NCBI GenBank assembly: GCA_963841735.1
Contig: CAWJDT010000004.1
Location: forward strand, 320,001-384,000
Origin: an uncultured Actinomycetes bacterium
Lineage (GTDB): Bacteria; Actinomycetota; Thermoleophilia; RBG-16-64-13
DNA: 64,000 nucleotides
Reading direction: 5' to 3'
Of the stretch, positions 1-64,000 are shown one piece after another. How positions within the stretch are numbered: the stretch's first letter is position 1; each line of letters begins with the position of its first letter. The notes under the pieces were generated by a model. It saw only the letters and a program-made list of their open reading frames with translations, was not told where the DNA came from and did not search any database. The position numbers and the translations under genes were made by a program.

Positions 1-543
1 AAGTGCGTCGAGCGCGTTCAGTTCCGCCTCCATCGATAACCCGGCGAGCGTAGGCAGCTTGGCGGCCAGGCCGGCGGTTGTAGCGTGGGCCCTGTGTGCA
101 GCGCTGAAAGCATCGTTCACGAACACGTCTCCCAGCCGGGCTAGTTCGCTCACCAACTCCGGATCGTTCTTCTCTTCGCGCGGGTCAAAGCGCGAGTTCT
201 CCAAGAGCAAAACGTCTCCCGGCATCATGGCGGCCATGGTGGCCTCCACTCCGGCGCCGGTGAGTTCGTTGACCTTGCGCACCGGCACGGCCAGCAACTG
301 GCCAAGGCGCATCGCCACTGGGTCGAGCCGCAATGCGTCGTCGGGGGCCCCTTTGGGCCGCCCCAAGTGCGACATCAGGATCACTCGACACTGCTGCTCG
401 CGGAGATACTCAATGGTGGGCACAGCCGCCCGGATGCGCGAGTCGTCGGTGACTCTGCCCTCCTTAAGAGGGACATTGAAGTCCACCCGCACAAGCACCC
501 GCTTGCCACCCAACTCCGCGTCTCTCACCGTCTTCTTGGCCAC
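1..543 (-). CDS. pgk: phosphoglycerate kinase (5' part, runs off window)
   Basis: Minus strand from GTG at 543 reads [51 protein letters not shown], the PGK N-terminal motifs. It lies directly downstream of gap. Confidence 0.97.
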
Positions 544-570
544 TTCGTTCCCTTTCCTACAGCCAGGCGC

Positions 571-1584
<1,014 letters not shown>

Positions 1585-2589
1585 TCAGTAATGCGCATTC
1601 GTGCTGTTTTTGGAACCTTGAATTCTACCACGGGTACCCTTCGCTTCTGCCTTTTCCGCCTCTGCTACGAGCCTCCGCAGCCGATGATTGACGGCCGAAC
1701 GGCTGAGCCCCTCCCCGCCGACCTCGGCCAGTTCCGCAAGGTTCATGTACGGGTTGTCCATCCGTAGGCCGGCCATCGCCCGCAGAGCCGGGGGCAGAGT
1801 GTCGAGCCGCCCACTGCGCTCGAGCACCGCGATGGCGTCCAACTGCCGCGATGCGGCCGTCCCGGTGCGACGCAGGTTGGCAGAGTCACAGTTGGCCACT
1901 CGATTGGCCCGCGACCTCACCTCTTTGAGCACGGCCTGCTCCTCCAGCTGGAGGGCGGCGCTGTGAGCGCCTGCCAGAGCCAGGAGACCCGCGACTTCGT
2001 CCCTACCCTTCAGACTGACCACCCAGTTGCCCCGTCGGGACCGCAGTCCGGGGTGAAGGTCCATCGCCGTTAGTAGCCGCTCCAGGTCGACGCCCAGATC
2101 CTGCTGACCAGTGACTATCTCCAGATGGGCCTCTTTTTGCGGGGCGTTGGCGGACCCGGCCCCGATCAGGCAACCCCGCACGAATGCACTGCGACAGCAG
2201 GTCTTCTTGACCAACCGCCTAGCTATACCGGGCTTCAGCTCGAACGAGTCGCTTAGCACCCCCATCTCGTTCAGCGCCTGCAGGCCGGCCGGCGAACCCT
2301 TAAGGCGCACCCCGTAGACCAGCCTCTGGCTAAGACGCGGCTCCCGCCAGGTCACCAGTTCCCCCTCTACCCCAAACGCCTTGAAATGCGAATAGGCCAT
2401 CTTGGCCGCGGCTTGGACAGTCGTGGCCAACCGAATCTCGTAGCGCTCGTCATCGCTGACCCCGCCGTGGATCAAGAAGGTTCCCGCAGTGTGAAGAAGC
2501 CCCGCCATGACGGCCACCCGGCAGCACGCCTGCTTGTCCTCCACCCGGGTAAGTTCCTCCCTAAAAGCCCGCGTGAACCCGCTGCTCAC
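1585..2589 (-). CDS. whiA: DNA-binding protein WhiA
   Basis: LAGLIDADG-like AFVRGCLIGAGS, ANRVANCDSANL and C-terminal LSRSAVNHRLRRL. Probable GTG start at 2589 overlaps the rapZ stop. Confidence 0.92.
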   Translation of the reverse strand: MSSGFTRAFREELTRVEDKQACCRVAVMAGLLHTAGTFLIHGGVSDDERYEIRLATTVQAAAKMAYSHFKAFGVEGELVTWREPRLSQRLVYGVRLKGSPAGLQALNEMGVLSDSFELKPGIARRLVKKTCCRSAFVRGCLIGAGSANAPQKEAHLEIVTGQQDLGVDLERLLTAMDLHPGLRSRRGNWVVSLKGRDEVAGLLALAGAHSAALQLEEQAVLKEVRSRANRVANCDSANLRRTGTAASRQLDAIAVLERSGRLDTLPPALRAMAGLRMDNPYMNLAELAEVGGEGLSRSAVNHRLRRLVAEAEKAEAKGTRGRIQGSKNSTNAHY

Positions 2590-3488
2590 CGGTGCTCCGG
2601 CTTCTCTATGTCCCTGTGCATTATGCTCACCACCACCAAAGGCTCCGCCCTCAACCGTTGGCCGAGTTCCTCCGTAAGCGCGACCGACCGGTGCCGCCCC
2701 CCGGTACAACCGAGCGCAAGCACCACCCTGTGCTTCTGCTCCACCACGAAGCGGGGCGCCAAGAAGCGCACGAGATCGATCACCCGCTCCAGGAAATCCT
2801 GTGAGTCCTTCCGTCGCAGAACGTATTCCCTCACAGCCGGATCCAAACCAGACATGGGCCGCAGGTCGGGCACCCAGAACGGATTGGGCAGGAATCGAGC
2901 GTCGAGCACCATGTCGGCCTCGTCGGGAAGTCCATAGCGATAGCCAAACGACTGCAAACCAACAAACAGTTGGTCGTGAAGGTGATCGGCGAGCAACGTC
3001 TCCTCTAGGTGCCGCCGCAACCCCCGGGGGGATAGGCTGGTGGTGTCGATCACCAGGTCCGCCTGTGCTCGCAGTGGCGAGAGCAGGCGCCGTTCACGCT
3101 CGATGCCCTCGCATAGGTTGGCCGACAGCGGATGCGGCCGCCTGCTTGCTTGGTAGCGGGCCACCAACGCCTCGTCGGACGCCTCTAAGTAGAGCACCCT
3201 GAACGATGTTCCGGAGTTCCGCAGATAGTCGAGAGCCTCGCCCAGTTCCTGAAAATACCCGCCGCCTCTGGCGTCGAATACTAGAGCCGCACGATTGACC
3301 CGGCTCCCCTCCAGCGAAAACAACCCGACAGCTCCCGGCACCATCTGCGGAGGGAGATTGTCGATGCAGAAGTACCCCATGTCCTCAAAAGTGGCTACCA
3401 CCTCCGACTTGCCCGCGCCGGAGAGCCCGGTTATCACGGTGAGATGCAGCTTGCGGTCGGCGGTGTCGCCGGCGCTACCCTCGACCAT
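2586..3488 (-). CDS. rapZ: RNase adapter RapZ / YvcJ P-loop NTPase
   Basis: ITGLSGAGKS, FCIDNLPP, SFGYRYG, DARFLPNP and GCTGGRHRSV motifs. Confidence 0.96.
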   Translation of the reverse strand: MVEGSAGDTADRKLHLTVITGLSGAGKSEVVATFEDMGYFCIDNLPPQMVPGAVGLFSLEGSRVNRAALVFDARGGGYFQELGEALDYLRNSGTSFRVLYLEASDEALVARYQASRRPHPLSANLCEGIERERRLLSPLRAQADLVIDTTSLSPRGLRRHLEETLLADHLHDQLFVGLQSFGYRYGLPDEADMVLDARFLPNPFWVPDLRPMSGLDPAVREYVLRRKDSQDFLERVIDLVRFLAPRFVVEQKHRVVLALGCTGGRHRSVALTEELGQRLRAEPLVVVSIMHRDIEKPEHR

Positions 3489-4087
3489 CAGACCTCTCCT
3501 TCAGATACCGCGTTGTGGTTGCGCTCGTGCTCCAGCAGTCGCTCCTTCAGGGCCGGGTCGTTGCCATAGTCCCCCAGGCTTCCGTTGCCTCTGACCACAC
3601 GATGGCAGGGGATCACAATGGGGATGGGGTTGCAGGCCATAGCCGTACCCACAGCTCTGGCAGCGCGCGGATGCCCAGCCTTCTCGGCCAATTCACCGTA
3701 GCTCACGGTGACGGCCGGCGGCACGGTCAGCAGGGTCGCGTAGACTCTCCGCGCGAAGGGCCCTACCGCCAGATCGTCCAGACCGACCTCCTCCGCCGTC
3801 CACAGAAGCCGCTCGCCCCGGAAGTACGCCGCCAGCTGTTCCGCCCACTTATCGGCGGCCGCTTCGTCGGCTAGAGCCTCTGCGGCCCCCGTGACCCTCG
3901 CCCCGCCGGCCGCCCTCGCGGGGCCCTGCCCCGAAAGCGCCGTTTCCGGCCGAGGCTTCACTTCTGTCTCACCCCCCGCGGTCGGCAGGTCCAGCGCCAC
4001 GAGGCGCCCGTCGCGCACGGTTATCGCTCCCTCGCCCCAGGGGGTGGCGAAACGCCTCTCGGCGTGGTCAGCCTGTCTTGTGCACAT
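3488..4087 (-). CDS. ogt: methylated-DNA--protein-cysteine S-methyltransferase
   Basis: SYGELA..RAARAVGTAMACNPIPIVIPCHRVV active-site motif. Start approximate (ATG 4087, overlapping the uvrC end). Confidence 0.92.
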   Translation of the reverse strand: MCTRQADHAERRFATPWGEGAITVRDGRLVALDLPTAGGETEVKPRPETALSGQGPARAAGGARVTGAAEALADEAAADKWAEQLAAYFRGERLLWTAEEVGLDDLAVGPFARRVYATLLTVPPAVTVSYGELAEKAGHPRAARAVGTAMACNPIPIVIPCHRVVRGNGSLGDYGNDPALKERLLEHERNHNAVSEGEV

Positions 4088-5969
4088 ACGCGTATACCTC
4101 CCTCGCCACCTTGCCGGGAAGGCCGGGAACTCCCTCGACTTCCTCTCTGCTGGCCTGCAGGAAGCGCTCGGGCGACCCAAAATGTTGCAGAATCGCCTTC
4201 TTGCGCTTCTCTCCCACCCCCGGCAGTTGGTTAAGCAGCGACCCCGTGGTCTGCGCCGACCGCCTGCTCCGGTGAAAACCCAGCGCAAACCGATGGGCCT
4301 CGTCCCGCACCCTGCGCAATAGCAGAACCGCCGCATCGTCCGGGGCGAGATTCAGTGGGTCCGCCGACCATGGCACGAAGACCTGCTCTTCCCTCTTCGC
4401 AAGCGACACCACAGTCACCACCCCTTCCAGCCCGGCATCCCGCAGAGCCGCGGTGGCCGCTCCTAACTGTGCCTTACCCCCGTCGATCAACACTACGTCG
4501 GGGACGGCCTCGAACGACGGATCATATGGCCGGCCCGAGGATTCCGCACCGCCCGTGCCGCCCGCCACGTTCCCGCGATCCCCCGGCCCAAAACGCCGGC
4601 TCAAGGCTTCACGCATGGCGCCCACATCGTTCTGCCCCACTGTGGACCGGATGCTGAACTTGCGGTAGTCGGACTTCTTGGGCGCGCCTCCTTCGAACAC
4701 CACCATGGACGCAACGATGTTCTCTGCCCCTAGGTTGGAGATGTCGTAACCCTCGATGCGCATGGGCACCGCCTGCAGCCCCAGGCATTCCTCAAGAGCC
4801 GTGAGCGCCCCCAAACGCCTTTCTCTGCCCCGCTCCTCCCGCAAGCGGTCGTGGGCTAGGGCCAGGACGGCATTCCTATCCGCCAACTCGCGCAGACGCC
4901 GCTTGTCTCCCCGCTCCGCCTGACGAACGTCTACATTCGCCCCCCGGAGGCCCTTCAAAAACGCCTGCAGCTGGTCGGTATGCCGCACCGTTGCGGGAAC
5001 TATAAGCTCCGCAGGCACCACCGGTGCCGCGCCATAGTACTCAGCCACGAACCTCTCGAATACTTCCTGAGCATCGGCCCCCGCCACATTTATGAGAGTG
5101 ACGCTCCGCCTGTCGGCCAGCTTGCCGTCCCGAGTGACAAACACCTGCACGTTGGCTCCCCAATCGTCCATTGCTAGCCCTGTGACATCCGCGGACCCTA
5201 ATGTCTCCGACTCGATCTGTTGCCTCTCGAGCACGTGCCGCAAAGCATCCACCCGATCGCGGAGCACCGCCGCCTCTTCAAAATCTTGCCTCCCGGCCGC
5301 CTCCTGCATCGCCCGCTCCAAGCGAGCCACCACCTTGGTCTCGCGCCCGCTAAGGAACTCCACCACCTGGTCGATCACGGCCCGGTACTGTTCGGCCTCT
5401 AGTGTCCCCAGACAGGGAGCTGGGCACCTCTCGATGTGGAACTGCAGGCAGGGGGATCCCGAGTGTCGGCCGGGGCGCCTCCCCCGGCAGCTGCGCACCG
5501 GGAACACTCGACCGAGCGCATCCAGCGTTTCGCGCACCTTGGCCGCGCTGGAAAAGGGTCCGAAGTACAGATTGCCCCGGCGGTGGGGCTGCCGGGTGAA
5601 GACCACCCGAGGGAACTCCTCCTCGGCGGTCACCATGATGTAGGGGTACGATTTGTCATCGCGCAGACGGATGTTGAAAGGCGCGCGGTGCTGCTTGATG
5701 AGGTTGTGCTCCAGCAGCAGAGCCTCAACCTCGTTGCTCGTGACTATCCACTCCACCGCGGCGGCCTGCATCATCATCTCGTTGACTTTCGCGGGGAGGC
5801 GCCCGGCTTCGTCTCCAGACAACGCCGGCAGATAGCTGGCCAACCGCTTGCGCAAAGATAGAGCCTTGCCCACATAGAGCACCGCACCGGAGGCGTCCCT
5901 ATATAGGTAGACGCCCGGGAGGTCCGGGGAGTGCTTGATCTGCTGTGCGAGCTCGTCGATGGTGCCCAT
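4068..5969 (-). CDS. uvrC: excinuclease ABC subunit C
   Basis: GIY-YIG (PGVYLY..YVGKA), RIEGYDISN, LIDGGKAQL, RDEAHRFA and C-terminal HhH. Confidence 0.98.
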   Translation of the reverse strand: MGTIDELAQQIKHSPDLPGVYLYRDASGAVLYVGKALSLRKRLASYLPALSGDEAGRLPAKVNEMMMQAAAVEWIVTSNEVEALLLEHNLIKQHRAPFNIRLRDDKSYPYIMVTAEEEFPRVVFTRQPHRRGNLYFGPFSSAAKVRETLDALGRVFPVRSCRGRRPGRHSGSPCLQFHIERCPAPCLGTLEAEQYRAVIDQVVEFLSGRETKVVARLERAMQEAAGRQDFEEAAVLRDRVDALRHVLERQQIESETLGSADVTGLAMDDWGANVQVFVTRDGKLADRRSVTLINVAGADAQEVFERFVAEYYGAAPVVPAELIVPATVRHTDQLQAFLKGLRGANVDVRQAERGDKRRLRELADRNAVLALAHDRLREERGRERRLGALTALEECLGLQAVPMRIEGYDISNLGAENIVASMVVFEGGAPKKSDYRKFSIRSTVGQNDVGAMREALSRRFGPGDRGNVAGGTGGAESSGRPYDPSFEAVPDVVLIDGGKAQLGAATAALRDAGLEGVVTVVSLAKREEQVFVPWSADPLNLAPDDAAVLLLRRVRDEAHRFALGFHRSRRSAQTTGSLLNQLPGVGEKRKKAILQHFGSPERFLQASREEVEGVPGLPGKVAREVYAYVHKTG

Positions 5970-6196
5970 CTACCGCGTTCGGAGCCTTGGACCCCGCCTT
6001 GCGGCGGGGGGTTTGCCGTTGTTTTCAGTGTACCCCAGAGGTGGGCACCTCAGATACGCCCGGGGCCCGCGTCGGCGCCTGCGTCACGGCCCACGCGCAG
6101 GCCCCGGTGGTAACCGCCGTCGCCGCCAGCCCTGGAGCGACCTGGATACCCTGGTATACTTTCGCGCCTGCAATCCAGCGTCGTGGGAGGTCATAA

Positions 6197-7825
6197 GTGG
6201 GGCCTGCAGGACTGCCCGTCGAAGAACGCAAGATGATTCTCGACCTGCTGTCGCAGGTCCGTCAGCGGATGCTGTCGCCCGACCGCATCCGCAGCTGTGA
6301 CGAGGAGGAGACCTTCCCCGAGGACGTCATCCGAGAGCTGCTCGGCCCGAACATCGGCCTGCAGTTGCTCTTCATTCCTGAGGAATACGGCGGCCTAGGC
6401 GGCGGAGCGCGCGACATCGCGGCAGTCTCGGAAGAGATGGCCAAGATCTGCCTGGGCGTAGCCACCGGCTTCCTCGCTATCCATCTCGGCACCGACCCCA
6501 TCCTAGTGGGCGCCACTGAAGCTCAAAAGGAGAAGTGGCTCACCAATCTGGCCGAAGGCGACGCCATAGTGGCCTACGCGGTCACCGAGGCGGAGGCCGG
6601 GAGCAATCTGTCGGCTCTCAAGACTTCAGCCACTCCGGTGCTTGATGACCAGGGCGTCGTCACCGGATACCGCATCAACGGCAACAAGCAGTTCATCTCC
6701 AATGGGGGCTACGCCGACTTCTTGACAGTGCTCGCCCAGGCCCCTGAAGGCCCTACGTTCTTCATTGTCGAGAAGAGCATGGAAGGCTTCAGCGCCGGCA
6801 AGCCCGAGGTCAAGCACGGCATCCGCGGGTCCAACACTGCGGCCCTCACCTTTGACAACGTGTTGGTGCCCCTGGAGAACCTCGTGGGCGCAGTCCCTGG
6901 GCAGGGTCTTGTCCAGTCGAACCAGGTGTTCGGCTACACCCGCCTCATGGTGGCGGCCTTTGGTTTAGGAGCAGGCGTGGCCGCGCTCGAGCGAGTGGTC
7001 AAGTTCGCCAAGGAGCGCGTGCAGTTCGGCTCGCCGCTTATTGAGAAGCAGGGCTATACGCACAAACTTGTCCTCCCCTATGTCGCCAAACTCGAGGCGG
7101 CCCGGGCCTATATCGAAGAGGTGGCCGACCGCCTGGACTCGGGCGAGGTCGACCTGCAGGTAGAGGGCTCCATAGCGAAGCTCTTTGCCACCGAAGTGGG
7201 CAACGCCTGCGCCGATGCGGCCATCCAGGCGCTCGGCGGCTATGGCTACATCCACGAGTACGACGTCGAAAAGATCAAGCGCGACGTCAAGATCACAACT
7301 ATCTACGAGGGCACCAGCGAGATCCAGCAGCTCATTATTAGCACCTTCCGCTGGAGAGAGTCGGTCAAGACAAAGGGCGCCTTCTACGAAGACATGGCCG
7401 CGCAGATGGTATCCGCGCACGCTCAGCACCCAGACATCAAGGCCGCTGTCATGGCGGCCCTGGCCGGCTTGCTCAACCGCCTGTTCGATGAGGTTCACAA
7501 AGCCAAGGCCACCCGCCAGCAGCACATCATGTTCCAGCTGGCGCTGCTCGCCACCATCACCGAGACGGGCGCAGCCCTGGTTAACAAGATCGCCCGCGGC
7601 GAAGACCTCAGCGACAACAAAGCCGAGTACCTGCAGCTTTGCGCACGCGTGAACGCCGGACTGGCCGCCCAGAGCGCTTTTGCCATCGCCAACGAGATCG
7701 TCTACGGATCGGGGCAATGGCAGCCCGAAGAGGCCCGCGCCATCTTGGATTCAGCGGACTTTGACTACGAAGCCTCCCAGGCCGGCCTGATCACCGACAT
7801 GGACCTGTTGCGCACCCACCTCTAG
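6197..7825 (+). CDS. acyl-CoA dehydrogenase with C-terminal helical extension
   Basis: AVTEAEAGS, GNKQFISNG, RVQFG, QALGGYGY and IYEGTSEIQ (catalytic Glu). GGAGG RBS before GTG 6197. Confidence 0.92.
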   Translation: MGPAGLPVEERKMILDLLSQVRQRMLSPDRIRSCDEEETFPEDVIRELLGPNIGLQLLFIPEEYGGLGGGARDIAAVSEEMAKICLGVATGFLAIHLGTDPILVGATEAQKEKWLTNLAEGDAIVAYAVTEAEAGSNLSALKTSATPVLDDQGVVTGYRINGNKQFISNGGYADFLTVLAQAPEGPTFFIVEKSMEGFSAGKPEVKHGIRGSNTAALTFDNVLVPLENLVGAVPGQGLVQSNQVFGYTRLMVAAFGLGAGVAALERVVKFAKERVQFGSPLIEKQGYTHKLVLPYVAKLEAARAYIEEVADRLDSGEVDLQVEGSIAKLFATEVGNACADAAIQALGGYGYIHEYDVEKIKRDVKITTIYEGTSEIQQLIISTFRWRESVKTKGAFYEDMAAQMVSAHAQHPDIKAAVMAALAGLLNRLFDEVHKAKATRQQHIMFQLALLATITETGAALVNKIARGEDLSDNKAEYLQLCARVNAGLAAQSAFAIANEIVYGSGQWQPEEARAILDSADFDYEASQAGLITDMDLLRTHL

Positions 7826-7839
7826 GAAGGAACTCGGCC

Positions 7840-8898
7840 GTGAAAGACATCGCCGCGCTGCTCAGGCTGTTCGCCGATGCCCACGGCCTCTCGGGCTATG
7901 AGGACGAAGTGGCCGCTCTGCTCAAGGCGGAACTCGCACCGCTGGTGGACGAGGTCACGATCGACAAGATGGGCAACGTCATCGGTATCCGAGCCGGCGA
8001 GGGCCCGACTGTGATGATCGCCGCGCACATGGATGAGATCGGCGCCATGGTCTCCCATATCGACGACGAGGGATTCCTTCGGGTGGTCCCCATAGGCGGA
8101 TGGTCCGACCAGACCATCCTGGGACAGCGCGTCCTCATCGCGACCACCGACGGGCGCCGCATCCCCGGCGTCGTCGGCTCGCGGCCCCCGCACCTCATGG
8201 ATGCCGAGGAGCGCAAGAGGATCGTCAAGATCAAGGACATGTTTGTCGATTGCGGGGCCACCAGCGCGGCCGCCGCCGCCGACCTGGGTGTCGAGATCGG
8301 TTGCACCGCTACCATCGATCGCCAGCTCCTGCCTCTGGGCCCCGACCTGGTGACCGGCAAGGCCCTCGATAATCGAGCCGGCTGCGCCATGATGGTCTTG
8401 GCGCTGAGACTGCTGAAGAACAAGCCCGTGCGGTCTACCATCCAGGCGGTCGGAACCGTCCAGGAGGAGGTGGGCCTCAAGGGCGCCCGCACCAGCGCGT
8501 ACGGCCTAGCTCCTGACGTAGCCATCGCAACCGACGTCACCATCCCGGGCGACCATCCCGGCGTGACCAAGAGCGAATCGCACGTGTGCGTGGGCAAAGG
8601 CCCGGCCATCACCATCATCGACGCCGCGGGCCGGGGCGTCATCGCCCCCCGTCCGGTAGTGCGCTGGCTCAGGGAGTCGGCCGAGAAGGCCTCCATCCCC
8701 TACCAGCTACAGGTGGGCAATGGCGGCAACACCGACGCCACTGTCATCAGCATCAGCCGGACCGGCATCCCCTGCAGCGTGGTCAGCGTGCCCACCCGCT
8801 ACATCCACTCGCCGGTGGAGGTCCTTTCGCTGCGCGACCTCGAACAAGGCGCCGCGCTCATCGCGGCGGCCATACAATCGGCCCACCTGTACTTCTAA
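7840..8898 (+). CDS. M42 family metallo-aminopeptidase (TET-like)
   Basis: AAHMDEIG, KALDNRAG, QEEVGLKGA and PTRYIHSPVE motifs. Confidence 0.94.
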   Translation: MKDIAALLRLFADAHGLSGYEDEVAALLKAELAPLVDEVTIDKMGNVIGIRAGEGPTVMIAAHMDEIGAMVSHIDDEGFLRVVPIGGWSDQTILGQRVLIATTDGRRIPGVVGSRPPHLMDAEERKRIVKIKDMFVDCGATSAAAAADLGVEIGCTATIDRQLLPLGPDLVTGKALDNRAGCAMMVLALRLLKNKPVRSTIQAVGTVQEEVGLKGARTSAYGLAPDVAIATDVTIPGDHPGVTKSESHVCVGKGPAITIIDAAGRGVIAPRPVVRWLRESAEKASIPYQLQVGNGGNTDATVISISRTGIPCSVVSVPTRYIHSPVEVLSLRDLEQGAALIAAAIQSAHLYF

Positions 8899-8965
8899 GC
8901 GGTCACGCGCCGCGCCGGCCGCGCCGCGTGACGAACGACCCACCGGGGGCCTCGGCTTTGACGCT

Positions 8966-10365
8966 CTACTCGCTGGCCTTCCGCGCCCGCTGCGCCCGCT
9001 CCCAAACAGCCGCCTCCGCATGGAGATCTGCCGCCATGGACGCGGGCACCCTACCCCACACGCGGACGTCCTCGTCGCGATACTCGAATTCCACCGTGCC
9101 TCGCTCCCGCACCCGGGCCAGCAGCTCGCCCGCCGAGTAGGGTACGGCCACGTCCACCTCGGTCCACAACTCAGCCAGCACGGTCCCCATCATGTCCCGA
9201 AGCTCAGGGATGCCGGCCCCGCTGAGTGCCGACACCTTCAGGGCGTAGCGATCATCCCGGCGCAATACCCCGCCGGAGCCTTCGCGGCCTGCCACCACCG
9301 GGGCGGCATCGGCAAGGTCGGTCTTGTTGAGCACCACCACGCGGGGTTTGTGTCCCGCTCCCAACTCGTCCAAAACGGTCTGCACCGTCCTACGGTGCTC
9401 GGTGGCGTGCCGGTCGGCCATATCCACCACCTCCAACAGCACGTCCGCCCTCACGACCTCCTCCAGGGTGGCCTGGAAGGCCTCCACCAACTGGTGGGGC
9501 AGCTTGTGGATGAAGCCCACTGTGTCGCTGACGATGATCGTCTGGCCTTCGTGTAACCGTACCTTCCGCGTGGTGGGATCGAGCGTGGCGAAAAGCATGT
9601 CCTCCACCATCGCCGCCTCTTCGCCCACCAAGGCGTTGAGCAGAGTGGACTTGCCGGCGTTGGTGTAGCCCACGATTGCCATCGTGGGCAGTAGGCGCCG
9701 CTCCCTGGCGCGGGCTGCGGTCTCCCGCCTGCGCCGCACCTCTTCCACCCTCGCCCTCGTCTTCTTGATGCGTTCCCGGATGACCCGGCGATCGGTCTCA
9801 AGCTGGGTCTCGCCGGGACCTCTACGCGTGCCGATGCCGCCACCCATACGCGAAAGGTGGGTCCACATGCGAGTAAGGCGGGGCAACTGGTACTCCAGCC
9901 GGGCCAACTCCACTTGGATGCGCCCCTCGTGAGTGTGGGCCCGCTGGGCAAAGATGTCGAGGATCACAGCACTGCGATCCAAGACCTTCACCTCCAAAAG
10001 ATCTTCCAGTTTCCGCTGCTGCTTGGGAGAGAGCTCGTCATCGGCCACCAGCATGTTGAAGTGGGTCTCCGCCTTGGCCGAGTTGAGCTCCTCGGCTTTG
10101 CCGCTGCCCAGGTACCACAACGGATGCACCGTCTCGCGGTTCTGGAAGGTGCTGCCCACCACCTCACCGCCGGCGGTCTCGACCAAGGCCGCCAGCTCCA
10201 GCAGAGATTCCTCCGCGGTCCACCCGGCAGTCTTGCCGGTGTCCACGGCGATGAGATAGGCTCGCTCCGGCTCCGGAATCCCCTTACTGTCGAACACCGA
10301 CCGCTTTCCTACGCCGACCCCGGCCGCCTTGTCGGCTCCGGTCTCCGTATCGTTTTCAGCGCCGC

Positions 10366-10369
<4 letters not shown>
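8966..10369 (-). CDS. hflX: GTPase HflX
   Basis: [38 protein letters not shown] and DTVGFI motifs. Confidence 0.97.
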
Positions 10370-13290
<2,921 letters not shown>

Positions 13291-13368
13291 GGCCAGGGAT
13301 TCTATCAGGTGGTGCGGACAGCAGACCGGCACCAGCGCAAGCCGCGCCGTACCGCGACCGCCGTCGCC

Positions 13369-14523
13369 TCACCCCGCCCGAGCCGCCCCCACCAGCCGCT
13401 CTCTCAGTCGCCTGACCACATCGCGCTGCGCCTCCAACGCCGGGTGCTCCGTCGACCGGACCTTCGCGTGAAACAGGGCCAGGTTCATCTGCTGCCGCAT
13501 AAGCTGTTTGAGTACCGAGCGGGCGTAGCCGCCCCCGCTCTTCTTCATCTTCCGCAAGGCCCGGCGCCTTCTCCGGCCACTCAGCAGCACCTGGAATTCC
13601 CCGGCACTCACCGCCTCTGAGCCCACTTCCGACTTCATCAGTGCGGCGAAAGCCCTCCCCTCTCTCCGCCTGGCAAAGACTACCAGCATCACCAGCAAGA
13701 TCAGAAATGGCAGGCCCTTGATGACCAGAGCCAACGCGAAAGCACCCGTCCCCTTGCTCATAAGCGATTCCAGCCACGGAGAGTTCCACACGAAATGCGC
13801 CGCCCAAGACAAGAACGCGAACAAGGTGAAGATGCTCAGACGTCTGCTCAGGGTACTGCCTCGCTGGGTAACGAAGTAGGCGAAACCGAAGCCCATGAGC
13901 CCGCTGAACAGCATATGGCTGTAGAGGCCGGAGAGGATCACCCGCAAGAAGAACATGGTGACCACGGGTCCGGTCTGGCCGCCCGCATCACCAGCCGCGA
14001 CCATGAAGTACTGCACGTTCTCGACGACCTGGAAACCCAGTCCGATCATGGCCCCATACACCAGCCCGTCCATGACGCTGTCGAACTCGGCGCGGGCCAT
14101 GAGATAGATCATCACGAGGCCCGCGCCCTTGTACAGCTCCTCATCGATGGGCGCCACCACAGCGGCGGCCCAGGCATCCACCCTGACCGCGGGCAGCATG
14201 TGCTGAAGGAAATCGAGAGCCCAAGTGTTCACCAGTGCAGCGAACGCCAAGGCGACGACCCCGCCCCATAGCAGCGCGACCACGATGAGTGAGGCCGGCT
14301 CCGGTTCGAACTGGTCCAGACGGTAGATGATCACTCCCGCGGGGATGGCAGTGGCGGCCAACAACACCACGGAGAGCAGCCAGGCCGCGGGGTTCGTCGT
14401 GATGTATCCCACCTGCTCCAGCCCCACAAGGCCGAAGCACGACACCAGAAGCATCAGAAAGAGATAGAAGGCCGGCTGTCGCGCCAGTCCAGGAGGAGCG
14501 GTGGACAGAGCTGAGTCGTTCAT
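13369..14523 (-). CDS. PrsW family intramembrane glutamic protease
   Basis: Multi-TM protein with PIDEELYK, FQVVEN, SHMLF and HFVWN, matching the PrsW motifs EExxK, FxxxE, H and HxxxN. Confidence 0.88.
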   Translation of the reverse strand: MNDSALSTAPPGLARQPAFYLFLMLLVSCFGLVGLEQVGYITTNPAAWLLSVVLLAATAIPAGVIIYRLDQFEPEPASLIVVALLWGGVVALAFAALVNTWALDFLQHMLPAVRVDAWAAAVVAPIDEELYKGAGLVMIYLMARAEFDSVMDGLVYGAMIGLGFQVVENVQYFMVAAGDAGGQTGPVVTMFFLRVILSGLYSHMLFSGLMGFGFAYFVTQRGSTLSRRLSIFTLFAFLSWAAHFVWNSPWLESLMSKGTGAFALALVIKGLPFLILLVMLVVFARRREGRAFAALMKSEVGSEAVSAGEFQVLLSGRRRRRALRKMKKSGGGYARSVLKQLMRQQMNLALFHAKVRSTEHPALEAQRDVVRRLRERLVGAARAG

Positions 14524-15131
14524 CGAGGCACCACCAGACCGGAAAGCATCGAGTCCAGGTCATTCTGCACCTGGGAGAGTTGGCCCTCCGGGGCTTCGGC
14601 CCACATGGTCACCCCTAGGGCTCCATGCGTGGCCACTACAACTTCGCCCTCCACTCGCCCATACGATGCCGTCCCGCTGAACACCACAGCCAGGCCGGCA
14701 AGGTCGCCGGCCACGGTGACTGCCGCCCCGGGCAAGGCCCGTAAATGCTCGTACTGTCCCTCCAAGATGGTAAGCATCTCGGCCAACAATTCGTCGTTCG
14801 TGCCGGCGTACTCCTCCACCCAGAAGGCGACATAGGCTCCCGAGCTCTGCAGAGATATGCCTGTCGGACCCACGTCCCATACCTCCGCCGCCGAGTACCA
14901 CCCGTCGGCAGGCGTGACGATGACCCCCAGGTTCACTTCTACGGGGACCTCGACGTTCGGATCGTTGGATGCGGTCGCCGAGGCCAGCAAGAACACCAGG
15001 ATCATCCACCCGAACATCACCGCCAGCAAGATCATGGACCCTCGCCACGAGGATCGACGCTCGTCGTCGTCCGGCAAAGGCCTCGGCTCAGCCCCAAGGG
15101 AGGAGTACATAGATGGGCCCACCTGGTTCAT
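14520..15131 (-). CDS. single-pass membrane protein with extracytoplasmic domain (hypothetical)
   Basis: One N-terminal TM helix followed by an alpha/beta domain. ATGA overlap with the PrsW gene. Confidence 0.7.
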   Translation of the reverse strand: MNQVGPSMYSSLGAEPRPLPDDDERRSSWRGSMILLAVMFGWMILVFLLASATASNDPNVEVPVEVNLGVIVTPADGWYSAAEVWDVGPTGISLQSSGAYVAFWVEEYAGTNDELLAEMLTILEGQYEHLRALPGAAVTVAGDLAGLAVVFSGTASYGRVEGEVVVATHGALGVTMWAEAPEGQLSQVQNDLDSMLSGLVVPR

Positions 15132-15289
15132 CGAGATGCTGTCGGCCTCCTGATCGCGGCCCGCCTATTGAGACAGGCCTACAACCGCCCACTTTACCAG
15201 AGGGTGATTCCCGCAAGGTGGCGACTGTTTGTCTGGTCTTCCATCGACAGTTCCTTGCTAGGGCCACTCATCTCTCCGGCCCAAGAATG

Positions 15290-15322
15290 CCGAAAACCCG
15301 GCTCTTGGCCGGGTTTTCGGTT
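15290..15322 (-). terminator. hairpin, probable terminator of tRNA-Ala
   Basis: CCGAAAACCCGGC..GCCGGGTTTTCGG inverted repeat just downstream of the tRNA. Confidence 0.65.
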
Positions 15323-15340
15323 CAAGCTTCGAGATCTTAG

Positions 15341-15413
15341 TGGAGGTAAGGGGACTCGAACCCCTGGCCTCAACGCTGCCAGCGTCGCGCTCTCCCAACT
15401 GAGCTATACCCCC
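15341..15413 (-). tRNA. tRNA-Ala(GGC), CCA not encoded
   Basis: GGGGGTATAGCTCAGTTGGGAGAGCGCGACGCTGGCAGCGTTGAGGCCAGGGGTTCGAGTCCCCTTACCTCCA folds as a cloverleaf with anticodon GGC. Confidence 0.97.
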
Positions 15414-15430
15414 ACGGTAAGCGGCCACGG

Positions 15431-15459
15431 ATTATAACCGCTGCCCCTGCGTCGCGCAA
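15431..15459 (-). promoter_or_regulatory. sigma70-type promoter of tRNA-Ala
   Basis: TTGCGC-N17-TATAAT on the minus strand. Confidence 0.7.
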
Positions 15460-15523
15460 CCGAACGACGCCGGGCACTCTGCCCGCTAGATCGCCGCCGG
15501 ACGCCCGGCGACCGCTGCAGCCT

Positions 15524-15955
15524 CTACTCCACGCTTTCCACCGGGGCCTGCTTCCAAAGCACGTCCAGACGGTAGAACTCGCGCGTCTCCGGGGTGAAGA
15601 TGTGCACCACGAAGTCCAAGAAGTCCATCAATATCCACTCACCGTCAGCCGCGCCCTCTATAGCTCTGGGTCCAGCCCCGGATTCGGCCTTGATCCTGAA
15701 GCCGATCTCCTCGGCGATGCGCCTGGTCAGACGGGCGTTGCGGCCGGTGCACAGCACCAGAAAGTCCGTGTAGGTGACCAGCTCGTGCATGTCGAGCAAC
15801 ACGACCTGTTCGCCCTTCACGTCCACCGCGGCCTGTGCTGCCAGACGAGCCCGGTCGTGAATGACCTGCAACTCGGCCTCAGAGAGAGCCGCCCTCGGGG
15901 GACGCTCACGTTTCTCGAGACTCTCCAAATCGGGCAGTTTGTTTTCTTCGGACAT
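15524..15955 (-). CDS. rsfS: ribosome silencing factor RsfS (Iojap)
   Basis: DFLVLCTG, EWILMDF.DFVVHIF..ETREFYRLDVLW. GAGGAG RBS before ATG 15955. Confidence 0.93.
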   Translation of the reverse strand: MSEENKLPDLESLEKRERPPRAALSEAELQVIHDRARLAAQAAVDVKGEQVVLLDMHELVTYTDFLVLCTGRNARLTRRIAEEIGFRIKAESGAGPRAIEGAADGEWILMDFLDFVVHIFTPETREFYRLDVLWKQAPVESVE

Positions 15956-15977
15956 ATCCGTGTTCAACTCCTCTTTG

Positions 15978-17525
15978 CTACTCCCACTCGATGGTCGCCG
16001 GAGGCTTGCTGGAGATATCCAGCGCCACCCGGTTGACACCAGGGACTTCATTGATGATGCGCTGGGAGACGATCTCCAGCAAGTCGTAGGGCAGCCGCGC
16101 CCAGTCGGCCGTCATGGCATCGTTGGATGTGACCGCCCGCACGATTATCGGATAAGCATACGTGCGCTCGTCACCCATGACCCCTACGCTGCGTATGGCC
16201 GGCAGCACAGCGAACGACTGCCATATCTCCCGATAGAGACCGGCTTTCTTGATCTCATCCAAGAAGATGGCGTCTGCCTCCCGCAATATCTCAAGCCGTT
16301 CCTCGGTGACCTCGCCGATAATGCGGATGGCCAATCCCGGGCCGGGGAAAGGCTGCCGCCAGACCAAATCTTCCGGCAGGCCCAACTCCTCGCCCACCAC
16401 CCGCACCTCGTCTTTGAACAGCATGCGGAGCGGCTCCACTAGCTCGAAGTCCACATCGTCCGGAAGCCCGCCGACGTTGTGATGCGATTTGATAACAGCC
16501 GCGGCGCTGGTGCCCGACTCGATGACGTCGGGATAGATAGTGCCCTGCACCAGGAACTTGGCCTTGCCCAGTTTGTGCGACTCTTCTTCGAAGGTGCGGA
16601 TGAACTCCTCGCCGATGATCTTGCGTTTGCGCTCAGGCTCAGTGACGCCGGCAAGTTTGCCTATGAAGCGCTCCTGGGCCCGCACATGCACCAACGGCAC
16701 TCGGAAGTGGCGCTGGAAGGTCGCCTCCACTTGTTCTGCCTCGTTCTTGCGCATCAGCCCGTGGTCGACAAAGATACAGGTGAGTTGGTCACCGACCGCC
16801 TTGTACACCATGAGAGCCGCCACGGCGGAATCCACGCCACCCGACAGCCCACAGACCACCTGTTCACTGCCCACCTGAGCACGGATGCGTTCCACAGCCT
16901 CTTCGATGATGGACACCGGCGTCCACGTAGGGGCTATGTCGCAGACCGAGTAGAGGAAATTCTTAAGAATGTCCTGTCCGTGTTCGGTATGACGAACCTC
17001 GGGATGGAACTGCACCCCATACAACCCGGAACTCGGGTCGGCCATGGCCGCCACCGGCATGTTGGGACTGCTTGCGGTGACCGCGAAGCCCGAGGGCACC
17101 TCTACCACCGAGTCGCCGTGGCTCATCCAGCAGGCAATTTCGTTAGGCAGGCCTGCGAACAAGGTGCCCTTCTCGCTCACCGTGAGAGGCCGCCCCCCGT
17201 ATTCGGCAACGCCGGTGCGCTCCACCCGTCCGCCCCTCAGCTTGGCTATGAGCTGCAATCCGTAGCAGATGCCCAGAATCGGCACGCCCAGCGAGAAGAT
17301 CTCGGGGTCAACCGTGGGCGCGCCCGCTTCGTTCACGCTGCGCGGACCACCCGAGAAGATGATGCCCATCGGGGCAGCCGCTTTGATCTCAGCGAAAGGC
17401 GTGTCGTAGGGAATCAACTCTGAGTACACCCGGCATTCGCGAACCCGCCGGGCTATGAGCTGTGAATACTGGCCACCAAAATCGATAACCAGCACCTTCT
17501 TGATGTCATCCCCACTATTTTTCAG
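15978..17525 (-). CDS. guaA: GMP synthase (glutamine-hydrolysing)
   Basis: [32 protein letters not shown] and [10 protein letters not shown]. Start uncertain (see findings). Confidence 0.97.
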
Positions 17526-18465
17526 CAGAAACCTCCTCCAGTTCCACCATCTTCGCGAACTTCTCCGCGTCGGCAGGCGAAAATACGCCGGCCCCGTAAC
17601 CGACAAGGTTGGCGGCAGCGCAGCCTAGACCAAAGCGCAGGCAGTCGGCCGGTGTATCGCCCTCGAGCAGCCGCACTGAATACCCGCCCACCAGAGCATC
17701 TCCCCATCCGAGGGGCGACACGACATCCACCGCGGGCATCTTGCCCACGAACACCCTACTACCTTCGCCGTCAGCGAGTTCTGCTACACACCCATACCGG
17801 TGTGTTATCACCACGGAGCCGCCCCCCATCTCGTGCATGGTACGTGCGGCGGCGATCTGGTCCTCCATGCCGGCAAATTCATAGCCGATGACCTTCTCCG
17901 CTTCCACCATCTTGGGGAAGACGTAGTCGGGCCCAGCCTTGATGCCATGGCGTAGCGGTTCGCCGTAGGTGTACAGAAACGCCACTAGGCCCAAGGAACG
18001 CACATGCCGAATCAAACCGGCATAGCAGTCGTCGTCGAGGCCCGGCGGCACGCTCCCGGCGAAGACCACTACGTCGGCAGCTTTGCCCAAGTAGTCGATC
18101 TTCTCGTGCAACATCGCCAGATCGTCCGCGTTGATCTCGGGGCCCTGCTCGTTTATCTCAGTGACCGCGTTATTAGCCGGATCCACTACTGCAGTGGATA
18201 CACGCGATTCGCCACTCACCCGCACGAAGTCACACATGATGCCCTCTTCGTTGAGGTCGGCGACTATCTGGTCGCCCTTGCGTCCTCCGACGAAACCAGT
18301 GGCGATAACCGGGCGGCCGAGGCCCCGGGCCGCCCGCGCGACATTGATTCCCTTGCCCCCAGGCAGCATCACGGTCTCGGTCGCCCGATGCCGGAATCCC
18401 ACCTGGAAGTTGGGCACCGTCATGGTGCGATCCAAGGCCGGGTTGAGCGTGACCGTCAGGATCAT
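17515..18465 (-). CDS. 1-phosphofructokinase family hexose kinase (PfkB/FruK-like)
   Basis: [27 protein letters not shown] and a GWGDAL anion-hole motif. Confidence 0.9.
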
Positions 18466-18485
18466 GGGCGAAAGCCTCCCATCGT

Positions 18486-19745
18486 CTAAACCAATCCTCC
18501 CAGCCATCTGCCTAGGCGCTTGAAGTAATAAGACACTTTGGAGCCAAGTCTGGCCTCGTCATACGAAGCCGACGCCACCAGGTTGACCTCCCCAACGGCC
18601 TCGCCGGCGATGGTCATGGTGACCTGACCGTAAATATCCCCGGCCCGTACCGGAAGCACGAGCGGCCGATCGATCACCACCGAGGTGGTGACAGTATCGT
18701 CTTTGTACAGTTCCATTTCCGCGGTGCTCTCCGTCAGCAGCCGCACAACCCCGTCTATCTTATAGGGTACCTTGGCTTCAGCCACGGCCGTGCCCGATTC
18801 GAGCAGAGTGACGTGACGGCATTGTTTCAATCCGTAGGCCAGAAGGGTCTCACTCTCGTCAAAGCACAAGGCGGATACCGGCTGCCCCAGCACGACGCAG
18901 ATCACCGAGACGTCGTCCTTGGTCGCCGACGACACCAGGCATTGCTCGGCCTTTGGCGTGAGACCCGTCTTGATGCCCGTGACCCAACTGTCTCTGGTCA
19001 GCAGTTTGTTCGTGTTGGTCAACTCCAGCGGCGAGTCGCGCCCCGGCATCTGGACCGAATAGTTCTGGGTGTGCACAATCTGCCGGAACCTCTCGTTCTG
19101 CATGGCGTAACGGGCAAGCGTCGCCATGTCAGCCGGCGTCGAGTAGTGACCCTCGGCGTCCAATCCGTTGGGATTGACGAAATGCGTGTCGTTCATGCCC
19201 AGTTCGGCCGCTTTGGCGTTCATCATCGCCGCGAAGGCATCGACGCTGCCGGCACAGGCCTCAGCGAGTGCCACAGCCGCTGCGTTCGCGCTTCGAAGCA
19301 TCATGCAATACAGGAACTCCTCCGTGGTAAGCACGTCGCCTTCGCGCAGCCAGTACTTCGGCTCGATCGTATTGGCAGCCTTCTTCGAAGCCGTGATGGG
19401 AGTCGAGAGGTCCATCTTCTCAAGCACTAGGATCGCCGTCATGATCTTCGTTGTGGAGGCCATACGTCGTTGCTCGTAGGCGTCCCACTCGTAAAGCACC
19501 TTGCCGGTGTCCTGGTTGATCACAATGGCGGCCGGCGAGTCGATTCTGGGAGCGTTGTCGTCGTAGTCGCCCAGATCCCTGGCCGAGACAGTGAAGCTCG
19601 AGACCTGACCGTTCGGCGCTGGCTCAAGCGTAGTGGTGGTCGCGCCGTCGGCCACGCCGGCCAGGGTGGCCACCAAGGTCCCGAGTATTACGAGGAAAAC
19701 AAGGAGCGTCAGCAACCGCCCCCGGCGAGCTGTCACAGGCATCAT
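18486..19745 (-). CDS. D-alanyl-D-alanine carboxypeptidase (peptidase S11)
   Basis: STTK (SxxK), SAN (SxN) and KTG motifs, with an N-terminal signal/TM segment. Start approximate. Confidence 0.93.
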   Translation of the reverse strand: MMPVTARRGRLLTLLVFLVILGTLVATLAGVADGATTTTLEPAPNGQVSSFTVSARDLGDYDDNAPRIDSPAAIVINQDTGKVLYEWDAYEQRRMASTTKIMTAILVLEKMDLSTPITASKKAANTIEPKYWLREGDVLTTEEFLYCMMLRSANAAAVALAEACAGSVDAFAAMMNAKAAELGMNDTHFVNPNGLDAEGHYSTPADMATLARYAMQNERFRQIVHTQNYSVQMPGRDSPLELTNTNKLLTRDSWVTGIKTGLTPKAEQCLVSSATKDDVSVICVVLGQPVSALCFDESETLLAYGLKQCRHVTLLESGTAVAEAKVPYKIDGVVRLLTESTAEMELYKDDTVTTSVVIDRPLVLPVRAGDIYGQVTMTIAGEAVGEVNLVASASYDEARLGSKVSYYFKRLGRWLGGLV

Positions 19746-19902
19746 GCAGCGGAGTATAGCATGGGGTCCCGGCGCCACTCCCTGGGCCGCCCCAGGCTTC
19801 CGGAGCGCGCTTGCCCCGGTGTTATACTTCGGGCCGCAGCGGCCCCGCGCGTGCATTCTTCGTGAAGCTTCATTTTTGGCCAAGTTGTAGGGAGGTGGAG
19901 CT

Positions 19903-20661
19903 ATAGCTGAAGTACTTCGTCAGGCGTGGAGCCGTCTGACCCGCAAGCAATGGCTCATCCTGTATCCGTTTGCGCTGTCTATCGTGGGAACCATCACGTT
20001 CTTCGCGGTCTACGCCGCCGGGCAGGAAACTTTGACGCTCAGCGGATTCTTCAAAGCGGACTTCAATCGCTCTCTCTACTTGCGCGATCATTTCTTCACC
20101 GGGTTCTCCTGGGACCAAGGGCTGCTCGCGCCTGTCCTGGCCGGCGTGGCATTCTGCGGGTTCTGCGCTCTCATACAAGCCGCCTTCCTCCGCGCCATCG
20201 CCGGCCCCCGTTACCCATTGGTGCCGCGCAAATTGCCCGACGCACTCAGGCTATTCGTCTTCTACCTACTCCTATATACCGTCACGTTTGTGGCCCCCCT
20301 GCCCGGCCCCAATGACGGCGCGCCCTACCTACTTATCATCACGTTTCTCCAGGTGGTCTCACTCCTGGTCACCTTCACGGATTACGTCATCGTCTACGAG
20401 TCGGCGGGAGTGCTGACGGGCATGCGACGCAGCCTGAAACTGGTCGGGCTCCGGCTGGGCACGGTTGTTTCCATCTACGTGGTCCTCACCCTGGTGCTCA
20501 TAGCCGTCAGAAGGCTGTATTCCCTCTACTTCGACGAGGCCGCCAGAGTCTTCGTCCTCTTGCCCGTGAGCCGGATGCTCGTCGATTCATTTGTGTTCCT
20601 GTTCGCCAACCTGGTACTCGTGTTCCTCTACGAGGACCTCCGGCGCCACAGTCCCTCCTGA
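19903..20661 (+). CDS. hypothetical multi-pass membrane protein
   Basis: About five hydrophobic segments. The frame is open from 19891; first canonical start is GTG 19984, possible ATA start at 19903. Confidence 0.7.
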   Translation: MAEVLRQAWSRLTRKQWLILYPFALSIVGTITFFAVYAAGQETLTLSGFFKADFNRSLYLRDHFFTGFSWDQGLLAPVLAGVAFCGFCALIQAAFLRAIAGPRYPLVPRKLPDALRLFVFYLLLYTVTFVAPLPGPNDGAPYLLIITFLQVVSLLVTFTDYVIVYESAGVLTGMRRSLKLVGLRLGTVVSIYVVLTLVLIAVRRLYSLYFDEAARVFVLLPVSRMLVDSFVFLFANLVLVFLYEDLRRHSPS

Positions 20662-20662
20662 C

Positions 20663-20863
20663 CTAGGGCACGATCAACAAGGTCGCCTCGGTGGTGATCG
20701 GCGGCACCGGCCCGACCCGTTCCTGGTGTCCGTGTATGACCCCGCCGAGTACCAGTCCGCTAACGATAGCCACCACTATCACAAGCAACGCCAACGGGAT
20801 GACTATCTGGTAAAGCGGCTCCGCCTTCTTATACGTCTGATAGGCCGGTTCGCCCTCAAGCAC
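20663..20863 (-). CDS. small single-TM hypothetical protein
   Basis: 66 aa with a clear TM helix; GTG start overlaps the pyrF stop and it fills the gap exactly. Confidence 0.55.
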   Translation of the reverse strand: MLEGEPAYQTYKKAEPLYQIVIPLALLVIVVAIVSGLVLGGVIHGHQERVGPVPPITTEATLLIVP

Positions 20864-21761
20864 GTCCAGCCGCCTTCCAAAGCGCCGCCTTCATCTCCGC
20901 CACCTCGCAGCGCGCGGCGTCCTGCCAATGCACGCCGCCGCGTTTCCGATACGCATAAAGAACGGCCCGCGAGGAGTTGACCACCGCTCCGGTGCCACGT
21001 TCATCGAACATGCCGCCTATGTCTTCCGCCCCCGCTCCTTGGGCACCGTAGCCCGGGATCAGCAGAGGCACTCCCGGCATCAGGGCGCGCAGTTGAACGC
21101 CCTGGCTGGGGTGGGTGCCCCCCACGACTGCCCCCACCGAACAATAGCCGACCGCCCCTTCACTGCCTAACCCCCAGCCGGTCACCAGTTCCGCCACCCG
21201 GACGTATAGGGGCCTGCCCCCCGCGATGTCAAGATCCTGAATATCGACCGAGCTAGGATTGGATGTCTTCACCAGCACGAACACCCCTTTACCCGCCTCC
21301 CGCGCTCTTCGGGCGAAGGGCTCCACGCTATCGGAGCCCAGATAAGGGTTCACCGTCACCGCATCTACCCCTGCCACCTCGAGGTGCGCCCGCGCGTACG
21401 CCTCGGCCGTGCTGCCTATGTCGCCGCGCTTCGCATCCCCGATAACCAAACACCCACTATCCCGGATCGGGCCAACCAGTTCTTCGTAGAGTCCATAGCC
21501 CGGGGCACCCAAAGCTTCGAAGTACGCGCACTGCATCTTCACGGCCACCGCATCAGCGCACACCGCTTCCAGCACGCCGGTCAAGAAACCGCGGTAGCAG
21601 TCCACTTTCATCTCGGCATCGCTGCCGTACGCTTCTCGCGGATAGGCCGCCCGCACGTCTGCAGGGAGCAGATCGTAGTCGGGATCAAACCCCACCACCA
21701 CATGAGAGCGCTTCTGCTCTATGGCTCCTAGAAGCCTATCGGCAAAATTGGATGCGTTCAC
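20856..21761 (-). CDS. pyrF: orotidine-5'-phosphate decarboxylase (subfamily 2)
   Basis: VGFDP, DAKRGDIGST, VKTSNPSS, PGYGAQG and VNSSRA motifs. Confidence 0.96.
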   Translation of the reverse strand: MNASNFADRLLGAIEQKRSHVVVGFDPDYDLLPADVRAAYPREAYGSDAEMKVDCYRGFLTGVLEAVCADAVAVKMQCAYFEALGAPGYGLYEELVGPIRDSGCLVIGDAKRGDIGSTAEAYARAHLEVAGVDAVTVNPYLGSDSVEPFARRAREAGKGVFVLVKTSNPSSVDIQDLDIAGGRPLYVRVAELVTGWGLGSEGAVGYCSVGAVVGGTHPSQGVQLRALMPGVPLLIPGYGAQGAGAEDIGGMFDERGTGAVVNSSRAVLYAYRKRGGVHWQDAARCEVAEMKAALWKAAGRA

Positions 21762-21800
21762 TGCAAGAACCCCTCAGAAGTCACAACACTGCCTACCAAG

Positions 21801-21829
21801 AAAAAAGGGCCGCACATGGCGGCCCTTCT
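21801..21829 (-). terminator. intrinsic terminator after hup
   Basis: AAGGGCCGC..GCGGCCCTT hairpin followed by a T-run on the minus strand. Confidence 0.8.
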
Positions 21830-21852
21830 CACTTCATCTCACGAACTCAAAA

Positions 21853-22125
21853 TCACTTGACAGCGCTTTTGAGAGCAAGACCTGCACTGAATTTGGGAAC
21901 TTTGGTGGCAGGGATATTGATCTTCTCTTTGGTCTGCGGGTTGATCCCCTGCCGCGCTTCGCGCGCCTGCACGTAGAACTTACCGAATCCAGTGAACTGT
22001 ACGTCCTCCCCCTTCTTGAGCGCATCGGTGACTACATCCACGAAAGAGTCGACCACAGCGGCCGCGTCTTTCTTGGTGAGCCCACTCTTAGCTGCAAGCT
22101 TGTCCACAAAATCGGCTTTGGTCAC
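21853..22125 (-). CDS. hup: HU family DNA-binding protein
   Basis: TKADFVDKLA..VQFTGFGKF..GINPQTKEKINIPATKVPKFSAG. GGGAGG RBS. Confidence 0.96.
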   Translation of the reverse strand: MTKADFVDKLAAKSGLTKKDAAAVVDSFVDVVTDALKKGEDVQFTGFGKFYVQAREARQGINPQTKEKINIPATKVPKFSAGLALKSAVK

Positions 22126-22227
22126 AGTTACCTCCCTTGGTCTGCGGGGTACGCCCCTCACCTTAGCAAATGCCGTTAGCCCTACACAAGCTGTCTTTCA
22201 ACGGTATAACCGAAAAGAAACCGCATT

Positions 22228-22776
22228 TCAAGGCGCAATCGCGATACCGAGCTCCGACGACGTGAACAACGGCAGCAGAGTGAGTCCTGCAGCAGCAGCA
22301 GCGGCTCTTCCCCCCTCCTCGCGGTCGACCACGCAGTAGAGGTCGTCAACCTGGGCACCGGCCTCGCGCAGAACTTCCACCGCTTGGATAGCAGCTCCGC
22401 CCGATGTGACGATGTCCTCCACCAGAGCGATCCTCTCCCCCCGCTCCACGCGGCCTTCGACACGCTTGCCGGTGCCATACTCCTTCGTGAGCTTCCGCAC
22501 CAGAACCAACGGGAGCCCCAGTTCCAGTGACAATCCGGCTCCCAGCACCACCCCACCCAGCTCCGGAGCGCCTAGGCGATCGTAGTGAGCCCCGGCAGCC
22601 AGCTGGTTACGGACCATCATGGCAATCTCCTGTACTATGCCGCGCAGAACCTGCGGATCAGTCTCAAACAGGTATTTGTCAAGGTAGTACTTGCTCCTGC
22701 GGCCCGAGCGCAGGACAAAATCGCCCTCCAGGTACGCCGCCTTCAACAGAAGCCTGCCCAGTTCTTCCTTTTCCAC
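22228..22776 (-). CDS. pyrE: orotate phosphoribosyltransferase
   Basis: GDFVLRSGRRSKYYLDK, VRK..KEYG and LVEDIVTSGG motifs. Confidence 0.95.
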   Translation of the reverse strand: MEKEELGRLLLKAAYLEGDFVLRSGRRSKYYLDKYLFETDPQVLRGIVQEIAMMVRNQLAAGAHYDRLGAPELGGVVLGAGLSLELGLPLVLVRKLTKEYGTGKRVEGRVERGERIALVEDIVTSGGAAIQAVEVLREAGAQVDDLYCVVDREEGGRAAAAAAGLTLLPLFTSSELGIAIAP

Positions 22777-22818
22777 TAGCCCTCCTAGTCGATTCAAACC
22801 CTCGGAACGCCCTGCCGC

Positions 22819-24213
22819 CTATGCCCCAGACACCGTTATGCCTGTAACGGCGAGCGAGGGCGCGTAAGCACTCCCGTATAGCGGGGTCCAGCGTGCGTCG
22901 CCGCCCACGTCGCACACTCCCTTCAGTAGGCTTAGAAAATCCGTGGCCACCGTAATCTCACGCACCGGAGTTCCCAAGCTGCCGCCACTGATGAGTCTGC
23001 CCGTCGCCCCCACCGAGATCTCGCCACTGATGGCGTTGACGCCGGAGTGGAGGCCGGCCAAGCTGTCCACATAGAGACCGTCCGACACGCGGGAGACTAG
23101 AGCCTCAAGCGTACCTAGGCCCGACCGCACGACCAGATTGGTAGCACCCACGACAGGGAGCGTCCGGTAGGAGCCCCGCACCGCGTTCCCGGTGGACCGC
23201 ACGCCACCCCCGGCTTTGCGGGCCGTATGGCTATTGTGCAGAAACGACCGCAGAACGCCATCCTCGATCACGGCCGTCGCCCGCTGAGGCACCCCTTCCC
23301 CATCGAAGGGACGGGTGGCCATGCCCTCCCTCGCAACCCCATCATCGATGAGGTGCAACAACGGCGAAGCCACCACCTCCCCAAGCTTGGTAGCAAACAC
23401 CGAGCGTCCCTTCTGCACGGCGTCGGCGCTGAGCGCCCGAGCCACGCTGCCCAAGAGAGCAGCCACGACCTCCCTGTCGAACACCACCGTGTACAGACCA
23501 GTTGGGCAAGGACGCGCTCCCAGCAACGCACAGGCCTTCTCTCCCGCCTCGCGCCCGGCCTTCTCAGCGTCCAAGCCTTCGGGCTCCCGGGCGGCAGTGA
23601 ACCCCAGACCGGACTGCCGCTCGCGGTCGTGGCCCGCGTGGGCCTGCACATAAACGAAACAGAATGACTGCGCTGCCTCAGCCTCGACACCTGCAGTAGA
23701 TGCGATGGCCACGTAGCTTTCCTCGTCCGAATAGACGCTCTCCTCAACGGTCTCAACATCCGCCAACGCCAGCGCAGCAGATTCCGCCTTCAAGGCCAGT
23801 GCGGTCTTCCGCTCCAAGGTCGTCCCGGAGATCCCCGGCCGCCATAGGTCCGACAGCACCGGATAGCCGCCCTCCTCGCTACCAGGCAACGAAGAGTACT
23901 CGTCGGCGTCAGCGGCCTTGAGATTATCCGTCGCCCAATGGAGGGCGCGACGAACGCCCTCCCGCGACAGGTCGGACGTGAACGCGTATCCGGTGCGGCC
24001 CTCGTGCATGGCCCTGACTCCCAGACCGCTGGGCTCTGCCACCGTGACCGACTCAACCTCGCCCCCGAACGCCTTGATGGTGACCGTCCGCCCCCGCTCG
24101 ACATAGACTTCGACCTCAGCGCCAACTCCGCAGGTCAGGCCCAATGCCATCCGCGCCACCTCTAGCGGAGACGACGCCTCTCCGGCAGCCGGGTTGTGGG
24201 CTAGCTTGCTCAC
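22819..24213 (-). CDS. pmbA: TldD/PmbA family protein, PmbA/TldE (non-catalytic) subunit
   Basis: PFDGEG, GNAVR and SGEIS, with no HExxxH. GTGA overlap with tldD. Confidence 0.88.
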   Translation of the reverse strand: MSKLAHNPAAGEASSPLEVARMALGLTCGVGAEVEVYVERGRTVTIKAFGGEVESVTVAEPSGLGVRAMHEGRTGYAFTSDLSREGVRRALHWATDNLKAADADEYSSLPGSEEGGYPVLSDLWRPGISGTTLERKTALALKAESAALALADVETVEESVYSDEESYVAIASTAGVEAEAAQSFCFVYVQAHAGHDRERQSGLGFTAAREPEGLDAEKAGREAGEKACALLGARPCPTGLYTVVFDREVVAALLGSVARALSADAVQKGRSVFATKLGEVVASPLLHLIDDGVAREGMATRPFDGEGVPQRATAVIEDGVLRSFLHNSHTARKAGGGVRSTGNAVRGSYRTLPVVGATNLVVRSGLGTLEALVSRVSDGLYVDSLAGLHSGVNAISGEISVGATGRLISGGSLGTPVREITVATDFLSLLKGVCDVGGDARWTPLYGSAYAPSLAVTGITVSGA

Positions 24214-25619
24214 AGACCGGTGCCGCCAACAGTCATCTCGCGCACGCGCAGGGTGGGCTGCCCGCTGCCCACCGGCACGCTCTGCCCTTCTTTGCCACAC
24301 ATGCCAGCCTTGATCTGCAGGTCATCGGCAATGGCGTCGATACCCAGCAGGACCTCCAAGCCATTGCCGATAAGGGTGGCTCCTCTCACTGGAGTGGTCA
24401 CTCTGCCCTTCTCAATAAGGTAGCCTTCGGCCACCGCGAACACGAAGTCCCCAGTTGCCGGATTCACCTCTCCACCAGAGAGTGACTTGGCATAGAGGCC
24501 ACGGGCCGTGTCGGCGATGATCTCGTCGGGGCTGAGTCTTCCGGGCCCGAAATAGGTGTTGGTCATACGCGGATAGGGCAGGCTCCGATAGTCCTGCCTG
24601 CGCCCATTGCCGGTGAGGGGCAGACCCAGAGCTTGGCTGCGCAGGCGATCACTCAGATAGCCCGTCAATATGCCTTCCTCAATGACCGTTGTGCGGCTGC
24701 AGGGCGTTCCCTCGTCGTCGCACCCCGCACTGCCCCACATACCCGCGCTGACCCCGTCGTCGTAGGCGGAGATATGCTCGCCCGCCACCCGCTGGCCGAT
24801 CTTGCCCTCCCACACGCTGCTCTTCTTCAGCACGTAGTCGGCCTCAAGCCCGTGTCCGCAGGCCTCGTGAAAGAGCACTCCGCCGAAACCGTTTCCTAGT
24901 ACCACCGGCATGCGGCCCGCCGGCGCCGGCGCCGACCCTAGAAGGACCAGCGCCCGTTCCCCCACATCCGCGGCAAGCCGCGCAACAGCCGCGTCATCGA
25001 GCAGCTCGAATCCTCCATGATGAGCCAAGGTATCGTGACCGATCTGAATGAGCCCGTCACGCTCCGCCATCACGGTGATGCCGAACATCACCCTGGTCCG
25101 CTCATCATGAGAAAGCAACCCGTGCGACCCGGCGACCCAAACCCTTTGCCTGCTCTCTCCGTAAACGACGACTACCTGCCGGATATCCTTGGAGAGCGCC
25201 CTGGCTGTGTCATCGGCTAGATGTAATAGACGGCCCTTTGCAGCCGCCTCCACCAAGGTAGGGTCCTGTTCCACGGTCCCGCCCCGCTCGCCGCGGCCAT
25301 CGCGCTGGACCGCCACCATCCGGCCGGTGTCGACCGGCGTGGCGCTGAGTACTAAAGCCAGCTGCTCGAGAGAGCTCTGGTCCGCCGAATCGACGTATCC
25401 AAAGACCGTCGATCCCCCACGCATGATGCGCACCGAGCCACCCAGGTCCGTTCCCGAGACGGCACTCTCAATCTTGCCATCCTCCAAACGCATGGACAAA
25501 GAACGTCGGTCCTCGATGAAAACGTCGGCCATCTCCCCGCCGCCCCGCAGTGCGCGCGAAAGAATCCCGGCCGCTGACTCCGGAGTGGGTCCCGGGTAGT
25601 CCAACGAGGATGGGCTCAA
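24210..25619 (-). CDS. tldD: metalloprotease TldD
   Basis: FHEACGHGLEAD zinc motif, DDEG, PRMTNT and CGKEGQSVPV. Confidence 0.93.
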   Translation of the reverse strand: MSPSSLDYPGPTPESAAGILSRALRGGGEMADVFIEDRRSLSMRLEDGKIESAVSGTDLGGSVRIMRGGSTVFGYVDSADQSSLEQLALVLSATPVDTGRMVAVQRDGRGERGGTVEQDPTLVEAAAKGRLLHLADDTARALSKDIRQVVVVYGESRQRVWVAGSHGLLSHDERTRVMFGITVMAERDGLIQIGHDTLAHHGGFELLDDAAVARLAADVGERALVLLGSAPAPAGRMPVVLGNGFGGVLFHEACGHGLEADYVLKKSSVWEGKIGQRVAGEHISAYDDGVSAGMWGSAGCDDEGTPCSRTTVIEEGILTGYLSDRLRSQALGLPLTGNGRRQDYRSLPYPRMTNTYFGPGRLSPDEIIADTARGLYAKSLSGGEVNPATGDFVFAVAEGYLIEKGRVTTPVRGATLIGNGLEVLLGIDAIADDLQIKAGMCGKEGQSVPVGSGQPTLRVREMTVGGTGL

Positions 25620-25635
25620 GAGAAGTGAGAGACCG

Positions 25636-25851
25636 TCAGGTACCGATAGGAACGGTCTTGAGTATCTCGTTGGCCAAGTTCATGAACGGAACCGCTTCGG
25701 CCGTCTCGCCCGGCATGGCCAACATCGAACCATCGTCGAAGTACATCTCCACTTGTGGCTGACGGCCACGCATGAACACAAAGTAGTAAGCTCCTGCCGC
25801 CAGGCTGCCCACTAGGGTGACTGCACCGAACAGCTTGAAAGCTGGCTTCAT
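25636..25851 (-). CDS. small membrane-anchored hypothetical protein
   Basis: 71 aa with N-terminal TM segment, GGAG RBS, immediately after the roadblock gene. Confidence 0.7.
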   Translation of the reverse strand: MKPAFKLFGAVTLVGSLAAGAYYFVFMRGRQPQVEMYFDDGSMLAMPGETAEAVPFMNLANEILKTVPIGT

Positions 25852-26250
25852 CTACTCCTCCTTGGCTGCTTGATCGGCAGCGAAGGCCGACGCGGCGGCC
25901 TCACGCGCATCCCTGATGCAGGTCTTCAAATCGTACAAGACAAGTCCGACCCGGCTGCCCTTCTTGCCGGTGGCGAGAAGGCCCATCGCCTCCGCTCCGC
26001 TCTCGCGGGCCAAGAAGACATAGCCACTCCCGGTCTCGACCACAAGCTGCGTGAACGCTTGCGAGCCCATTTCCCCAGCCCGCACCTCTGCCAGTCTCGC
26101 CAGTTCTCTGGCCTGAGCCAATGCCGTCGCTTGCGCTTCCTCTGGCATGTTGGAGGCCAGAACCCCGTCCGCATCGAACAATACCGCCTTGTCGATGTCG
26201 CTGGAGATGTCCATCATCTCCTCAAACGCCAGCGTTACCTCTTGCTTCAT
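25852..26250 (-). CDS. Roadblock/LC7 (MglB-like) domain protein
   Basis: Size and pattern (DIDKAVLFDADGVLASN..QLVVETGSGYVFLAR..GLVLYDLK) fit the roadblock fold. Confidence 0.72.
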   Translation of the reverse strand: MKQEVTLAFEEMMDISSDIDKAVLFDADGVLASNMPEEAQATALAQARELARLAEVRAGEMGSQAFTQLVVETGSGYVFLARESGAEAMGLLATGKKGSRVGLVLYDLKTCIRDAREAAASAFAADQAAKEE

Positions 26251-26335
26251 TTGCATCTCCTCTCCTGGCGACCGCCACACCCCCGTGGGACCGTGCGACC
26301 CAGTGTACCATCCGAGCCGCGCCCGCCGAAAAGGC

Positions 26336-26386
26336 CGGGGCCACCGCCCCGCGGCGCCTTGTCGGCGCCGAGGGGCGGTGGCCCCG
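26336..26386 (-). terminator. long GC-rich hairpin, terminator of groESL
   Basis: CGGGGCCACCGCCCC..GGGGCGGTGGCCCCG inverted repeat followed by TTTT on the minus strand. Confidence 0.7.
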
Positions 26387-26432
26387 AAACCGGTCTGAGA
26401 CGAAATGCCTCAGCCGGTCGGAACTGCCTTGA

Positions 26433-28082
<1,650 letters not shown>

Positions 28083-28131
28083 CTAATGGGGACAGAAGCC
28101 ATGGTCGTGACTACGACCAGAACCTCGAAAG

Positions 28132-28425
28132 CTATCCGTTGGGCAGCACGCCGATGATGTCGCTGGCACGCAGAACCAGGTATTCGTCACCATCTAGCTT
28201 GACCTCGACGCCCCCGTACTTCGCGAAGACGATGATGTCGCCCTCTTTGACCGGCATAGGCAGAAGCTTGCCGCTGTCGTCATACCTGCCAGGACCGACA
28301 GCCATAACCGTAGCCTTTGAAGGCTTCTCCTTCGCGGTGTCCGGAAGGACGATACCGCTGCTGGTCTTCTCTTCTTGCTCCAGGACCTTGACAACGACCC
28401 TGTCCTCGAGTGGCTTTAGTTTCAT
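28132..28425 (-). CDS. groS: co-chaperonin GroES
   Basis: MKLKPLEDRVVV..SGIVLPDTAKEKP..KYGG. GGAGG RBS. Confidence 0.98.
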   Translation of the reverse strand: MKLKPLEDRVVVKVLEQEEKTSSGIVLPDTAKEKPSKATVMAVGPGRYDDSGKLLPMPVKEGDIIVFAKYGGVEVKLDGDEYLVLRASDIIGVLPNG

Positions 28426-28502
28426 GCACAACCCTCCTATCGATTGTTTGGTACTCCGTTTGCTCATCGCCTCGAACAGGCTACTGAAACCGAATCTCGT
28501 AA

Positions 28503-28529
28503 TTGGCACTCTCCACGTCCGAGTGCCAA
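28503..28529. promoter_or_regulatory. CIRCE element (HrcA operator)
   Basis: TTGGCACTC-N9-GAGTGCCAA upstream of groES (consensus TTAGCACTC-N9-GAGTGCTAA). Confidence 0.92.
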
Positions 28530-28538
28530 CCGGTGCCT

Positions 28539-28567
28539 ATATTATGCTCAGGCCGGGCATTTGTCAA
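28539..28567 (-). promoter_or_regulatory. sigma70-type promoter of groESL
   Basis: TTGACA-N17-TAATAT directly upstream of CIRCE. Confidence 0.8.
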
Positions 28568-28569
28568 AC

Positions 28570-30123
28570 CTAGGGAAGCAGGCGCCCCAAGGGCATAGAG
28601 GCGGCCGCATCGATCCCCAGATAGTCTGGGTACTCGATACGGAGCCCGGACAAAGCCGCGGCACCGATCATGGCTGCATTGTCGGTGCAATACGAGATAG
28701 CTGGGACCACCACGTGGAAACCAGCGTTCTGCCCCTGCTCCGCTAACTGGCGCCGCAAAAGGGAATTGGCGGCGACCCCGCCCACGACCGCGATGGTCTT
28801 GACCCTCTCGTGCTCGGCAGTGCGCACCGTCTTCGCCACCAACGCGCCCACAACAGCCCGCCGGTATGAGGCCGCTATGTCGGCCGCCCTCTCCTCCCGC
28901 TGCTGCGGAGTCATGCCTCGCAGTTGGTAGTACAGGGCGGTCTTGACACCCGAGAACGAGAAGTCCGGACGCACTGAACGCCGCAGGCCGAAGGGAAACG
29001 AGAACGCGTCAGGATCGCCCGTTTCGGCCAGTTGGTCCAACTCCCTGCCCCCCGGGTAGCCAAGGCCCAGCAATCTGGCTCCCTTGTCGAACGCCTCCCC
29101 GGCGGCATCGTCGAGGGTCTGCCCCAGCAGGCTGAAGGTGCTGTGGCCGTCCACCCGCACCAGCATGGTATGCCCCCCGGAAGCCACCAAGGTGACCATG
29201 GGCAGTGGCGCCGACGGATCGCTCAGCCAGGCCGCGGCCAAGTGTCCGTGCAGATGATTCACAGGGTAGAACGGCAGCTTACGGCTCCAGGCGATAGCCT
29301 TGGCCGTCTGCACACCGACCAGCAAAGCCCCTATGAGCCCGGGGCCTACCGTAACAGCCACACCCCCCAGGTCCGCCACTCCACAACCCGCCTGCCGCAG
29401 TGCTTCGCGCACCACCGCCGTCATCCGCTCCACGTGGGCGCGGCTGGCAACCTCGGGGACCACCCCCCCATAGCGCTCGTGGATGGCATCTTGGGAGTGC
29501 GACACGGAGGCTAACACCTCGCCCGAAGGCGTGAGCACAGCTGCCGCCGAATCGTCGCACGAGGACTCTATGGCAAGAAGCGGTCCCGCCGCGCCGCCGC
29601 CACCCGGCACAGTCGCACCATCACACGGTCCCGCCGCGCTGTCAGGAACGCCGGCCCCGCGCATCATCACCAACGCATCCTCTCCCGTGTCCGGGTAGTA
29701 CCGCCGGCGCACTCCTGCTGTGACAAACCCCAGGCTCCCGTAGAGGGCCACAGCCCCTTCGTTCCCACCGCGCACTTCCAGCAGTACCCCCCGCCCCGCC
29801 AAGCAGGCCGCGGCTACAAACTCAGACACCAGTGCCCTTGCGATCCCCTGCCGCCTCATCGCAGGCGCTACGGCCACATCCATCACATGCCACACGTCGG
29901 GGTAGCGGCGACCCAGAAGAAAGCCCACCACCCTGTCCCCGGCCTCTGCCGCCACGGCGACCGTGCTGCGCGCGGCTTCCTGCTCCAGCTCGTCGCCGAT
30001 CATGGTCGGGCTCCAAGGCAGAGTGAACGAGTCCTTCTCGATCGCCAGTACCGCCGGCAGATCGGCAGCCATCATCTCCCGTATGGCCGGTGCAGTCGCC
30101 ACCTTATGCTCCGCCCGGGCCAT
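28570..30123 (-). CDS. tsaD: fused RimI-like N-acetyltransferase / t6A threonylcarbamoyltransferase TsaD
   Basis: N-terminal GNAT (LEVR..N..AVALY..GF..RRRYY..EDA) in frame with LAIESSCDD, HLHGH, SGGHT, GEAFDK and CTDNAAMI. Confidence 0.94.
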   Translation of the reverse strand: MARAEHKVATAPAIREMMAADLPAVLAIEKDSFTLPWSPTMIGDELEQEAARSTVAVAAEAGDRVVGFLLGRRYPDVWHVMDVAVAPAMRRQGIARALVSEFVAAACLAGRGVLLEVRGGNEGAVALYGSLGFVTAGVRRRYYPDTGEDALVMMRGAGVPDSAAGPCDGATVPGGGGAAGPLLAIESSCDDSAAAVLTPSGEVLASVSHSQDAIHERYGGVVPEVASRAHVERMTAVVREALRQAGCGVADLGGVAVTVGPGLIGALLVGVQTAKAIAWSRKLPFYPVNHLHGHLAAAWLSDPSAPLPMVTLVASGGHTMLVRVDGHSTFSLLGQTLDDAAGEAFDKGARLLGLGYPGGRELDQLAETGDPDAFSFPFGLRRSVRPDFSFSGVKTALYYQLRGMTPQQREERAADIAASYRRAVVGALVAKTVRTAEHERVKTIAVVGGVAANSLLRRQLAEQGQNAGFHVVVPAISYCTDNAAMIGAAALSGLRIEYPDYLGIDAAASMPLGRLLP

Positions 30124-31009
30124 CGCCCCAGGGATCCTTCATCTTGGTTATGTGGATGTCGGCGTCGGGAGAACGCACGTACATGGGCTTCACTGACTCC
30201 GGAGTACCCACCTCTCCTGCTTGGTCGGGGGACCACAAGCCCGAGCCCAGGGTCTTCACAAGCCCAGGCGTCATCTCCCGCCCGGCCAGCGCCAGCCTCA
30301 GCCAAGGCCCGATCCGTCTCCCCTGCGGAAGCACCCCCGGTTCCACCAGCCTATCCTGGCCCGCGACCAAGTGCTCCGCCGTCAATTCCAGGGTGAGTAC
30401 GGCCGCCCCCGACGCCGCTCCCTGGGCCAGATCCACGTCCTCGGCCACGACCAGCGTGCGGCAAGCGAGCCCCGCCCCCAGCACCTCCGAGAGAGACGCC
30501 CGGTCGCACACGCCCACCTCCCCCGACCGTGCCCAAGTAGCTGCCGCGCCCTCCGGACCACGCACCCGCTCGTACAGGGCAAAGAACAACTGACCCCGCC
30601 TCGCATCGACTGCCGGCACCAAAAGATCCCTGGCACCCGCGACCGCGCTTCCCGCCGCCGCCAAGGCGCCCAGCGTGCTCACACCAAGAACGGGTATGGT
30701 CAGGGCAAGACCCAGCGCCCGGCCCGTCGCCACAGCGATGCGCACCCCCGTAAAGGTGCCCGGCCCGATACCCACCACCACGGCGCCCAGGTTACCTGGG
30801 CCGGCGGTGACCTCCTCCAACATCTCGTCCACAAGGCGCATCAGCACCTTGGCCTGACCTCGCCCGTCGGTCTCTGCTCGACGCGCAACGACCTGCCAGT
30901 CGCCCTCGCATCCGCCGGCAGTATTCCCCTCTCCAGCGCCCGCCCGCAGAAGAGCAGCACTGCAGACCTGCGTGGATCCGTCGAGGGCAAGTACGAAGCG
31001 GTCAGTCAT
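30104..31009 (-). CDS. tsaB: tRNA threonylcarbamoyladenosine biosynthesis protein TsaB
   Basis: LALDGST, GPGTFTGVRI, DARRGQ and PMYVRS. Confidence 0.92.
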   Translation of the reverse strand: MTDRFVLALDGSTQVCSAALLRAGAGEGNTAGGCEGDWQVVARRAETDGRGQAKVLMRLVDEMLEEVTAGPGNLGAVVVGIGPGTFTGVRIAVATGRALGLALTIPVLGVSTLGALAAAGSAVAGARDLLVPAVDARRGQLFFALYERVRGPEGAAATWARSGEVGVCDRASLSEVLGAGLACRTLVVAEDVDLAQGAASGAAVLTLELTAEHLVAGQDRLVEPGVLPQGRRIGPWLRLALAGREMTPGLVKTLGSGLWSPDQAGEVGTPESVKPMYVRSPDADIHITKMKDPWGDGPGGA

Positions 31010-31484
31010 CTTGGCCTGCCTCTTCCCAGCGTTGCCGGGCGGACCCAGTCACCGCCTCCAACAGCAGGGTGCGGGTGTGCAGCGACTCGTGGCCGATGGT
31101 CACCGTCCAAGACGCCGTCCCCAGCCGGGCGGCGCCCGCTTCGGGCCACTCCACCAGCGTGACGGCGTCTTCACTCACGTACTCCTCCAGAGCCAGGGCG
31201 TCGTCGTCGCCGATCTCCTCCAGGCGGTAGAGATCGAGGTGCTGCACGCGCACCCGTCCTGAGTAGATGTTCGCGATGGTAAACGACGGGCTCCGCACGG
31301 GGTCGGTCACTTCCAGAGCCACGGCCACGGCTCGCACCAGGGTGGTCTTACCGGCCCCCAAGGGCCCGTACAGCAGCACCAGGTCCCCCGGGCGGAGCGC
31401 GCGGGCCAACCGCCGCCCGATGCGTTCCATACCGTCCAGCGTAACTCCCCGGCTGCTCACCAACAGGCGGTCGTCATCTACCAC
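31002..31484 (-). CDS. tsaE: t6A biosynthesis ATPase TsaE
   Basis: GPLGAGKTT, VRSPSF, HLDLYRL and LVEW. Confidence 0.95.
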   Translation of the reverse strand: MVDDDRLLVSSRGVTLDGMERIGRRLARALRPGDLVLLYGPLGAGKTTLVRAVAVALEVTDPVRSPSFTIANIYSGRVRVQHLDLYRLEEIGDDDALALEEYVSEDAVTLVEWPEAGAARLGTASWTVTIGHESLHTRTLLLEAVTGSARQRWEEAGQDD

Positions 31485-32264
31485 AGATGCAGCTGCTCTA
31501 TCTGTTCGGGCGCGGGATTCGCCGGACCCGGGGCGGCGGACTTTCCGTCAGGCTCCGAAGCGCGATCATGCCCGCCAACCCCAGGTGCGGATTCGCACTC
31601 CTGGAACGCTCCGGTCTCCACGTCGGCACCTCTCCCCGCCGCCACTCCAGCAACAACCTGCGGTCCCCGAGACAGAAGCACTTTGAGCCTGCCAAAGTCC
31701 TCCTCGAGAACCTTCTTATTCGTCGGCGCGTAGAGAGCGGCGGCGGGATGGAACACCGGGAATATCAGGGTCTGCACGCCCGCGAGCGTCCGCTCTTTTG
31801 CTTTGCCGTGCACCGCCGTCATGCTCAGCTCCGTTTCGCCAAGGAGCTTCGTGGCAAAGCGGCCCAGCGTGCAGATGATCTTGGGCCGGATGATGGCGAT
31901 CTGCTCAAGCAGATGCGGACTGCAGGCCTCAATCTCGTCGGGAGCCGGATCCCGGTTATCCGGGGGTCTGCACTTCACCACATTGGCGATGTATACGTCG
32001 GCCCTGGTCAGACCGATGCCGGCCAGCAGCTCGGTCAAGAGCCGCCCGGCCCTGACCCACGAAAGGCTCGCCCTGTTTGTCCTCATGAAATCCAGGGGCC
32101 TCACCCACAAACATCAGTTCCGTCTCCGGGCTACCCACCCCAAAGACCACTTGGGTCCGCCCCCCGCACAGCCCACAGTCTGAGCACTCGCGGAGCGATT
32201 CGCCCAGAGCAGCCAGTGCCTCCGCGGCGGTTGCGGTCCCTGCTGATGTCACCTCGGGATTCAT
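31478..32264 (-). CDS. uracil-DNA glycosylase family 4 (Fe-S), one apparent frameshift near 32050
   Basis: CxxC, GEAPG..ED..G.PFVG in one frame; NVVKCRPP.NRDP and FHPAAAL in the next. Removing one G restores GQAGRLL. Confidence 0.88.
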
Positions 32265-32497
32265 GCCCACAGGGTAGCAGAAGACCCGCTCAGCGGGTTT
32301 GCCGGCCGTTGCCGACGCACACGCGGGCTGTTATCCTACCGACGCGCCGCGTGGTGGATCTCTGACTCCTGCCAGCGCCCAGAACGCCTACCCGACGGAG
32401 GCAAAGCCTGGGCCCCCGGATTGTCCCCCCATCGGCTCAGAGATAACTCCGGCCACGTCTGGTATCTGCGGGCAGAACTGGAACAGGCAGGTATTTC

Positions 32498-33438
32498 ATC
32501 GATACTGGAAGCACAGGCCTCCGCTTCGCGGTGATCGGCGCGGGACGCGTCGGCGCCAGTCATGGCGCTCGCCCTCCAAGCCCGGGGGGCCAGTCTCGTC
32601 GGATTCACCGTCCACTCCCCGGCCGGCGGCGCTCGCGCCCTGGCCTGGCTCGGCACACCGGCTTCGTCGCAAATCGCCGATATCGTCGCCCTCTGCGCCT
32701 GAGGTCTACTTCCTTACCGTTCCCGACCAGGCGCTGCCCGAAGTAGCTGAAGAACTCGGCAGCTGCTTGACGGCTCCTGCCGTGGTAGCCCACACCAGCG
32801 GAGCCACCTCGGTGGATGTGCTGCGTCCCTGCGCCGAGGCCGGGGCCGCCACGCTGGTCTTCCACCCCCTGCAGACCTTCAGCGACCCCTTGAGCGGCTG
32901 CAAGCGATTCGCCGGCGCCGCGGTGGCCATAACCCCTTCTTCGCCTGATGAGCGGCGTACCGCCGAAGAATTCGGCTTCGCCCTGGCCCGCGCTACTTGG
33001 CGCTGACCCCTTCCTGCTCCCCGACGACCGCGCACCCTCTACCACTCGGCGGCCACACTGGCCTGCAACTACCTGGTTACGCTCGAGCACCACGCCCAAC
33101 GCCTCTTCACACTGGCCGGCCTCCCCGCCGATGAGGCGCTCTCCCTGTTCCTCCCCCTGGTCAAGTCCACCCTCTGCAACGTGGAGACCCAGGGCACGGT
33201 CGCCGCCCTCACCGGACCACTCAGCCGCGGAGACGCGCCCACTATCGCCGGTCATCTCGCGGCCCTGGCGGCAGACGCCCCGGACGTGCTTCCTCTATAC
33301 AGGGCGCTGGGCATCGCGACGCTTGACCTGGTCAAGGCCAGGGGAGAACTAGAACCGGCAGCGCTCGACCGACTCAGGCTCCTGCTTGAACACCCCCCCG
33401 CCGCGACCCAGCCGCCTGAGGCAAATCCCGCCCTCTAA
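32498..33438 (+). CDS. Rossmann-like + DUF2520 oxidoreductase (PanG-like), at least four apparent frameshifts
   Basis: IGAGRVG, LTVPD, HTSGA, FHPLQTF, YHSAA..ACNYLV and LTGPLSRGD spread across frames. Start uncertain. Confidence 0.82.
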
Positions 33439-33540
33439 TCCCGAAACGAGTCTCAAGGACTATGATTGCCCGCAGCGACTACGACCCACACCGACCGAGC
33501 CAAGCGGCCCGCCTGGGCCCGCGATAGAGAGGATCGCAGC

Positions 33541-34005
33541 ATGACGTCAGCATCTCGGACCACCGGCATCGCCACCGTGGTGACCGACCGTATACACTTC
33601 GACAGCAAGGGCAACGCCGACATGGTCAACCTCACCGCCGACGTGCGCCGTATCGTCACCGAGTCGGGACTCGCCGCCGGGGCCGTGACCGTCTTCTTCC
33701 CAGGAGCTACGGGAGCGGTCACCACGCTCGAGTTCGAGCCGGGAGTAGTGCAAGACTTTGCCAATCTCTTCGATCGGATAATCTCGCCGCAAGAACATTA
33801 CGAGCACAACGTCACTCACCCGGACGTAAACGGCCATGCCCACGTGCGGGCCGGCCTGCTGGGGCCCTCGCTGGTCTTCCCCGTCGAGAACGGCGAGCTG
33901 TGCCTGGGCAAGTGGCAGGAGATCTGTTTCGTCTGCTTCGACAACCGTCCCCGAGAACGCACCGTCATCGTCCAGATAACCGGCGTTGCCAAACAGGACT
34001 CCTAA
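33541..34005 (+). CDS. YjbQ / UPF0047 family protein
   Basis: TTLEFEPG, NGHAHVRA, LGKWQEI and FDNRPRER. Confidence 0.9.
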   Translation: MTSASRTTGIATVVTDRIHFDSKGNADMVNLTADVRRIVTESGLAAGAVTVFFPGATGAVTTLEFEPGVVQDFANLFDRIISPQEHYEHNVTHPDVNGHAHVRAGLLGPSLVFPVENGELCLGKWQEICFVCFDNRPRERTVIVQITGVAKQDS

Positions 34006-34038
34006 GAAGGTCCGCTATCTCCCCAGGAGGACGTCCTC

Positions 34039-35327
34039 ATGAAACCGGTAATTCAGCTGGCCCTTGACTTCGTCGATCTTCCCCGCGCCATCCAGGTAGC
34101 CGAGGAAGCGGTCGCCGGCGGCGCCGACTGGCTGGAAGCCGGCACTCCCCTGATCAAGAGCGAGGGGCTCGAAGCCATCAGGGCACTCCGCGCCCACTGG
34201 CCCGATCGGGTCATCGTGGCCGACATGAAGACCATGGACGCCGGACGCGCCGAGGTGGAGTGCGCAGCCAAGGCGGGCGCTCGGGTGGTCGGCGTGCTGG
34301 GCGCGGCTTCCGACGCCACCATCAAGGAGTGCATCGAGGCGGCCCGCAACTACGGCGCCGAGATCGTGGTGGACATGATCCAGGTGGCCGACGTGGTCGC
34401 TCGCGCCAAGGAAGTCGAGGCGATGGGCGCCAACTACGTGGGCATCCACCTGGCCATCGACGAGCAGATGCAGGGCAAGACCCCGTGGGACACGCTGCGA
34501 GCGGTAGCCAAGGCCGTGTCCATACCCATCGCGGTGGCGGGCGGCATCAACTCCGAGACGGCCCCTCTGGCCTTGGAGGCTGGAGCCTCCATCGTCGTGG
34601 TGGGAGGCGCCATCACCAAGGCGGTCGACGCCACTGCCGCCACCCAGGCCGTGAAGCAGGCCATGGAGACCGGCGTCGCCGTCAAGTCGGAGTTCTTCGT
34701 GCGCGCCACCGGCCCCGACATCCGCGAGATGCTCACCCGGGTCTCCGCCGCCAACGTCTCCGACGCCCTGCATCGCAGCGGCGACATCCCCGGCATGCGT
34801 CCCCTGGCCCCCGGGACCAAGATGGTAGGTCCGGCCCTGACGGTGCGCACCGGGCCCGGGCGACTGGGCCAAGCCGGTGGAGGCCATCGACAAGGCTCAG
34901 CCCGGCGACGTGCTGGTGATCGACGTGGGCAACGTCCTCCCGGCCGTCTGGGGCGAGCTGGCCACCAACTCCGCCATCCAGAGAGGTCTGGCCGGCGTGG
35001 TCATCTACGGAGCCGCCCGCGACACCGGCGACATCCGCGCCCTCGGCTTCCCGCTGTTCTGCACGCTCATCACCCCCACCGCCGGTGAGGCCAAGGGCTT
35101 CGGCGAGATCGGACGTGCCCATCCGCATCGCCGGCGTCAACATCTCGCCCGGCGACTGGATCATCGGCGACGACGACGGCGTGTGCGTCATCCCCAAAGA
35201 GAAGGCCGTGGAGTACACCAACCGGGCCATGGACGTGCTCGAGAAGGAGAACCGTCTGCGGGCCGAGATCCAGGCCGGCAGCACGCTCAGCCAGGTGGGC
35301 TACCTGTCGCGCTGGGAGAAGAAGTAA
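34039..35327 (+). CDS. hxlA: 3-hexulose-6-phosphate synthase fused to RraA/HMG-aldolase-like domain; apparent frameshifts near 34850 and 35110
   Basis: QLALD, EAGTPLIK, ADMKTMDAG, AVAGGI and VVGGAIT (HPS), then NVSDAL, GDWAKPVEAID, AVWGELA, GAARD and PGDWIIGDDDGV (RraA-like). Confidence 0.88.
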
Positions 35328-35374
35328 GGCGAGGCTAGACTCCGAGACCGCGCCGACGCTCGGCCGGGGCATTC

Positions 35375-35950
35375 ATGTCGCTCTTTCGCTGGACCGCTCC
35401 ACTGTTCAAACTGCGCTTCCCGGCGCTGGTCGGAGGATGACTTGCGCACCACTCGCCGAATGGCTTCGCCCCTACGTGGCCACCGGCGGCATCTTCGCCG
35501 ACCTGGGTGGCGGCACCGGAGATCTCGGGGCCGGCTTGGCGCGCGAGCTTGCGGCCCGGGTGATCATCGTCGACCTGTACCCCTCAGATGCTCCGCCGAG
35601 TCGACGCAGATCCCTTGGTCTCGGTGCGCCTGGCGTCGGCTGACGCGCTGCCCTTCGCGGACGCATGCTTCGACGCCGTGCTCTGCTGTGACTGCTTTCA
35701 TCACTTCCGCGACCAGGACGCTGCCGCCCGCGAGATAGCCCGGGTGGTCAGGCCGGGTGGCGGCGTGGTCATCATGGACATGGAAGGCGTGAAGAACCTG
35801 GTGCGACTCGAGCGTCTCCTGGGTGAACCGGGCGCGTTCATGACGGCGACCGCCATGGAGAGTTTCATGAGCGTCCGTGGCATCACGGGCACCGCGACCC
35901 GGCAGGGGACCGGCAGCGGCTACGTGTTCGTGGGGTCGGTGACCGACTGA
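35375..35950 (+). CDS. class I SAM-dependent methyltransferase, apparent frameshifts
   Basis: DLGGGTG, ADALPFADACFD, FHHF and EIARVVRPGG across frames. Confidence 0.8.
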
Positions 35951-35973
35951 GGTAACGCCGGCCCTGCCCACTC

Positions 35974-36831
35974 TCAGACGGTGATCCTGACGTTGTCGAT
36001 CAACCGCACGTCTCCGAAGCGTACGGCCAGGGCTACGAGCAATCGCCCGGCCAATGTGGCCACCGGCGCCAGGTCGTCCGCCCCAACGATCTCGACGTAG
36101 TCCACTTGCCCCAGCGAAGCCTCGCCCAGGATCGCACGCACGGCGGCGTCCAGGCGCGCGGCGTCGCGTTCTCCCCTACCCACCAAGTCGCGGGCGGCGC
36201 GCAACGCCTTGTACAACACCGGCGCCTGTTCGCGCTGCGCGGCGCTCAGGCGCGTGTTGCGCGAACTCATGGCCAAGCCGTCGGCCTCGCGCACTATGGG
36301 GCAGGACACGATCTCGGTCCGCAGGTTCAGGTCGCTGGCCATGCGGGTGATCACCGCCAACTGCTGCGCGTCTTTCTCTCCAAAATAGGCCCGTTGGGGC
36401 TGGCAGATGTTGAGGAGCTTGGTGACCACCGTGCACACCCCCCGGAAGTGCCCAGGGCGCGAGCGCCCGCAAAGCCCCTCCGTGAGACCCTCCACGTCCA
36501 CCCAGGTGGAGTAGCCCTCAGCGTACATCTCCCTCACAGCCGGACTGAAGATGAGGTCGGCGCCGGCCCCCCCAGCCATTGCGCGGTCGCCCTCGAGATC
36601 GCGCGGGTAAGTCGCCAAGTCCTCGGTCGGCCCGAACTGCGTAGGGTTGACAAAGATCGAGACCACCACCACGTCGTTCTCGGCCCGAGCCTCCCGGATG
36701 AGGGAGAGGTGCCCCTCGTGTAGTGCACCCATGGTCGGCACCATCCCGACTGAGGCCCCACGCCCACGGGCCTCGTCCAGCGCGGCCCTGATACCGCCAA
36801 TGGTGTCGAAGCAGGGGATCCCGGCGCTCAA
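35974..36831 (-). CDS. panC: pantoate--beta-alanine ligase
   Basis: VPTMGALHEGH, SIFVNPTQF, FGEKDAQQ, GLAMSSRN and RLIDN. TTG start overlaps the upstream stop. Confidence 0.96.
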   Translation of the reverse strand: MSAGIPCFDTIGGIRAALDEARGRGASVGMVPTMGALHEGHLSLIREARAENDVVVVSIFVNPTQFGPTEDLATYPRDLEGDRAMAGGAGADLIFSPAVREMYAEGYSTWVDVEGLTEGLCGRSRPGHFRGVCTVVTKLLNICQPQRAYFGEKDAQQLAVITRMASDLNLRTEIVSCPIVREADGLAMSSRNTRLSAAQREQAPVLYKALRAARDLVGRGERDAARLDAAVRAILGEASLGQVDYVEIVGADDLAPVATLAGRLLVALAVRFGDVRLIDNVRITV

Positions 36832-37796
36832 CGGCTCATGTCCCCGACGGCCGGCACTCCAGCCACGCTCGTCGCCAGCCGGACAGCCCGCCTGATACTC
36901 ACCGCCACGGCTTCGGCAGCCGCCGCCCCCACTTGGAACACGTTGGTGGCCCTTTCGCCGGTGGCCAAGACGAACACGCAGTCGCCGTCCACCGGGGTGT
37001 GCACAGGGTCGATCGCCCGCGCCATGCCGTCGTGGCTCATGCGCGCGACCATGCCGCACTGCAGTTTGTCCAGCCGGGCGTCGGTCATGACCACCGACAG
37101 CGTCGTGCTTTCGAGTGCGCTGAAATCAGGCGCGCAGGCCAGGCTCAGCAGCAGGTCCTTGCCCCCCGCGAAGCACCCATCTCTCCGCACACCGGCCAGT
37201 GTGGCCCCCTTCTCGTCTAGAACGTCGCCTAGAGCATTCACGACCGTCAAGGCAGTAACCGTGACCCGCCCTCCGTTAGCATCCTCCGGACCCACGCACA
37301 CTGTCGCAAGACCGATGCCCCCCTTCATCATGCCCGCCGCGCCGCACATCTTGCCTACGGTCGCCCCGAGACCGGCCCCCACCGACCCTTCCTCCACCCG
37401 CACTCCCGCCGAGGCAGCGGCCTGATACGCATCATCCGGCCGGGGGAACGCGGCAGCGCTACCCACACCCAAGTCGTAGATCACAGCGGCAGACACAAGG
37501 GGAATGCGCGCATAGGGAGTCCGATAGCCGTGGCCACCCTCGCGGAGAAAGGTCGACACACCCGCGGCCGCTCCTAGGCCCGGCGCGCTGCCCCCGGTCA
37601 ACATGACCGCGTGCAACTCACCCACCGACGCGTACGGAGAAAGAAGAGCCGTCTCCAGGGTCCCCGGCGCACCGCCGCGAATGTCCACCGACGCGGTGAC
37701 TCCCTGGGGCGCAAGCACCACGGTGCACCCGGTGAGTCCCTCCCAGTCAGAGTAGTGCCCGACCGTGAGGCCCACGATGGTGATGTCGGCCGTCAT
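36828..37796 (-). CDS. P1 / S58 (DmpA-like) peptidase
   Basis: VGH, TGCTVV, RGGAPGT.ET, LTGGSA.GL, EGSVGAG.GAT and HTPVDGD. Confidence 0.9.
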   Translation of the reverse strand: MTADITIVGLTVGHYSDWEGLTGCTVVLAPQGVTASVDIRGGAPGTLETALLSPYASVGELHAVMLTGGSAPGLGAAAGVSTFLREGGHGYRTPYARIPLVSAAVIYDLGVGSAAAFPRPDDAYQAAASAGVRVEEGSVGAGLGATVGKMCGAAGMMKGGIGLATVCVGPEDANGGRVTVTALTVVNALGDVLDEKGATLAGVRRDGCFAGGKDLLLSLACAPDFSALESTTLSVVMTDARLDKLQCGMVARMSHDGMARAIDPVHTPVDGDCVFVLATGERATNVFQVGAAAAEAVAVSIRRAVRLATSVAGVPAVGDMSR

Positions 37797-37814
37797 AGCC
37801 CCCGGCTCCCGTGC

Positions 37815-39065
37815 CTACCGGGAGTTCTTGCGCATCTGATCAAGAAACTCAGAGTTGGATTTCGTCTCTTTGAGCTTGCCGATCAGCAATTCGATGGCAG
37901 CATTCGGATCGAGCGCGTGCAGCACGGCCCTCAGCTTCCACACCATCGCGGCTTCGGCCGGCTCCATCAGAAGCTCTTCTTTTCGAGTGCCCGAGTTCTC
38001 GATGTCGATAGCCGGGAATATGCGCTTGTTGGCCAGTTGCCTGGTGAGCCGCACCTCCCAGTTGCCCGTGCCCTTGAACTCCTCGAAGATGACCTCGTCC
38101 ATCCGCGAACCGGTCTCCACCAGAGCGGTGGCCAGGATGGTCAGCGATCCGCCTTCTTCGATGTTGCGGGCCGCGCCGAAGAACTTCTTGGGAGGATACA
38201 GGGCCGTCGAGTCCACGCCGCCCGACAGGATGCGGCCGCTCGCCGGAGCCTGCAGGTTGTAGGCCCGGGCCATACGAGTGATGGAGTCGAGGAGCACGAC
38301 CACGTCCTTGCCCACCTCGACCAGCCGCTTGACCCGCTCCAGCACCAGCTCGGTCACCTGCACGTGGTTCTCGCCGGGCATGTCGAAGGTCGAGCTGACC
38401 ACCTCGCCGTTCACCGTGCGCTCCATGTCGGTGACCTCTTCGGGCCGCTCGTCCACCAAGAGCACCATCAGGTGCACTTCTGGGTTGTTGGCGGCGATGG
38501 CGTGAGCGATGTCCTTGAGGATGGTGGTCTTGCCCGCCTTGGGCGGCGACACGATCAGACCCCTCTGCCCCTTGCCCAGCGGGCTCATAATGTCCATCAC
38601 CCGGGCGGAGAGGTTATCCGGGGTAGTCTCAAGACGCAGCCGCTCGTCGGGGAACAGGGGCGTCAGCGAATCGAAGGTGGGGCGATGACGGGCCTGCTCG
38701 GGATCCATGTCGTTGACGGTCTGGATCTTCAGGAGCGCGTGGTACTTCTCGTTGTCGCGCGGGGTACGGACCTGACCGTTGATCTCGTCGCCTCTGCGCA
38801 ACTTGAAGCGCCGGATCTGCGACAGCGATACATAGATGTCGGAGTCCGACTGGGTGTAGCCTTGAGTGCGCAGAAAACCGTAGCCGTCGGGCAGGATGTC
38901 CAGCAGTCCCGTCCGCAGATGAAGCCCCCGGTCCTGCGACTGCTCGTTCAGGATCTTCATGATGAGATCCTGCTTGGAGTACTTGCGGAAGTTCTTGATG
39001 CCCAACTCGCCCGCGACGAGGTGCAGGTCGGACAGGAGTTTGGGCTCCAGTTCAGCTATCGCCAT
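37815..39065 (-). CDS. rho: transcription termination factor Rho
   Basis: DGYGFLR, PPKAGKT, LVDERPEEVTDM, LDSITR and EEFKGTGN. Confidence 0.99.
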   Translation of the reverse strand: MAIAELEPKLLSDLHLVAGELGIKNFRKYSKQDLIMKILNEQSQDRGLHLRTGLLDILPDGYGFLRTQGYTQSDSDIYVSLSQIRRFKLRRGDEINGQVRTPRDNEKYHALLKIQTVNDMDPEQARHRPTFDSLTPLFPDERLRLETTPDNLSARVMDIMSPLGKGQRGLIVSPPKAGKTTILKDIAHAIAANNPEVHLMVLLVDERPEEVTDMERTVNGEVVSSTFDMPGENHVQVTELVLERVKRLVEVGKDVVVLLDSITRMARAYNLQAPASGRILSGGVDSTALYPPKKFFGAARNIEEGGSLTILATALVETGSRMDEVIFEEFKGTGNWEVRLTRQLANKRIFPAIDIENSGTRKEELLMEPAEAAMVWKLRAVLHALDPNAAIELLIGKLKETKSNSEFLDQMRKNSR

Positions 39066-39153
39066 GATCTTCCTCTTCGAACAGTTGTCATGCCCCTACC
39101 TCTTCTTCCCTGATTGCCAGTGTCGGTTGAATAACGGCCCATCGGCATTCTGG

Positions 39154-40185
39154 TCATCTAACCCCCAGACCCACCTGTGGACCCTCGTTGTCAGACCTGT
39201 GTATCGTCATGATCTTGCGTACCGCGTGACAGGCCGAGCACGCAATGAGAGTCTCGGTGCGAGTACCATCGGGGTCAAAAGCGACCGCCTTGAGGAACCT
39301 GCCGGCGGTTACCGCAGTAGCCACCATGATAACCCCTTCTCCCACAAGATCGCGAGTGGTAAGTCTCGCCTCGATGTCTTCGATCCCGGCCGCCCTCGCC
39401 AATTCGACCTGGTGCCGCGAAACCGGCCAGAACCGCGCCTGTATCTCTCCACCCAAGCAACGCAGAGCAGCCGCCGTCGTGATGCCCTCAGTCGATCCCC
39501 CGATGCCTATGTACATGTCCACACCCGCGTCGCCCGTGGCCGCGGCCAAGCTGGCAGACACATCCCCGTCGAGTATGAGCCTCACCCGCGCCCCCGCCAG
39601 CCGGATCTGCTCCACCAATTCCTCGTGACGAGGCCGGTCGAGCACTACCACCACGATGTCCGCCGGCTTCCGGCCCAGAGCAGCCGCCAGCGCCTTGACG
39701 TTCTTCTCCACCGGCGCGTCCAGGTCCACCGCATAGGCCGCCTCGCGGGGAACGACGAGCTTCTGCATGTACATTTCCGGTACCGGCATCAGGCTACCCG
39801 CCGGCCCCACCGCCAGCGTTGTCATAGCCCCGTCGACACCGCGCGCTAGGGAGCTGGGAGCCTGCAATGGGTCGAGTGCCAGATCCCAGGGCTCCGGGTC
39901 GGCCGTCAAGCCTTCAGAACCCGAACGGCTCGAGAACCACGGCCCCTTAGGATCGCCCACTTCTTCGCCAACGCTCAGAGCGTGCGGACCCGAGCCCCCC
40001 CTACGCCCGGCGACCACGCGGCCACGAATGAGCAACCTGCTCAGCTCTGCTGCCATCGCCTCCCGCGCCGCCGTATCAGCGGCAAGTCCGTCGCCCCTGC
40101 CCAGCCACTGCGCGGCCGCGAGAGCGGCACCCTCAGTGACTACAGTGAATCGTTGGCAGATGCATCGCCCCTCACTCGTGGCCAC
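39154..40185 (-). CDS. glpX: class II fructose-1,6-bisphosphatase homologue with degenerate active site
   Basis: VTE.AALAA, GEEVG, YMQKL, LDRPRH, DGDV and GIGG..EG identify the family; the GEGE and DPLEGT motifs are altered. Confidence 0.85.
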   Translation of the reverse strand: MATSEGRCICQRFTVVTEGAALAAAQWLGRGDGLAADTAAREAMAAELSRLLIRGRVVAGRRGGSGPHALSVGEEVGDPKGPWFSSRSGSEGLTADPEPWDLALDPLQAPSSLARGVDGAMTTLAVGPAGSLMPVPEMYMQKLVVPREAAYAVDLDAPVEKNVKALAAALGRKPADIVVVVLDRPRHEELVEQIRLAGARVRLILDGDVSASLAAATGDAGVDMYIGIGGSTEGITTAAALRCLGGEIQARFWPVSRHQVELARAAGIEDIEARLTTRDLVGEGVIMVATAVTAGRFLKAVAFDPDGTRTETLIACSACHAVRKIMTIHRSDNEGPQVGLGVR

Positions 40186-41119
40186 CGGTCACCTCCTCGC
40201 CGCGCTCGATGACGTCGTACAGAGCGTCGACCACCAGGCCCACCGTGTCGTCTATGCTCACATTGTCTACAACCAGCGTGCCCTCTGCCGCGGCCCGCCC
40301 AAGGATGAAATCCTGCACCTTGCGTATCTCCTCGAACTGCTCCAGATATCTGGCTATCGCCCTGCGGCCCGACGTCTGCTGCTCCCTGACCAGGAAGTGG
40401 CTGCGATGAAGTTTTGCGTCTCGCACCGCGACTACCATGGACAACAACTGGATCTCCCCCATACGCTCCCTGGCCCCCGTAACCGCCAGCATCCCGGGGA
40501 CCAGGTGCACCCCTTCCACCACTATGCTGGTGCGCTCCTCTATGGCCCTGTCGAGCACGGCGAGCAAACCCACATTTACCATGTCCACCTGCTGCATGAA
40601 GCCCACCAGATCCGGGTCCAGGTCGGCCCCCAAAGGGATCCGCACTCCCTTCCCCGCCTCATACGACGAGTAGTGGATCGCCGGCAGCAGGCTCTCCGAG
40701 AAGAAGGCCCTCATGACCTGTCGTATGGCGTCGGTCGAGATGATACGCACGATACCCAACCGGTCGGCCACTTTGGCGGCGATGGTGCTCTTGCCCACCC
40801 CGGTCGCTCCCCCGATCAGTACCACCACCGGATTGTCCTCCCCGGCCATCCGGTTCCACAGCTGGTAGCGACGCAAATAGCGCTCGCCCTCCACTTCGGC
40901 GAGCACGACCTCCACCATCGAACGCAGATCGTCGAGATGCACCTCCCGGTCGGCCCTCTGGAGCAACTCGCGCTCGACGTCCATGGCGACAGCGAATGCC
41001 CGTTCTGGAGCCAATCCCGTCGCGGTGAGGGTGGTCGCCAGAAGCCCCTTCGAGAAGGGGACCTTGTGCCCTTCGCTGACCAGTTGCACGGGAAAGCCTT
41101 CCGACGGTGCGGTCTGCAT
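40172..41119 (-). CDS. 2-phosphoglycerate kinase (ATP-cone + P-loop, archaeal type)
   Basis: N-terminal PFSKGLLA..L...G ATP cone, GGATGVGKST, STDAIRQVMR, HYSSYEA and VEGVHLVPG. Alternative start at GTG 41182. Confidence 0.88.
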   Translation of the reverse strand: MQTAPSEGFPVQLVSEGHKVPFSKGLLATTLTATGLAPERAFAVAMDVERELLQRADREVHLDDLRSMVEVVLAEVEGERYLRRYQLWNRMAGEDNPVVVLIGGATGVGKSTIAAKVADRLGIVRIISTDAIRQVMRAFFSESLLPAIHYSSYEAGKGVRIPLGADLDPDLVGFMQQVDMVNVGLLAVLDRAIEERTSIVVEGVHLVPGMLAVTGARERMGEIQLLSMVVAVRDAKLHRSHFLVREQQTSGRRAIARYLEQFEEIRKVQDFILGRAAAEGTLVVDNVSIDDTVGLVVDALYDVIERGEEVTGGHE

Positions 41120-41156
41120 GCGCCGCTCCCCTGCCTTCTCTGAGCCGCTCACCGAT

Positions 41157-42545
41157 TCATGCCTGGCTTTCGAACCGCTCACTCGCCATCGCCGCCAACT
41201 CCTTCGTCAACTCCGCCAGTCGACCCCGGCGAGCTGGATACACCTCGACGGGAACGTTGTCCACCGCAACAATCGGAAGGCCTCGCGCCTCCGCCTCTTC
41301 GGCCACTACGTCGATAGCCGCCGCCTTTATCTCGCTCAACACTATCTCCACATTGCTCATCCGCTCCCCTGCCAAATCGGCCTTCAGGGCCATCCGATCG
41401 GCGAGGTTGGTGGATACCAGTTCCACCTTGCAGCCCCACTCCTCTTCCAAGTGCCCCCGCAGCACGCCCTTCTGCGCCTCCGGCGCAGTGGTGAACAAGG
41501 CGACCCGCCGGCCCTCCACGGCTGAGACCGGGTGGGGCCTCAGGACCACCGGCACTATCTCCATGCCGGGCCTGACCTCACTCACCGCGTCCATAACGGC
41601 CTTGACCTTCTCCCTCGTGGCCGCAGGCTCCTCCGCCATCGTCAGCGCCACCGCGTCGCTGATAAGAAGCCTATACCTCCCCAGATAGCCCGTCAGGTGC
41701 TCAAGGGGCTGACCCGCCCCTGCCACCAGAACGCACACATCACTCGCGGCCGGAGGGATAGCGGCCCCGCTTCCCTCAAGCAAGATCAGACCAGGACGCA
41801 GGCTGTTCGCCAATTCGATCCCATCCGCCACATTGGAGACGAAGGGACTACCCGCCATGCCTCCCCCGCACCGCCGGCAACCGATCGTCTTCACCCGGCT
41901 GAGAACCGCATCCTCAAAGTGATCGGAAGCCGCATGGCGCCCCTGTCTGCTCCACTTGAGCAGATCGGCAATCGTCAGCAGACCGCTTCCTCCATCGATG
42001 ACCTCCGGGACGGCCGGACCGCCACGACCCATGGCCACAATCACAACGCCGGGACTCCCGCCCCGTCCGATCACGACTTCTTGAAGGACCCGCGCCATGT
42101 AACCGCTTATCGCCGTCTTGCCCACTCGCTTGCCGGTACCTATGACCGAAAACGATGGACTTGTGCAAAGGCGCTTACAACTCGCGGGGCTGAAGTGAAA
42201 ATCGGAACCTGAGTAGCCTACGTTTCGCGCGAGGGTCTCGCTGATAAGGCGGAAACGCTGCTCGTATCCTAACACCGGTTCATCACTCAGGTCAACGACC
42301 ACCTCCGGCCGGTACTCCTCGAGCAGACGAGCAAGGCCTCGCGTCCAGTCCTCGTCGAACACAACCGGTAGACCGTAGAGCGCCCCGGCTTCGCTCTCGA
42401 GTCGCTCGCTCCTTATCTTCTCGGTGCCTCCGAGAAATAGAGCAGCGCGAAAATCAAACCGCTCTGCGGCCTGGCGCAGAGCATCCGCCACCACCTCCGG
42501 GTAGTGCTCACCATCGATCAGAGCTACCGCCGCCGGCCTAATCAC
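41157..42545 (-). CDS. cpgS: cyclic 2,3-diphosphoglycerate synthetase
   Basis: LIDGEHYP, FLGGTEK, DLSDEPVL, GTGKRVGKTA, MGRGGP, HAASDHFED, GCRRCGGG.AG and LEGSGA, recognised as cDPGS family motifs. Adjacent to 2-PGK. Confidence 0.9.
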   Translation of the reverse strand: MIRPAAVALIDGEHYPEVVADALRQAAERFDFRAALFLGGTEKIRSERLESEAGALYGLPVVFDEDWTRGLARLLEEYRPEVVVDLSDEPVLGYEQRFRLISETLARNVGYSGSDFHFSPASCKRLCTSPSFSVIGTGKRVGKTAISGYMARVLQEVVIGRGGSPGVVIVAMGRGGPAVPEVIDGGSGLLTIADLLKWSRQGRHAASDHFEDAVLSRVKTIGCRRCGGGMAGSPFVSNVADGIELANSLRPGLILLEGSGAAIPPAASDVCVLVAGAGQPLEHLTGYLGRYRLLISDAVALTMAEEPAATREKVKAVMDAVSEVRPGMEIVPVVLRPHPVSAVEGRRVALFTTAPEAQKGVLRGHLEEEWGCKVELVSTNLADRMALKADLAGERMSNVEIVLSEIKAAAIDVVAEEAEARGLPIVAVDNVPVEVYPARRGRLAELTKELAAMASERFESQA

Positions 42546-43291
42546 ATCGCGTCGAACTCCACGATGTCCTCGCCCCCGTGGAACGGATAGCGCCTGGAGA
42601 TCTTCGCATGGTCACCCTGTATCTCGATCACGTTGTAGCAGGGTTTCGTGTCGCCCCGCAGGCGTAGCGTCGCCACGGTGCCCGCATTCACAATGTACAT
42701 GTTCTCTAACCGCCAGGCATAGGGCACGTGCTTGTGCCCTGAGAGCACCAGGTGCACCCCGCACTCCACCAGGACCTCCAGAACATCGCCGGCGTCGTTC
42801 ACGATGTTGCGTTCGCGCCCAGTACCGGGGATGGGCAGCAGATGGTGGTGCAGCAGGAAGATCTTGAAAGCATCCGGATCCTGCGTGAACGCCTCTTTGA
42901 TCATGGGATAGCGGTGCCTGCCTATGCGCCCATTGTCCAGGTCGGGCTCGGTGGAGTCCACCCCAACTAGTGTGACTCCGTTCTTACGAATCACCATCTC
43001 CCTTGTAGCGAAGAGCCTCTCAAAGTGCGCGTAGCCGACGTTCCGGCTGTCGTGATTACCGGGCACCACGAGTACATCGGGACAGGTCAACCGGTCTAGG
43101 TATTCCCTGGCTTCGCGGAATTCCTGGCGATAACCCATGGTGGTGAGGTCGCCCGTCACCACCACCACATCGGGAGCGAGGTCGTTCACCTCCACCAGGG
43201 CGCGGTCGAGCAGATTGGGCACGAAGTACTGCGACCCCGTGTGAAGGTCAGAGAGGTGCGCTATCACGCACGAACGACTTGCTCTGTCCAT
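42542..43291 (-). CDS. calcineurin-like metallophosphoesterase (CpdA/Icc-like)
   Basis: SDLH, TGDLT, PGNHD, HHH and SGHKH: all five MPE motifs. GTGA overlap with cpgS. Confidence 0.92.
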   Translation of the reverse strand: MDRASRSCVIAHLSDLHTGSQYFVPNLLDRALVEVNDLAPDVVVVTGDLTTMGYRQEFREAREYLDRLTCPDVLVVPGNHDSRNVGYAHFERLFATREMVIRKNGVTLVGVDSTEPDLDNGRIGRHRYPMIKEAFTQDPDAFKIFLLHHHLLPIPGTGRERNIVNDAGDVLEVLVECGVHLVLSGHKHVPYAWRLENMYIVNAGTVATLRLRGDTKPCYNVIEIQGDHAKISRRYPFHGGEDIVEFDAM

Positions 43292-43365
43292 ATAGGCTTC
43301 CTCCGCCCGCCGGTCAGACTGGGGCTCGAGCCGACTTGGTGGAAAGGACTGCTACGATGCGCCCT

Positions 43366-44430
43366 CTACGTGGTGGCTATGAGATCCTCCACGGCCGCCA
43401 AGTCCGCGCGACAACGCTTGATGGGAGGAGACTGCTCTATGGCTGTCTGCGGATCTTTGAGTCCATGACCGGTGATTACCGCCACCAGCGTGTCTCCAAA
43501 CGGGAGTCCGGCATCCCGGTACTTCAATACCCCGGCGATACCGGCCGCGGAAGCAGGCTCGCAGAAGACGCCCTCTTTCTGAGCCAACAACCGCTGAGCT
43601 GCCAGAATCTCGTCGTCAGTAACATCACGGATGACGCCCCCCGAGTCGCGCGCCGCCGCCAAGGCTTCTTCACCCCGAGCGGGCTTACCTATGCGGATGG
43701 CCGTAGCCACTGTCTCTGGGAACTCCACGGTCTCGCCCCGCACCAGTGGGTTGGCGCCCTCAGCTTGAAAGCCCCACACCACTGGCAGCCGCGAAGACTT
43801 GCCCAACTCATGGTATTCGCGAAAACCCTTCCAGTAGGAGGTGATGTTGCCGGCGTTACCCACTGGGATAGTCAGCATGGCCGGCGCGTCGCCCAAGACG
43901 TCCACGATTTCAAACGCTCCCGTCTTCTGTCCCTCGATGCGATACGGGTTGAGTGAATTCACCAGCGTGATGGGCTGCCGTTCCGCGATCTCCTTGACGT
44001 AGTCAAGCGCCAGATCGAAGTTGCCTTCGATCGCGATGGCCACCGCCCCGTGCAGTAGCGCTTGCGACAGCTTACCCATGGCGATCTTGCCCTCGGGGAT
44101 AAGTACCACGCAACGCAGACCCGCGCGCGCCGCGTAGGCCGCAGCCGACGCGGAGGTGTTGCCTGTGGAAGCGCAGATGACCGCCGTGGCGCCATCTTCC
44201 ACCGCTTTGGTGATTGCCATGGTCATCCCCCGGTCTTTGAACGAACCGGTGGGATTCAGCCCCTCATACTTCAAGAACACTCGGCAACCCAACTCGGCGC
44301 TTAGCCACTCCGCGGGGATGAGCGGAGTGTCGCCCTCACCCAGCGTCACCGCGACCGTCTCCGCTTTCAGCGGCAGGTAGGGCCGATAGCGCTCGATCAA
44401 CCCAAAGGGCTTGCGCTCTTGGTCGGCCAC
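43366..44430 (-). CDS. thrC: threonine synthase
   Basis: [35 protein letters not shown] and TGHGLKDP. Confidence 0.97.
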
Positions 44431-44431
44431 C

Positions 44432-45709
44432 TTATAGCACCCTCAGCGTCAGGGGCTCGTTCCGGCAGCACATCAGGTTCTTCATCTGCTCGATAGCATC
44501 GAAGAAGTTCCGTTCTTTGGTGGGGTGGGTGATCAGCACCAGTTCGGCCTCGTCTCCTCTACCCTTCTGGATCATACTGGCGATCGACACGCCTAGACCA
44601 CCGAACACAGCCGCGATCTGGGCAAGAACGCCCGCGCGGTCGATGACGTTCATCTTGATGAAGAAGGCCGACTCCACCTGTTCCGAGGGAAACAGCTCTA
44701 GGCTGCGATAGCAGGAGCAGCTCTGCAGAAAGCCGACGTCCTTGGTGTTGGCGATCGACACTATGTCACTCACCACAGCGGTGGCAGTCGGCGCGCCGCC
44801 GGCGCCCGGGCCCATGAGCATGATCTCGCCTATGGCACTCCCCCGCAGGAAGACGGCGTTGTTAGAGCCGCTGATAGCAGCCAGTGGGTGGTCTTTAGGC
44901 AGTAGAGCCGGGAACACCCGCACGCTCACCTTGCCGTCGATGAGCCGCGCCGCGCCTATCAGTTTGACCACGAAACCGAAATCCTTGGCGTAACGCACAT
45001 CGTCCAAGGTGATGTCCTGGATGCCCGAGAAGGCGACATTACCCAACGTCACTCGCGAGTGGAAGGCGATAGAGGCGAGAATAGCCATTTTGGCGGCAGC
45101 GTCCGCCCCTCCCACGTCGGCGGTGGGGTCTGCCTCTGCGTAGCCCAGCTCCTGGGCTTTGGCCAGGATCTCGGGGTAGTCGCCCTCTTCGTTGTACATC
45201 CGAGTGAGGATGTAGTTGGTGGTGCCGTTGACAATGCCGTACACCGTGTGGAGCTCGGCGGCGATCATGCTCTCGCGCATCACCTTGATTATGGGGATAG
45301 CTCCGGCCACCGACGCCTCGAAGCGCAGATGCCGTCGCTGATCACGCGCCAGAGTGAACAGCGCCTCTCCTTTGGAGGCAAGCAGCTGCTTGTTGGCGGT
45401 GACCACGTTCTTGCCCTTGCGCATGGCCGCGTCGATGAAGGTGAAGGCGGCACCGGTGCCACCGATGACCTCCACGATGATCTCGATGGTCGGATCGTCC
45501 ACGATCTCCGCGAAATCATCCGTGAAGAGCCCGGCCGGTGCATCGGACGGCATTTTCCTAGCGTCGATCTCCAGGACCTTGGCCACCTGCAGATCGACCC
45601 CCGTGCCCTCCAGGATGCTGTCGTGCTCTTTCTGGATGAGCTGGTAGACGCTCGCCCCGATAGTGCCGAATCCCAAGAGTCCTATGCGTACGATCCTATC
45701 CCTATCCAT
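44432..45709 (-). CDS. hom: homoserine dehydrogenase with C-terminal ACT domain
   Basis: [39 protein letters not shown] and GPGAG. Confidence 0.97.
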
Positions 45710-45717
45710 GCCTTCCC

Positions 45718-47055
45718 CTACAGTACGGGTTGGTCTTGGTCGTGCAGCGGACGGTGCTTCGCCACCAGATCCGCGTATTGCTCCCGTTCGATGATCACCC
45801 TGGCTTGACCTTCATTCACCATAACAACGGCGGGCCGAGGGCTGCCGTTGTAGTTGGATGCCATGGCGTAACAGTAGGCGCCCGTAGTCGGCATCACCAA
45901 TATGTCTCCCGGCTCTGGCTTGGCGATGACCGCGTTGCGGATAAGGATATCGCTGCTCTCGCAGTGTTTGCCCGACACAGTCACGGCCGAATCAGCCGGA
46001 GCATCCGCCCGGTTGGCGATCATCCCCTGGTACTCCGCATCGTAAAGCATGGGCCTGATGTTGTCACTCATGCCCCCGTCAACACTGACATAGGTGCGCA
46101 CACCCGGTATGTCCTTGATGGTGCCCACCCGGTAAGCGGTAATGCCCGCCTTACCGACGATGGACCTGCCCGGTTCTATGAGCACGCGCGGCATGGCTAG
46201 CCCCATGGCGGTCATCTCTTCCCTGACGCCCTCCACCTTCACCTCGGCATACTCGCCGATGGTGGCGGGTGTGTCCGCCTCGGTGTAGCGGATGCCGAGA
46301 CCTCCGCCCACGTTCAGATACCGGCAGTCAAAGCCGAAACCCGCGTGCGCCTGCCCTATGAGCCGCACCAGGATATTGATGGCCTTACGAAACCCGTCCA
46401 GCTGGAATATCTGACTGCCGATGTGAGCGTGCAGGCCTACCAGATCCAGGTGCGGCGCTGCCATGGCCTCCCGGATGGCCTCCAGCGCCACTCCATCCCC
46501 AAGCCCGAAACCGAACTTGGAGTCAACCTGCCCTGTCTCGATATACGAGTGTGTGTGCGCTTCAACCCCAGGAGTGATACGCAGCAGAACCCCTTGCTTA
46601 CCGCCGCGGGCTCCCACCATCTCCTCCAGCAGGGCCAGCTCCTGGAAACTGTCGACCACCACGAAGCCCACACCGCCGGCAAGAGCATAATCAAGCTCCG
46701 CGCGGGTCTTGTTGTTACCGTGAAAGAAGATGCGCTCGGCGGGAAAACCGGCCGCCTTGGCCACGTAATACTCCCCGCCTGACGAGACATCGATGGAGAG
46801 GCCCTCCTCCAGAACGATCTGCTCCACGGCCACTGACGAGAAGGCCTTGCTGGCGTAGATGACCTCAAAGTCGTCGGTATGCTGCTTGAAGGCCGCCATA
46901 TACCGGCGGCACTGGTCGCGAATGGACTTCTCCTCATAGATCATGAGGGGTGTGCCGAACTCGGCCACCAGTTCAACCACGTCGCACCCGTCAACCTCCA
47001 GGTGCCCCGCTGAGTTGTGTGTAGCGGTGATGGGATAAACGAGCGTGTGAGTCAA
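45718..47055 (-). CDS. lysA: diaminopimelate decarboxylase
   Basis: YASKA, HGNNK, SKFG, HIGSQ, EPGRS, HCESSD and GAYCYAMASNYN. TTG start with GGAGG RBS. Confidence 0.97.
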   Translation of the reverse strand: MTHTLVYPITATHNSAGHLEVDGCDVVELVAEFGTPLMIYEEKSIRDQCRRYMAAFKQHTDDFEVIYASKAFSSVAVEQIVLEEGLSIDVSSGGEYYVAKAAGFPAERIFFHGNNKTRAELDYALAGGVGFVVVDSFQELALLEEMVGARGGKQGVLLRITPGVEAHTHSYIETGQVDSKFGFGLGDGVALEAIREAMAAPHLDLVGLHAHIGSQIFQLDGFRKAINILVRLIGQAHAGFGFDCRYLNVGGGLGIRYTEADTPATIGEYAEVKVEGVREEMTAMGLAMPRVLIEPGRSIVGKAGITAYRVGTIKDIPGVRTYVSVDGGMSDNIRPMLYDAEYQGMIANRADAPADSAVTVSGKHCESSDILIRNAVIAKPEPGDILVMPTTGAYCYAMASNYNGSPRPAVVMVNEGQARVIIEREQYADLVAKHRPLHDQDQPVL

Positions 47056-47137
47056 GAAAGCCTCCAAGAACGACAAACACCGGTACGTTACCACAAGCGG
47101 CTAGGGGCTGCTGTAGCTGCTAGAATTCACCTTCACG

Positions 47138-47494
47138 ATGAGTGAAGAGACACCGACCTTCTCCTATTATCGGGGAACCAAGCAGCCCAGCTTTGCCACC
47201 CGTACGGAACTCGAGGCAGCCAAACTTTTCGACTACCACCGGATAGCCTGGGAATACGAACCGCGCACCTTCATACTCGAGCAAGACGAGCGCGGGAACA
47301 TCCTTGAAGCTTTCACCCCCGACTTCTTCCTGCCTGACCTAGATCTGTTCGTGGAAGTCACAGAGATGAAGCAATCGCTTGTCACCGCCAAGAACCGCAA
47401 GGTCCGCAAGGTCCGGGAGAAGTACCCGGACATCCGCGTGAAGATACTTTACCGCAAGGACTTCATGCGCATGGCCCAGAAGTACGGCCTCTGA
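47138..47494 (+). CDS. small conserved hypothetical protein, PD-(D/E)XK nuclease-like
   Basis: WEYEPRTF..FTPDFFLPDLDLFVEVT pattern; 7 nt upstream of hpt. Confidence 0.7.
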   Translation: MSEETPTFSYYRGTKQPSFATRTELEAAKLFDYHRIAWEYEPRTFILEQDERGNILEAFTPDFFLPDLDLFVEVTEMKQSLVTAKNRKVRKVREKYPDIRVKILYRKDFMRMAQKYGL

Positions 47495-47501
47495 GGCCCA
47501 G

Positions 47502-48104
47502 ATGTATACGCCGCCGCCCACTCCATCCACATACCGCGGACCCAAGAACGCCCAGGAACACATCGGGGAGGCCTTCTTGGACGCGGAGGCTATCGCACAT
47601 CGTGTCCGCGAGTTGGGGGCAGAGATCACCCGCGACTACCAGAGCCGCGAAATATTGCTGATATCGATCCTACGGGGCTCGCTGTTCTTCATGGCCGACC
47701 TGGCCCGTGTCATCGCCGTGCCCCTCGAGATGGACTTCCTCGCAATCAGCTCATACACCGACGAACACTCCGAGACAGACGCGCGGGCCATCCGCTTTCT
47801 CAAGGACCTCGATCAGCCGGTGAAAGACAAGCACGTCTTAGTGGTGGAAGACGTGATCGACTCAGGGCTCACCTTGCACTACATCCTGCGCTCACTTGCG
47901 CTGCGAAGGCCCCAGACTCTGGAGGTGTGCACGCTGTTCGACCGACCCCATCAGCGATTGGTGGATATCGAGGTGCGCTACCGCGGCTTCGAGGTTCCCG
48001 ACGATTTTTTCGTTGGCTACGGCTTCGACCACCGCCAGTCGTTTCGAAACCTCCCCTATGTGGCCTATCTGAAACAGGGGCCTGACCAACCCACACTCTT
48101 CTAG
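47502..48104 (+). CDS. hpt: hypoxanthine phosphoribosyltransferase
   Basis: ILRGSLFFMADL, VVEDVIDSGLTL, FFVGYGFD and RNLPY. Confidence 0.95.
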   Translation: MYTPPPTPSTYRGPKNAQEHIGEAFLDAEAIAHRVRELGAEITRDYQSREILLISILRGSLFFMADLARVIAVPLEMDFLAISSYTDEHSETDARAIRFLKDLDQPVKDKHVLVVEDVIDSGLTLHYILRSLALRRPQTLEVCTLFDRPHQRLVDIEVRYRGFEVPDDFFVGYGFDHRQSFRNLPYVAYLKQGPDQPTLF

Positions 48105-48167
48105 CCGGACGCCGCTGCATCCGAACGCACGCGGCGTTCGAGACCACGTACTCGCACAGGGGAAAAA

Positions 48168-48243
48168 TGGAGCGGAGTACGGGGGTCGAACCCGCGACAT
48201 CCAGCTTGGGAAGCTGGCACTCTACCAACTGAGTTAACTCCGC
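48168..48243 (-). tRNA. tRNA-Gly(CCC)
   Basis: GCGGAGTTAACTCAGTTGGTAGAGTGCCAGCTTCCCAAGCTGGATGTCGCGGGTTCGACCCCCGTACTCCGCTCCA; cloverleaf with encoded CCA. Confidence 0.97.
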
Positions 48244-48436
48244 CCGCCGACAGGTCATCCAAGCGGTGGCGATGATACCACAACAGTCGCAACGGTCATA
48301 TTCATGGAGCTGTCGCGGGCGGCCGATTTCGCTGCCCAAGCGGCCTAATGGCCCGTCCGCTCTAAGCGTACACTCGTTCCGCTAACGCCGGACGCATACA
48401 CCGGCATTTTTCCGCGCCGGCGGCCTGCCGCGCACC

Positions 48437-48464
48437 TTGACTTCCCCGGCGAGATAGCTAGAAT
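48437..48464 (+). promoter_or_regulatory. sigma70-type promoter for candidate ncRNA
   Basis: TTGACT-N16-TAGAAT, ending 8 nt before the structured element. Confidence 0.7.
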
Positions 48465-48472
48465 CAGTTGCA

Positions 48473-48617
48473 GAGTCCCGAGAGTTCAGACGCAGCGTCT
48501 GAGGAGCTTACAAAGGGACCCGCAGAGGAAACGCGGAGGTAAATGGCCGCGAAGTACAGCGAAGCGGGTGCAAAGTGAGAGCCGTTGAAAGACGAAAAGC
48601 GAGTTCACTCGGGACTC
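48473..48617 (+). ncRNA. candidate stand-alone structured RNA (rod-like; 6S-like or unclassified)
   Basis: Ends pair perfectly (GAGTCCCGAG / CTCGGGACTC), with nested stems and purine-rich internal loops, an upstream promoter, an overlapping terminator and no ORF. Confidence 0.65.
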
Positions 48618-48624
48618 GCTTTTT
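48595..48624. terminator. bidirectional intrinsic terminator (ncRNA / mutM)
   Basis: AAAAGCGAGTTC-ACTCG-GGACTCGCTTTTT. Confidence 0.75.
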
Positions 48625-48673
48625 GCTTTATCGATGCTGCCTCACGACACGCACCACTCCACCGCCGGCGGCC

Positions 48674-49495
48674 CTACGATTGGCAACCGGGGCAGTAAGC
48701 CGTTCCCCGGCCCCCTACCACCACCCGCTCTAGGCGAACGCCGCAGCGCCCGCACTCCTGCCCCTGCCGGCCGTACGCGCGCAGCCAATCCTGGAAAGTG
48801 CCCGGCTCGCCCTGAGTGTCCACGAAGTCGGAGATGGAGCAGCCCAGCAGACGCACACCCTCACCCAGTCGCCGCGGGATCTCCTCGGCAAGCCGCGCCA
48901 CCTCGTCGCCTGAGAGTGACCCACAAGGACGAAGGGGCGAAAGCCCTGTCCACCAGAGGATCTCATCCGCGTAGATGTTGCCGATGCCGGCCAGGTGCCT
49001 CTGGTCCAACAAGAAGGCTTTGAGAGGCGCGGTCCTGCCGTGCAGTCTCCGCCCCAGATAGTCCGCGTCCCACGACCCCCGCCATGCGTCGGGCCCCAGA
49101 CCCGCGATGCGAGGAGCAGGCCCGTCGACGGTCACGTGCACTCTCCCGAACTTGCGTACGTCGCGAAACTCAAGATCGAACGGCCGGCCGACGGGATCCC
49201 CAAGCCGGAAGAGAAAACGGGTATGCGAGCTGTCGCCAGCGGCGTCGATTAGCAACTGCCCCGTCATACCCAGGTGCAGTGTCAAATACAAATTGCCCTC
49301 AAGCCTTATCAGCAAGAACTTGCCGACACGGTCGACCGACTCGATGCGCCTTCCCGGCAGCAGGCTCTCCGCCTGTTCCGAGGTGCAATCGCGAAGCATG
49401 GCCGGCTCGATCCGCTCCACGGCGACAAACACCGCACCCTCGAGGGCTGGGGCCAGCTGGCATCTGACAGTCTCGACCTCCGGTAGCTCGGGCAC
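48674..49495 (-). CDS. mutM: formamidopyrimidine-DNA glycosylase / AP lyase
   Basis: PELPEVETV, HLGMTG, DVRKFG, AGIGNIYADE and a C4 zinc finger. Confidence 0.97.
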   Translation of the reverse strand: MPELPEVETVRCQLAPALEGAVFVAVERIEPAMLRDCTSEQAESLLPGRRIESVDRVGKFLLIRLEGNLYLTLHLGMTGQLLIDAAGDSSHTRFLFRLGDPVGRPFDLEFRDVRKFGRVHVTVDGPAPRIAGLGPDAWRGSWDADYLGRRLHGRTAPLKAFLLDQRHLAGIGNIYADEILWWTGLSPLRPCGSLSGDEVARLAEEIPRRLGEGVRLLGCSISDFVDTQGEPGTFQDWLRAYGRQGQECGRCGVRLERVVVGGRGTAYCPGCQS

Positions 49496-49505
49496 AGCGC
49501 CCCCC

Positions 49506-51293
49506 CTACATGCTCTCCGGGGCACTCACCCCCAACAGGTCGAGACAACGGTGGATCACGTGGCGGGTGACCAGGCACAGCGCGAGACGCGATGCCGCCT
49601 CTTCGGAGGCCACTCCGATCACGCGGCAGTGCTTGTAGAACACATGGTAGTCGGCCGCCACTTCTTGAGCGTAGCCTGCGATGCGGTGCGGCGCTCGTCT
49701 CTCGGCCGAGTCCTGCACGACCGTGGAGAAGCTCTCCAGCCGTTTGATCAGCGCCCGCTCATAGGGCGACGCGAATACGGTGGGGCCCTCCGGCACCGCC
49801 GCCTCCATACCCTCGGGCACGTTGCGCACGATGCTGGCTATGCGGGCATGAGCGTACTGCACGTAGTACACCGGGTTGTCCGCCGACTGAGTCCGGGCAA
49901 GATCCAGATCCAGATCGAGCGTCTGGTCTTGAGAACGGGAGACCAAGAAGAACCGGGCCGCATCGACACCGATGGCCTCCACCAGTTCGCCCAAGGTGAC
50001 CATCTCTCCCCGGCGAGTGGACATCTGCCGCAACTCACCCTTCTCGAGAAGGGTGACCAGCTGCCCGATGATGACTTCCAACGTGCCCGGACGGCCAGAC
50101 AGGATCTCGACGGCTGCCATCATGCGCAGCACGTAGCCGTGATGGTCGGCGCCCCAGATGTTGACCAGATGGTCAAACCCGCGCTCGAGCTTATCCTCGT
50201 GATAGGCGATATCGGCGGCAAAATAGGTCGGGTGACCATTGGCGCGGACGAGTACGCGGTCTTTGTCGTCGCCCCGGGTGGTGGTACGGAGCCACACGGC
50301 TCCTCCTTCCCGAAAAGCTTCGCCCGACTCCAGGAGGCGTTCGACTACTTGAGCCAGCCGCCCGCCGGTGTGAAGGGCGGTCTCGCTAAACCAGCAGTCG
50401 AAGGTCACGCCGAACTTGTCGAGTTCCTCGCGCATCTCGTCGAGCATGGCGGCACAACCCTGCCCTCTGAAGAAGGCGACGGCCTCCTCCACCGCCGGCT
50501 CTACCGGCCAAACAGAGGCCTCCTCCGCCGGCTCCTCTTGGTCGGCCTCGTCCGGGACAACAGCTCCCTCCGCCACCCCGGCCACCTTTGCCGGCGGCAG
50601 ACTCTTGGTGAGCCCCTCCGCTGCGGAGACCAGCGCGCCCACGTAGCGGTCGCCCACCTGAGACCGGATAGCCTCGGCTATGCCGGCTACGTAGTCGCCC
50701 TGATACCCGTCGGCGGGAACAGGCAGGTCTATACCGAAAGACTGCGCATACCTGGCTGCGACGCTACGACCGAAACGGTCCATCTGCCGACCATAGTCGT
50801 TGATATAGAACTCGGTGGAGATATTCGCCCCGCTGAAGGCCATGAGCCGCTTCAGGGAGTCCCCGTATGCCGCGTAGCGACCGTGTCCCACATGCAGGGG
50901 CCCGTTGGGATTGACGCTGACGAACTCAAGGTTGACCCGAGGTGCGGGCCGAGCCGGACCACGCCCGATGTCGCCGGCCTGGGCGAGCATCTGCTTCATA
51001 GCTTCGGTGTACGCACCGACACTGAGCGTGAAGTTGAGAAACCCGGGGCCGGCCACCTCGATCTTGTCCACCAGCTTCGCGAACGCCGGATCGGCGGCAA
51101 GGCGCCTGCTAAGTTCCTCGGCCAGTTTGCGCGGCGGCTGCTTGACTGCCCGCGCCAACTGCATGCAGATGGGCGTAGCGTAGTCGCCGTGAGCTTCCTC
51201 GGCCGGGCGCTCCAACAAACACGCTGGCATATCCGTCCAACCCTGCTCCGCGGACCATTCCGCGACAACTCTCTGAAGCAATTCAGCCAGCAC
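49506..51293 (-). CDS. argS: arginine--tRNA ligase
   Basis: AGPGFLNF, EFVSVNPNGPLHVGH, WGADHHGY, MSTRRG and YVQYAHAR. Confidence 0.97.
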   Translation of the reverse strand: MLAELLQRVVAEWSAEQGWTDMPACLLERPAEEAHGDYATPICMQLARAVKQPPRKLAEELSRRLAADPAFAKLVDKIEVAGPGFLNFTLSVGAYTEAMKQMLAQAGDIGRGPARPAPRVNLEFVSVNPNGPLHVGHGRYAAYGDSLKRLMAFSGANISTEFYINDYGRQMDRFGRSVAARYAQSFGIDLPVPADGYQGDYVAGIAEAIRSQVGDRYVGALVSAAEGLTKSLPPAKVAGVAEGAVVPDEADQEEPAEEASVWPVEPAVEEAVAFFRGQGCAAMLDEMREELDKFGVTFDCWFSETALHTGGRLAQVVERLLESGEAFREGGAVWLRTTTRGDDKDRVLVRANGHPTYFAADIAYHEDKLERGFDHLVNIWGADHHGYVLRMMAAVEILSGRPGTLEVIIGQLVTLLEKGELRQMSTRRGEMVTLGELVEAIGVDAARFFLVSRSQDQTLDLDLDLARTQSADNPVYYVQYAHARIASIVRNVPEGMEAAVPEGPTVFASPYERALIKRLESFSTVVQDSAERRAPHRIAGYAQEVAADYHVFYKHCRVIGVASEEAASRLALCLVTRHVIHRCLDLLGVSAPESM

Positions 51294-51307
51294 CTGGGTC
51301 CTCTTCC

Positions 51308-52330
51308 CTATTCCTGTGTCTTCTTTGGAGCCCCGACGAGCTCCTCCAACTTGACTATCTCGGCCGGGGTTCCGATGGCAATGATCGTATCCCCCGGTTC
51401 GAGGATCACCTGTGGCGACGGATTGGAGTCAAAGGCCCCGCTCTGCCCGTGTCTAACCGCTAGAATGGTAGCTCCCGTCCGCTTCCGCACCGCCATGTCC
51501 TGTATAGACCGGCCGATGGCGCAGCATTGAGGGGTCAGTTTCAGCTCCTCCATGCGGAACTCGAGCTCACCGCCACTGGTGACTACATCGAGGTAGTCGC
51601 TGACCAACGGCTTCAGCATCAGAGTGGCCATCTGCTTCCCGCCGATCCCATAGGGAGACACCACACGGTCGGCGCCGGCCCGCTTAAGCTTGCTGACCGT
51701 GTCTTCAGACCCACCCCGGGCCACGATGAGCAGTTGTGGGTTCAGCACCCGAGCCGAGAGCGTTACATAGATGTTGCCCGCGTCGGACCCCACCGCTGTG
51801 ATCAGACCCCTGGCCCTCTCGATACCAGCCGCTTCCAGAGTCTCATCGGTCGTGGCATCGCCCCTCACCACCAAGAGACCGTCGGCCTCAGCCCGGGTGA
51901 GACTCTCAACGTCGTTATCGACGATCACGAAGCTCGCGTTGTGCGTCGCCAAATGACGGGCGACCGCTTCGCCCACACGACCGTAGCCGCAGATGACGTA
52001 GTGTCCCTCAAGCTTGTCCACCTTCTTCTTCACGACCCTCCTCCTATACGCCCCCGAGAGCTGGCCTCCCACGACAAACTCCACCATGGATCCGAGACCG
52101 TAGAGTATGGTACCGACTCCCCCGATGATCAGCACCAGTGTGAACACCCTCCCGGCCGTGGAAAGGGGTCGCACCTCCCGGAACCCCACCGTGGAGATGG
52201 TGGTCACGGTCATGTAGAAAGAATCCAGAGGCCCCCAACCCTCGATCAACATGTATCCGACCGTCCCTACGACCATGGCAGCGACTATCGCCGCCAGGAT
52301 CCTCAGCCCAGTCTTCGCCTCCCGGCTCAC
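51308..52330 (-). CDS. potassium channel protein with TrkA-N/TrkA-C (RCK) domains
   Basis: Two TM segments with TISTVGF filter, ICGYGRVG and a C-terminal TrkA-C domain. Confidence 0.92.
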   Translation of the reverse strand: MSREAKTGLRILAAIVAAMVVGTVGYMLIEGWGPLDSFYMTVTTISTVGFREVRPLSTAGRVFTLVLIIGGVGTILYGLGSMVEFVVGGQLSGAYRRRVVKKKVDKLEGHYVICGYGRVGEAVARHLATHNASFVIVDNDVESLTRAEADGLLVVRGDATTDETLEAAGIERARGLITAVGSDAGNIYVTLSARVLNPQLLIVARGGSEDTVSKLKRAGADRVVSPYGIGGKQMATLMLKPLVSDYLDVVTSGGELEFRMEELKLTPQCCAIGRSIQDMAVRKRTGATILAVRHGQSGAFDSNPSPQVILEPGDTIIAIGTPAEIVKLEELVGAPKKTQE

Positions 52331-52537
52331 CGGGTATCACCCCGAACGTCCGCGCAGTCAACATTTGTTTCGATCATGCTCGAATTCTAGCCCAAACCTC
52401 CGCTCAGCTCCCAAGAATGAAACGGCGCTTGACAGCGGTCGTGCCCACCCCCCACAATACCGGCAGGCCGCACCCGTGGCGACCGGGGACGGTGCTTCGT
52501 TGTTCGGAAAGGGCAACCGAGAGTCGGAGGAGTGCAT

Positions 52538-52825
52538 ATGCTCCATGAACCAGCACCCGCAGAAGTACACGGAGTAGAAGAGGCCGCTGCCTACAAACAG
52601 CGCCTCGGCTTGATCATGCTGGCTGTCTACGGTGTGATCTACATTGTCTTTATCATCCTCAACGTGGCAACGCCCAGAACAATGGGCACCCTGGTCGTCG
52701 GCGGTCTGAACCTCGCAATCGTCTTCGGCTTCGCCCTCATCGTGATCGCATTGGTGCTGGCCGTCGCTTACAACTGGGCGTGCACTCGTCACGAGAAGTC
52801 CTTCGAAACCGAGGAGAAGGCCTGA
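52538..52825 (+). CDS. DUF485 (YjcH-like) small membrane protein
   Basis: Two TM helices with NLAIVFGFALI..YN; GGAGGAG RBS; 1 nt upstream of the symporter. Confidence 0.82.
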   Translation: MLHEPAPAEVHGVEEAAAYKQRLGLIMLAVYGVIYIVFIILNVATPRTMGTLVVGGLNLAIVFGFALIVIALVLAVAYNWACTRHEKSFETEEKA

Positions 52826-52826
52826 C

Positions 52827-54762
52827 ATGGGAGAAGTCAAGACCTTGGCCGTCGTCATCTTCTTGGTGATCGTAGGTATCGTTCTCTTTGTATCGTTCTT
52901 CACCGCCCGCCGGGCCCGTTCCTCCAGCGGCTACTACGCTGCCGGCGGGCGCATCCACTGGGGCGTCAACGGTATCGCCTTCGCGGGTGACTACCTCTCG
53001 GCTGCTTCCTTCCTAGGCATCTGCGGCATGATCGCCGTAGCCGGTTACGATGGCTTTTTGTACTCCATCGGCTACCTCGCTGGATGGGTCGTAGCTCTGT
53101 TCGTCGTCGCAGAGCCCATGCGCCGCCTGGGAAGATACACCTTCACCGACGCCCTGGACGCCAAGTTCAACAAGCGTAGCCTCAAGCTCTGGGCGGCCAT
53201 CGCTACGCTCATCGTCTCGATCTTCTATCTGATTCCTCAGATGGTGGGCGCTGGGGTACTCATCGAGCCGCTGCTGGGCTTTCCGCACTGGGTGGGAGTG
53301 GTGCTAGTCGGAGCCATCGTTATCGCCATTGTGGCGACCGCCGGTATGACCTCCACTACGTACGTCCAGTTCATCAAGGGCTCACTGCTCATCAGTATTC
53401 GCGTTGGTTATCGTCGTAGCCCTCTGCGTCCGCGGTCTATCGACCTCTCCGGACCAAGGTGGCCGAGTCCCCTTCTATGACTACAAGACCATTACGGCGA
53501 CAACCGACACAAACGGCGCGATAGTGCCCGAGGACACCTCATACCAGGTTGTCGGGCAGCAGGCTCAGACCATCAAGGGCAAGGAAGTCACCTTCGTCAA
53601 GCTGTCGAAGGACGGCATGGCTACCTGGTGGAAGGCCGACACCGCCAATGACGTCGTGGCTCTGCACGAGACGCAGGAAGTGGTGACCCTGGCGGATGGG
53701 ACCAAGTACATCAACGGAGCTCCAGAGTCCAAAGACAACAAGCTCAGGCTGGTCGGCAACCTGAGCGCCATCGACGGCCAGACCGCGGTACAGACAGGGG
53801 CGATCAACCCCTTCCGGTTCCTTGCCCTGATCGGCGACCCGGACACCACCATCAACCTCTGGAAGTCGACGTCCTTCAAGGATGGTGGGGACAGCGTGTC
53901 CGTTTACTACTCCGTCTCGGTCGCGGGTGACACCGTCGCTCGACCGGGGCAGTCGTTCAAACTCGAGGGATCGTGGACCGACAAGGTGGACTTCATCTCC
54001 CTCATGATCGCGCTGTTCCTGGGCACCGCGTCATTGCCGCACATCCTCATCCGCTACTACACAGTCCCCAGTCAACGGGCAGCTCGCAAGTCTACTGTGG
54101 TCGCAATCGCAGCCATCGGGTTCTTCTACATCCTCACCTTGTTCCTGGGCCTCGGCGCCATGTCGAGCTCCACGGTGAACCCGCTGGACAACAACATGTC
54201 CGCGCCGCTCTTGGCGGAGTCGTTCGGCACCTTCCTGTTCGCGATGATCTCGGCCATCGCCTTTGCGACTGTGCTGGGCACTGTCAGCGGTCTCATCATC
54301 GCCGCCTCCGGCGCTGTGGCGCACGACCTGCTCGACCGCTTCGGCGGCCACATCAAGAACGACAAGCAGAAGGTCTACGCCGGCCGCATCGCCGCATTCG
54401 TGGTGGGGGCGGTCGCCATCCTGTTGGGTATCGCTTTCCAGGGCATCAACGTCTCGTTCTTGGTGGGCTTGGCATTCGCGGTCGCCGCGTCGGCCAACCT
54501 GCCCTGCATCATCATGATGCTGTTCTGGAAGCGCACCACCTCAAAAGGCATGGTCGCCTCGATCATCGTGGGAATCGTCGTCTCGGTGGGCATCATCCTC
54601 TTTTCGCCCACCGCTTGGGAACTCTACGGCCTCAACCCGGCCGACGCCCCGCTCCCACTCAAGAACCCGGGCATCGTATCTATCCCCGCGAGCTTCCTCG
54701 CCATCTACCTGGTGTCGAAGCTGACCAAGCCGGACATGCTGGAGGAGCACGCCAAGGCGTAG
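52827..54762 (+). CDS. actP: cation/acetate symporter ActP (sodium:solute symporter family), one apparent frameshift near 53400
   Basis: NGIAFAGDYLSAASFLGI, YLIPQMVGAG, LGTASLPHILIRYYTV, AFATVLGTVSG and AASANLP. Confidence 0.9.
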
Positions 54763-54798
54763 CGTCTACCAGCGCCGAGGAGCGCATGTCGCTCAACA

Positions 54799-54841
54799 AA
54801 GAAAGCCGCCGGATGCTCGTTCGCATCCGGCGGCTTTTCCT
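54799..54841 (+). terminator. intrinsic terminator after actP
   Basis: AAAGCCGCCGGATGC..GCATCCGGCGGCTTTT. Confidence 0.8.
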
Positions 54842-54889
54842 CTGCCCGGGCCGGCCCGCTATGCGGCCGGCCCGGTTGTATAAAGCGTC

Positions 54890-55947
54890 CTAGAATACGT
54901 CTTTCGCCTTCAGCGGGTAGCCGGTGTAGCCGGCCGTCGCGTAGTAGACGGCTCTATCGAAGAACCGTCCCAGTTCGCGGTTCAGATCGACTGCTCGCTG
55001 TAGGTCCATGGCCGACTCCCACACTCCGTGGGTGCGGGCCGTCATCCAGACTTCCCTCTTCAGCAGCAAGATCGCGCTGACCAGTTCCGGCAGTGGCAGA
55101 CCCTGGGCAGCCCTCGTCTCGCCCAGCTTGTGAAACCATTCGCCGAGGTTCTGATCGGAGGGTTGGCCGCCGAAGTACTGGCCCACTTGACTGAGCGCGA
55201 ACTCGCTCGCGTTCACCAGCTCCTCGTCCGACACGACTCCGTACGACGGTGTCTGTGAGCTGGCCCTAAGGTCCTGAAGCCACAGCCGAGCGATCTCTTC
55301 TCCGTAGCTGTCGACGAATCCCTTAGGCAAACGGCTGATCGGGCCCAGCGGGAGCACCACTCGTCTGAACACTTCGTTGATCGTCTGCGCGCAAGCAGCG
55401 TAGACGGCGGACAGACCGGTGAGTATGCCCTCCCAGCCGGCGATCTTGCCCCAGTACGGCTCCCCCGCCGAAGTCGCGGATGGCCAGCAGGAAGAACAGG
55501 ATCGTAAGCAGACCGAATACCACCTGCAATGCCCGGTTGAGCTTCAACGTACCTATGAACATGTAGGCCGTGAAGACACCCCAGGCAACGAAGAACCAGG
55601 CCATAGCCATTTCGCTCGGAGCGGCGGCTTGTTTGGCATCGGGGAACATACCGGGCATCAGCCAGAGAGCGACCAACGTCAGCCAGAAGAAGCCCGTAGG
55701 AGGTGAAGGCCAGCGTTCCGAACGTGTTGTTCTTGCGATACTCCATGATCCCGGCGATAACCTGTGCGATGCCGCCATAGAAGATGCCCATGGCTAGGAT
55801 CATGCTGCTCAGCCCGAAGAAGCCCGCGTTGTGGATGTTGAGCAGAATTGTCGTCAGGCCAAACCCCATAAGGCCGAGTGGCGCGGGATTGGCGTTGGTA
55901 TCCAGCAGTTTGGTAACCGTTTCGTTAGAACTGATCGAGGTGGCCAT
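54890..55947 (-). CDS. satP: SatP/YaaH (GPR1/FUN34) acetate uptake channel fused to a C-terminal helical RsbRD-N-like domain; apparent frameshifts near 55695 and 55450
   Basis: [24 protein letters not shown]...FTSYG and FFW; the last helix [27 protein letters not shown] continues in frame for about 150 further aa. Confidence 0.83.
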
Positions 55948-56132
55948 ATGCCCTCTTTCTCCCTGCCCTTGCTGCAGGATGGTCGGATTGTCATCGGTCA
56001 CGGGCATCTAGAAACCACGCTCAGGCGCCCGGACCGGCGGACAATATACCGGCCATCCGCACCCCCTTGTCTACTGCAGCCCTGTTTCTTGTAGAATGAC
56101 TGCACGTTCTTGGCCCGCTCTTCGAGGATCAA

Positions 56133-56952
56133 GTGATCGAGACAATCAGGGTCGACCTGCACTGTCATTCGTCAATGAGCGATGGAGATCATGCGCCCGC
56201 GTACGTCGCCCATTCGATCGCCGCGATAGGAGCCGTCTGGGCGTCTCTGACCGACCACAATACCCTCTCCGGACAACCGCAGTTCCGAGCCGTGCTCGAA
56301 AGACGGGGACTCAATTCCGTCGTCGGATTAGAGATGGACGCGCGCTCACCCGCCGGAGTGCTGCATCTGCTGGGATACGGGCTCGACCAGCACAACGAAG
56401 CTCTGCTCGACGCGCTGCGCACGCTCCGCCAGCCCTGGCGCACTTCGGCCCGCCATTGGTTCGAGCAGGGCCCACTCGCTTGCCGACGCGCCCCTTCCTC
56501 GCCCGCGTCTCCGACGGGCCAGGCCGGAAAGCGACACAGGTCCGCCGCGACCGCCTACCACCGCGGAGGCCATCGATCTCATCCACGAGGCCGGCGGCCT
56601 CGTGTTCCTGGCCCACCCGCTGGCGGGTATCGACACCATTGCTAGCGCTCGAGGAGGCGCTGACTTCGCTGCAGCCCGAGGGGCTGGACGGGCTTGAAGC
56701 GTTCTCACAAACAGTACCGGCCGGAGACACAGGATGCGCTGCTCGAGGTCGCTGAGCGCCGAGAGTCTTCTCACCGTGGGCGGCAGCGATTTTCACGGCG
56801 TACATCACTCCGATGGAGGTAGCCCCGGGGTCGACATGCCCCTGATACACTGGAGGCAATTTATGGCTGCACTCGGGATAGGGCCACAAGAGGCCCTTCC
56901 CACTCCCTATCCAGACCGGGTCACTGCACAAAGGGGGCATGATGGAGACTAG
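56133..56952 (+). CDS. PHP-domain phosphoesterase (TrpH/YciV-like), apparent frameshifts
   Basis: DLHCHS..SDG, LTDHNT, HLLGY, IHEAGG..FLAHP, GLDGLE and GGSDFHG. Confidence 0.85.
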
Positions 56953-59922
56953 CAGGCGCTCGACGGGCAAGTGGCTACCGCAGAGATGGTCAAGCTTCGT
57001 CATCCGGATCGTGCTGCCGGCGGTGCTGGCAGTGGTGCTTTTCATCCTGGCAGTCTTCCTTATCCTCATCCCTTCGGTCGAGCGTGAGTTGCTCGACGGT
57101 AAGAAGGAAACCACCCAGGAGCTGACCCGCGCCGCAGTCAGTATCGTCAATGAGTACTACGCCGAGGAGACTGCCGGGAGCATGACCCGGGAGCAGGCCC
57201 AAACGCGAAGCCGCCGCCCGCGTCGAACTGCTGCGTTACGGCGATGAGGGCAAGGACTACTTCTGGATCACCGACACGCATCCGACCATGGTGATGCACC
57301 CCTACTTGCCGGAGCTCAACGGCCAGGACCTCACCGACTATGAAGACCAACGCGGCAAGAAGCTCTTCGTCGCCTTCGTCGACGCCGTACGCGAGAACGG
57401 CTCCGGTTTCGTCGACTACTACTGGCAGTGGAAAGACGATCCGGACCGCATAGTGCCCAAGCTGTCATACGTTGAGGAGTTCAAGCCCTGGCAGTGGGTC
57501 ATAGGCACGGGCATCTACGTCGAAGATGTCAACGCCGCCATCGCCCGCGTGCAGCGGTACTTGACCTACATCTCCCTGGCCATCGCCGCCGCCATCGCTC
57601 TACTCCTTCTGTACGCGGCACGGCAGAGCCTCAAGATCGAGAAACGCAGAGCCACTGCCGAGCAGGGGCTCAAAGAATCCAACGAGAAGTACCAGGCCCT
57701 GGTGGCCGCTGCTACCGAAGGCATCATCATGACTCTCGACGGCAAATGCGCCTACGCCAATAAGCCCTTGCACGACATGCTGGGATACGAAGCGCACGAA
57801 CTCGCCGACATGATCCTGTCACTGCTGGTGGTGAACGAGAACCCCGGCGGACCAGCAAGCTCTGAACTACATCCAGGCCCTGGCTGCCACCGGTACACGC
57901 ACGCCGGCCGACTCAACTGCCTCCCCCCACTTTCGAGGCCCGGTTTAGAGCCAAGGACGGTCGCGCCGTCGACGTGCTGCTCACGGCGACGCCCATCTCA
58001 CTTGCCGGCAAAGAAGGCGTGATCCTGATGGCCCGCAGCCTCATCGGACAGAAGGCCATGGAGGCCGCCTTCGACGAAACGCGGCGGCAGTTCCTGACCA
58101 TGTCCGACGCTCTCAGCCTGGGAGTGTTCCGCAGCACCTGGGGCCGCAAAGCCACCCTCGTCGAGGCCAACCCAGCCATGCGCGGCATCCTGCAGCTCGC
58201 CCCCACCGCCGACATGGCTGCCTCCGACTGGCTCGACAAGATCATCGACACCGACGAACGCAGCGCCCTGGTGGACCGTCTCAACAAGGACAAGGTCGTG
58301 CAGGACTACCGGGTAGGCCTGTGGAGGGCGGACGGCACACGTACCGACATCTCCCTCTTCGCCGTTCTTGTGGACGACGAGAGCGGGCAGCCTCGCTTCT
58401 GCGACGGCATCGTGGAAGACATCACCAAGCAGACCAAGGGTGAACACGAGCGCGAGGCACTGATCGCTCAGTTACAGACGTCGCTCTTCTACCTACGCGA
58501 GCCCGTGACCCGAGCGGTCAGTCCCGCCGTGTCGGTGGACATGACCGAGACCGTGCGCAGGGCGGCTGCTCTAATGACCAAGAGCCGCGCCGGAGCCGTG
58601 TTCGTTATGGGCCCGGACAACGACGTGGTGGGCATCGTCACCGACTTCGACTTCCGCGTGCGAGTGGTGGCCGAGAACCTTGATCTCGGCACCTCGGTGC
58701 GTGCCATCATGACCGCCCCGGTAGACTCCATCTCCGAAGACGCTCCTGTTTACGAGGCCCTGCTCAAGATGCGAGAGCGCAACGTGGAGCACCTCGCAGT
58801 CACAAGACGAGTCGGGCGCTATCACAGGCGTTCTTCGGCTCCGGGATCTTGTCCAGTACCAGGAATCATCCTCGGTAATCATCACCGACTCGATCAAGCG
58901 GGCGACCTCGCTCGAGCAGATTAGCAGAGGCACACGACAGACTACCCGCGTTGATCAAGGCCGTGGTCGATTCCGGCGCCGATACCCGCTACGTCAACAG
59001 GATCGTCTCCGGAGTCGCCGACGGCGTGGTACAGAGACTCGTAGGGATGGCTCTGGATGAACTGGGGCCCGCGCCGGTGCCCTTCGCCTTCCTCACCCTG
59101 GGCAGTGAAGGCCGCGAAGAGCAGACGCTCCTCACCGATCAGGACAACGCTCTCCTATACGACGACCCACCGAACGAGAGGGTCGAGGAGACCGCAGCCT
59201 ACTTCCTCTCGCTTGGCACCTGGGTCTGCGACCGCCTCGATCAATTGGGATACCAGTACTGTGAAGGCGGGGTCATGGCAAAGAACCCCCGCTGGAACCT
59301 TTCGCGCTCGGTTTGGCGGCAGCAGTTCTCCCACTGGATCCACAACGCCGATCCACAGGAGCTGCTTGAGCTCAACATGCTCTTCGACTTCCGCTGCGTC
59401 GCCGGACAGCAACAGTTCGCCCGCGAGCTACGCACCTGGGTGTTCGACGAGATGCAGGCCTATCAGCTGTTCTTCATACATTTCGCGCAGAACGCCTTGC
59501 TCTACAAACCGCCCATCAACCTGCTGGGGCACATCCAGACCACCTCTTCCGAAGAAGGCACCAAGACGCTCAGCCTCAAAGAGGCTCTCTTGCCGGTGGT
59601 CAACTTCGCGCGTCTCTATGCTTTGCGTCAGCGCATAGACTCTACCAACACCCTGGACCGCCTAGCCGAGTTGAGAGAGCGGGGAGTCCTGGGCCGTGAG
59701 TCTTACGAGCAGATCGTGCCTGACTACGAGACCCTCATGAGCATCAGGCTGCGCCGGCAGGCCATCGCCATCGAAGAGAATCGCAAGCCCACCAACCTGA
59801 TCTCTCCCAGCGAGCTCTGACCTCTGCCGAGGAAGCCAGGCTGAAGCGCCTGTTCGCTCTGGCCGAGAGATCTGCGCAAGAAGATCAGCTACGACTTCTT
59901 GGGTGGCATCGCCGGCTTCTAG
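56939..59922 (+). CDS. membrane receptor: TM-sCache_2-TM-PAS-PAS-CBS pair-DUF294 nucleotidyltransferase-DUF294_C; several apparent frameshifts
   Basis: YFWITD..MVMHP..PKLSYV..PWQWVIGTGIY (sCache_2), YANK and EANPA PAS starts, GIVTDFD.R CBS, and LGSEGREEQ...TDQDNA..GGVMAKNPRW..FDFR (DUF294). Ends DFLGGIAGF-stop at 59922. Confidence 0.82.
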
Positions 59923-59949
59923 GACACAGCCGATCCTCGCCAGTGCACG

Positions 59950-59990
59950 CCGGGCGCCCGAGCACCAGCTCGGGCGCCCGGTAGTTCTTT
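59950..59990 (+). terminator. hairpin terminator between convergent genes
   Basis: CCGGGCGCCCGAGC-ACCA-GCTCGGGCGCCCGG followed by TAGTTCTTT. Confidence 0.7.
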
Positions 59991-60044
59991 GTGAGCTCAC
60001 CGACGCTCCGAGTGACTCCGCGCCTTACGTCGCCCCGCCGGGCC

Positions 60045-60899
60045 TCAGCCCTCGCGTCGCCGCCCGCGCCTGTACTTCCAGAGCAAGCCTCTGCCCGGGG
60101 CGAACAGGAACGCCAGTACGAAGATGGCAGTAGCCACGAGCACCATGGCCCCGCTGGGCGCCACGCCCAGGTAGTAGCTCGCGTAGAGCCCTCCTACCGC
60201 CGACATCGCGCCGATCAAGCGCCGACACCGCCATCATGACCGGCAGGCGACGGGTGAGCAGATACGCCGCGGCCGGAGGAGTCACCAGCATGGCAGTCAC
60301 CAGAGCCACCCCCACGGTGCGCAGCGCCACCACGATGGTGGCCGCGATCATCAGGAAGAGCCCGGTCCGCAAGCCGTGGGTGCTGAGACCCAGCGTCTCC
60401 CCCAGGATCGGATCGAAGGACATCACCAGCAGCCGCCTATAGAGGAGCACTATCGATACCAAGATCGCGAGGGCGAGCCCGCCGCTCACCCATAGGTCCG
60501 ACGCGGTGACCCCCAGCACGTTGCCAAAGAGCACATGGGCGAGATCCACCGCATAAGTACTCATGGTGCTGATCAGCACGACGCCAAGCGCAAGGGCGGC
60601 CGCGAAGAAGATGCCGATAGCCGTGTCTTCTCGGATCGTCCCCGCTCGCGAGACGAAGCTTATGCCCACACGCCACCAGCACCCCGGCGATGAGCGCGCC
60701 CACCAGGAGGTTCGCGCCCACCGAGATAGGCCACGGCCACACCGGGCAGTATGGCGTGGGCCAGCGCATCGCCCAAGAACGCCATCGAACGTAGCACGAT
60801 GTAGCAGCCGATGACGGCGCAGACCACACCGACTATGAGCGAGGCGATCAAGGCCTTCTGCATGAACGCCAGGGCGAAGGGCTCGGTCAGCCAGTTCAT
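60045..60899 (-). CDS. Mn/Zn/Fe ABC transporter permease (ABC-3), apparent frameshifts
   Basis: VLRSMAFLGDALAHAILPGVA, EDTAIGI, LFGNVLG and LVTPPAAA. Confidence 0.88.
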
Positions 60900-60912
60900 G
60901 CTCGCCGTCCCT

Positions 60913-61759
60913 TCACGGCCGCCGCTCGCCTTCAGACGCGCCCGGCTCGTCACACACGTCGCACCGGCAACTGTCGACGGCTCCCACCGGACCGTGTCCG
61001 CCGCAGCACTGGTCGACCACTATGGCCTTACCGTCCACCACCATCATCTGCCCGCCGAACGCCTGCTGCAGGTGCTGCTCGGTGAAGACCTGCGCGGGGC
61101 TCCCGGCGCTGATGAGCCGGCCGTTCAGCAGGATCACCTCGTCGAACCTCCCGGAGGCCAGGTCGAGATCGTGCGTGGAGACCAGGACTGTTACCGAGCG
61201 GGCGCGCAGAGCCGGCCACCAAGCTCCAGAGTGGCCTCGCGCGTGGCCATATCCACCCCGGTGAAAGGCTCGTCGAGAAGAAGCACGTGCGGCTCCTGCA
61301 CCAGCGCCCGGGCAAGGAACGCCCTCTGCTGCTGACCGCCCGGACAGCTCGCCTATGGGCCGCTTGGCCAGACCGGCGATATCCAGGCGTTCCAGGCTCT
61401 CGTGGACGAGCCTCCTGTCGGTGACCGAGAGCCGCTTGAGCCAGCGCCCCCGGCCGTACCGACCCATGGCCACCACGTCGAACACGGTCACCGGGAAGCG
61501 CCAGTCGACCTCCTCCTTCTGCGGCACGTATGCCACCGGATCGCGGCGGGCATCCGAGCGGGCGACCGTGGATGAGGATCTTACCGGTGCGCATGGGCAC
61601 CAGCCCGACGATGGCTTTGAACAAGGTCGATTTGCCCGCTCCGTTCGGCCCGATGACCGCCGCCTGGGATCCGTGCGCCAAGCTGAGCGAGACCGACTGA
61701 AGCGCGGGTCGGTCGCCGTAGTACACGCTGACGTCGTGCAGCTCGAGCACTCCGGTCAT
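60913..61759 (-). CDS. Mn/Zn/Fe ABC transporter ATP-binding protein, apparent frameshifts
   Basis: [41 protein letters not shown] and STHDL. Confidence 0.9.
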
Positions 61760-62703
61760 CGCAAAGCCTCGACTATCCGCTGGACGTTCCACCGCATCAT
61801 GTCCAAGTAGGTGGCCGCGTTCTCTCCCAGGGAATGGGTGTAGAGGTCGGTGACCACCTTCACCCCCGTCTCCCGGGCCACCTGTTGGGCCAGCGAGTCG
61901 TTGCTGCCGGTCTCCAGGAATATCGCGGGCGCCCCAGTCGCACGGATGGCCCCGATGAGGTCGGACAGCTGTCGGGCCGACGGACTCCCTTCGCCGGAGG
62001 TCGTGGCGAAGATCGTTCCTACCAGGTCGAACCCGTAGCGTGAGGTGAACCGCCCAAAGCTCTCATGATTGGTCACCAAGAGCCGCCGCTCGGCCGGAAT
62101 GGTATCTACCTGCATGACGATCCAGGCATCAAGCTCCCGCAGCGCCGACTGGTAGATAGCCGCATTGGCTCGATACACCTCGGCCCCAGCGGGATCGATG
62201 GTGATCAAGCCCTCTGCAATGTCGTCCACGGACGCCACCACGCTCAAGGGATCGAGCCAGAAGTGCGGGTCCTCATCTATGCCGGAAAGACCGGCGGAGG
62301 CGTCGATAACCGGAACGCCGGACTCCGCAGCTCCTGAGACCAACTCATCCACGGTGGGTATCAGTCCCGGCGCGCCGATGACCACGCCCTCAGCCTCGAC
62401 CACCCTCTTCGCGTCCTTGGGGGTGGGTTCAAACGAATGCGGGTCGGCGCCTGAGGGTACGATCGCCGAGACCGTCATCCGCTCGCCGGCGACGTTCTGC
62501 ACAATGTCCGCGAGGAAGGTGGTGTCGGCCAGCACCGACAGTTTTCCGTCGGCAGTCCCCCCGCCTCCTACCTGGCCGCCGCCGTCGTTTGCGCACCCCG
62601 CCGCACCCCAAATGAACATGAGCACCACGGCGAACGCCGCCGCTAGCGCGCGGCGCGGCGCACTCAGCCACCTGCCTGTGTTCTGGTCGCGCTGGCCCGT
62701 CAC
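61756..62703 (-). CDS. metal ABC transporter substrate-binding lipoprotein (TroA/MntC/ZnuA cluster A-I)
   Basis: Lipobox AAGC, DPHSFEP, DPHFWLDP, TNHESF and YLDMMRWN. Confidence 0.93.
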   Translation of the reverse strand: MTGQRDQNTGRWLSAPRRALAAAFAVVLMFIWGAAGCANDGGGQVGGGGTADGKLSVLADTTFLADIVQNVAGERMTVSAIVPSGADPHSFEPTPKDAKRVVEAEGVVIGAPGLIPTVDELVSGAAESGVPVIDASAGLSGIDEDPHFWLDPLSVVASVDDIAEGLITIDPAGAEVYRANAAIYQSALRELDAWIVMQVDTIPAERRLLVTNHESFGRFTSRYGFDLVGTIFATTSGEGSPSARQLSDLIGAIRATGAPAIFLETGSNDSLAQQVARETGVKVVTDLYTHSLGENAATYLDMMRWNVQRIVEALR

Positions 62704-62738
62704 AAGACCCCGTTCTGCCGGTGTTCATGAACTGCGCG

Positions 62739-62760
62739 GCCCTTGACCTGGGTCAAGGGC
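62739..62760. promoter_or_regulatory. Crp/Fnr-family operator upstream of hcp
   Basis: Perfect palindrome GCCCTTGACC-TG-GGTCAAGGGC with core TTGAC-N4-GTCAA. Confidence 0.65.
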
Positions 62761-62863
62761 GCGCCTGAGAGACTATCTTAGCTTCTTCGTGGGAAACATA
62801 TGAAGGACGCTAGCCATCAAGGGGACGGCGAAGCGCCGTGATTTGACGACCAGGAGGACGCTG

Positions 62864-64000
62864 ATGTTTTGCTACCAGTGCGAACAGACCGCCAAGTCCA
62901 TCGCCTGCACCGTCAAGGGCGTGTGCGGCAAGGACGATGAGGTGGCCTCGCTGCAGGACGCCTTGGTATACACGCTCAAAGGGCTCGCTCTCGCCGCCGA
63001 GAAGGCCAAGCCCGCCGGCCTTGTGCAGTCCCAAACACTCCCCTTCCTCGCCCACGGCATGTTTGTGACGCTGACCAACGTCAACTTCGACCCGCAATCC
63101 CTCAAGGACTGGATCCACGAGACGGCCAGCAGGCGTGACGCTCTCAAGGCCGAGTTGCTCACACAAGGCCCGCCGGTCTCCTTTCCGGAAGGTCCGCTGA
63201 CCTTCGCCCCGGCCCGAACGATCGCGGAGCTTGCTGAGCAGGGCCGAGGGCACGGCATCAACACCGAGGCTTCGGCGGATGCCGACATCCGCTCGCTTCA
63301 GCACGCCGTCCTCTATGGGCTCAAGGGAGTCGCCGCCTATGCGGTGCACGCCGGTGAGCTCGGCTACCACGACCCAGTGGTAGATGGCTACTTCGTCGAG
63401 GCCTTGAGCCAGCTGTCGCGCTTCAACGAGGGCGACCTGAACGCGTGGATCGCCAAGGCCCTGCGTGTCGGTGAGGTCAACTACAAGGTCATGGAACTAC
63501 TCGACAAGGCCAACACCGAGACCTACGGGACTCCGGTGCCCACGGAGGTGCCTTTGGGGGTCAAGACAGGCAAGGCCATCTTGGTCTCCGGCCATGACTT
63601 CGCCGACCTGGAAGCCCTGCTCAAGCAGACCGAAGACAAGGGCATCAACATCTACACCCATGGAGAGATGCTGCCGGCCCACGCCTATCCCAAACTCAAG
63701 GCCTATCCCCAGCTCTACGGCAACTACGGCTCCGCCTGGCAGAACCAGAAGAAGGAATTCGCCGAATTCCCAGGCGCCATCCTGATGACGACCAACTGCA
63801 TCCAGATTCCACTGGAATCCTACGCCGACAATATCTTCACCCGGTCGGTGGTTAGCGTGCCCAACGCCACCCACGTAGGAGACCGCGACTTCAGCGCTGT
63901 GATTGAGCGCGCATTGGTCCTGCCCGGCTTCTCTGAGGACGTCCCCGGCAAGACGGTGCACGTAGGCTTCATGCGCAACACGGTGCTCGCCCACGCAGAG
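62864..64000 (+). CDS. hcp: hybrid cluster protein / hydroxylamine reductase (5' part, runs off window)
   Basis: MFCYQCEQT..C...GVCGK, YGLKG.AAY, ILVSGHD, YTHGEMLPAH and MTTNC. AGGAGG RBS. Absent from the ORF track because it has no stop in the window. Confidence 0.97.
   Translation, partial: MFCYQCEQTAKSIACTVKGVCGKDDEVASLQDALVYTLKGLALAAEKAKPAGLVQSQTLPFLAHGMFVTLTNVNFDPQSLKDWIHETASRRDALKAELLTQGPPVSFPEGPLTFAPARTIAELAEQGRGHGINTEASADADIRSLQHAVLYGLKGVAAYAVHAGELGYHDPVVDGYFVEALSQLSRFNEGDLNAWIAKALRVGEVNYKVMELLDKANTETYGTPVPTEVPLGVKTGKAILVSGHDFADLEALLKQTEDKGINIYTHGEMLPAHAYPKLKAYPQLYGNYGSAWQNQKKEFAEFPGAILMTTNCIQIPLESYADNIFTRSVVSVPNATHVGDRDFSAVIERALVLPGFSEDVPGKTVHVGFMRNTVLAHAE

Follow-up and report, generated by a model that had tools for sequence, protein, structure and literature searches.

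The window analysed here, by which we mean the whole 64,000-nucleotide stretch of DNA, carries what is probably a three-gene module for cyclic 2,3-diphosphoglycerate (cDPG), made up of a metallophosphoesterase, a cDPG synthetase (CpgS) and a 2-phosphoglycerate (2-PG) kinase, which would be a long-standing resident of deep-branching Actinomycetota, lying ahead of rho in the same orientation as core genes. On sequence evidence it is quite likely that this organism, which most resembles uncultured Thermoleophilia, synthesises cDPG. According to the 2023 structure paper, cDPG and its synthetase are confined to methanogenic archaea (PMC10690619). If a bacterial operon for it is conserved and under selection, the compound would no longer count as an archaeal extremolyte but as a reserve metabolite of wider occurrence; and if the three genes do form a complete cDPG cycle, it would be no speciality of hot methanogens and would serve Thermoleophilia, Coriobacteriia, Rubrobacteria and Aquicultor-type bacteria as a widespread carbon and phosphate reserve that has been overlooked. 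Naming bacterial CpgS as cDPG synthetase is already a feature of automated annotation, with both NCBI and JGI labelling bacterial proteins in this way, and this limits the novelty of that part of the finding.

The genes concerned all lie on the minus strand and are transcribed in the order thrC, metallophosphoesterase, cpgS, 2-PG kinase, glpX-like and rho. Upstream sits lysA-hom-thrC (43366..47094), in which thrC (43366-44430) was recognised by TIGR00260, and hom and lysA by translation. From the thrC stop it is 74 bases to the start of the phosphoesterase gene (42542..43291, 249 aa), which overlaps the start of cpgS (41157..42545, 462 aa) by four bases. The kinase gene (40172..41119, 315 aa from the likely ATG) and the GlpX-like gene (39154..40185) follow, with rho downstream (37815..39065; TIGR00767, 662 bits). 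The kinase frame is open from 41182, giving a longest frame of 40172-41182, and translation more probably begins with the ATG at 41119, which has a GGGGAG stretch before it and lies 37 bases past the cpgS stop. The first-pass annotation had described adjoining cpgS and 2-PG kinase genes spanning 40172..42545, and their coordinates, strand and open frames, free of internal stops, were all confirmed. That span omits the phosphoesterase gene, even though it overlaps the cpgS start and is a more constant companion of cpgS than the kinase is. Scans for promoters and terminators yielded numbers close to chance, and Rfam returned two tRNAs and no other match.

Residues 7-459 of the window CpgS match the Methanothermus fervidus cDPG synthetase (PDB 8ORK/8ORU; E=1.8e-108), which amounts to full-length homology, and the N-terminal domain unique to cDPG synthetases is present (CpgS_N, PF27272); our local Pfam and NCBIfam copies returned no family for this protein. 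The catalytic residues of the M. fervidus enzyme are named in PMC10690619. Window residues E42, K43, K139, R140, K143 and T144 align to E45, K46, K145, R146, K149 and T150 of that enzyme, and D208, E305, T353, E405 and K407 to its D208, E305, T353, E404 and K406; 11 of the 12 substrate, Mg2+ and nucleotide residues are thus identical. The twelfth, the paper's 'P335', is F335 in our alignment by count; L335 stands there in the window, which retains P337. Both E42 and K43, the cross-subunit residues of the expected homodimer active site, are present. Among 51 aligned sequences K43, K139, R140, K143, T144, E405 and K407 are kept in every one, D208 in 48 and E42 in 47. These alignments identify the product of 41157-42545 as a cDPG synthetase that is full-length and has the catalytic residues of M. 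fervidus; neither its match nor that of the kinase is due to chance.

The kinase combines an ATP-cone (PF03477) with a Walker A motif (GGATGVGKS) and matches PRK04220 with E=1.2e-84. The family search proposed in the first-pass annotation gave 2-PG kinases, and not other P-loop families, as its best matches, with PRK04220 and PRK12337 at 284 bits each and PRK12338 and PRK12339 at 130 and 73. Since the PRK04220 score misses the curated equivalog cut-off of 343 bits, we file the protein as one that probably works like a 2-PG kinase and not as a formal member; the enzyme identities originally suggested hold strongly for the synthetase and well for the kinase, the latter with this reservation. The same cut-off is missed by 10 of the 11 cpgS-adjacent kinases scored, including the archaeal kinase of Ca. 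Methanolliviera (317 bits), to which the window protein is 35% identical over 300 columns, and the sole kinase to pass (L067) has a duplicated ATP-cone. A sequence search for a solved 2-PG kinase structure found none. The PRK04220-type family also includes other specificities, for example mevalonate-3-phosphate 5-kinase, and 2-PG kinase occurs in methanogens without cDPG synthetase as well (PMC2686161). We considered whether the kinase might replace a missing thrB and rejected this: locus L015 has TIGR02535 ('proposed homoserine kinase'), the same family lies beside the kinase in L013, L045 and L058, the kinase stands apart from thr genes in L009-L012, and archaea pair it with cpgS.

The phosphoesterase matches PF00149 (E=4e-17) and is calcineurin-like by its five metal-binding motifs and, in an AlphaFold model (pLDDT 92.6, one globular domain), its beta-sandwich fold. 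All metal ligands are present (D15, H17, D48, N79, H148, H186 and H188) and 53-54 of 54 bacterial sequences retain them, whilst dN/dS values of 0.014-0.058 indicate nearly the constraint seen for rho. Its closest folds are GpdQ and Rv0805 (Foldseek TM 0.73-0.78 by query). It shares fold and metal ligands with GpdQ, Rv0805 and CpdA at 18-22% identity, but differs from all three in a basic signature (GRER, GHKH and RxR) that is common to its archaeal relatives and contains family-specific R159, R161, K187, R210 and R212.

Since the early 1990s the cDPG-degrading enzyme has been recognised by its activity. A review describes the cDPG hydrolase of Methanothermobacter thermautotrophicus as an activity, one form of which is membrane-bound and inhibited by K+ and Pi, in passages that name no gene (PMC1224877), and we found no published gene or reference sequence for it in the literature looked at. 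This activity is the reaction that we propose for the window phosphoesterase, which is accordingly named here as a candidate cDPG hydrolase, with 2,3-DPG phosphatase as the other candidate function. We slightly favour the view that it acts on one or other of cDPG and 2,3-DPG; that cDPG specifically is the substrate is somewhat short of an even proposition. More tentative again is the full proposal that this family is the hydrolase with the unnamed gene, and that phosphoesterase, cpgS and kinase form a complete, old Actinomycetota cDPG cycle. Some observations run against a hydrolase. One described cDPG hydrolase is membrane-bound, whereas the model of the window protein consists of one globular domain, and the activity was measured in Methanobacteriales, near whose fetched cpgS loci the phosphoesterase was not found. 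Either way, the module yields one concrete and easily assayed candidate for the cDPG-degrading enzyme.

Taken together, the three proteins suggest a pathway in which the kinase, as its family implies, would use ATP to convert 2-PG into 2,3-DPG, its ATP-cone probably coupling activity to nucleotide status. CpgS would then spend a second ATP on cyclising 2,3-DPG to cDPG, as the M. fervidus enzyme does. The phosphoesterase, given its fold, ligands and linkage, would most likely act as a binuclear enzyme cleaving the cDPG phosphoanhydride to return 2,3-DPG, or might alternatively dephosphorylate 2,3-DPG. The likely role is that of a carbon and phosphate reserve that turns over beside gluconeogenesis, as opposed to molar-level heat protection.

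The most serious alternative, which we consider unlikely, is that the kinase and CpgS make cDPG whilst the phosphoesterase belongs to the same old cluster but has an unrelated housekeeping function, such as that of a CpdA/Rv0805-type phosphodiesterase acting on cyclic nucleotides. Its nearest solved relatives are indeed GpdQ and Rv0805, and many homologues carry the label CpdA or Icc at JGI; however, it scores 42 against the CpdA cut-off of 225 (PRK11148), and basic residues 159, 161 and 187 are unmatched in the GpdQ or Rv0805 alignments. Of 57 Actinomycetota-type loci, 54 have the phosphoesterase immediately upstream of cpgS, among them 15/15 from Rubrobacter; one of the others is at a contig end and two lack it, namely the Coriobacteriia-type L051 and L052, which have cpgS and kinase. 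As the entire argS-to-rho region is conserved, such adjacency is in itself cheap evidence. Against this, the junction with cpgS is constant whereas the outer genes vary by class, and L009-L012 hold the trio apart from thr genes. The varying genes are thrC, sppA, glucosidase or argS upstream and tal or glpX downstream. The phosphoesterase was not found beside cpgS in any of 19 fetched archaeal loci (flanks of 13 to 10,000 bases) or in the one fully flanked Bacillota locus, which again favours a housekeeping enzyme.

Returning to the three-gene module, the kinase follows cpgS in 40 of the 57 Actinomycetota-type loci; two end at contig ends, and all 15 without it, judged on fetched DNA, are from Rubrobacter. 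The chromosomal position of the module is shared among Thermoleophilia, Coriobacteriia, Aquicultor and further deep lineages of Actinomycetota, with rho downstream in most Actinomycetota loci. Tree distances correlate with those of rho (Spearman 0.80 for cpgS, n=44; 0.70 for the phosphoesterase, n=41; 0.72 for the kinase, n=30), with 0/999 permutations as high, and dN/dS of 0.01-0.22 indicates purifying selection. GC3 in the module genes (0.72-0.82) is in line with that of flanking genes. A recent horizontal island was rejected because GC and GC3 fit the neighbours, the location is kept from class to class and the distances follow those of rho; by the same signals, the module is not a recent archaeal import. 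Some supported splits (5/24, 4/17 and 2/16) conflict with the rho tree. The first-pass annotation's description of an archaeal pair in a bacterium was right as to enzyme families and understated their spread, since the module recurs across deep Actinomycetota. A plasmid search found a lone cpgS in Streptomyces rimosus and nothing else. Of 120 long hits, 19 read as phosphoesterase followed by a CpgS domain; we treat these as frameshift read-throughs because the six checked in full carry out-of-frame stretches, so they appear to show adjacency rather than fusion. A cpgS-kinase fusion (P0263) looks like the same kind of read-through.

Compared with the M. fervidus pathway, the window has the same catalytic residues, a full-length synthetase, the same kinase family and the same predicted two-step chemistry. 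It differs in its bacterial host and in the clustering of the genes with a phosphoesterase ahead of rho, and its product is a predicted one. In 18 fetched Methanobacteriales-type loci neither kinase nor phosphoesterase was found near cpgS; three archaeal loci end early downstream. Synthetase and kinase do adjoin, as in the window, in Methanolliviera (L047) and in the Thermococcales cpgS-pgk2 operon (Pyrococcus yayanosii PYCH_14390-14400, PMC4890121 supplement; Thermococcus kodakarensis TK1039-TK1038). P. yayanosii encodes a phosphoesterase relative that is 42% identical, but the Thermococcales protein is unlike the window's in having about 500 aa and two domains, the second degenerate. The evidence does not support a place for it next to cpgS: the neighbour PYCH_14380 is 474 codons long whereas the homologue has 503 aa, and in T. 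kodakarensis about 0.5 kb is left upstream of TK1039 (inferred from SNP positions).

The GlpX-like protein matches PF03320 (E=1e-96) and is treated here as a neighbour of the pathway genes. Where solved GlpX proteins have GEGE and DPxxG(T/S), the window protein reads GRRG and DPLQAP, and the TIGR00330 score is 220 bits, under the cut-off of 259; by motifs and score it falls outside class II fructose-1,6-bisphosphatase (GlpX). GEGE and DPxxGT are metal-binding motifs with a catalytic role. The altered protein nevertheless remains under purifying selection (dN/dS 0.09-0.20), which could suit an improbable alternative in which low-level cDPG is a signal or regulatory metabolite, made and removed by the synthetase and phosphoesterase and perhaps bound by GlpX. 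The overlap of cpgS with the putative hydrolase gene and the kinase's ATP-cone would fit this, as would a targeted HPAEC solute assay of two Rubrobacter species and P. furiosus, which reported trehalose, mannosylglycerate and DIP and leaves cDPG unmentioned (PMC3505630). However, altered GlpX occurs in just 20 of 80 loci, with transaldolase in the slot in 26 and a transaldolase-like gene there in most other classes, the receptor is so far hypothetical, and the Km values of the characterised synthetase are in the millimolar range (PMC12136491).

Marginally less probable still is that the enzymes now act on a different sugar-acid phosphate, or that CpgS runs chiefly in reverse for ATP recovery: the kinase family is plastic in its chemistry, the kinases here fall under the cut-off, Rubrobacter retains cpgS without a kinase at the locus, a Bacillota cpgS is accompanied by an uptake system, and the M. 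fervidus enzyme is described as reversible (PMC1224877), but E42, K139 and R140, which contact 2,3-DPG, are conserved, the archaeal Methanolliviera kinase also scores low, and phosphoglycerate mutases adjoin in two other lineages. These other contexts (kinase-cpgS-apgM in L067 and GntR-cpgS-ABC transporter-iPGM in Bacillota L044) also point to phosphoglycerates.

A bacterial pair of cDPG-making enzymes could aid bioproduction of the compound, given the high K+ that the M. fervidus synthetase requires and the 55-65 °C at which it is assayed. The window lacks a hyperthermophilic look: over 31 genes, a small and GC-rich sample, IVYWREL was 0.417 and charged-minus-polar 8.0, and a composition-based formula would put growth temperature, as a rough estimate, at about 56 °C.

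The first-pass annotation described adjacent 2-phosphoglycerate kinase (2PGK)-like and cDPG synthetase (cpgS) genes as a complete archaeal-type pair for making cyclic 2,3-diphosphoglycerate (cDPG) in a bacterial core operon. Both genes were found intact on the minus strand, and the module to which they belong is real, intact and conserved. cpgS occupies 41157-42545 (-), and the 2PGK-like gene runs from a likely start at 41119 to a stop at 40172 (-). The start of cpgS is overlapped by a gene missed earlier, which encodes a calcineurin-like metallophosphoesterase of 249 aa (MPE; 42542-43291, -), and the genes are transcribed in the order lysA, hom, thrC, MPE, cpgS, the 2PGK-like gene, a glpX-like gene and rho. 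The cpgS start and MPE stop share 4 bases, the ATG of the kinase follows cpgS after a gap of 37 bases, and the kinase gene overlaps the glpX-like frame; from this spacing we infer co-transcription, promoter and terminator scans having been uninformative.

The cDPG synthetase solved from Methanothermus fervidus (PDB 8ORK) aligns with residues 7-459 of the window CpgS (E=1.8e-108). Twelve residues binding substrate, Mg2+ or nucleotide are given in the available part of the structure paper (PMC10690619), and the window protein is identical at 11 of them, the twelfth, 'P335' in that paper, falling on a phenylalanine of the M. fervidus sequence by our own alignment count. Across the window CpgS and 50 near-full-length proteins picked among the 150 matches listed, seven of the named positions are invariant (51/51), with D208 conserved in 48 of the sequences and E42 in 47. 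The closest named relatives (72-73% identity) come from Thermoleophilia and 'Actinobacteria bacterium RBG_16_64_13', and JGI or NCBI annotation already calls many of these relatives cDPG synthetase. We regard the window CpgS as a member of the cDPG synthetase family with the corresponding predicted activity.

An ATP-cone is present in the kinase together with a Walker A motif, and in profile searches both 2-phosphoglycerate (2-PG) kinase models rank first (284 bits), ahead of relatives at 130 and 73 bits, one of them mevalonate-3-phosphate 5-kinase. The score falls below the PRK04220 cut-off of 343 bits, but this says little about function because 10 of 11 cpgS-adjacent kinases tested also miss it, including the archaeal kinase of Ca. 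Methanolliviera. The protein probably works like 2PGK. Methanogens without cDPG synthetase can carry 2PGK, according to the portion of PMC2686161 available, which means that a kinase on its own need not signify cDPG.

A GTDB genome scan gave at least 598 pattern matches, of which 533 were confirmed; the best 80 loci, biased toward close relatives, were classified from their titles, synteny and placement in the tree: 57 are Actinomycetota-type (15 Rubrobacter-type and 42 others), 19 are archaeal, 3 belong to Bacillota and one was left unassigned. Two were placed with Actinomycetota contrary to their record titles: L048 ('uncultured archaeon') and L061 ('Eubacteriales') have Actinomycetota gene order and tree position, and are probably mislabelled bins. 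In 54 of the 57 Actinomycetota-type loci MPE immediately precedes cpgS (one ends at a contig end and two lack MPE), and the kinase lies directly downstream of cpgS in 40 of the 42 non-Rubrobacter loci, the other two ending at contig ends. The Rubrobacter-type loci (L014, L016, L018, L019, L024, L026, L030, L034, L035, L037, L040, L041, L049, L050 and L056) never have the kinase directly downstream (0/15), and 2PGK was not found in the fetched DNA of any of the 15, though MPE-cpgS is kept. Among the archaeal loci, MPE was found in 0/19 and a kinase in 1/19. Flanking genes on both sides of the module differ between classes among these 80 loci. The Bacillota locus L044 has the order GntR, cpgS, ABC transporter, phosphoglycerate mutase, and the locus L067 kinase, cpgS, apgM, arrangements by which bacterial cpgS is connected with phosphoglycerates in further lineages. 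In L044 (9053-16827), as in L025 and L029, the Bacillota cpgS has a GntR regulator on one side and a PhnS/AfuA-like ABC transporter on the other, genes that may serve to take up and use cDPG or phosphoglycerates. The linear plasmid pSRIMHP of Streptomyces rimosus bears a solitary full-length homologue of cpgS (L081:7962-9254; 45% identity, annotated hypothetical), with no kinase or phosphoesterase annotation nearby.

In a FastTree phylogeny of 130 CpgS sequences, the window clusters with L001-L008 (support 1.0), nested in a wider clade that contains the loci titled Thermoleophilia (0.996). Separate clades, each with support 1.0, are formed by Rubrobacter, by most Coriobacteriia and by the Methanobacteriales; backbone support is weak, and under a midpoint root the Actinomycetota are not monophyletic. 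Tree distances correlate with those of rho (cpgS 0.80, MPE 0.70, kinase 0.72; 0/999 permutations as high) and supported splits conflict with the rho tree in 5/24, 4/17 and 2/16 cases, respectively, which fits mostly vertical descent of the three genes. Pairwise dN/dS was 0.014-0.058 for MPE, 0.12-0.22 for cpgS, 0.05-0.16 for the kinase (four pairs each) and 0.007-0.037 for rho (three pairs).

The metallophosphoesterase superfamily includes phosphoanhydride hydrolases. The window MPE has complete metal ligands, scores 42 against a CpdA cut-off of 225, and in a fold search its predicted model resembles GpdQ and Rv0805 (18-22% identity). Among longer proteins, 87 two-domain relatives were found in the 120 matches listed, those named coming from Thermococcales, Theionarchaea, Methanofastidiosia, Heimdall/Promethearchaeota, Natronoplasma and Desulfurobacterium. 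Their second domain is degenerate; their first keeps the ligands and basic residues 161, 187, 210 and 212 in 86-87/87 and basic residue 159 in 70/87, and these basic residues presumably line the active site. P. yayanosii, whose cpgS and kinase genes are adjacent (PMC4890121, in the part available), encodes a two-domain relative 42% identical to the window MPE. Fast cDPG turnover and hydrolase activities, with the gene unnamed, are described for Methanothermobacter thermautotrophicus in the accessible part of a review (PMC1224877). Taken together, the conserved ligands and basic residues, the P. yayanosii relative, the described activity and the superfamily chemistry make MPE a reasonable candidate for a cDPG hydrolase or 2,3-DPG phosphatase. 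Against this, cpgS neighbourhoods in Methanobacteriales have no MPE link, one hydrolase in the literature is membrane-bound, and MPE is missing from two loci.

Beyond the families, residues, linkage and selection observed for the module, we infer its three reactions and physiological role, a three-step cDPG cycle being most likely. The kinase would convert 2-PG and ATP to 2,3-DPG, CpgS would convert 2,3-DPG and ATP to cDPG, ADP and Pi, and MPE would return cDPG toward the phosphoglycerate pool. We favour a reserve role for cDPG, since having its own release enzyme would suit a compound that turns over and the review cited above (PMC1224877) argues, in its available part, that M. thermautotrophicus uses cDPG for storage. 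Two Rubrobacter species, which may not carry these genes, were the subject of a targeted solute analysis (PMC3505630) that, in its accessible portion, leaves cDPG unmentioned; the Rubrobacter loci here lack the kinase.

The cpgS and 2PGK pair represents a known pathway with an under-recognised host range, and databases already hint at bacterial occurrence. A curated Rubrobacter cpgS annotation presumably exists. Our literature search, limited to main text with few subscription journals and so able to miss a mention, returned no natural bacterial cDPG pathway and no cDPG hydrolase gene. The available parts of other studies describe cDPG production engineered in Thermus thermophilus (bioRxiv 2025.02.21.639460; PMC12136491) and cDPG synthetase inferred in ancestral ammonia-oxidising archaea (PMC7554672). 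To this the module contributes an arrangement of three genes and a hydrolase candidate that can be tested.

Other features of the window were also recorded. The GlpX-like protein (39154-40185, -) has lost its GEGE and DPxxGT motifs yet is under purifying selection (dN/dS 0.09-0.20), which makes a pseudoenzyme that binds phosphosugars a possibility; GEGE and the threonine are missing from the compared Rubrobacter copies as well. hom and thrC occupy 43366-45709, with thrB absent between thrC and rho; a TIGR02535-type homoserine kinase, not found within the window, comes after thrC in some related loci. Several ordinary genes are split across frames (31478-32270, 34039-35327, 52827-54762 and 55213-55778; from their translations, uracil-DNA glycosylase-like, a hexulose-phosphate synthase fusion, a sodium:solute symporter and acetate-uptake-like), a pattern suggestive of sequencing indels that leaves the cDPG module untouched. 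An ORF of 118 aa beside hpt (47138-47494, +), with no Pfam or NCBIfam match, is present in 8/8 closest loci and has a motif pattern that we take to recall a PD-(D/E)xK nuclease. Finally, judging by its translation, 28570-30123 (-) appears to encode a RimI acetyltransferase fused to TsaD, after tsaE and tsaB.

Follow-up and report, generated by a model that had tools for sequence, protein, structure and literature searches.

The window, that is, the whole 64,000 nt stretch of DNA that was analysed, contains a gene for a metallophosphoesterase (MPE) that overlaps cpgS, the gene for cyclic 2,3-diphosphoglycerate (cDPG) synthetase, and this arrangement raises the question of whether the MPE breaks down what its neighbours make. 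Hydrolysis of cDPG to 2,3-diphosphoglycerate (2,3-DPG) has been measured for Methanothermobacter, both with soluble extracts and with a membrane-bound form that K+ and Pi inhibit, and the accessible part of the source names no gene for it (PMC1224877); for the cDPG hydrolase of Methanothermobacter thermautotrophicus, that source cites Sastry et al. 1992 and van Alebeek et al. 1994. The initial annotation had taken the activity to lack an assigned gene and, in agreement with this, our literature search found no paper assigning one to cDPG hydrolysis.

The MPE gene, its operon and its product

Detection of the ORF, its match to PF00149 and reading of its motifs confirmed a 249-residue MPE with all metal motifs, whose gene overlaps the start of cpgS (Table 1): the MPE gene ends in GCG ATG TGA, sharing GTGA (42545-42542) with the cpgS start. 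The genes of the MPE-cpgS-2pgk-glpX block, as first annotated, likewise had PDB, NCBIfam or Pfam matches of the corresponding kind. The cpgS product aligned with the Methanothermus fervidus enzyme (PDB 8ORK/8ORU; E 1.8e-108, residues 7-459 to 8-457) and with PDB 9SXB (E 5.9e-96), and its P-loop, GTGKR[VI]GKTA, with that of the solved M. fervidus cDPG synthetase, while no Pfam or NCBIfam model matched it; judging from its sequence, ORF 41157..42545 is a true cDPG synthetase. The predicted 2-phosphoglycerate kinase (2PGK), whose longest ORF shares 26 nt with the end of cpgS, spans positions 10-298 of the 306 in NF003259 (E 1.2e-84, 284.3 bits against a curated cut-off of 343). The inclusion of glpX in a full synthesis and turnover cycle was not supported: its product is the sole GlpX match in the window's genome (89.7% complete), where no class I fructose-1,6-bisphosphatase (FBPase) was found, and it is more likely a housekeeping FBPase than a member of a dedicated cycle.

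Table 1. Features of the MPE-cpgS locus in the window.
Feature	Coordinates	Strand	Description
thrC (context)	43366..44430	minus	Upstream boundary; TIGR00260, E 6.9e-93; 74 nt before the MPE start
Shine-Dalgarno GGAGGA	43299..43304	minus	7 nt upstream of the MPE ATG; direct sequence reading
GRERN-type metallophosphoesterase (MPE)	42542..43291	minus	ORF, ATG start, 249 aa, predicted soluble
Codons for HHHLLPIPGTGRERN	42806..42850	minus	Residues 148-162; metal ligand His149, then family-specific GRERN loop
GTGA overlap	42542..42545	minus	4 nt; MPE stop TGA inside; cpgS start is GTG
cpgS, cDPG synthetase	41157..42545	minus	462 aa, GTG start; PDB similarity
2pgk, 2-phosphoglycerate kinase	40172..41182	minus	336 aa; ATP-cone (PF03477) and P-loop kinase
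glpX, class II fructose-1,6-bisphosphatase	39154..40185	minus	343 aa; PF03320, E 1e-96; shares 14 nt with the end of 2pgk
rho (context)	37815..39065	minus	Downstream boundary of the block; TIGR00767, E 4.4e-199

The hom-thrC-...-rho order is maintained across related loci, and a scan for promoters and terminators yielded nothing above shuffle expectation. The ORF did not arise by chance: at most of the 64 related loci with a delimitable MPE frame the start agrees with that of the window gene, and across 40 related loci the identity of the protein ranges from 55 to 92%, with a median of 83.5%. At all 40 loci the MPE is better conserved than the products of cpgS and 2pgk (median identities of 83.5, 64.0 and 64.4%, respectively). 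The window's genome contains one MPE orthologue, the next match to the superfamily having only E 3.5e-4. Open frames of 700-1060 aa suggested at some loci a fusion of MPE and cpgS, which was rejected after the four that we fetched turned out to be separate frames or to contain an intervening stop.

The MPE is a member of the calcineurin-like metallophosphoesterase superfamily (PF00149; E 4e-17, 63.7 bits, above the gathering cut-off of 21.5), and also matches PF12850 (E 1.9e-13). Its motifs are D15-x-H17, G47-D48, G78-N79-H80-D81, H148-H150 and G185-H186-x-H188, and the ligand residues D15, H17, D48, N79, H80, H149, H186 and H188 are all present and invariant in 50 relatives. Equally, the segment HHHLLPIPGTGRERN is invariant or nearly so in 50 aligned family members and in all the clades compared, and there are seven invariant basic residues (R83, R125, R159, R161, K187, R210, and R212). 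The AlphaFold2 model is globular (pLDDT 93.5, pTM 0.92) and shows the beta-sandwich of the MPE fold; Foldseek retrieved 169 PDB matches with it at E <= 0.001, and all 49 of those listed have this fold. The protein contains no hydrophobic segment, with a maximum 19-residue Kyte-Doolittle mean of 1.31. A search of the cluster atlas returned solely clusters of its own kind and, by analogy with a tandem form present in archaea, the MPE may form homodimers.

Homologues are named Icc protein or 3',5'-cyclic-AMP phosphodiesterase in their source records, and the fold and motif spacing of the MPE do resemble those of the Rv0805/CpdA class. A cyclic-nucleotide phosphodiesterase (CpdA/Icc) with a signalling role in the control of the operon is nevertheless very improbable, because the scores against the equivalog models are far below their curated cut-offs (42 bits against 225 for NF008359, 39.6 against 400 for NF050112, SpdA), identity to Rv0805 and GpdQ is only around 20%, and GRERN stands where GpdQ has a different loop. 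Additionally, the distribution of the MPE tracks a metabolic pathway and not cyclase genes, as described below.

Gene partners and distribution in bacteria and archaea

The proposed tie between the MPE and the cDPG genes was sustained in a sample of 401 genomes of Actinomycetota, with MPE orthologues defined by E <= 2.5e-47: cpgS and MPE occur together in 224 genomes, cpgS without MPE in four, MPE without cpgS in three, and neither in 170. In total, 228 of these genomes contain cpgS, 227 an MPE orthologue and 228 a 2PGK, with all three in 220. Co-inheritance of MPE and cpgS is all-or-none by family, both being present in every genome of some families (f1, 3/3; f9, 26/26; f19, 31/31) and in none of others (f2, 0/7; f3, 0/8; f14, 0/21). 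Within this phylum, the adjacency of MPE and cpgS is largely one inherited arrangement and, therefore, the genomes are not independent. The same tie was seen in a sample of 80 metagenome loci selected by their MPE, 79 of them usable. For the 57 loci of the close class (at least 54% identity to the window MPE), cpgS lies directly downstream in 43, is lacking in three, and the remaining 11 have less than 300 bp of downstream sequence, so that cpgS immediately follows the MPE gene at 43 of the 46 testable loci.

There were exceptions in both directions. In genome G019 (95% complete), cpgS and 2pgk are adjacent, yet an MPE orthologue was not found, nor was MPE found in cpgS-carrying genomes of Acetothermia, Anaerolineae and Gaiellales (locus L025) or in the cpgS-carrying genome of locus L055. 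Genomes G091 and G177 contain only 2PGK, genome G117 (98% complete) contains only MPE, and in one actinobacterial group the MPE gene is unlinked to cpgS and adjoins gpsA. Among 151 genomes of Chloroflexota there was no MPE (0/151) and a single cpgS (1/151), that of the seed genome itself, which is consistent but uninformative.

In archaea, the analysis covered the Thermococci phylum in full, with 133 genomes. There, 2PGK and MPE occur together in 105, MPE without 2PGK in four, 2PGK without MPE in one, and neither in 23; the corresponding counts for cpgS are 96 genomes with both, 13 with MPE without cpgS, and one with cpgS without MPE. A 2PGK is present in 12 of the 13 genomes that have MPE and lack cpgS, and in 11 it is within around 1.5 kb of the MPE gene. 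The gene order in Thermococci is cpgS-2pgk-CBS-diMPE, with overlapping genes, and one of the cpgS-free clusters reads apgM (phosphoglycerate mutase)-2pgk-small ORF-diMPE. Hence, 2PGK is a more persistent gene partner of the MPE than cpgS, and its persistence beside the MPE where cpgS is missing speaks for 2,3-DPG as the substrate, the second of the two options in the initial annotation, no less than for opening of the cDPG ring.

The MPE family also extends to methanogens. A member from Methanobrevibacter sp. DSM 116169 is 41% identical to the window MPE and has all motifs and, among the matches listed, its 120 closest named relatives are from Methanobrevibacter or Methanobacteriaceae. The named relatives among 30 cluster representatives, together with the kin of the Methanobrevibacter protein, are from Methanobrevibacter, Methanomicrobia MAGs, Methanofastidiosa, Asgard, Korarchaeota, and Caldarchaeum. 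Neither these names nor the best 80 loci of the genome scan included Methanothermobacter, Methanothermus or Methanopyrus, which at this coverage does not speak for a lack of the MPE in those genera. Among the loci, L049 bears the species name of a cultured carrier, Acidimicrobium ferrooxidans. According to the accessible part of PMC2686161, 2PGK occurs in all Class I methanogens and cDPG synthetase in only a subset of them.

These distributions bear on the narrower possibility that the MPE is a dedicated cDPG hydrolase, opening cDPG to 2,3-DPG and unable to use 2,3-DPG as a substrate. In chemical terms, each phosphorus of cDPG is diester-like, and there are MPE enzymes that cleave pyrophosphate links, such as ApaH, LpxH, and ADPRibase-Mn. 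This possibility gains from the putative translational coupling of the MPE gene to cpgS itself, and not to 2pgk, from the preservation of the MPE-cpgS-2pgk order at 58 of the best 80 cpgS-selected loci, from the diesterase activity of the closest characterised relatives, and from the existence of a cDPG to 2,3-DPG activity without a gene in the accessible part of PMC1224877. Still, we consider it unlikely: among the 109 genomes of the Thermococci phylum with an MPE, 13 have no cpgS, 11 of them keeping 2pgk beside the MPE gene, and what these genomes hold is just a cobW/HypB-like protein, unlinked and only remotely related to the cpgS product (E ~1e-8, 28% identity over 165 residues); the MPE family is common in Methanobrevibacter, from a Class I order in which only a subset has cDPG synthetase; and the signature residues are the same in cpgS-linked and other clades.

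This last point concerns relatives without cpgS nearby, in which GRERN is as invariant as elsewhere, together with every other signature residue; these include members encoded within pstSCAB-phoU operons. The GRERN motif is thus family-wide and does not mark partners of cpgS. Examples of these operons are pstC-pstB-phoU-MPE (locus L091) and pstS-pstC-MPE (L093), with others in L094, L096, L097, and L139. Genome G407 has the order phoU-like-MPE-pstS and a second, tandem copy of the MPE beside 2pgk and, therefore, this genome may likewise keep 2,3-DPG as its reserve. The occurrence inside pst/phoU operons of relatives that share the signature constitutes a link to phosphate, and as such it was counted in favour of a role in breakdown. 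The pst-linked members group in a clade of their own (97* support), which differs from the cpgS-linked members at four positions only (E34, N202, R212, and Y219), of which only N202 also separates the cpgS-linked clades from a soil clade with no recurrent neighbour genes. Because pst-linked and soil relatives share every signature residue, the family may act on a more general substrate.

A substrate of this kind would suit a general phosphate-starvation phosphoesterase, releasing phosphate from a common cytoplasmic compound (a phosphodiester, polyphosphate, or cyclic phosphate) and located beside cpgS-2pgk because both respond to phosphate status, and not because it acts on the products. Besides the pst/phoU relatives with identical motifs (in the six loci above and G407) and the few positions that set the two clades apart, such a function agrees with a PhoU/TrkA-C gene adjoining the Thermococci cluster and with a relative whose gene overlaps that for an RNA 3'-phosphate cyclase (L089). 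However, a generally useful phosphatase should often outlive the loss of the pathway, whereas the actinobacterial MPE is lost along with cpgS and 2PGK (neither cpgS nor MPE in 170 genomes; MPE alone in three). Likewise, the window's genome has a single copy, inside the cpgS operon, the pst-linked members are a clade apart, and even G407 carries 2pgk beside its second copy; we therefore deem this function improbable. Together, the co-occurrence of MPE, cpgS and 2pgk, the comparison proposed beforehand for this locus, was found in Actinomycetota and Thermococci, but it broke down in the 13 cpgS-free genomes of the Thermococci phylum and in the pst operons that lack cpgS.

A putative enzyme for the breakdown of bisphosphoglycerates

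Since GRERN is family-wide and 2pgk is found adjacent to the MPE gene in the absence of cpgS, we read the MPE as an enzyme that breaks down the bisphosphoglycerate pool. With a probability that we estimate at roughly 45%, it would be a soluble two-metal phosphohydrolase forming the breakdown arm of the 2PGK/cDPG synthetase pathway; its substrate, direction and role are deduced from gene context. As its gene heads the operon here and stays with 2pgk even where cpgS is missing, it is the best candidate for an enzyme that breaks down bisphosphoglycerates. In the proposed pathway, 2PGK would convert 2-phosphoglycerate to 2,3-DPG, cDPG synthetase would convert 2,3-DPG to the cyclic pyrophosphate cDPG, and the MPE would return the pool to phosphoglycerate and phosphate. 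Its substrate would most likely be 2,3-DPG, which is what the enzyme of its most constant gene partner makes, although opening of the cDPG ring might come first. A metal-bridged hydroxide would attack the phosphorus, as it does in GpdQ and Rv0805, and the seven invariant basic residues would hold the multiply charged substrate. Synthesis and breakdown genes in a single operon would provide a controllable reserve of phosphate, carbon, and energy.

Further considerations temper this assignment. Besides the exceptions in gene distribution and the signature residues shared by pst-linked and soil relatives, the nearest characterised relatives, GpdQ and Rv0805, are diesterases, a chemistry more apt for the diester-like phosphorus of cDPG than for 2,3-DPG with its monoesters. 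The one cDPG hydrolase that has been named is membrane-bound, unlike the MPE, and if synthetase and hydrolase are transcribed together, a futile cycle follows in the absence of control over the hydrolase. The choice of substrate, suggested by gene context, is put forward with reserve.

A broader scheme, possible but rather doubtful, is that 2PGK and the MPE form a two-gene core, old and widespread, for the making and removal of a reserve of phosphate, carbon and energy in the form of 2,3-DPG. To this core, cDPG synthetase would be an add-on that locks the reserve in a stable cyclic form, and the pst-operon copies would draw on the reserve during phosphate hunger. Just as tentatively, the range of this core would include Actinomycetota, Thermococci, Methanobrevibacter, Asgard archaea, and others. 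If so, storage of bisphosphoglycerates would be common, and overlooked, in mesophilic bacteria, and not a curiosity of hot-spring methanogens.

The accessible part of PMC10690619 describes cDPG as exclusive to hyperthermophilic methanogens; in the present sample, 228 of 401 genomes of one bacterial phylum contain cDPG pathway genes. Known as an enzyme activity since the early 1990s, the breakdown of cDPG has had no gene assigned to it, and a candidate of 249 aa that is easily expressed makes the question testable. The link between MPE and 2PGK in the absence of cpgS also offers a function for the 2PGK of mesophilic methanogens, left unexplained in the accessible part of PMC2686161. Should the breakdown role be correct, it would matter for the biotechnological production of cDPG, a protein stabiliser, for which the host should be devoid of MPE, and it would bear on phosphate storage in abundant uncultured Actinomycetota from soil and freshwater.

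Comparison with known systems

Among solved structures, the top sequence match of the MPE is GpdQ, the glycerophosphodiesterase of Enterobacter aerogenes (PDB 2DXL, 2ZO9, 3D03), with E 8.7e-8 for the single sequence and 1.7e-16 for the family profile. Both share the MPE fold (Foldseek E 1.1e-14, TM 0.71) and seven metal-ligand positions, but they are only ~18% identical, GpdQ shows GNAQMD where the MPE family has GRERN, and its gene has no link to cpgS/2pgk, its substrates being phosphodiesters. GpdQ is also promiscuous towards mono- and triesters. The top structural match is Rv0805, of the CpdA class III enzymes (PDB 3IB7, 2HY1; Foldseek E 6.4e-15, TM 0.79), which shows the same order of motifs (D-x-H, GD, GNHD, H, GH-x-H) with similar spacing, following the rule in PMC4320098. 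Nevertheless, the first spacer of the MPE has 29 residues (H17 to G47), whereas the rule specifies 37-38 (PMC4320098), the scores of the MPE are far below the NCBIfam cut-offs for CpdA/SpdA, and its gene context is metabolic. PdeM (PMC4320098) was considered as a member of the same family and rejected, as it pertains to a different MPE group (TIGR04123).

With the cDPG hydrolase activity of Methanothermobacter, the MPE would share the pathway and the pool, and inhibition of that activity by phosphate fits the logic of a phosphate reserve (accessible part of PMC1224877). Conversely, the hydrolase of van Alebeek et al. is membrane-bound according to the same source (PMC1224877), whereas the MPE lacks a hydrophobic segment. 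The tandem MPE of Thermococci is closer in sequence, its N-terminal domain being 39-43% identical to the window MPE, with HHHLVPLPDTGRERN and all ligands, and in locus L065 its gene is in one operon with cpgS-2pgk. It differs in its size (~505 aa, two MPE domains), in the loss of ligands from the second domain (D15E, H17N, N79H, H80N, and H188G), in the CBS-pair gene that precedes it and in its distance from cpgS, which reaches 5-60 kb or more in some genomes.

Operons of the ppk-ppx type co-transcribe the synthetase and the hydrolase of a phosphate-rich reserve. The proteins are unrelated to those described here and the parallel is one of analogy only, but the logic is the same as that proposed for the MPE-cpgS block.

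The MPE gene and its operon

The initial annotation described a 249-aa metallophosphoesterase (MPE) with all metal-ligand motifs, the segment HHHLLPIPGTGRERN and a GTGA overlap with cpgS, the gene for cyclic 2,3-diphosphoglycerate (cDPG) synthetase, and every detail was borne out by the open reading frame, the motifs and the sequence reading. The segment spans residues 148–162 and, in GTGA, the TGA stop of the MPE gene overlaps the GTG start of cpgS by 4 bases; a ribosome-binding site (GGAGGA) lies 7 nt 5′ of the MPE ATG. The 462-aa cpgS product, for which a Pfam and NCBIfam model search gave no match, aligned over its whole length, P-loop included, with the solved cDPG synthetase from Methanothermus fervidus (E = 1.8e-108).

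Genes of the MPE operon and its surroundings in the window
Gene or product	Coordinates	Strand	Basis
lysA	45718–47094	-	family match
hom	44432–45709	-	family match
thrC	43366–44430	-	family match
MPE, 249 aa	42542–43291	-	family match
cpgS, 462 aa	41157–42545	-	match to solved cDPG synthetase
2-phosphoglycerate kinase	40172–41182	-	family match
glpX	39154–40185	-	family match
rho	37815–39065	-	family match

Within the operon, conservation is highest for the MPE, with a median identity of 83.5% versus 64.0% for the cpgS product and 64.4% for 2-phosphoglycerate kinase (2PGK, gene 2pgk), and its identity exceeded that of the other two in every one of the 40 loci compared. Conservation is lowest for glpX (median identity 55%; 220 bits against an NCBI glpX cut-off of 259), the sole GlpX-family gene found in the window's genome (89.7% complete); a search of this genome for a class I FBPase found none and, since glpX is the only FBPase found there, it is probably a housekeeping gluconeogenic enzyme. 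Inside the 5′ part of cpgS, the coding strand carries a hairpin resembling a terminator and a site resembling a promoter (42460–42483 and 42266–42295), probably by chance, as their numbers are within the range of shuffled sequences.

An AlphaFold2 model of the MPE (pLDDT 93.5, pTM 0.92) has the MPE fold, and its closest solved structures, Rv0805 and GpdQ (about 20% identity), also came out on top in sequence searches (E = 8.7e-8 for a single-sequence query, 1.7e-16 for the family profile). The loop with the GRERN motif, nine residues after the metal ligand His149, probably lines the rim of the active site, whereas GpdQ has GNAQMD in its place. No hydrophobic segment was found in the MPE. Homologues bear the automatic name "cAMP phosphodiesterase"; the MPE scored far below the cut-offs of the NCBI models for CpdA and SpdA, and the name is therefore not earned.

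Linkage of the MPE to cpgS in bacteria

The MPE gene was in the flank of 67 of 80 loci chosen through cpgS, directly upstream of cpgS and on the same strand in 58, and downstream of it in nine loci from Thermococci. The flank was too short in four of the 13 loci without the MPE; a genome check covering eight of the other nine (all except L052) located the MPE elsewhere in four (L051, L066, L073 and L077) and found none in the genomes of L025, L050, L055 and L061. Conversely, of 80 metagenome loci picked by their MPE, 79 were usable, and the MPE in 57 of these shared 54% identity or more with that of the window: cpgS was directly downstream in 43, the downstream sequence was shorter than 300 bp in 11 and cpgS was absent in three (L098, L100 and L103), which are a paralogue subclade nested in the cpgS-linked clade. 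In L098 (1098–3673) and L100 (1223–3799) the MPE comes after a PGA_cap (CapA-like) gene, and L100 and L103 (2009–3769) carry a gene for a SAM hydroxide adenosyltransferase on the opposite strand, downstream of the MPE.

In Actinomycetota, a single arrangement passed down by descent and inserted in a conserved hom-thrC...rho array accounts for most of the adjacency. In one actinobacterial group the MPE is missing from the cpgS-2pgk block that lies between thrC and rho; it is located elsewhere and is divergent from gpsA (L169, 4999–6895, with an adjoining CofC-like gene; L170, 4964–7565, with a plsC-type acyltransferase).

Across 401 genomes of the phylum (cut-offs E ≤ 1e-20 for cpgS, 1e-15 for 2PGK and 1e-10 for the MPE), cpgS and 2PGK were each found in 228 and the MPE in 233, six of them weak (E 1e-10 to 1e-14) and 227 at E ≤ 2.5e-47. 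Hand comparison of the genome lists, checked against per-family tallies, gave 224 genomes with both cpgS and the MPE, four with cpgS only (G019, G195, G281 and G391), three with the MPE only (G117, G270 and G315) and 170 with neither; cpgS, the MPE and 2PGK were all present in 220. Without 14 genomes flagged as unpublished the counts were 211, 3, 3 and 170 (n = 387). Families were all-or-none, also inside the window's class (f1 3/3, f2 0/7, f3 0/8, f5 0/6, f7 2/2), with cpgS in 2/3 and the MPE in 3/3 genomes of f4. The sampled genomes share descent; what the counts show is that cpgS and the MPE were gained and lost together, not 224 independent events. The real exceptions to the pairing are G019, G117 and genomes of Acetothermia and Anaerolineae. 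The window's genome (2.82 Mb) has one MPE orthologue, the next superfamily match being at E = 3.5e-4; several genomes of families f19, f30, f32 and f16 had 2–5 MPE matches. Recent papers place cDPG only in hyperthermophilic methanogens (PMC10690619), whereas the orthologues of cpgS and 2PGK counted here would give these bacteria a putative route to the compound.

Relatives without cpgS and the link to 2PGK

The remaining 22 loci were less than 54% identical to the window MPE, and none had cpgS nearby. Six of them (five among the tree rows counted), plus one genome locus, are in phosphate-uptake operons, as pstC-pstB-phoU-MPE (L091, 2823–6747), pstS-pstC-MPE (L093, 1951–4651), phoU-like-MPE-pstS (L084, 5315–8064) and likewise in L094, L096, L097 and L139; no cpgS was seen on the contigs of L091, L093 and L084. 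A "soil" clade showed no recurrent gene context. On an archaeal contig with a TBP gene nearby (L089, 1514–3237), a relative shares 4 nt with the end of the gene for RtcA (RNA 3′-terminal phosphate cyclase), a hint that the substrate in this lineage may be a cyclic phosphate.

These distant relatives keep D15, H17, D48, N79, H80, R83, N84, D112, S113, P116, D117, R125, H148–150, T157, G158, R159, E160, R161, N162, D166, G168, D169, H186 and H188, as well as K187 except in the soil clade (R). The cpgS-linked clades differ from the pst clade only at E34, N202, R212 and Y219, and, among these four positions, from the soil clade only at N202. Judging from these alignments, GRERN does not mark out MPEs that partner cpgS. 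The initial annotation, which put the window MPE forward as a candidate for the orphan cDPG hydrolase, named co-occurrence of GRERN-type MPEs with cpgS as a check; this co-occurrence is tight in the phylum sample, but GRERN relatives are also found away from cpgS, including in pst operons. An IQ-TREE tree of the family (47 rows) grouped the Thermococci N-domain with Methanobrevibacter (support 95), the pst-linked sequences (97), the soil sequences (98) and the actinobacterial cpgS-linked sequences, with the paralogues nested inside (86), leaving unsettled the branching order among the bacterial clades.

The Thermococci relative is a tandem MPE of about 505 aa (diMPE) with a CBS-pair gene in front. 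In L065 the order is cpgS-2pgk-CBS-diMPE with 4-nt overlaps (diMPE at 8665–10188), and in other loci of Thermococci CBS-diMPE and cpgS-2pgk converge. Metal ligands are lost from the second domain of the diMPE (D15E, H17N, N79H, H80N and H188G), and the fusion resembles a permanently joined heterodimer with a single putative active site; since one domain of this tandem form is degenerate, the comparison suggests that the bacterial MPE may act as a dimer. R125 is kept in the second domain, the first having Gly there (L065 and other Thermococci loci).

All 133 genomes of the Thermococci phylum were covered: 97 have cpgS, 110 have the MPE (one a weak match) and 106 have 2PGK. Both cpgS and the MPE were present in 96, the MPE only in 13 and cpgS only in one, where it is at a contig end; for 2PGK and the MPE, the counts were 105 with both, four with the MPE only, one with 2PGK only and 23 with neither. 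Of the 13 cpgS-free genomes with the MPE, 12 have 2PGK, within about 1.5 kb of the MPE in 11 of the 13; this pairing agrees with Anderson et al. (2009; PMC2686161), who found 2PGK throughout the Class I methanogens, mesophiles among them, but cDPG synthetase in a subset only. In one cpgS-free archaeon (L172, 606–4662), genes for a cofactor-independent phosphoglycerate mutase, 2PGK, a 122-aa ORF without Pfam match and the diMPE are head to tail; a further MPE-fold gene is convergent just downstream (4659–5606). The sole relative of cpgS in these cpgS-free genomes is distant, unlinked and cobW/HypB-like (E about 1e-8), and may have a related function. In archaea without cpgS, a protein of about 450–467 aa with a cobW/HypB/UreG-type domain (L173, 1228–2631, after a ferredoxin-like gene; L174, 1377–2726) shows weak similarity (28% over 165 residues) to the C-terminal half of cDPG synthetase. 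Methanobrevibacter sp. DSM 116169 has a family member with 41% identity and all motifs, and those named among its best 120 relatives are from Methanobrevibacter or Methanobacteriaceae.

Proposed function

Literature searches found no paper naming a prokaryotic gene for the breakdown of cDPG or 2,3-diphosphoglycerate (2,3-DPG); the 2023 structure paper uses the word "hydrolase" once, among its references, and the 2025 synthesis paper nowhere. Because 2PGK is the constant partner and the family shares its signature residues throughout, the simplest reading of the sequences is that the MPE would hydrolyse 2,3-DPG, the 2PGK product, and its seven invariant basic residues would fit a multiply charged substrate. 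Opening of cDPG, which the MPE may additionally carry out where cpgS is present, stays in play because the fold is akin to that of diesterases and because the gene is directly coupled to cpgS in bacteria. The cDPG hydrolase of methanogens is reported to be inhibited by phosphate (PMC1224877); together with the relatives in pst operons, this points to phosphate being mobilised from a reserve.

Follow-up and report, generated by a model that had tools for sequence, protein, structure and literature searches.

Several described systems place short-chain carboxylate uptake under the control of a dedicated sensor. MctS/MctR, with MctP, provides two-component control of a monocarboxylate permease, and in CrbS/CrbR with actP/acs a carboxylate sensor likewise stands beside, or controls, a permease of the sodium:solute symporter (SSF) family. 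The sCache_2 chemoreceptors PscD (5G4Y/5G4Z), Adeh_3718 (4K08) and McpP pass their signal to an MCP signalling domain. GlnE, GlnD and Legionella DrrA share a fold in which a nucleotidyltransferase (NTase) is joined to a helical substrate domain, and also the concept of a writer that answers to a sensor and is paired with an eraser working by hydrolysis or phosphorolysis; in GlnD the eraser is an HD domain.

The closest described arrangement is that of Pseudomonas, where a cytoplasmic COG2905 protein with a cNMP-binding domain is paired with an RNase_T exonuclease. Its link to actP, which the earlier note had mentioned, is in print for that genus (PMC5715377, PMC9927547, bioRxiv 10.64898/2026.09.07.749794), and the accessible portions of these reports place the pairs PP_0354/PP_0353, PA3233/PA3232 and Pflu5625 in the CrbS/R (MxtR/ErdR) acetate regulon. 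According to the same portions, P. putida mutants lacking the exonuclease, yjcH or actP-I are impaired in growth on pyruvate and a mutant lacking the NTase is not, the pattern expected of an inhibitory tag that can be removed. On propionate it is the NTase and exonuclease mutants that grow worse, with no such effect in the yjcH and actP-I mutants; a transporter therefore cannot be the sole target, and a simple writer/eraser logic acting on ActP fails there, as far as these growth data go. The authors of PMC9927547 speculate, in the part accessible, that PP_0353 degrades mRNA. Our search of the literature on DUF294 proteins found no biochemical datum for any of them.

Here we describe a five-gene cassette at positions 52532-59922 of the window, the stretch of 64,000 nucleotides from an uncultured actinobacterium that was analysed as a whole. 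The cassette combines two acetate-type transporters with a receptor and a PHP-family phosphoesterase, and is a new variant of the pair that COG2905 and an exonuclease form in the acetate regulon of Pseudomonas. Both systems contain the same output module of a CBS pair, DUF294 and DUF294_C, both pair it with a phosphodiesterase-type enzyme, and both are tied to yjcH-actP and short-chain acid metabolism, as far as the Pseudomonas reports are accessible. They differ in the input, which here is a transmembrane sCache_2 domain with two PAS domains, and in the partner, which here is PHP (a metallophosphoesterase in other phyla) and is usually fused. The cassette locus showed no kinase of CrbS/R type. 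Unlike MctS/MctR and CrbS/CrbR, the cassette has neither a histidine kinase nor a response regulator, and control would therefore be post-translational and not transcriptional.

Gene layout and reading frames

All five genes lie where the earlier note had placed them, and chance is excluded by a wide margin as the source of the combination. The first gene (52532..52825, forward strand; PF04341, 45.3 bits against a cut-off of 28) encodes a small YjcH-like membrane protein of the DUF485 family, such as usually accompanies ActP-type symporters, and a second possible ATG lies at 52538. It is followed on the same strand by an ActP/MctC-like SSF symporter (52827..54762), matched by PF00474 in two pieces. 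On the reverse strand, 54890..55947 encodes a SatP (AceTr) channel with a C-terminal sensor-globin tail, the channel part lying at approximately 55355-55947 (PF01184, in two frames) and the tail part, which resembles RsbRD_N, at approximately 54893-55354. Divergent from it are the PHP-family phosphoesterase of COG0613 / TrpH-YciV type (56133..56942, forward strand, end approximate; Pfam PHP) and the receptor (56939..59922, forward strand). The end of the PHP gene overlaps the receptor start in an ATGA at 56939-56942, with AAGGGGG just before it. Alignment of 12 orthologous regions revealed three conserved blocks, GACA[AC]TATAC, TTGTC[CT]AC and TTCTTGTAGAATG, in the divergent intergenic region between satP-globin and PHP (55948..56132), and these appear promoter-like, with putative -35/-10 elements.

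Four of the five genes are broken in the window, a feature that the earlier note did not mention; comparison with intact orthologues places 10 or more frame changes within these 7.4 kb. ActP reads in two frames because of one change near 53396-53398, and SatP in three because of changes near 55690 and near 55450-55470. PHP contains at least one change between 56540 and 56760, and the receptor at least six (near 57205, 57850-57914, 58803-58820, 58921, 59817 and 59875), which scatter its domains over four listed ORFs. Such a density is what a set of decaying pseudogenes would show. Yet in this genome the essential rpoB is itself spread over three frames, and the adjacent genes for an ABC-3 permease and an ABC ATPase (60015-61759) show shifted frames too. 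The source genome consists of 8 contigs with 89.7% completeness, and between the shifts every conserved motif of the cassette is retained. In six relatives each cassette gene is one open frame, the sole exception being an ActP split in one genome (G002), and the intact products measure, stop to stop, 669-685 aa for ActP, 353-382 aa for the SatP fusion, 259-281 aa for PHP and 985-1044 aa for the receptor. Decay of the locus in this organism is barely credible. The frame changes are evidently assembly errors and the locus is not decaying, because rpoB is equally broken, the flanking ABC genes are shifted as well and the relatives are intact.

The receptor and its esterase partner

The domain order of the receptor, TM-sCache_2-TM-PAS-PAS-CBS pair-DUF294-DUF294_C, was obtained with Pfam on the pieces in the window and on an intact orthologue of 990 aa. 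Transmembrane helices at residues 23-41 and 207-225 of this orthologue indicate strongly that the protein crosses the membrane twice, with the sCache_2 domain (approximately 57095..57557, forward strand; 143 bits against a cut-off of 25 in the orthologue) in the periplasm. Its closest solved relatives are acetate-bound Adeh_3718 (4K08, E 1.8e-35) and PscD (5G4Y, E 3e-33). The ligand contacts given for PscD in the accessible part of its description are Y90, W92, H103, F126, Y143, W145 and K156 (PMC5062169), and receptor residues Y106, W108, H119, F142, Y159, W161 and K173 align to these 7/7 contacts, all of them identical. The seven pocket residues are invariant in 15/15 homologues, and the window's own reading shows the DYFW...MHP motif, with Y..W..K also within the ORF. 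The carboxylate pocket found in known acetate/propionate sensors is complete in this domain. The best NCBIfam match of the sensor part is the MctS monocarboxylate sensor kinase, at 88.1 bits far under the cut-off of 700. Whereas the pocket is like those of PscD, Adeh_3718 and McpP, the output of the receptor is an NTase in place of their MCP signalling domain.

In the cytoplasmic part, two PAS domains are followed by a CBS pair (Bateman module; approximately 58532..58865, forward strand; Pfam CBS x2), which directly precedes the NTase and its helical domain (DUF294 and DUF294_C; approximately 58939..59895, forward strand; E 1.4e-45 and 5.9e-31). The Pfam search of the receptor gave no match to the cNMP-binding domain PF00027, the place of which is taken by sCache_2 and PAS. 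In the window piece DUF294 (PF03445) and DUF294_C (PF10335) reach 155 and 107.7 bits, above the Pfam cut-offs; the intact orthologue gives 160 and 125.8 bits. The catalytic residues G719, S720, D731, D733 and D814 are invariant in 15/15 sequences, as are their counterparts G205, S206, D217, D219 and D300 in 50/50 modules; the invariant G-S...D-Q-D and D-F-R motifs are found in the window ORF 58951-59820.

Sequence searches gave no PDB match for the NTase part, and GlnE/GlnD models of Pfam and NCBIfam gave no match at E <= 0.01 in the receptor orthologue. A structural model of the CBS-DUF294 module (pLDDT 92.4) resembles GlnE-N (1V4A, Z 27.0 over 308 aa, rmsd 2.9 Å), GlnE-C (3K7D, Z 25.6) and DrrA (6YX5, Z 24.5), with a Foldseek match at E 3.2e-9 and with identity of only 11-13% to these proteins. 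No other NTase class, cGAS/OAS/CD-NTase-type enzymes included, was present among the 50 structural matches listed, which are mostly CBS pairs. Residues 1-130 of the model match CBS pairs that bind AMP, ATP or SAM (Z 14-19). Taken with the intact motif, the modelled fold argues strongly for a catalytically intact nucleotidyltransferase of GlnE/DrrA type, in a receptor that differs from GlnE, GlnD and DrrA in being membrane-anchored and in having PHP as its putative eraser. The helical DUF294_C domain corresponds to the domain with which GlnE and GlnD bind their substrate (Pfam clan; PMC3710099, as far as accessible). The fold likeness leaves the substrate class unfixed.

PHP has its family domain (PF02811, 34.6 bits against 26.4 in the intact orthologue), and its nine metal ligands H10, H12, D17, H42, E67, H78, H160, D217 and H219 are invariant in 11/11 sequences. 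The top NCBIfam matches, 3',5'-nucleoside bisphosphate phosphatase (100.8 bits, cut-off 400) and RNase RNM (77.7 bits, cut-off 375), are not at equivalog level. By sequence PHP matches 3E0F, 2YB1, 9ETK and 7UG9 in the PDB, and its nearest solved relatives are a pAp phosphatase (Cv1693) and a 5'-3' exoribonuclease (RNase AM/RNM). On the activities of these relatives, a protein-NMP is no better a candidate substrate than a nucleotide or RNA.

The partnership was followed in the 80 best related loci, which come from ~20 phyla, were chosen by likeness to the receptor and are related to one another; the HMMs that scored them were derived in part from these very loci. PHP shares an open frame with the receptor in 29 loci and is separate in 4, and a metallophosphoesterase replaces it in 28 (24 abutting or fused, 4 nearby), so that 61 loci contain an esterase of either type. 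No esterase was seen in the remaining 19, nine of which are flanked by 4 kb or more on each side. An RNase_T/DnaQ-like exonuclease was not found beside the receptor in these loci, only at a distance in 3/80. Among the best 120 receptor homologues, 25 have PF02811 within the same protein. The evidence points strongly to PHP as the obligatory partner of the receptor, fused to its N-terminus in most lineages and here split off and translationally coupled. Because PHP, the metallophosphoesterase and, in Pseudomonas, RNase_T alternate, three unrelated phosphodiesterase folds occupy one slot. The premises of the earlier note on this protein pair, namely a Cache domain of carboxylate type, DUF294 as a nucleotidyltransferase and a tie between it and PHP, are thus borne out by the aligned pocket, the modelled fold, the fusions and the nine metal ligands.

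The transporters and the SatP tail

An intact ActP orthologue (657 aa) matches the SSF superfamily model at 231.7 bits and has an insert of ~185 aa between two transmembrane helices. Its top NCBIfam matches, MctC (442.8 bits, cut-off 670) and ActP (424.6 bits), both fall below cut-off, and the score of 353 bits to TIGR02711 (cut-off 1099) is not at equivalog level. SatP is a clear member of its family (AceTr_1, 246.7 bits against 50). The model of its channel part (residues 17-203) has the six-helix channel fold of the SatP/YaaH channel 5YS3 (Z 27.4, 56% identity), to which the cassette protein adds the fused tail.

The extra cytoplasmic domain that had been noted on SatP is real, and its model (residues 219-351) points to the sensor-globin fold shared by pXO2-61 (3PMC, Z 11.7), MtR (3ZTA, Z 10.0) and the RsbR N-domain (2BNL, Z 8.3), at a pLDDT of only 55-87 and with the proviso that helical folds easily give middling Z scores. 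Scores to RsbRD_N (PF14361, cut-off 24.3) lie around the threshold, with 23.9 bits for the 160-aa tail piece of the window, 19.4 for orthologue L014 and 25.3 for L021. Compared with stressosome sensor globins the tail is nearer to the C-terminal modules of Nudix hydrolases, its nearest kin (NUDIX in 9/17 tested), and it is not accompanied by a STAS domain. The SatP-globin architecture is common to 98 clusters, all of ~351 aa, and a single representative cluster among 1.84 billion contains the fusion. It is confined to one narrow actinobacterial clade while the receptor spans ~20 phyla, and the tail, one of the targets proposed in the earlier note, therefore cannot be the general one. We infer that this clade-specific tail is a ligand-sensing module in its own right, taken over from Nudix-hydrolase regulators, and it probably gates the channel from the cell interior.

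Gene linkage and candidate mechanisms

An SSF symporter is nearby in 60 of the 80 best related loci, and in 39/43 of those whose flanks extend 4 kb or more in both directions. It occurs in four different arrangements relative to the receptor across the ~20 phyla. Of the 80, 55 also have a small subunit, either DUF485 or DUF4212. Closer to the window, the receptor, the ActP orthologue and SatP-globin occur in the identical set of 8/41 relatives' genomes. The survey of co-occurrence that the earlier note had called for thus shows the genes linked in other genomes.

With belief and doubt in about equal measure, we propose that the cassette is an accessory system that senses C2-C3 monocarboxylates and controls their uptake through an NMP tag that PHP removes. 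Candidate substrates are acetate, propionate, pyruvate and glycolate. Carboxylate outside the cell, together with adenylate or other ligands on the PAS and CBS domains inside, would set the activity of the NTase, which would place an NMP on some uptake or assimilation protein. The DUF485/SSF symporter, Acs or, in this clade, the SatP-globin channel are candidate targets, and an intact AcsA (1001 bits) is encoded elsewhere in the genome. PHP would hydrolyse the tag, and carboxylate import would come under fast post-translational control. This putative writer/eraser control, which is the reading of the earlier note, fits the gene data and is partly supported by them.

It is rather unlikely that no protein is tagged and that the NTase instead synthesises, and the esterase degrades, a free signal, either an oligonucleotide (cyclic or linear) or a modified nucleotide, which would be read by a receptor domain such as the CBS pair, by a transporter or by the sensor-globin tail of SatP. 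The pAp and short-RNA activities of the nearest PHP relatives favour this, as do the RNase_T and metallophosphoesterase families that provide the alternative partners and are rich in nucleases and cyclic-nucleotide phosphodiesterases. The Nudix hydrolases on which kin of the SatP tail sit are likewise nucleotide-handling enzymes, and the accessible P. putida genetics fits equally well. However, the nearest solved folds of the NTase (GlnE-N, GlnE-C and DrrA, Z 24-27) are all protein AMPylators, free-signal enzymes of cGAS/OAS/CD-NTase type are missing from the 50 mostly CBS-pair matches listed, and DUF294_C matches a domain that in GlnE/GlnD binds the substrate. Action on RNA, in which the NTase would tail the 3' end of mRNA or sRNA of a carboxylate regulon and a nuclease-type partner would trim it, thereby setting transcript stability, is very unlikely. 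Poly(A) polymerases and CCA-adding enzymes belong to the same Pol-beta superfamily, the partners are RNase_T-like or RNase AM-like, and mRNA degradation is the role speculated for PP_0353. Against this, the Pfam scan of the receptor revealed no RNA-binding domain, the fold is nearest to GlnE/DrrA rather than to poly(A) polymerases or CCA-adding enzymes, and the nuclease's place is taken by a small calcineurin-like metallophosphoesterase in the 28 loci mentioned.

Less probable again, and already disfavoured, is the absence of any common mechanism, with PHP a housekeeping pAp phosphatase or RNase AM, the receptor controlling a process other than transport, and the genes merely travelling together. 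PHP does score as a COG0613-type enzyme, and because the five genes are contiguous within the family, inheritance as a block could yield the co-occurrence in 8/41 genomes. Yet PHP falls far under the housekeeping equivalog cut-offs and is fused in frame to the receptor, another esterase family occupies the slot where PHP is absent, and the symporter remains near through four gene orders.

A further reading, which we put forward only tentatively and think somewhat doubtful, is a transmembrane signalling route within one protein, with nucleotidylation as its output in place of phosphorylation or a cyclic nucleotide. A receptor that is writer and eraser at once would turn an extracellular signal of acetate type straight into either an NMP tag that can be removed or some nucleotide-derived signal, acting on the carboxylate uptake machinery. 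In this actinobacterial clade the Nudix-type sensor-globin tail would read the tag or nucleotide and then gate SatP. If true, this route would be the first function for DUF294/COG2905 enzymes, and the cassette would define a new receptor class.

Seven relatives that lack the receptor have a plain satP in the opposite orientation at the site of the cassette. The gene order there is ArgRS, TrkA (in 5/7) and plain satP, followed by ABC-3/ZnuA where the stretch reaches that far.

Cassette layout and linkage in close kin

ORF listing and Pfam scanning bore out the five genes described in the earlier note and placed them at 52532-59922, with the caveat of assembly errors. On the forward strand, a DUF485 gene (52532-52825) precedes an SSF symporter gene (52827-54762). 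The SatP/AceTr channel gene lies on the reverse strand (∼55947-54890) and runs on into an RsbRD_N-like domain. Divergent from it, a PHP phosphoesterase gene starts at 56133 on the forward strand, as does the receptor gene (56939-59922), which encodes sCache_2, PAS, CBS, DUF294, and DUF294_C domains. The PHP stop codon overlaps the receptor start both in the window (ATGA, preceded by AAGGGGG) and in L014, the corresponding locus of the related genome G012.

With intact orthologues as tblastn queries, the four larger cassette genes were all found to be frame-broken in the window assembly, with one frame change in the symporter, two in SatP, at least one in PHP, and at least six in the receptor. 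We take these to be indels from sequencing or assembly, because frame shifts also affect the neighbouring genes for an ABC-3 permease and an ABC ATPase, rpoB is shifted as well, the genome is in 8 contigs at 89.7% completeness, and each cassette gene is a single open frame in six relatives (except for ActP, which is split in genome G002). The rpoB gene, located outside the window (G000:C1:122993-126436), is interrupted by several frame changes, its sequence falling into three reading frames, and indel errors therefore occur throughout the assembly and leave its gene calls fragmented. The reading as a decaying pseudogene locus was rejected, since rpoB of the same genome is shifted too. Protein-level work used the intact G012 orthologues.

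In the divergent intergenic region (window 55948-56132), three blocks, GACA[AC]TATAC, TTGTC[CT]AC, and TTCTTGTAGAATG, are kept across 12 orthologous regions. Judged by their sequence, the blocks resemble -35/-10 elements that would serve both operons, and the TTGTCCAC block could be an operator as well. The upstream flank (49506-52330, reverse strand) encodes ArgRS and a TrkA-N/TrkA-C-gated K+ channel, both in open frames, and a metal uptake operon with an ABC-3 permease, an ABC ATPase, and a ZnuA-type binding protein directly follows the cassette (60015-62703, reverse strand).

Linkage of the cassette genes held when it was checked in 41 genomes of the same class, using a threshold of E ≤ 1e-140 for receptor orthologues. 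A close receptor orthologue is present in eight of them, the window's genome included, and exactly the same eight contain full-length SatP-globin and the ActP orthologue (at least 76% identity). In the rest of the family, the only SatP is a plain one of ∼200 aa, which shares 55-60% identity with the channel part. The corresponding site in seven receptor-less relatives holds ArgRS, a TrkA-type K+ channel, plain satP in the opposite orientation, and then metal-uptake genes, with DUF485, ActP, PHP, and the receptor absent. Five of these sites, all but loci L100 and L107, matched the K+ channel, and four (L100-L103) matched ABC-3, ABC ATPase, and ZnuA; L105 has a short ZnuA match only, and the contigs of L106 and L107 end after satP. 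Because plain satP occupies the same site without the other four genes, the five genes behave as one exchangeable unit, which brings the sole ActP-type symporter found with this query. Co-occurrence at the family level could be explained by block inheritance alone.

Sensor and output module of the receptor

The receptor is a 990-aa protein with transmembrane helices at residues 23-41 and 207-225, on either side of the Cache domain, and the second helix is followed by PAS, PAS, a CBS pair, DUF294, and DUF294_C. By sequence, the Cache domain is nearest to Adeh_3718 (4K08, E 1.8e-35) and PscD (5G4Y, E 3e-33). Passages of the paper on these domains report acetate in the 4K08 crystals, and glycolate, acetate, propionate, and pyruvate as PscD ligands, held by Y90, H103, Y143, and K156, enclosed between W92 and W145, and backed by F126 (PMC5062169). 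In a HMMER alignment these contacts correspond to identical receptor residues (Y106, W108, H119, F142, Y159, W161, and K173), which are invariant in 15/15 diverse homologues and were also seen in the window's own copy. With seven of seven PscD contacts kept, computation supports the proposed role of the Cache domain as a small-carboxylate sensor, the binding itself being putative.

Homologues of the nucleotidyltransferase (NTase) module share the invariant motifs G-S-x-G-R-x-E-Q-T-L-x-T-D-Q-D-N and F-D-F-R. An AlphaFold2 model of CBS-DUF294-DUF294_C was built on 50 sequences (pLDDT 92.4, pTM 0.75), and its first non-CBS matches in Foldseek were GlnE-N (1V4A, E 3.2e-9), DrrA (6YX5), and GlnE-C (3K7D). 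A search independent of Foldseek gave 1V4A at Z 27.0 (308 residues, 2.9 Å), 3K7D at Z 25.6, and 6YX5 at Z 24.5, and the remaining matches listed were all CBS pairs; a PDB sequence search returned nothing for the DUF294 part. The predicted structure supports a GlnE/DrrA-like transferase. GlnE-N, GlnE-C, and DrrA all nucleotidylate proteins, which is the main reason for ranking protein tagging above the alternatives; the shared fold does not fix the substrate.

Partner esterases and symporters in related loci

A search for CBS-DUF294 homologues yielded 1241 proteins at E ≤ 1e-10 among 8000 scored candidates. sCache_2 is present in 111 of the best 120, which were inspected, and 25 of these 120 contain PHP (PF02811) in the same polypeptide of ∼1190-1256 aa. 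Scanning species-representative genomes gave 564 relatives, of which the best 80 loci, all from MAGs and covering about 20 phyla, were kept. Their neighbouring ORFs were clustered without prior labels, and all frames were then scored with HMMs from those clusters. Within these best 80 of 564 loci, which were selected by receptor likeness, are mutually non-independent, and partly supplied the HMM set, an esterase stands beside the receptor in 61. PHP lies in the receptor's own open frame in 29 loci and in a separate upstream gene in four, all close kin of the window (L020-22 and L024). A metallophosphoesterase abuts the receptor on the same strand in 23 loci and is fused to it in one (L074). 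Pfam scanning of the flanks gave a metallophosphoesterase in four (L035, L057, L081, and, as a partial match, L060) of 18 loci in which the first filter had shown no esterase, and the remaining flanks encoded members of unrelated families, among them SnoaL, lipocalin, TPR, and AP_endonuc_2. PHP predominates in Actinomycetota, Chloroflexota, Acidobacteriota, Planctomycetota, Verrucomicrobiota, Spirochaetota, and Armatimonadota, and metallophosphoesterase in Bacteroidota, Ignavibacteria, Chlorobi, and delta-proteobacterial lineages.

The PHP protein of the cassette (268 aa) matches the PHP family, with 3E0F, the pAp phosphatase Cv1693 (2YB1), and a 5'-3' exoribonuclease (7UG9) as the nearest solved sequences, at scores far short of equivalog cut-offs. 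Each of the nine metal ligands is invariant across 11/11 sequences (one standalone protein and ten fused N-termini). One slot beside the same NTase is filled by three unrelated phosphodiesterase folds, PHP, metallophosphoesterase, and the RNase_T of Pseudomonas, which is the strongest evidence that NTase and esterase act on one substrate. Computation supports the esterase as an obligatory partner.

Linkage of the receptor to carboxylate symporters is likewise supported, with an SSF symporter in 60/80 loci and a DUF485 or DUF4212 small subunit in 55/80. Where at least 4 kb was available on both sides (43 loci), a symporter was found in 39 and an esterase in 34. The symporter may lie upstream or downstream of the receptor, on the same or the opposite strand, and the linkage has therefore outlived rearrangement.

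Two further genes were seen near the receptor. A conserved protein of ∼413 aa is encoded beside receptor and symporter at L039:7860-9101 and at 17 other Bacteroidota, Ignavibacteria, and Chlorobi loci; it has no Pfam family, one member has a weak match to the outer-membrane protein DcaP (E 8e-4), and it may serve diderm lineages as a carboxylate porin. A Crp/Fnr-type regulator (cNMP_binding and HTH_Crp_2) lies less than 3 kb from the receptor in 7/80 loci (L020:15582-16313, L021, L022, L036, L041, L057, and L081); none was noted beside the cassette in the window.

In passages of Pseudomonas papers from 2017-2026 (PMC5715377, PMC9927547, and bioRxiv 10.64898/2026.09.07.749794), the strongest targets in the acetate regulon of CrbS/R (MxtR/ErdR) include yjcH-actP and acs as well as the cNMP-CBS-NTase gene and the RNase_T gene next to it, and the authors describe DUF294/COG2905 proteins as having no known activity. 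According to the same passages, growth on pyruvate is impaired in exonuclease, yjcH, and actP-I mutants but not in the NTase mutant, and growth on propionate in NTase and exonuclease mutants but not in transporter mutants. A removable inhibitory tag on uptake would predict the pyruvate pattern; the propionate pattern indicates a wider or different target set. In literature searches (supplements were outside their scope), no publication on either the Cache or the PHP form turned up. Compared with the classical Pseudomonas form, the Cache/PHP form adds a predicted ligand, through the complete carboxylate pocket, a physically fused partner enzyme, which shows that the NTase and partner activities belong together, and an occurrence next to carboxylate symporters that spans a very wide range of lineages. 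Complete pocket, fused partner, and wide spread turn the open COG2905 question into concrete assays.

The proposal that acetate and adenylate state control reversible nucleotidylation of a transporter or of the SatP tail is partly supported: carboxylate sensing, a GlnE/DrrA-like transferase, an esterase partner, and symporter linkage are all backed by computation, while nucleotidylation, its reversal, and its target are only what we infer. If protein nucleotidylation does occur, it would be a new bacterial way of coupling an extracellular nutrient signal to transporter activity, relevant to short-chain fatty acid turnover in the sediments, digesters, and guts that are home to these uncultured lineages.

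The SatP tail and the symporter insert

The SatP protein is 351-358 aa long. Residues 17-203 match Citrobacter SatP (5YS3) at Z 27.4 and 56% identity, and residues 219-351 form a helical domain, modelled with a pLDDT of only 55-87. This tail resembles non-haem and haem sensor globins, namely pXO2-61 (3PMC, Z 11.7) and MtR (3ZTA, Z 10.0), as well as globin-coupled sensors (about Z 10) and RsbR-N (Z 8.3); a PDB sequence search gave no match to it at E ≤ 1. With the exception of three lower-ranked partial matches (P0216-P0218), all 98 clusters that the tail retrieved consist of SatP fusions of ∼351 aa with a tail identity of at least 56%. Named sources of the clusters are Actinobacteria and Thermoleophilia MAGs. 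Searching a tail profile against 1.84 billion representatives gave 609 relatives at E ≤ 0.001, with the SatP fusion in one representative only. Most relatives stand alone at 145-190 aa, and in 9 of the 17 longer or top matches that were scanned the domain forms the C-terminal part of a Nudix hydrolase.

One such paralogue is encoded in the window's own genome (L108:907-1893, corresponding to G000:C1 ∼492406-493392). This 328-aa protein combines Zn_ribbon_Nudix and NUDIX with an RsbRD_N-like sensor globin and shares 34% identity with the SatP tail, and similar ORFs of ∼340 aa were matched in nearly all family genomes. From its domains it is a putative ligand-regulated Nudix hydrolase. The paralogue shares the conserved Tyr of the tail but not the conserved His. 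The Tyr of the 'TPSY' loop was accordingly rejected as a SatP-specific tagging site, being invariant in the Nudix-fused paralogue too, and haem binding through the His is unlikely, as the paralogue has Gln at that position. The tail is a clade-specific ligand sensor, probably without haem, that was recruited to the channel.

As a general target of the receptor the SatP tail is ruled out, since it is clade-specific and the receptor spans about 20 phyla. Co-folding of the CBS-NTase module with the tail (residues 205-358) scored 0.00 against a mark of 0.32, which is evidence neither way. The SatP-globin fusion is of interest because regulated acetate channels are rare. The window locus contributes a PHP that is split off and translationally coupled, a polymorphism of the whole five-gene cassette, and the Nudix origin of the SatP tail.

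The symporter (657 aa in the L014 orthologue) has MctC (442.8 bits) and ActP (424.6 bits) as top matches, both below equivalog cut-offs. An acidic, beta-rich insert of ∼185 aa lies between two of its transmembrane helices (residues 215-403 of L014 ActP, window ∼53440-54000). The insert has no Pfam match, and its best score in an ESM Atlas look-up was 0.80, under the useful range. The same kind of insert was seen in receptor-linked SSF symporters, 34 of 56 partners being at least 600 aa long.
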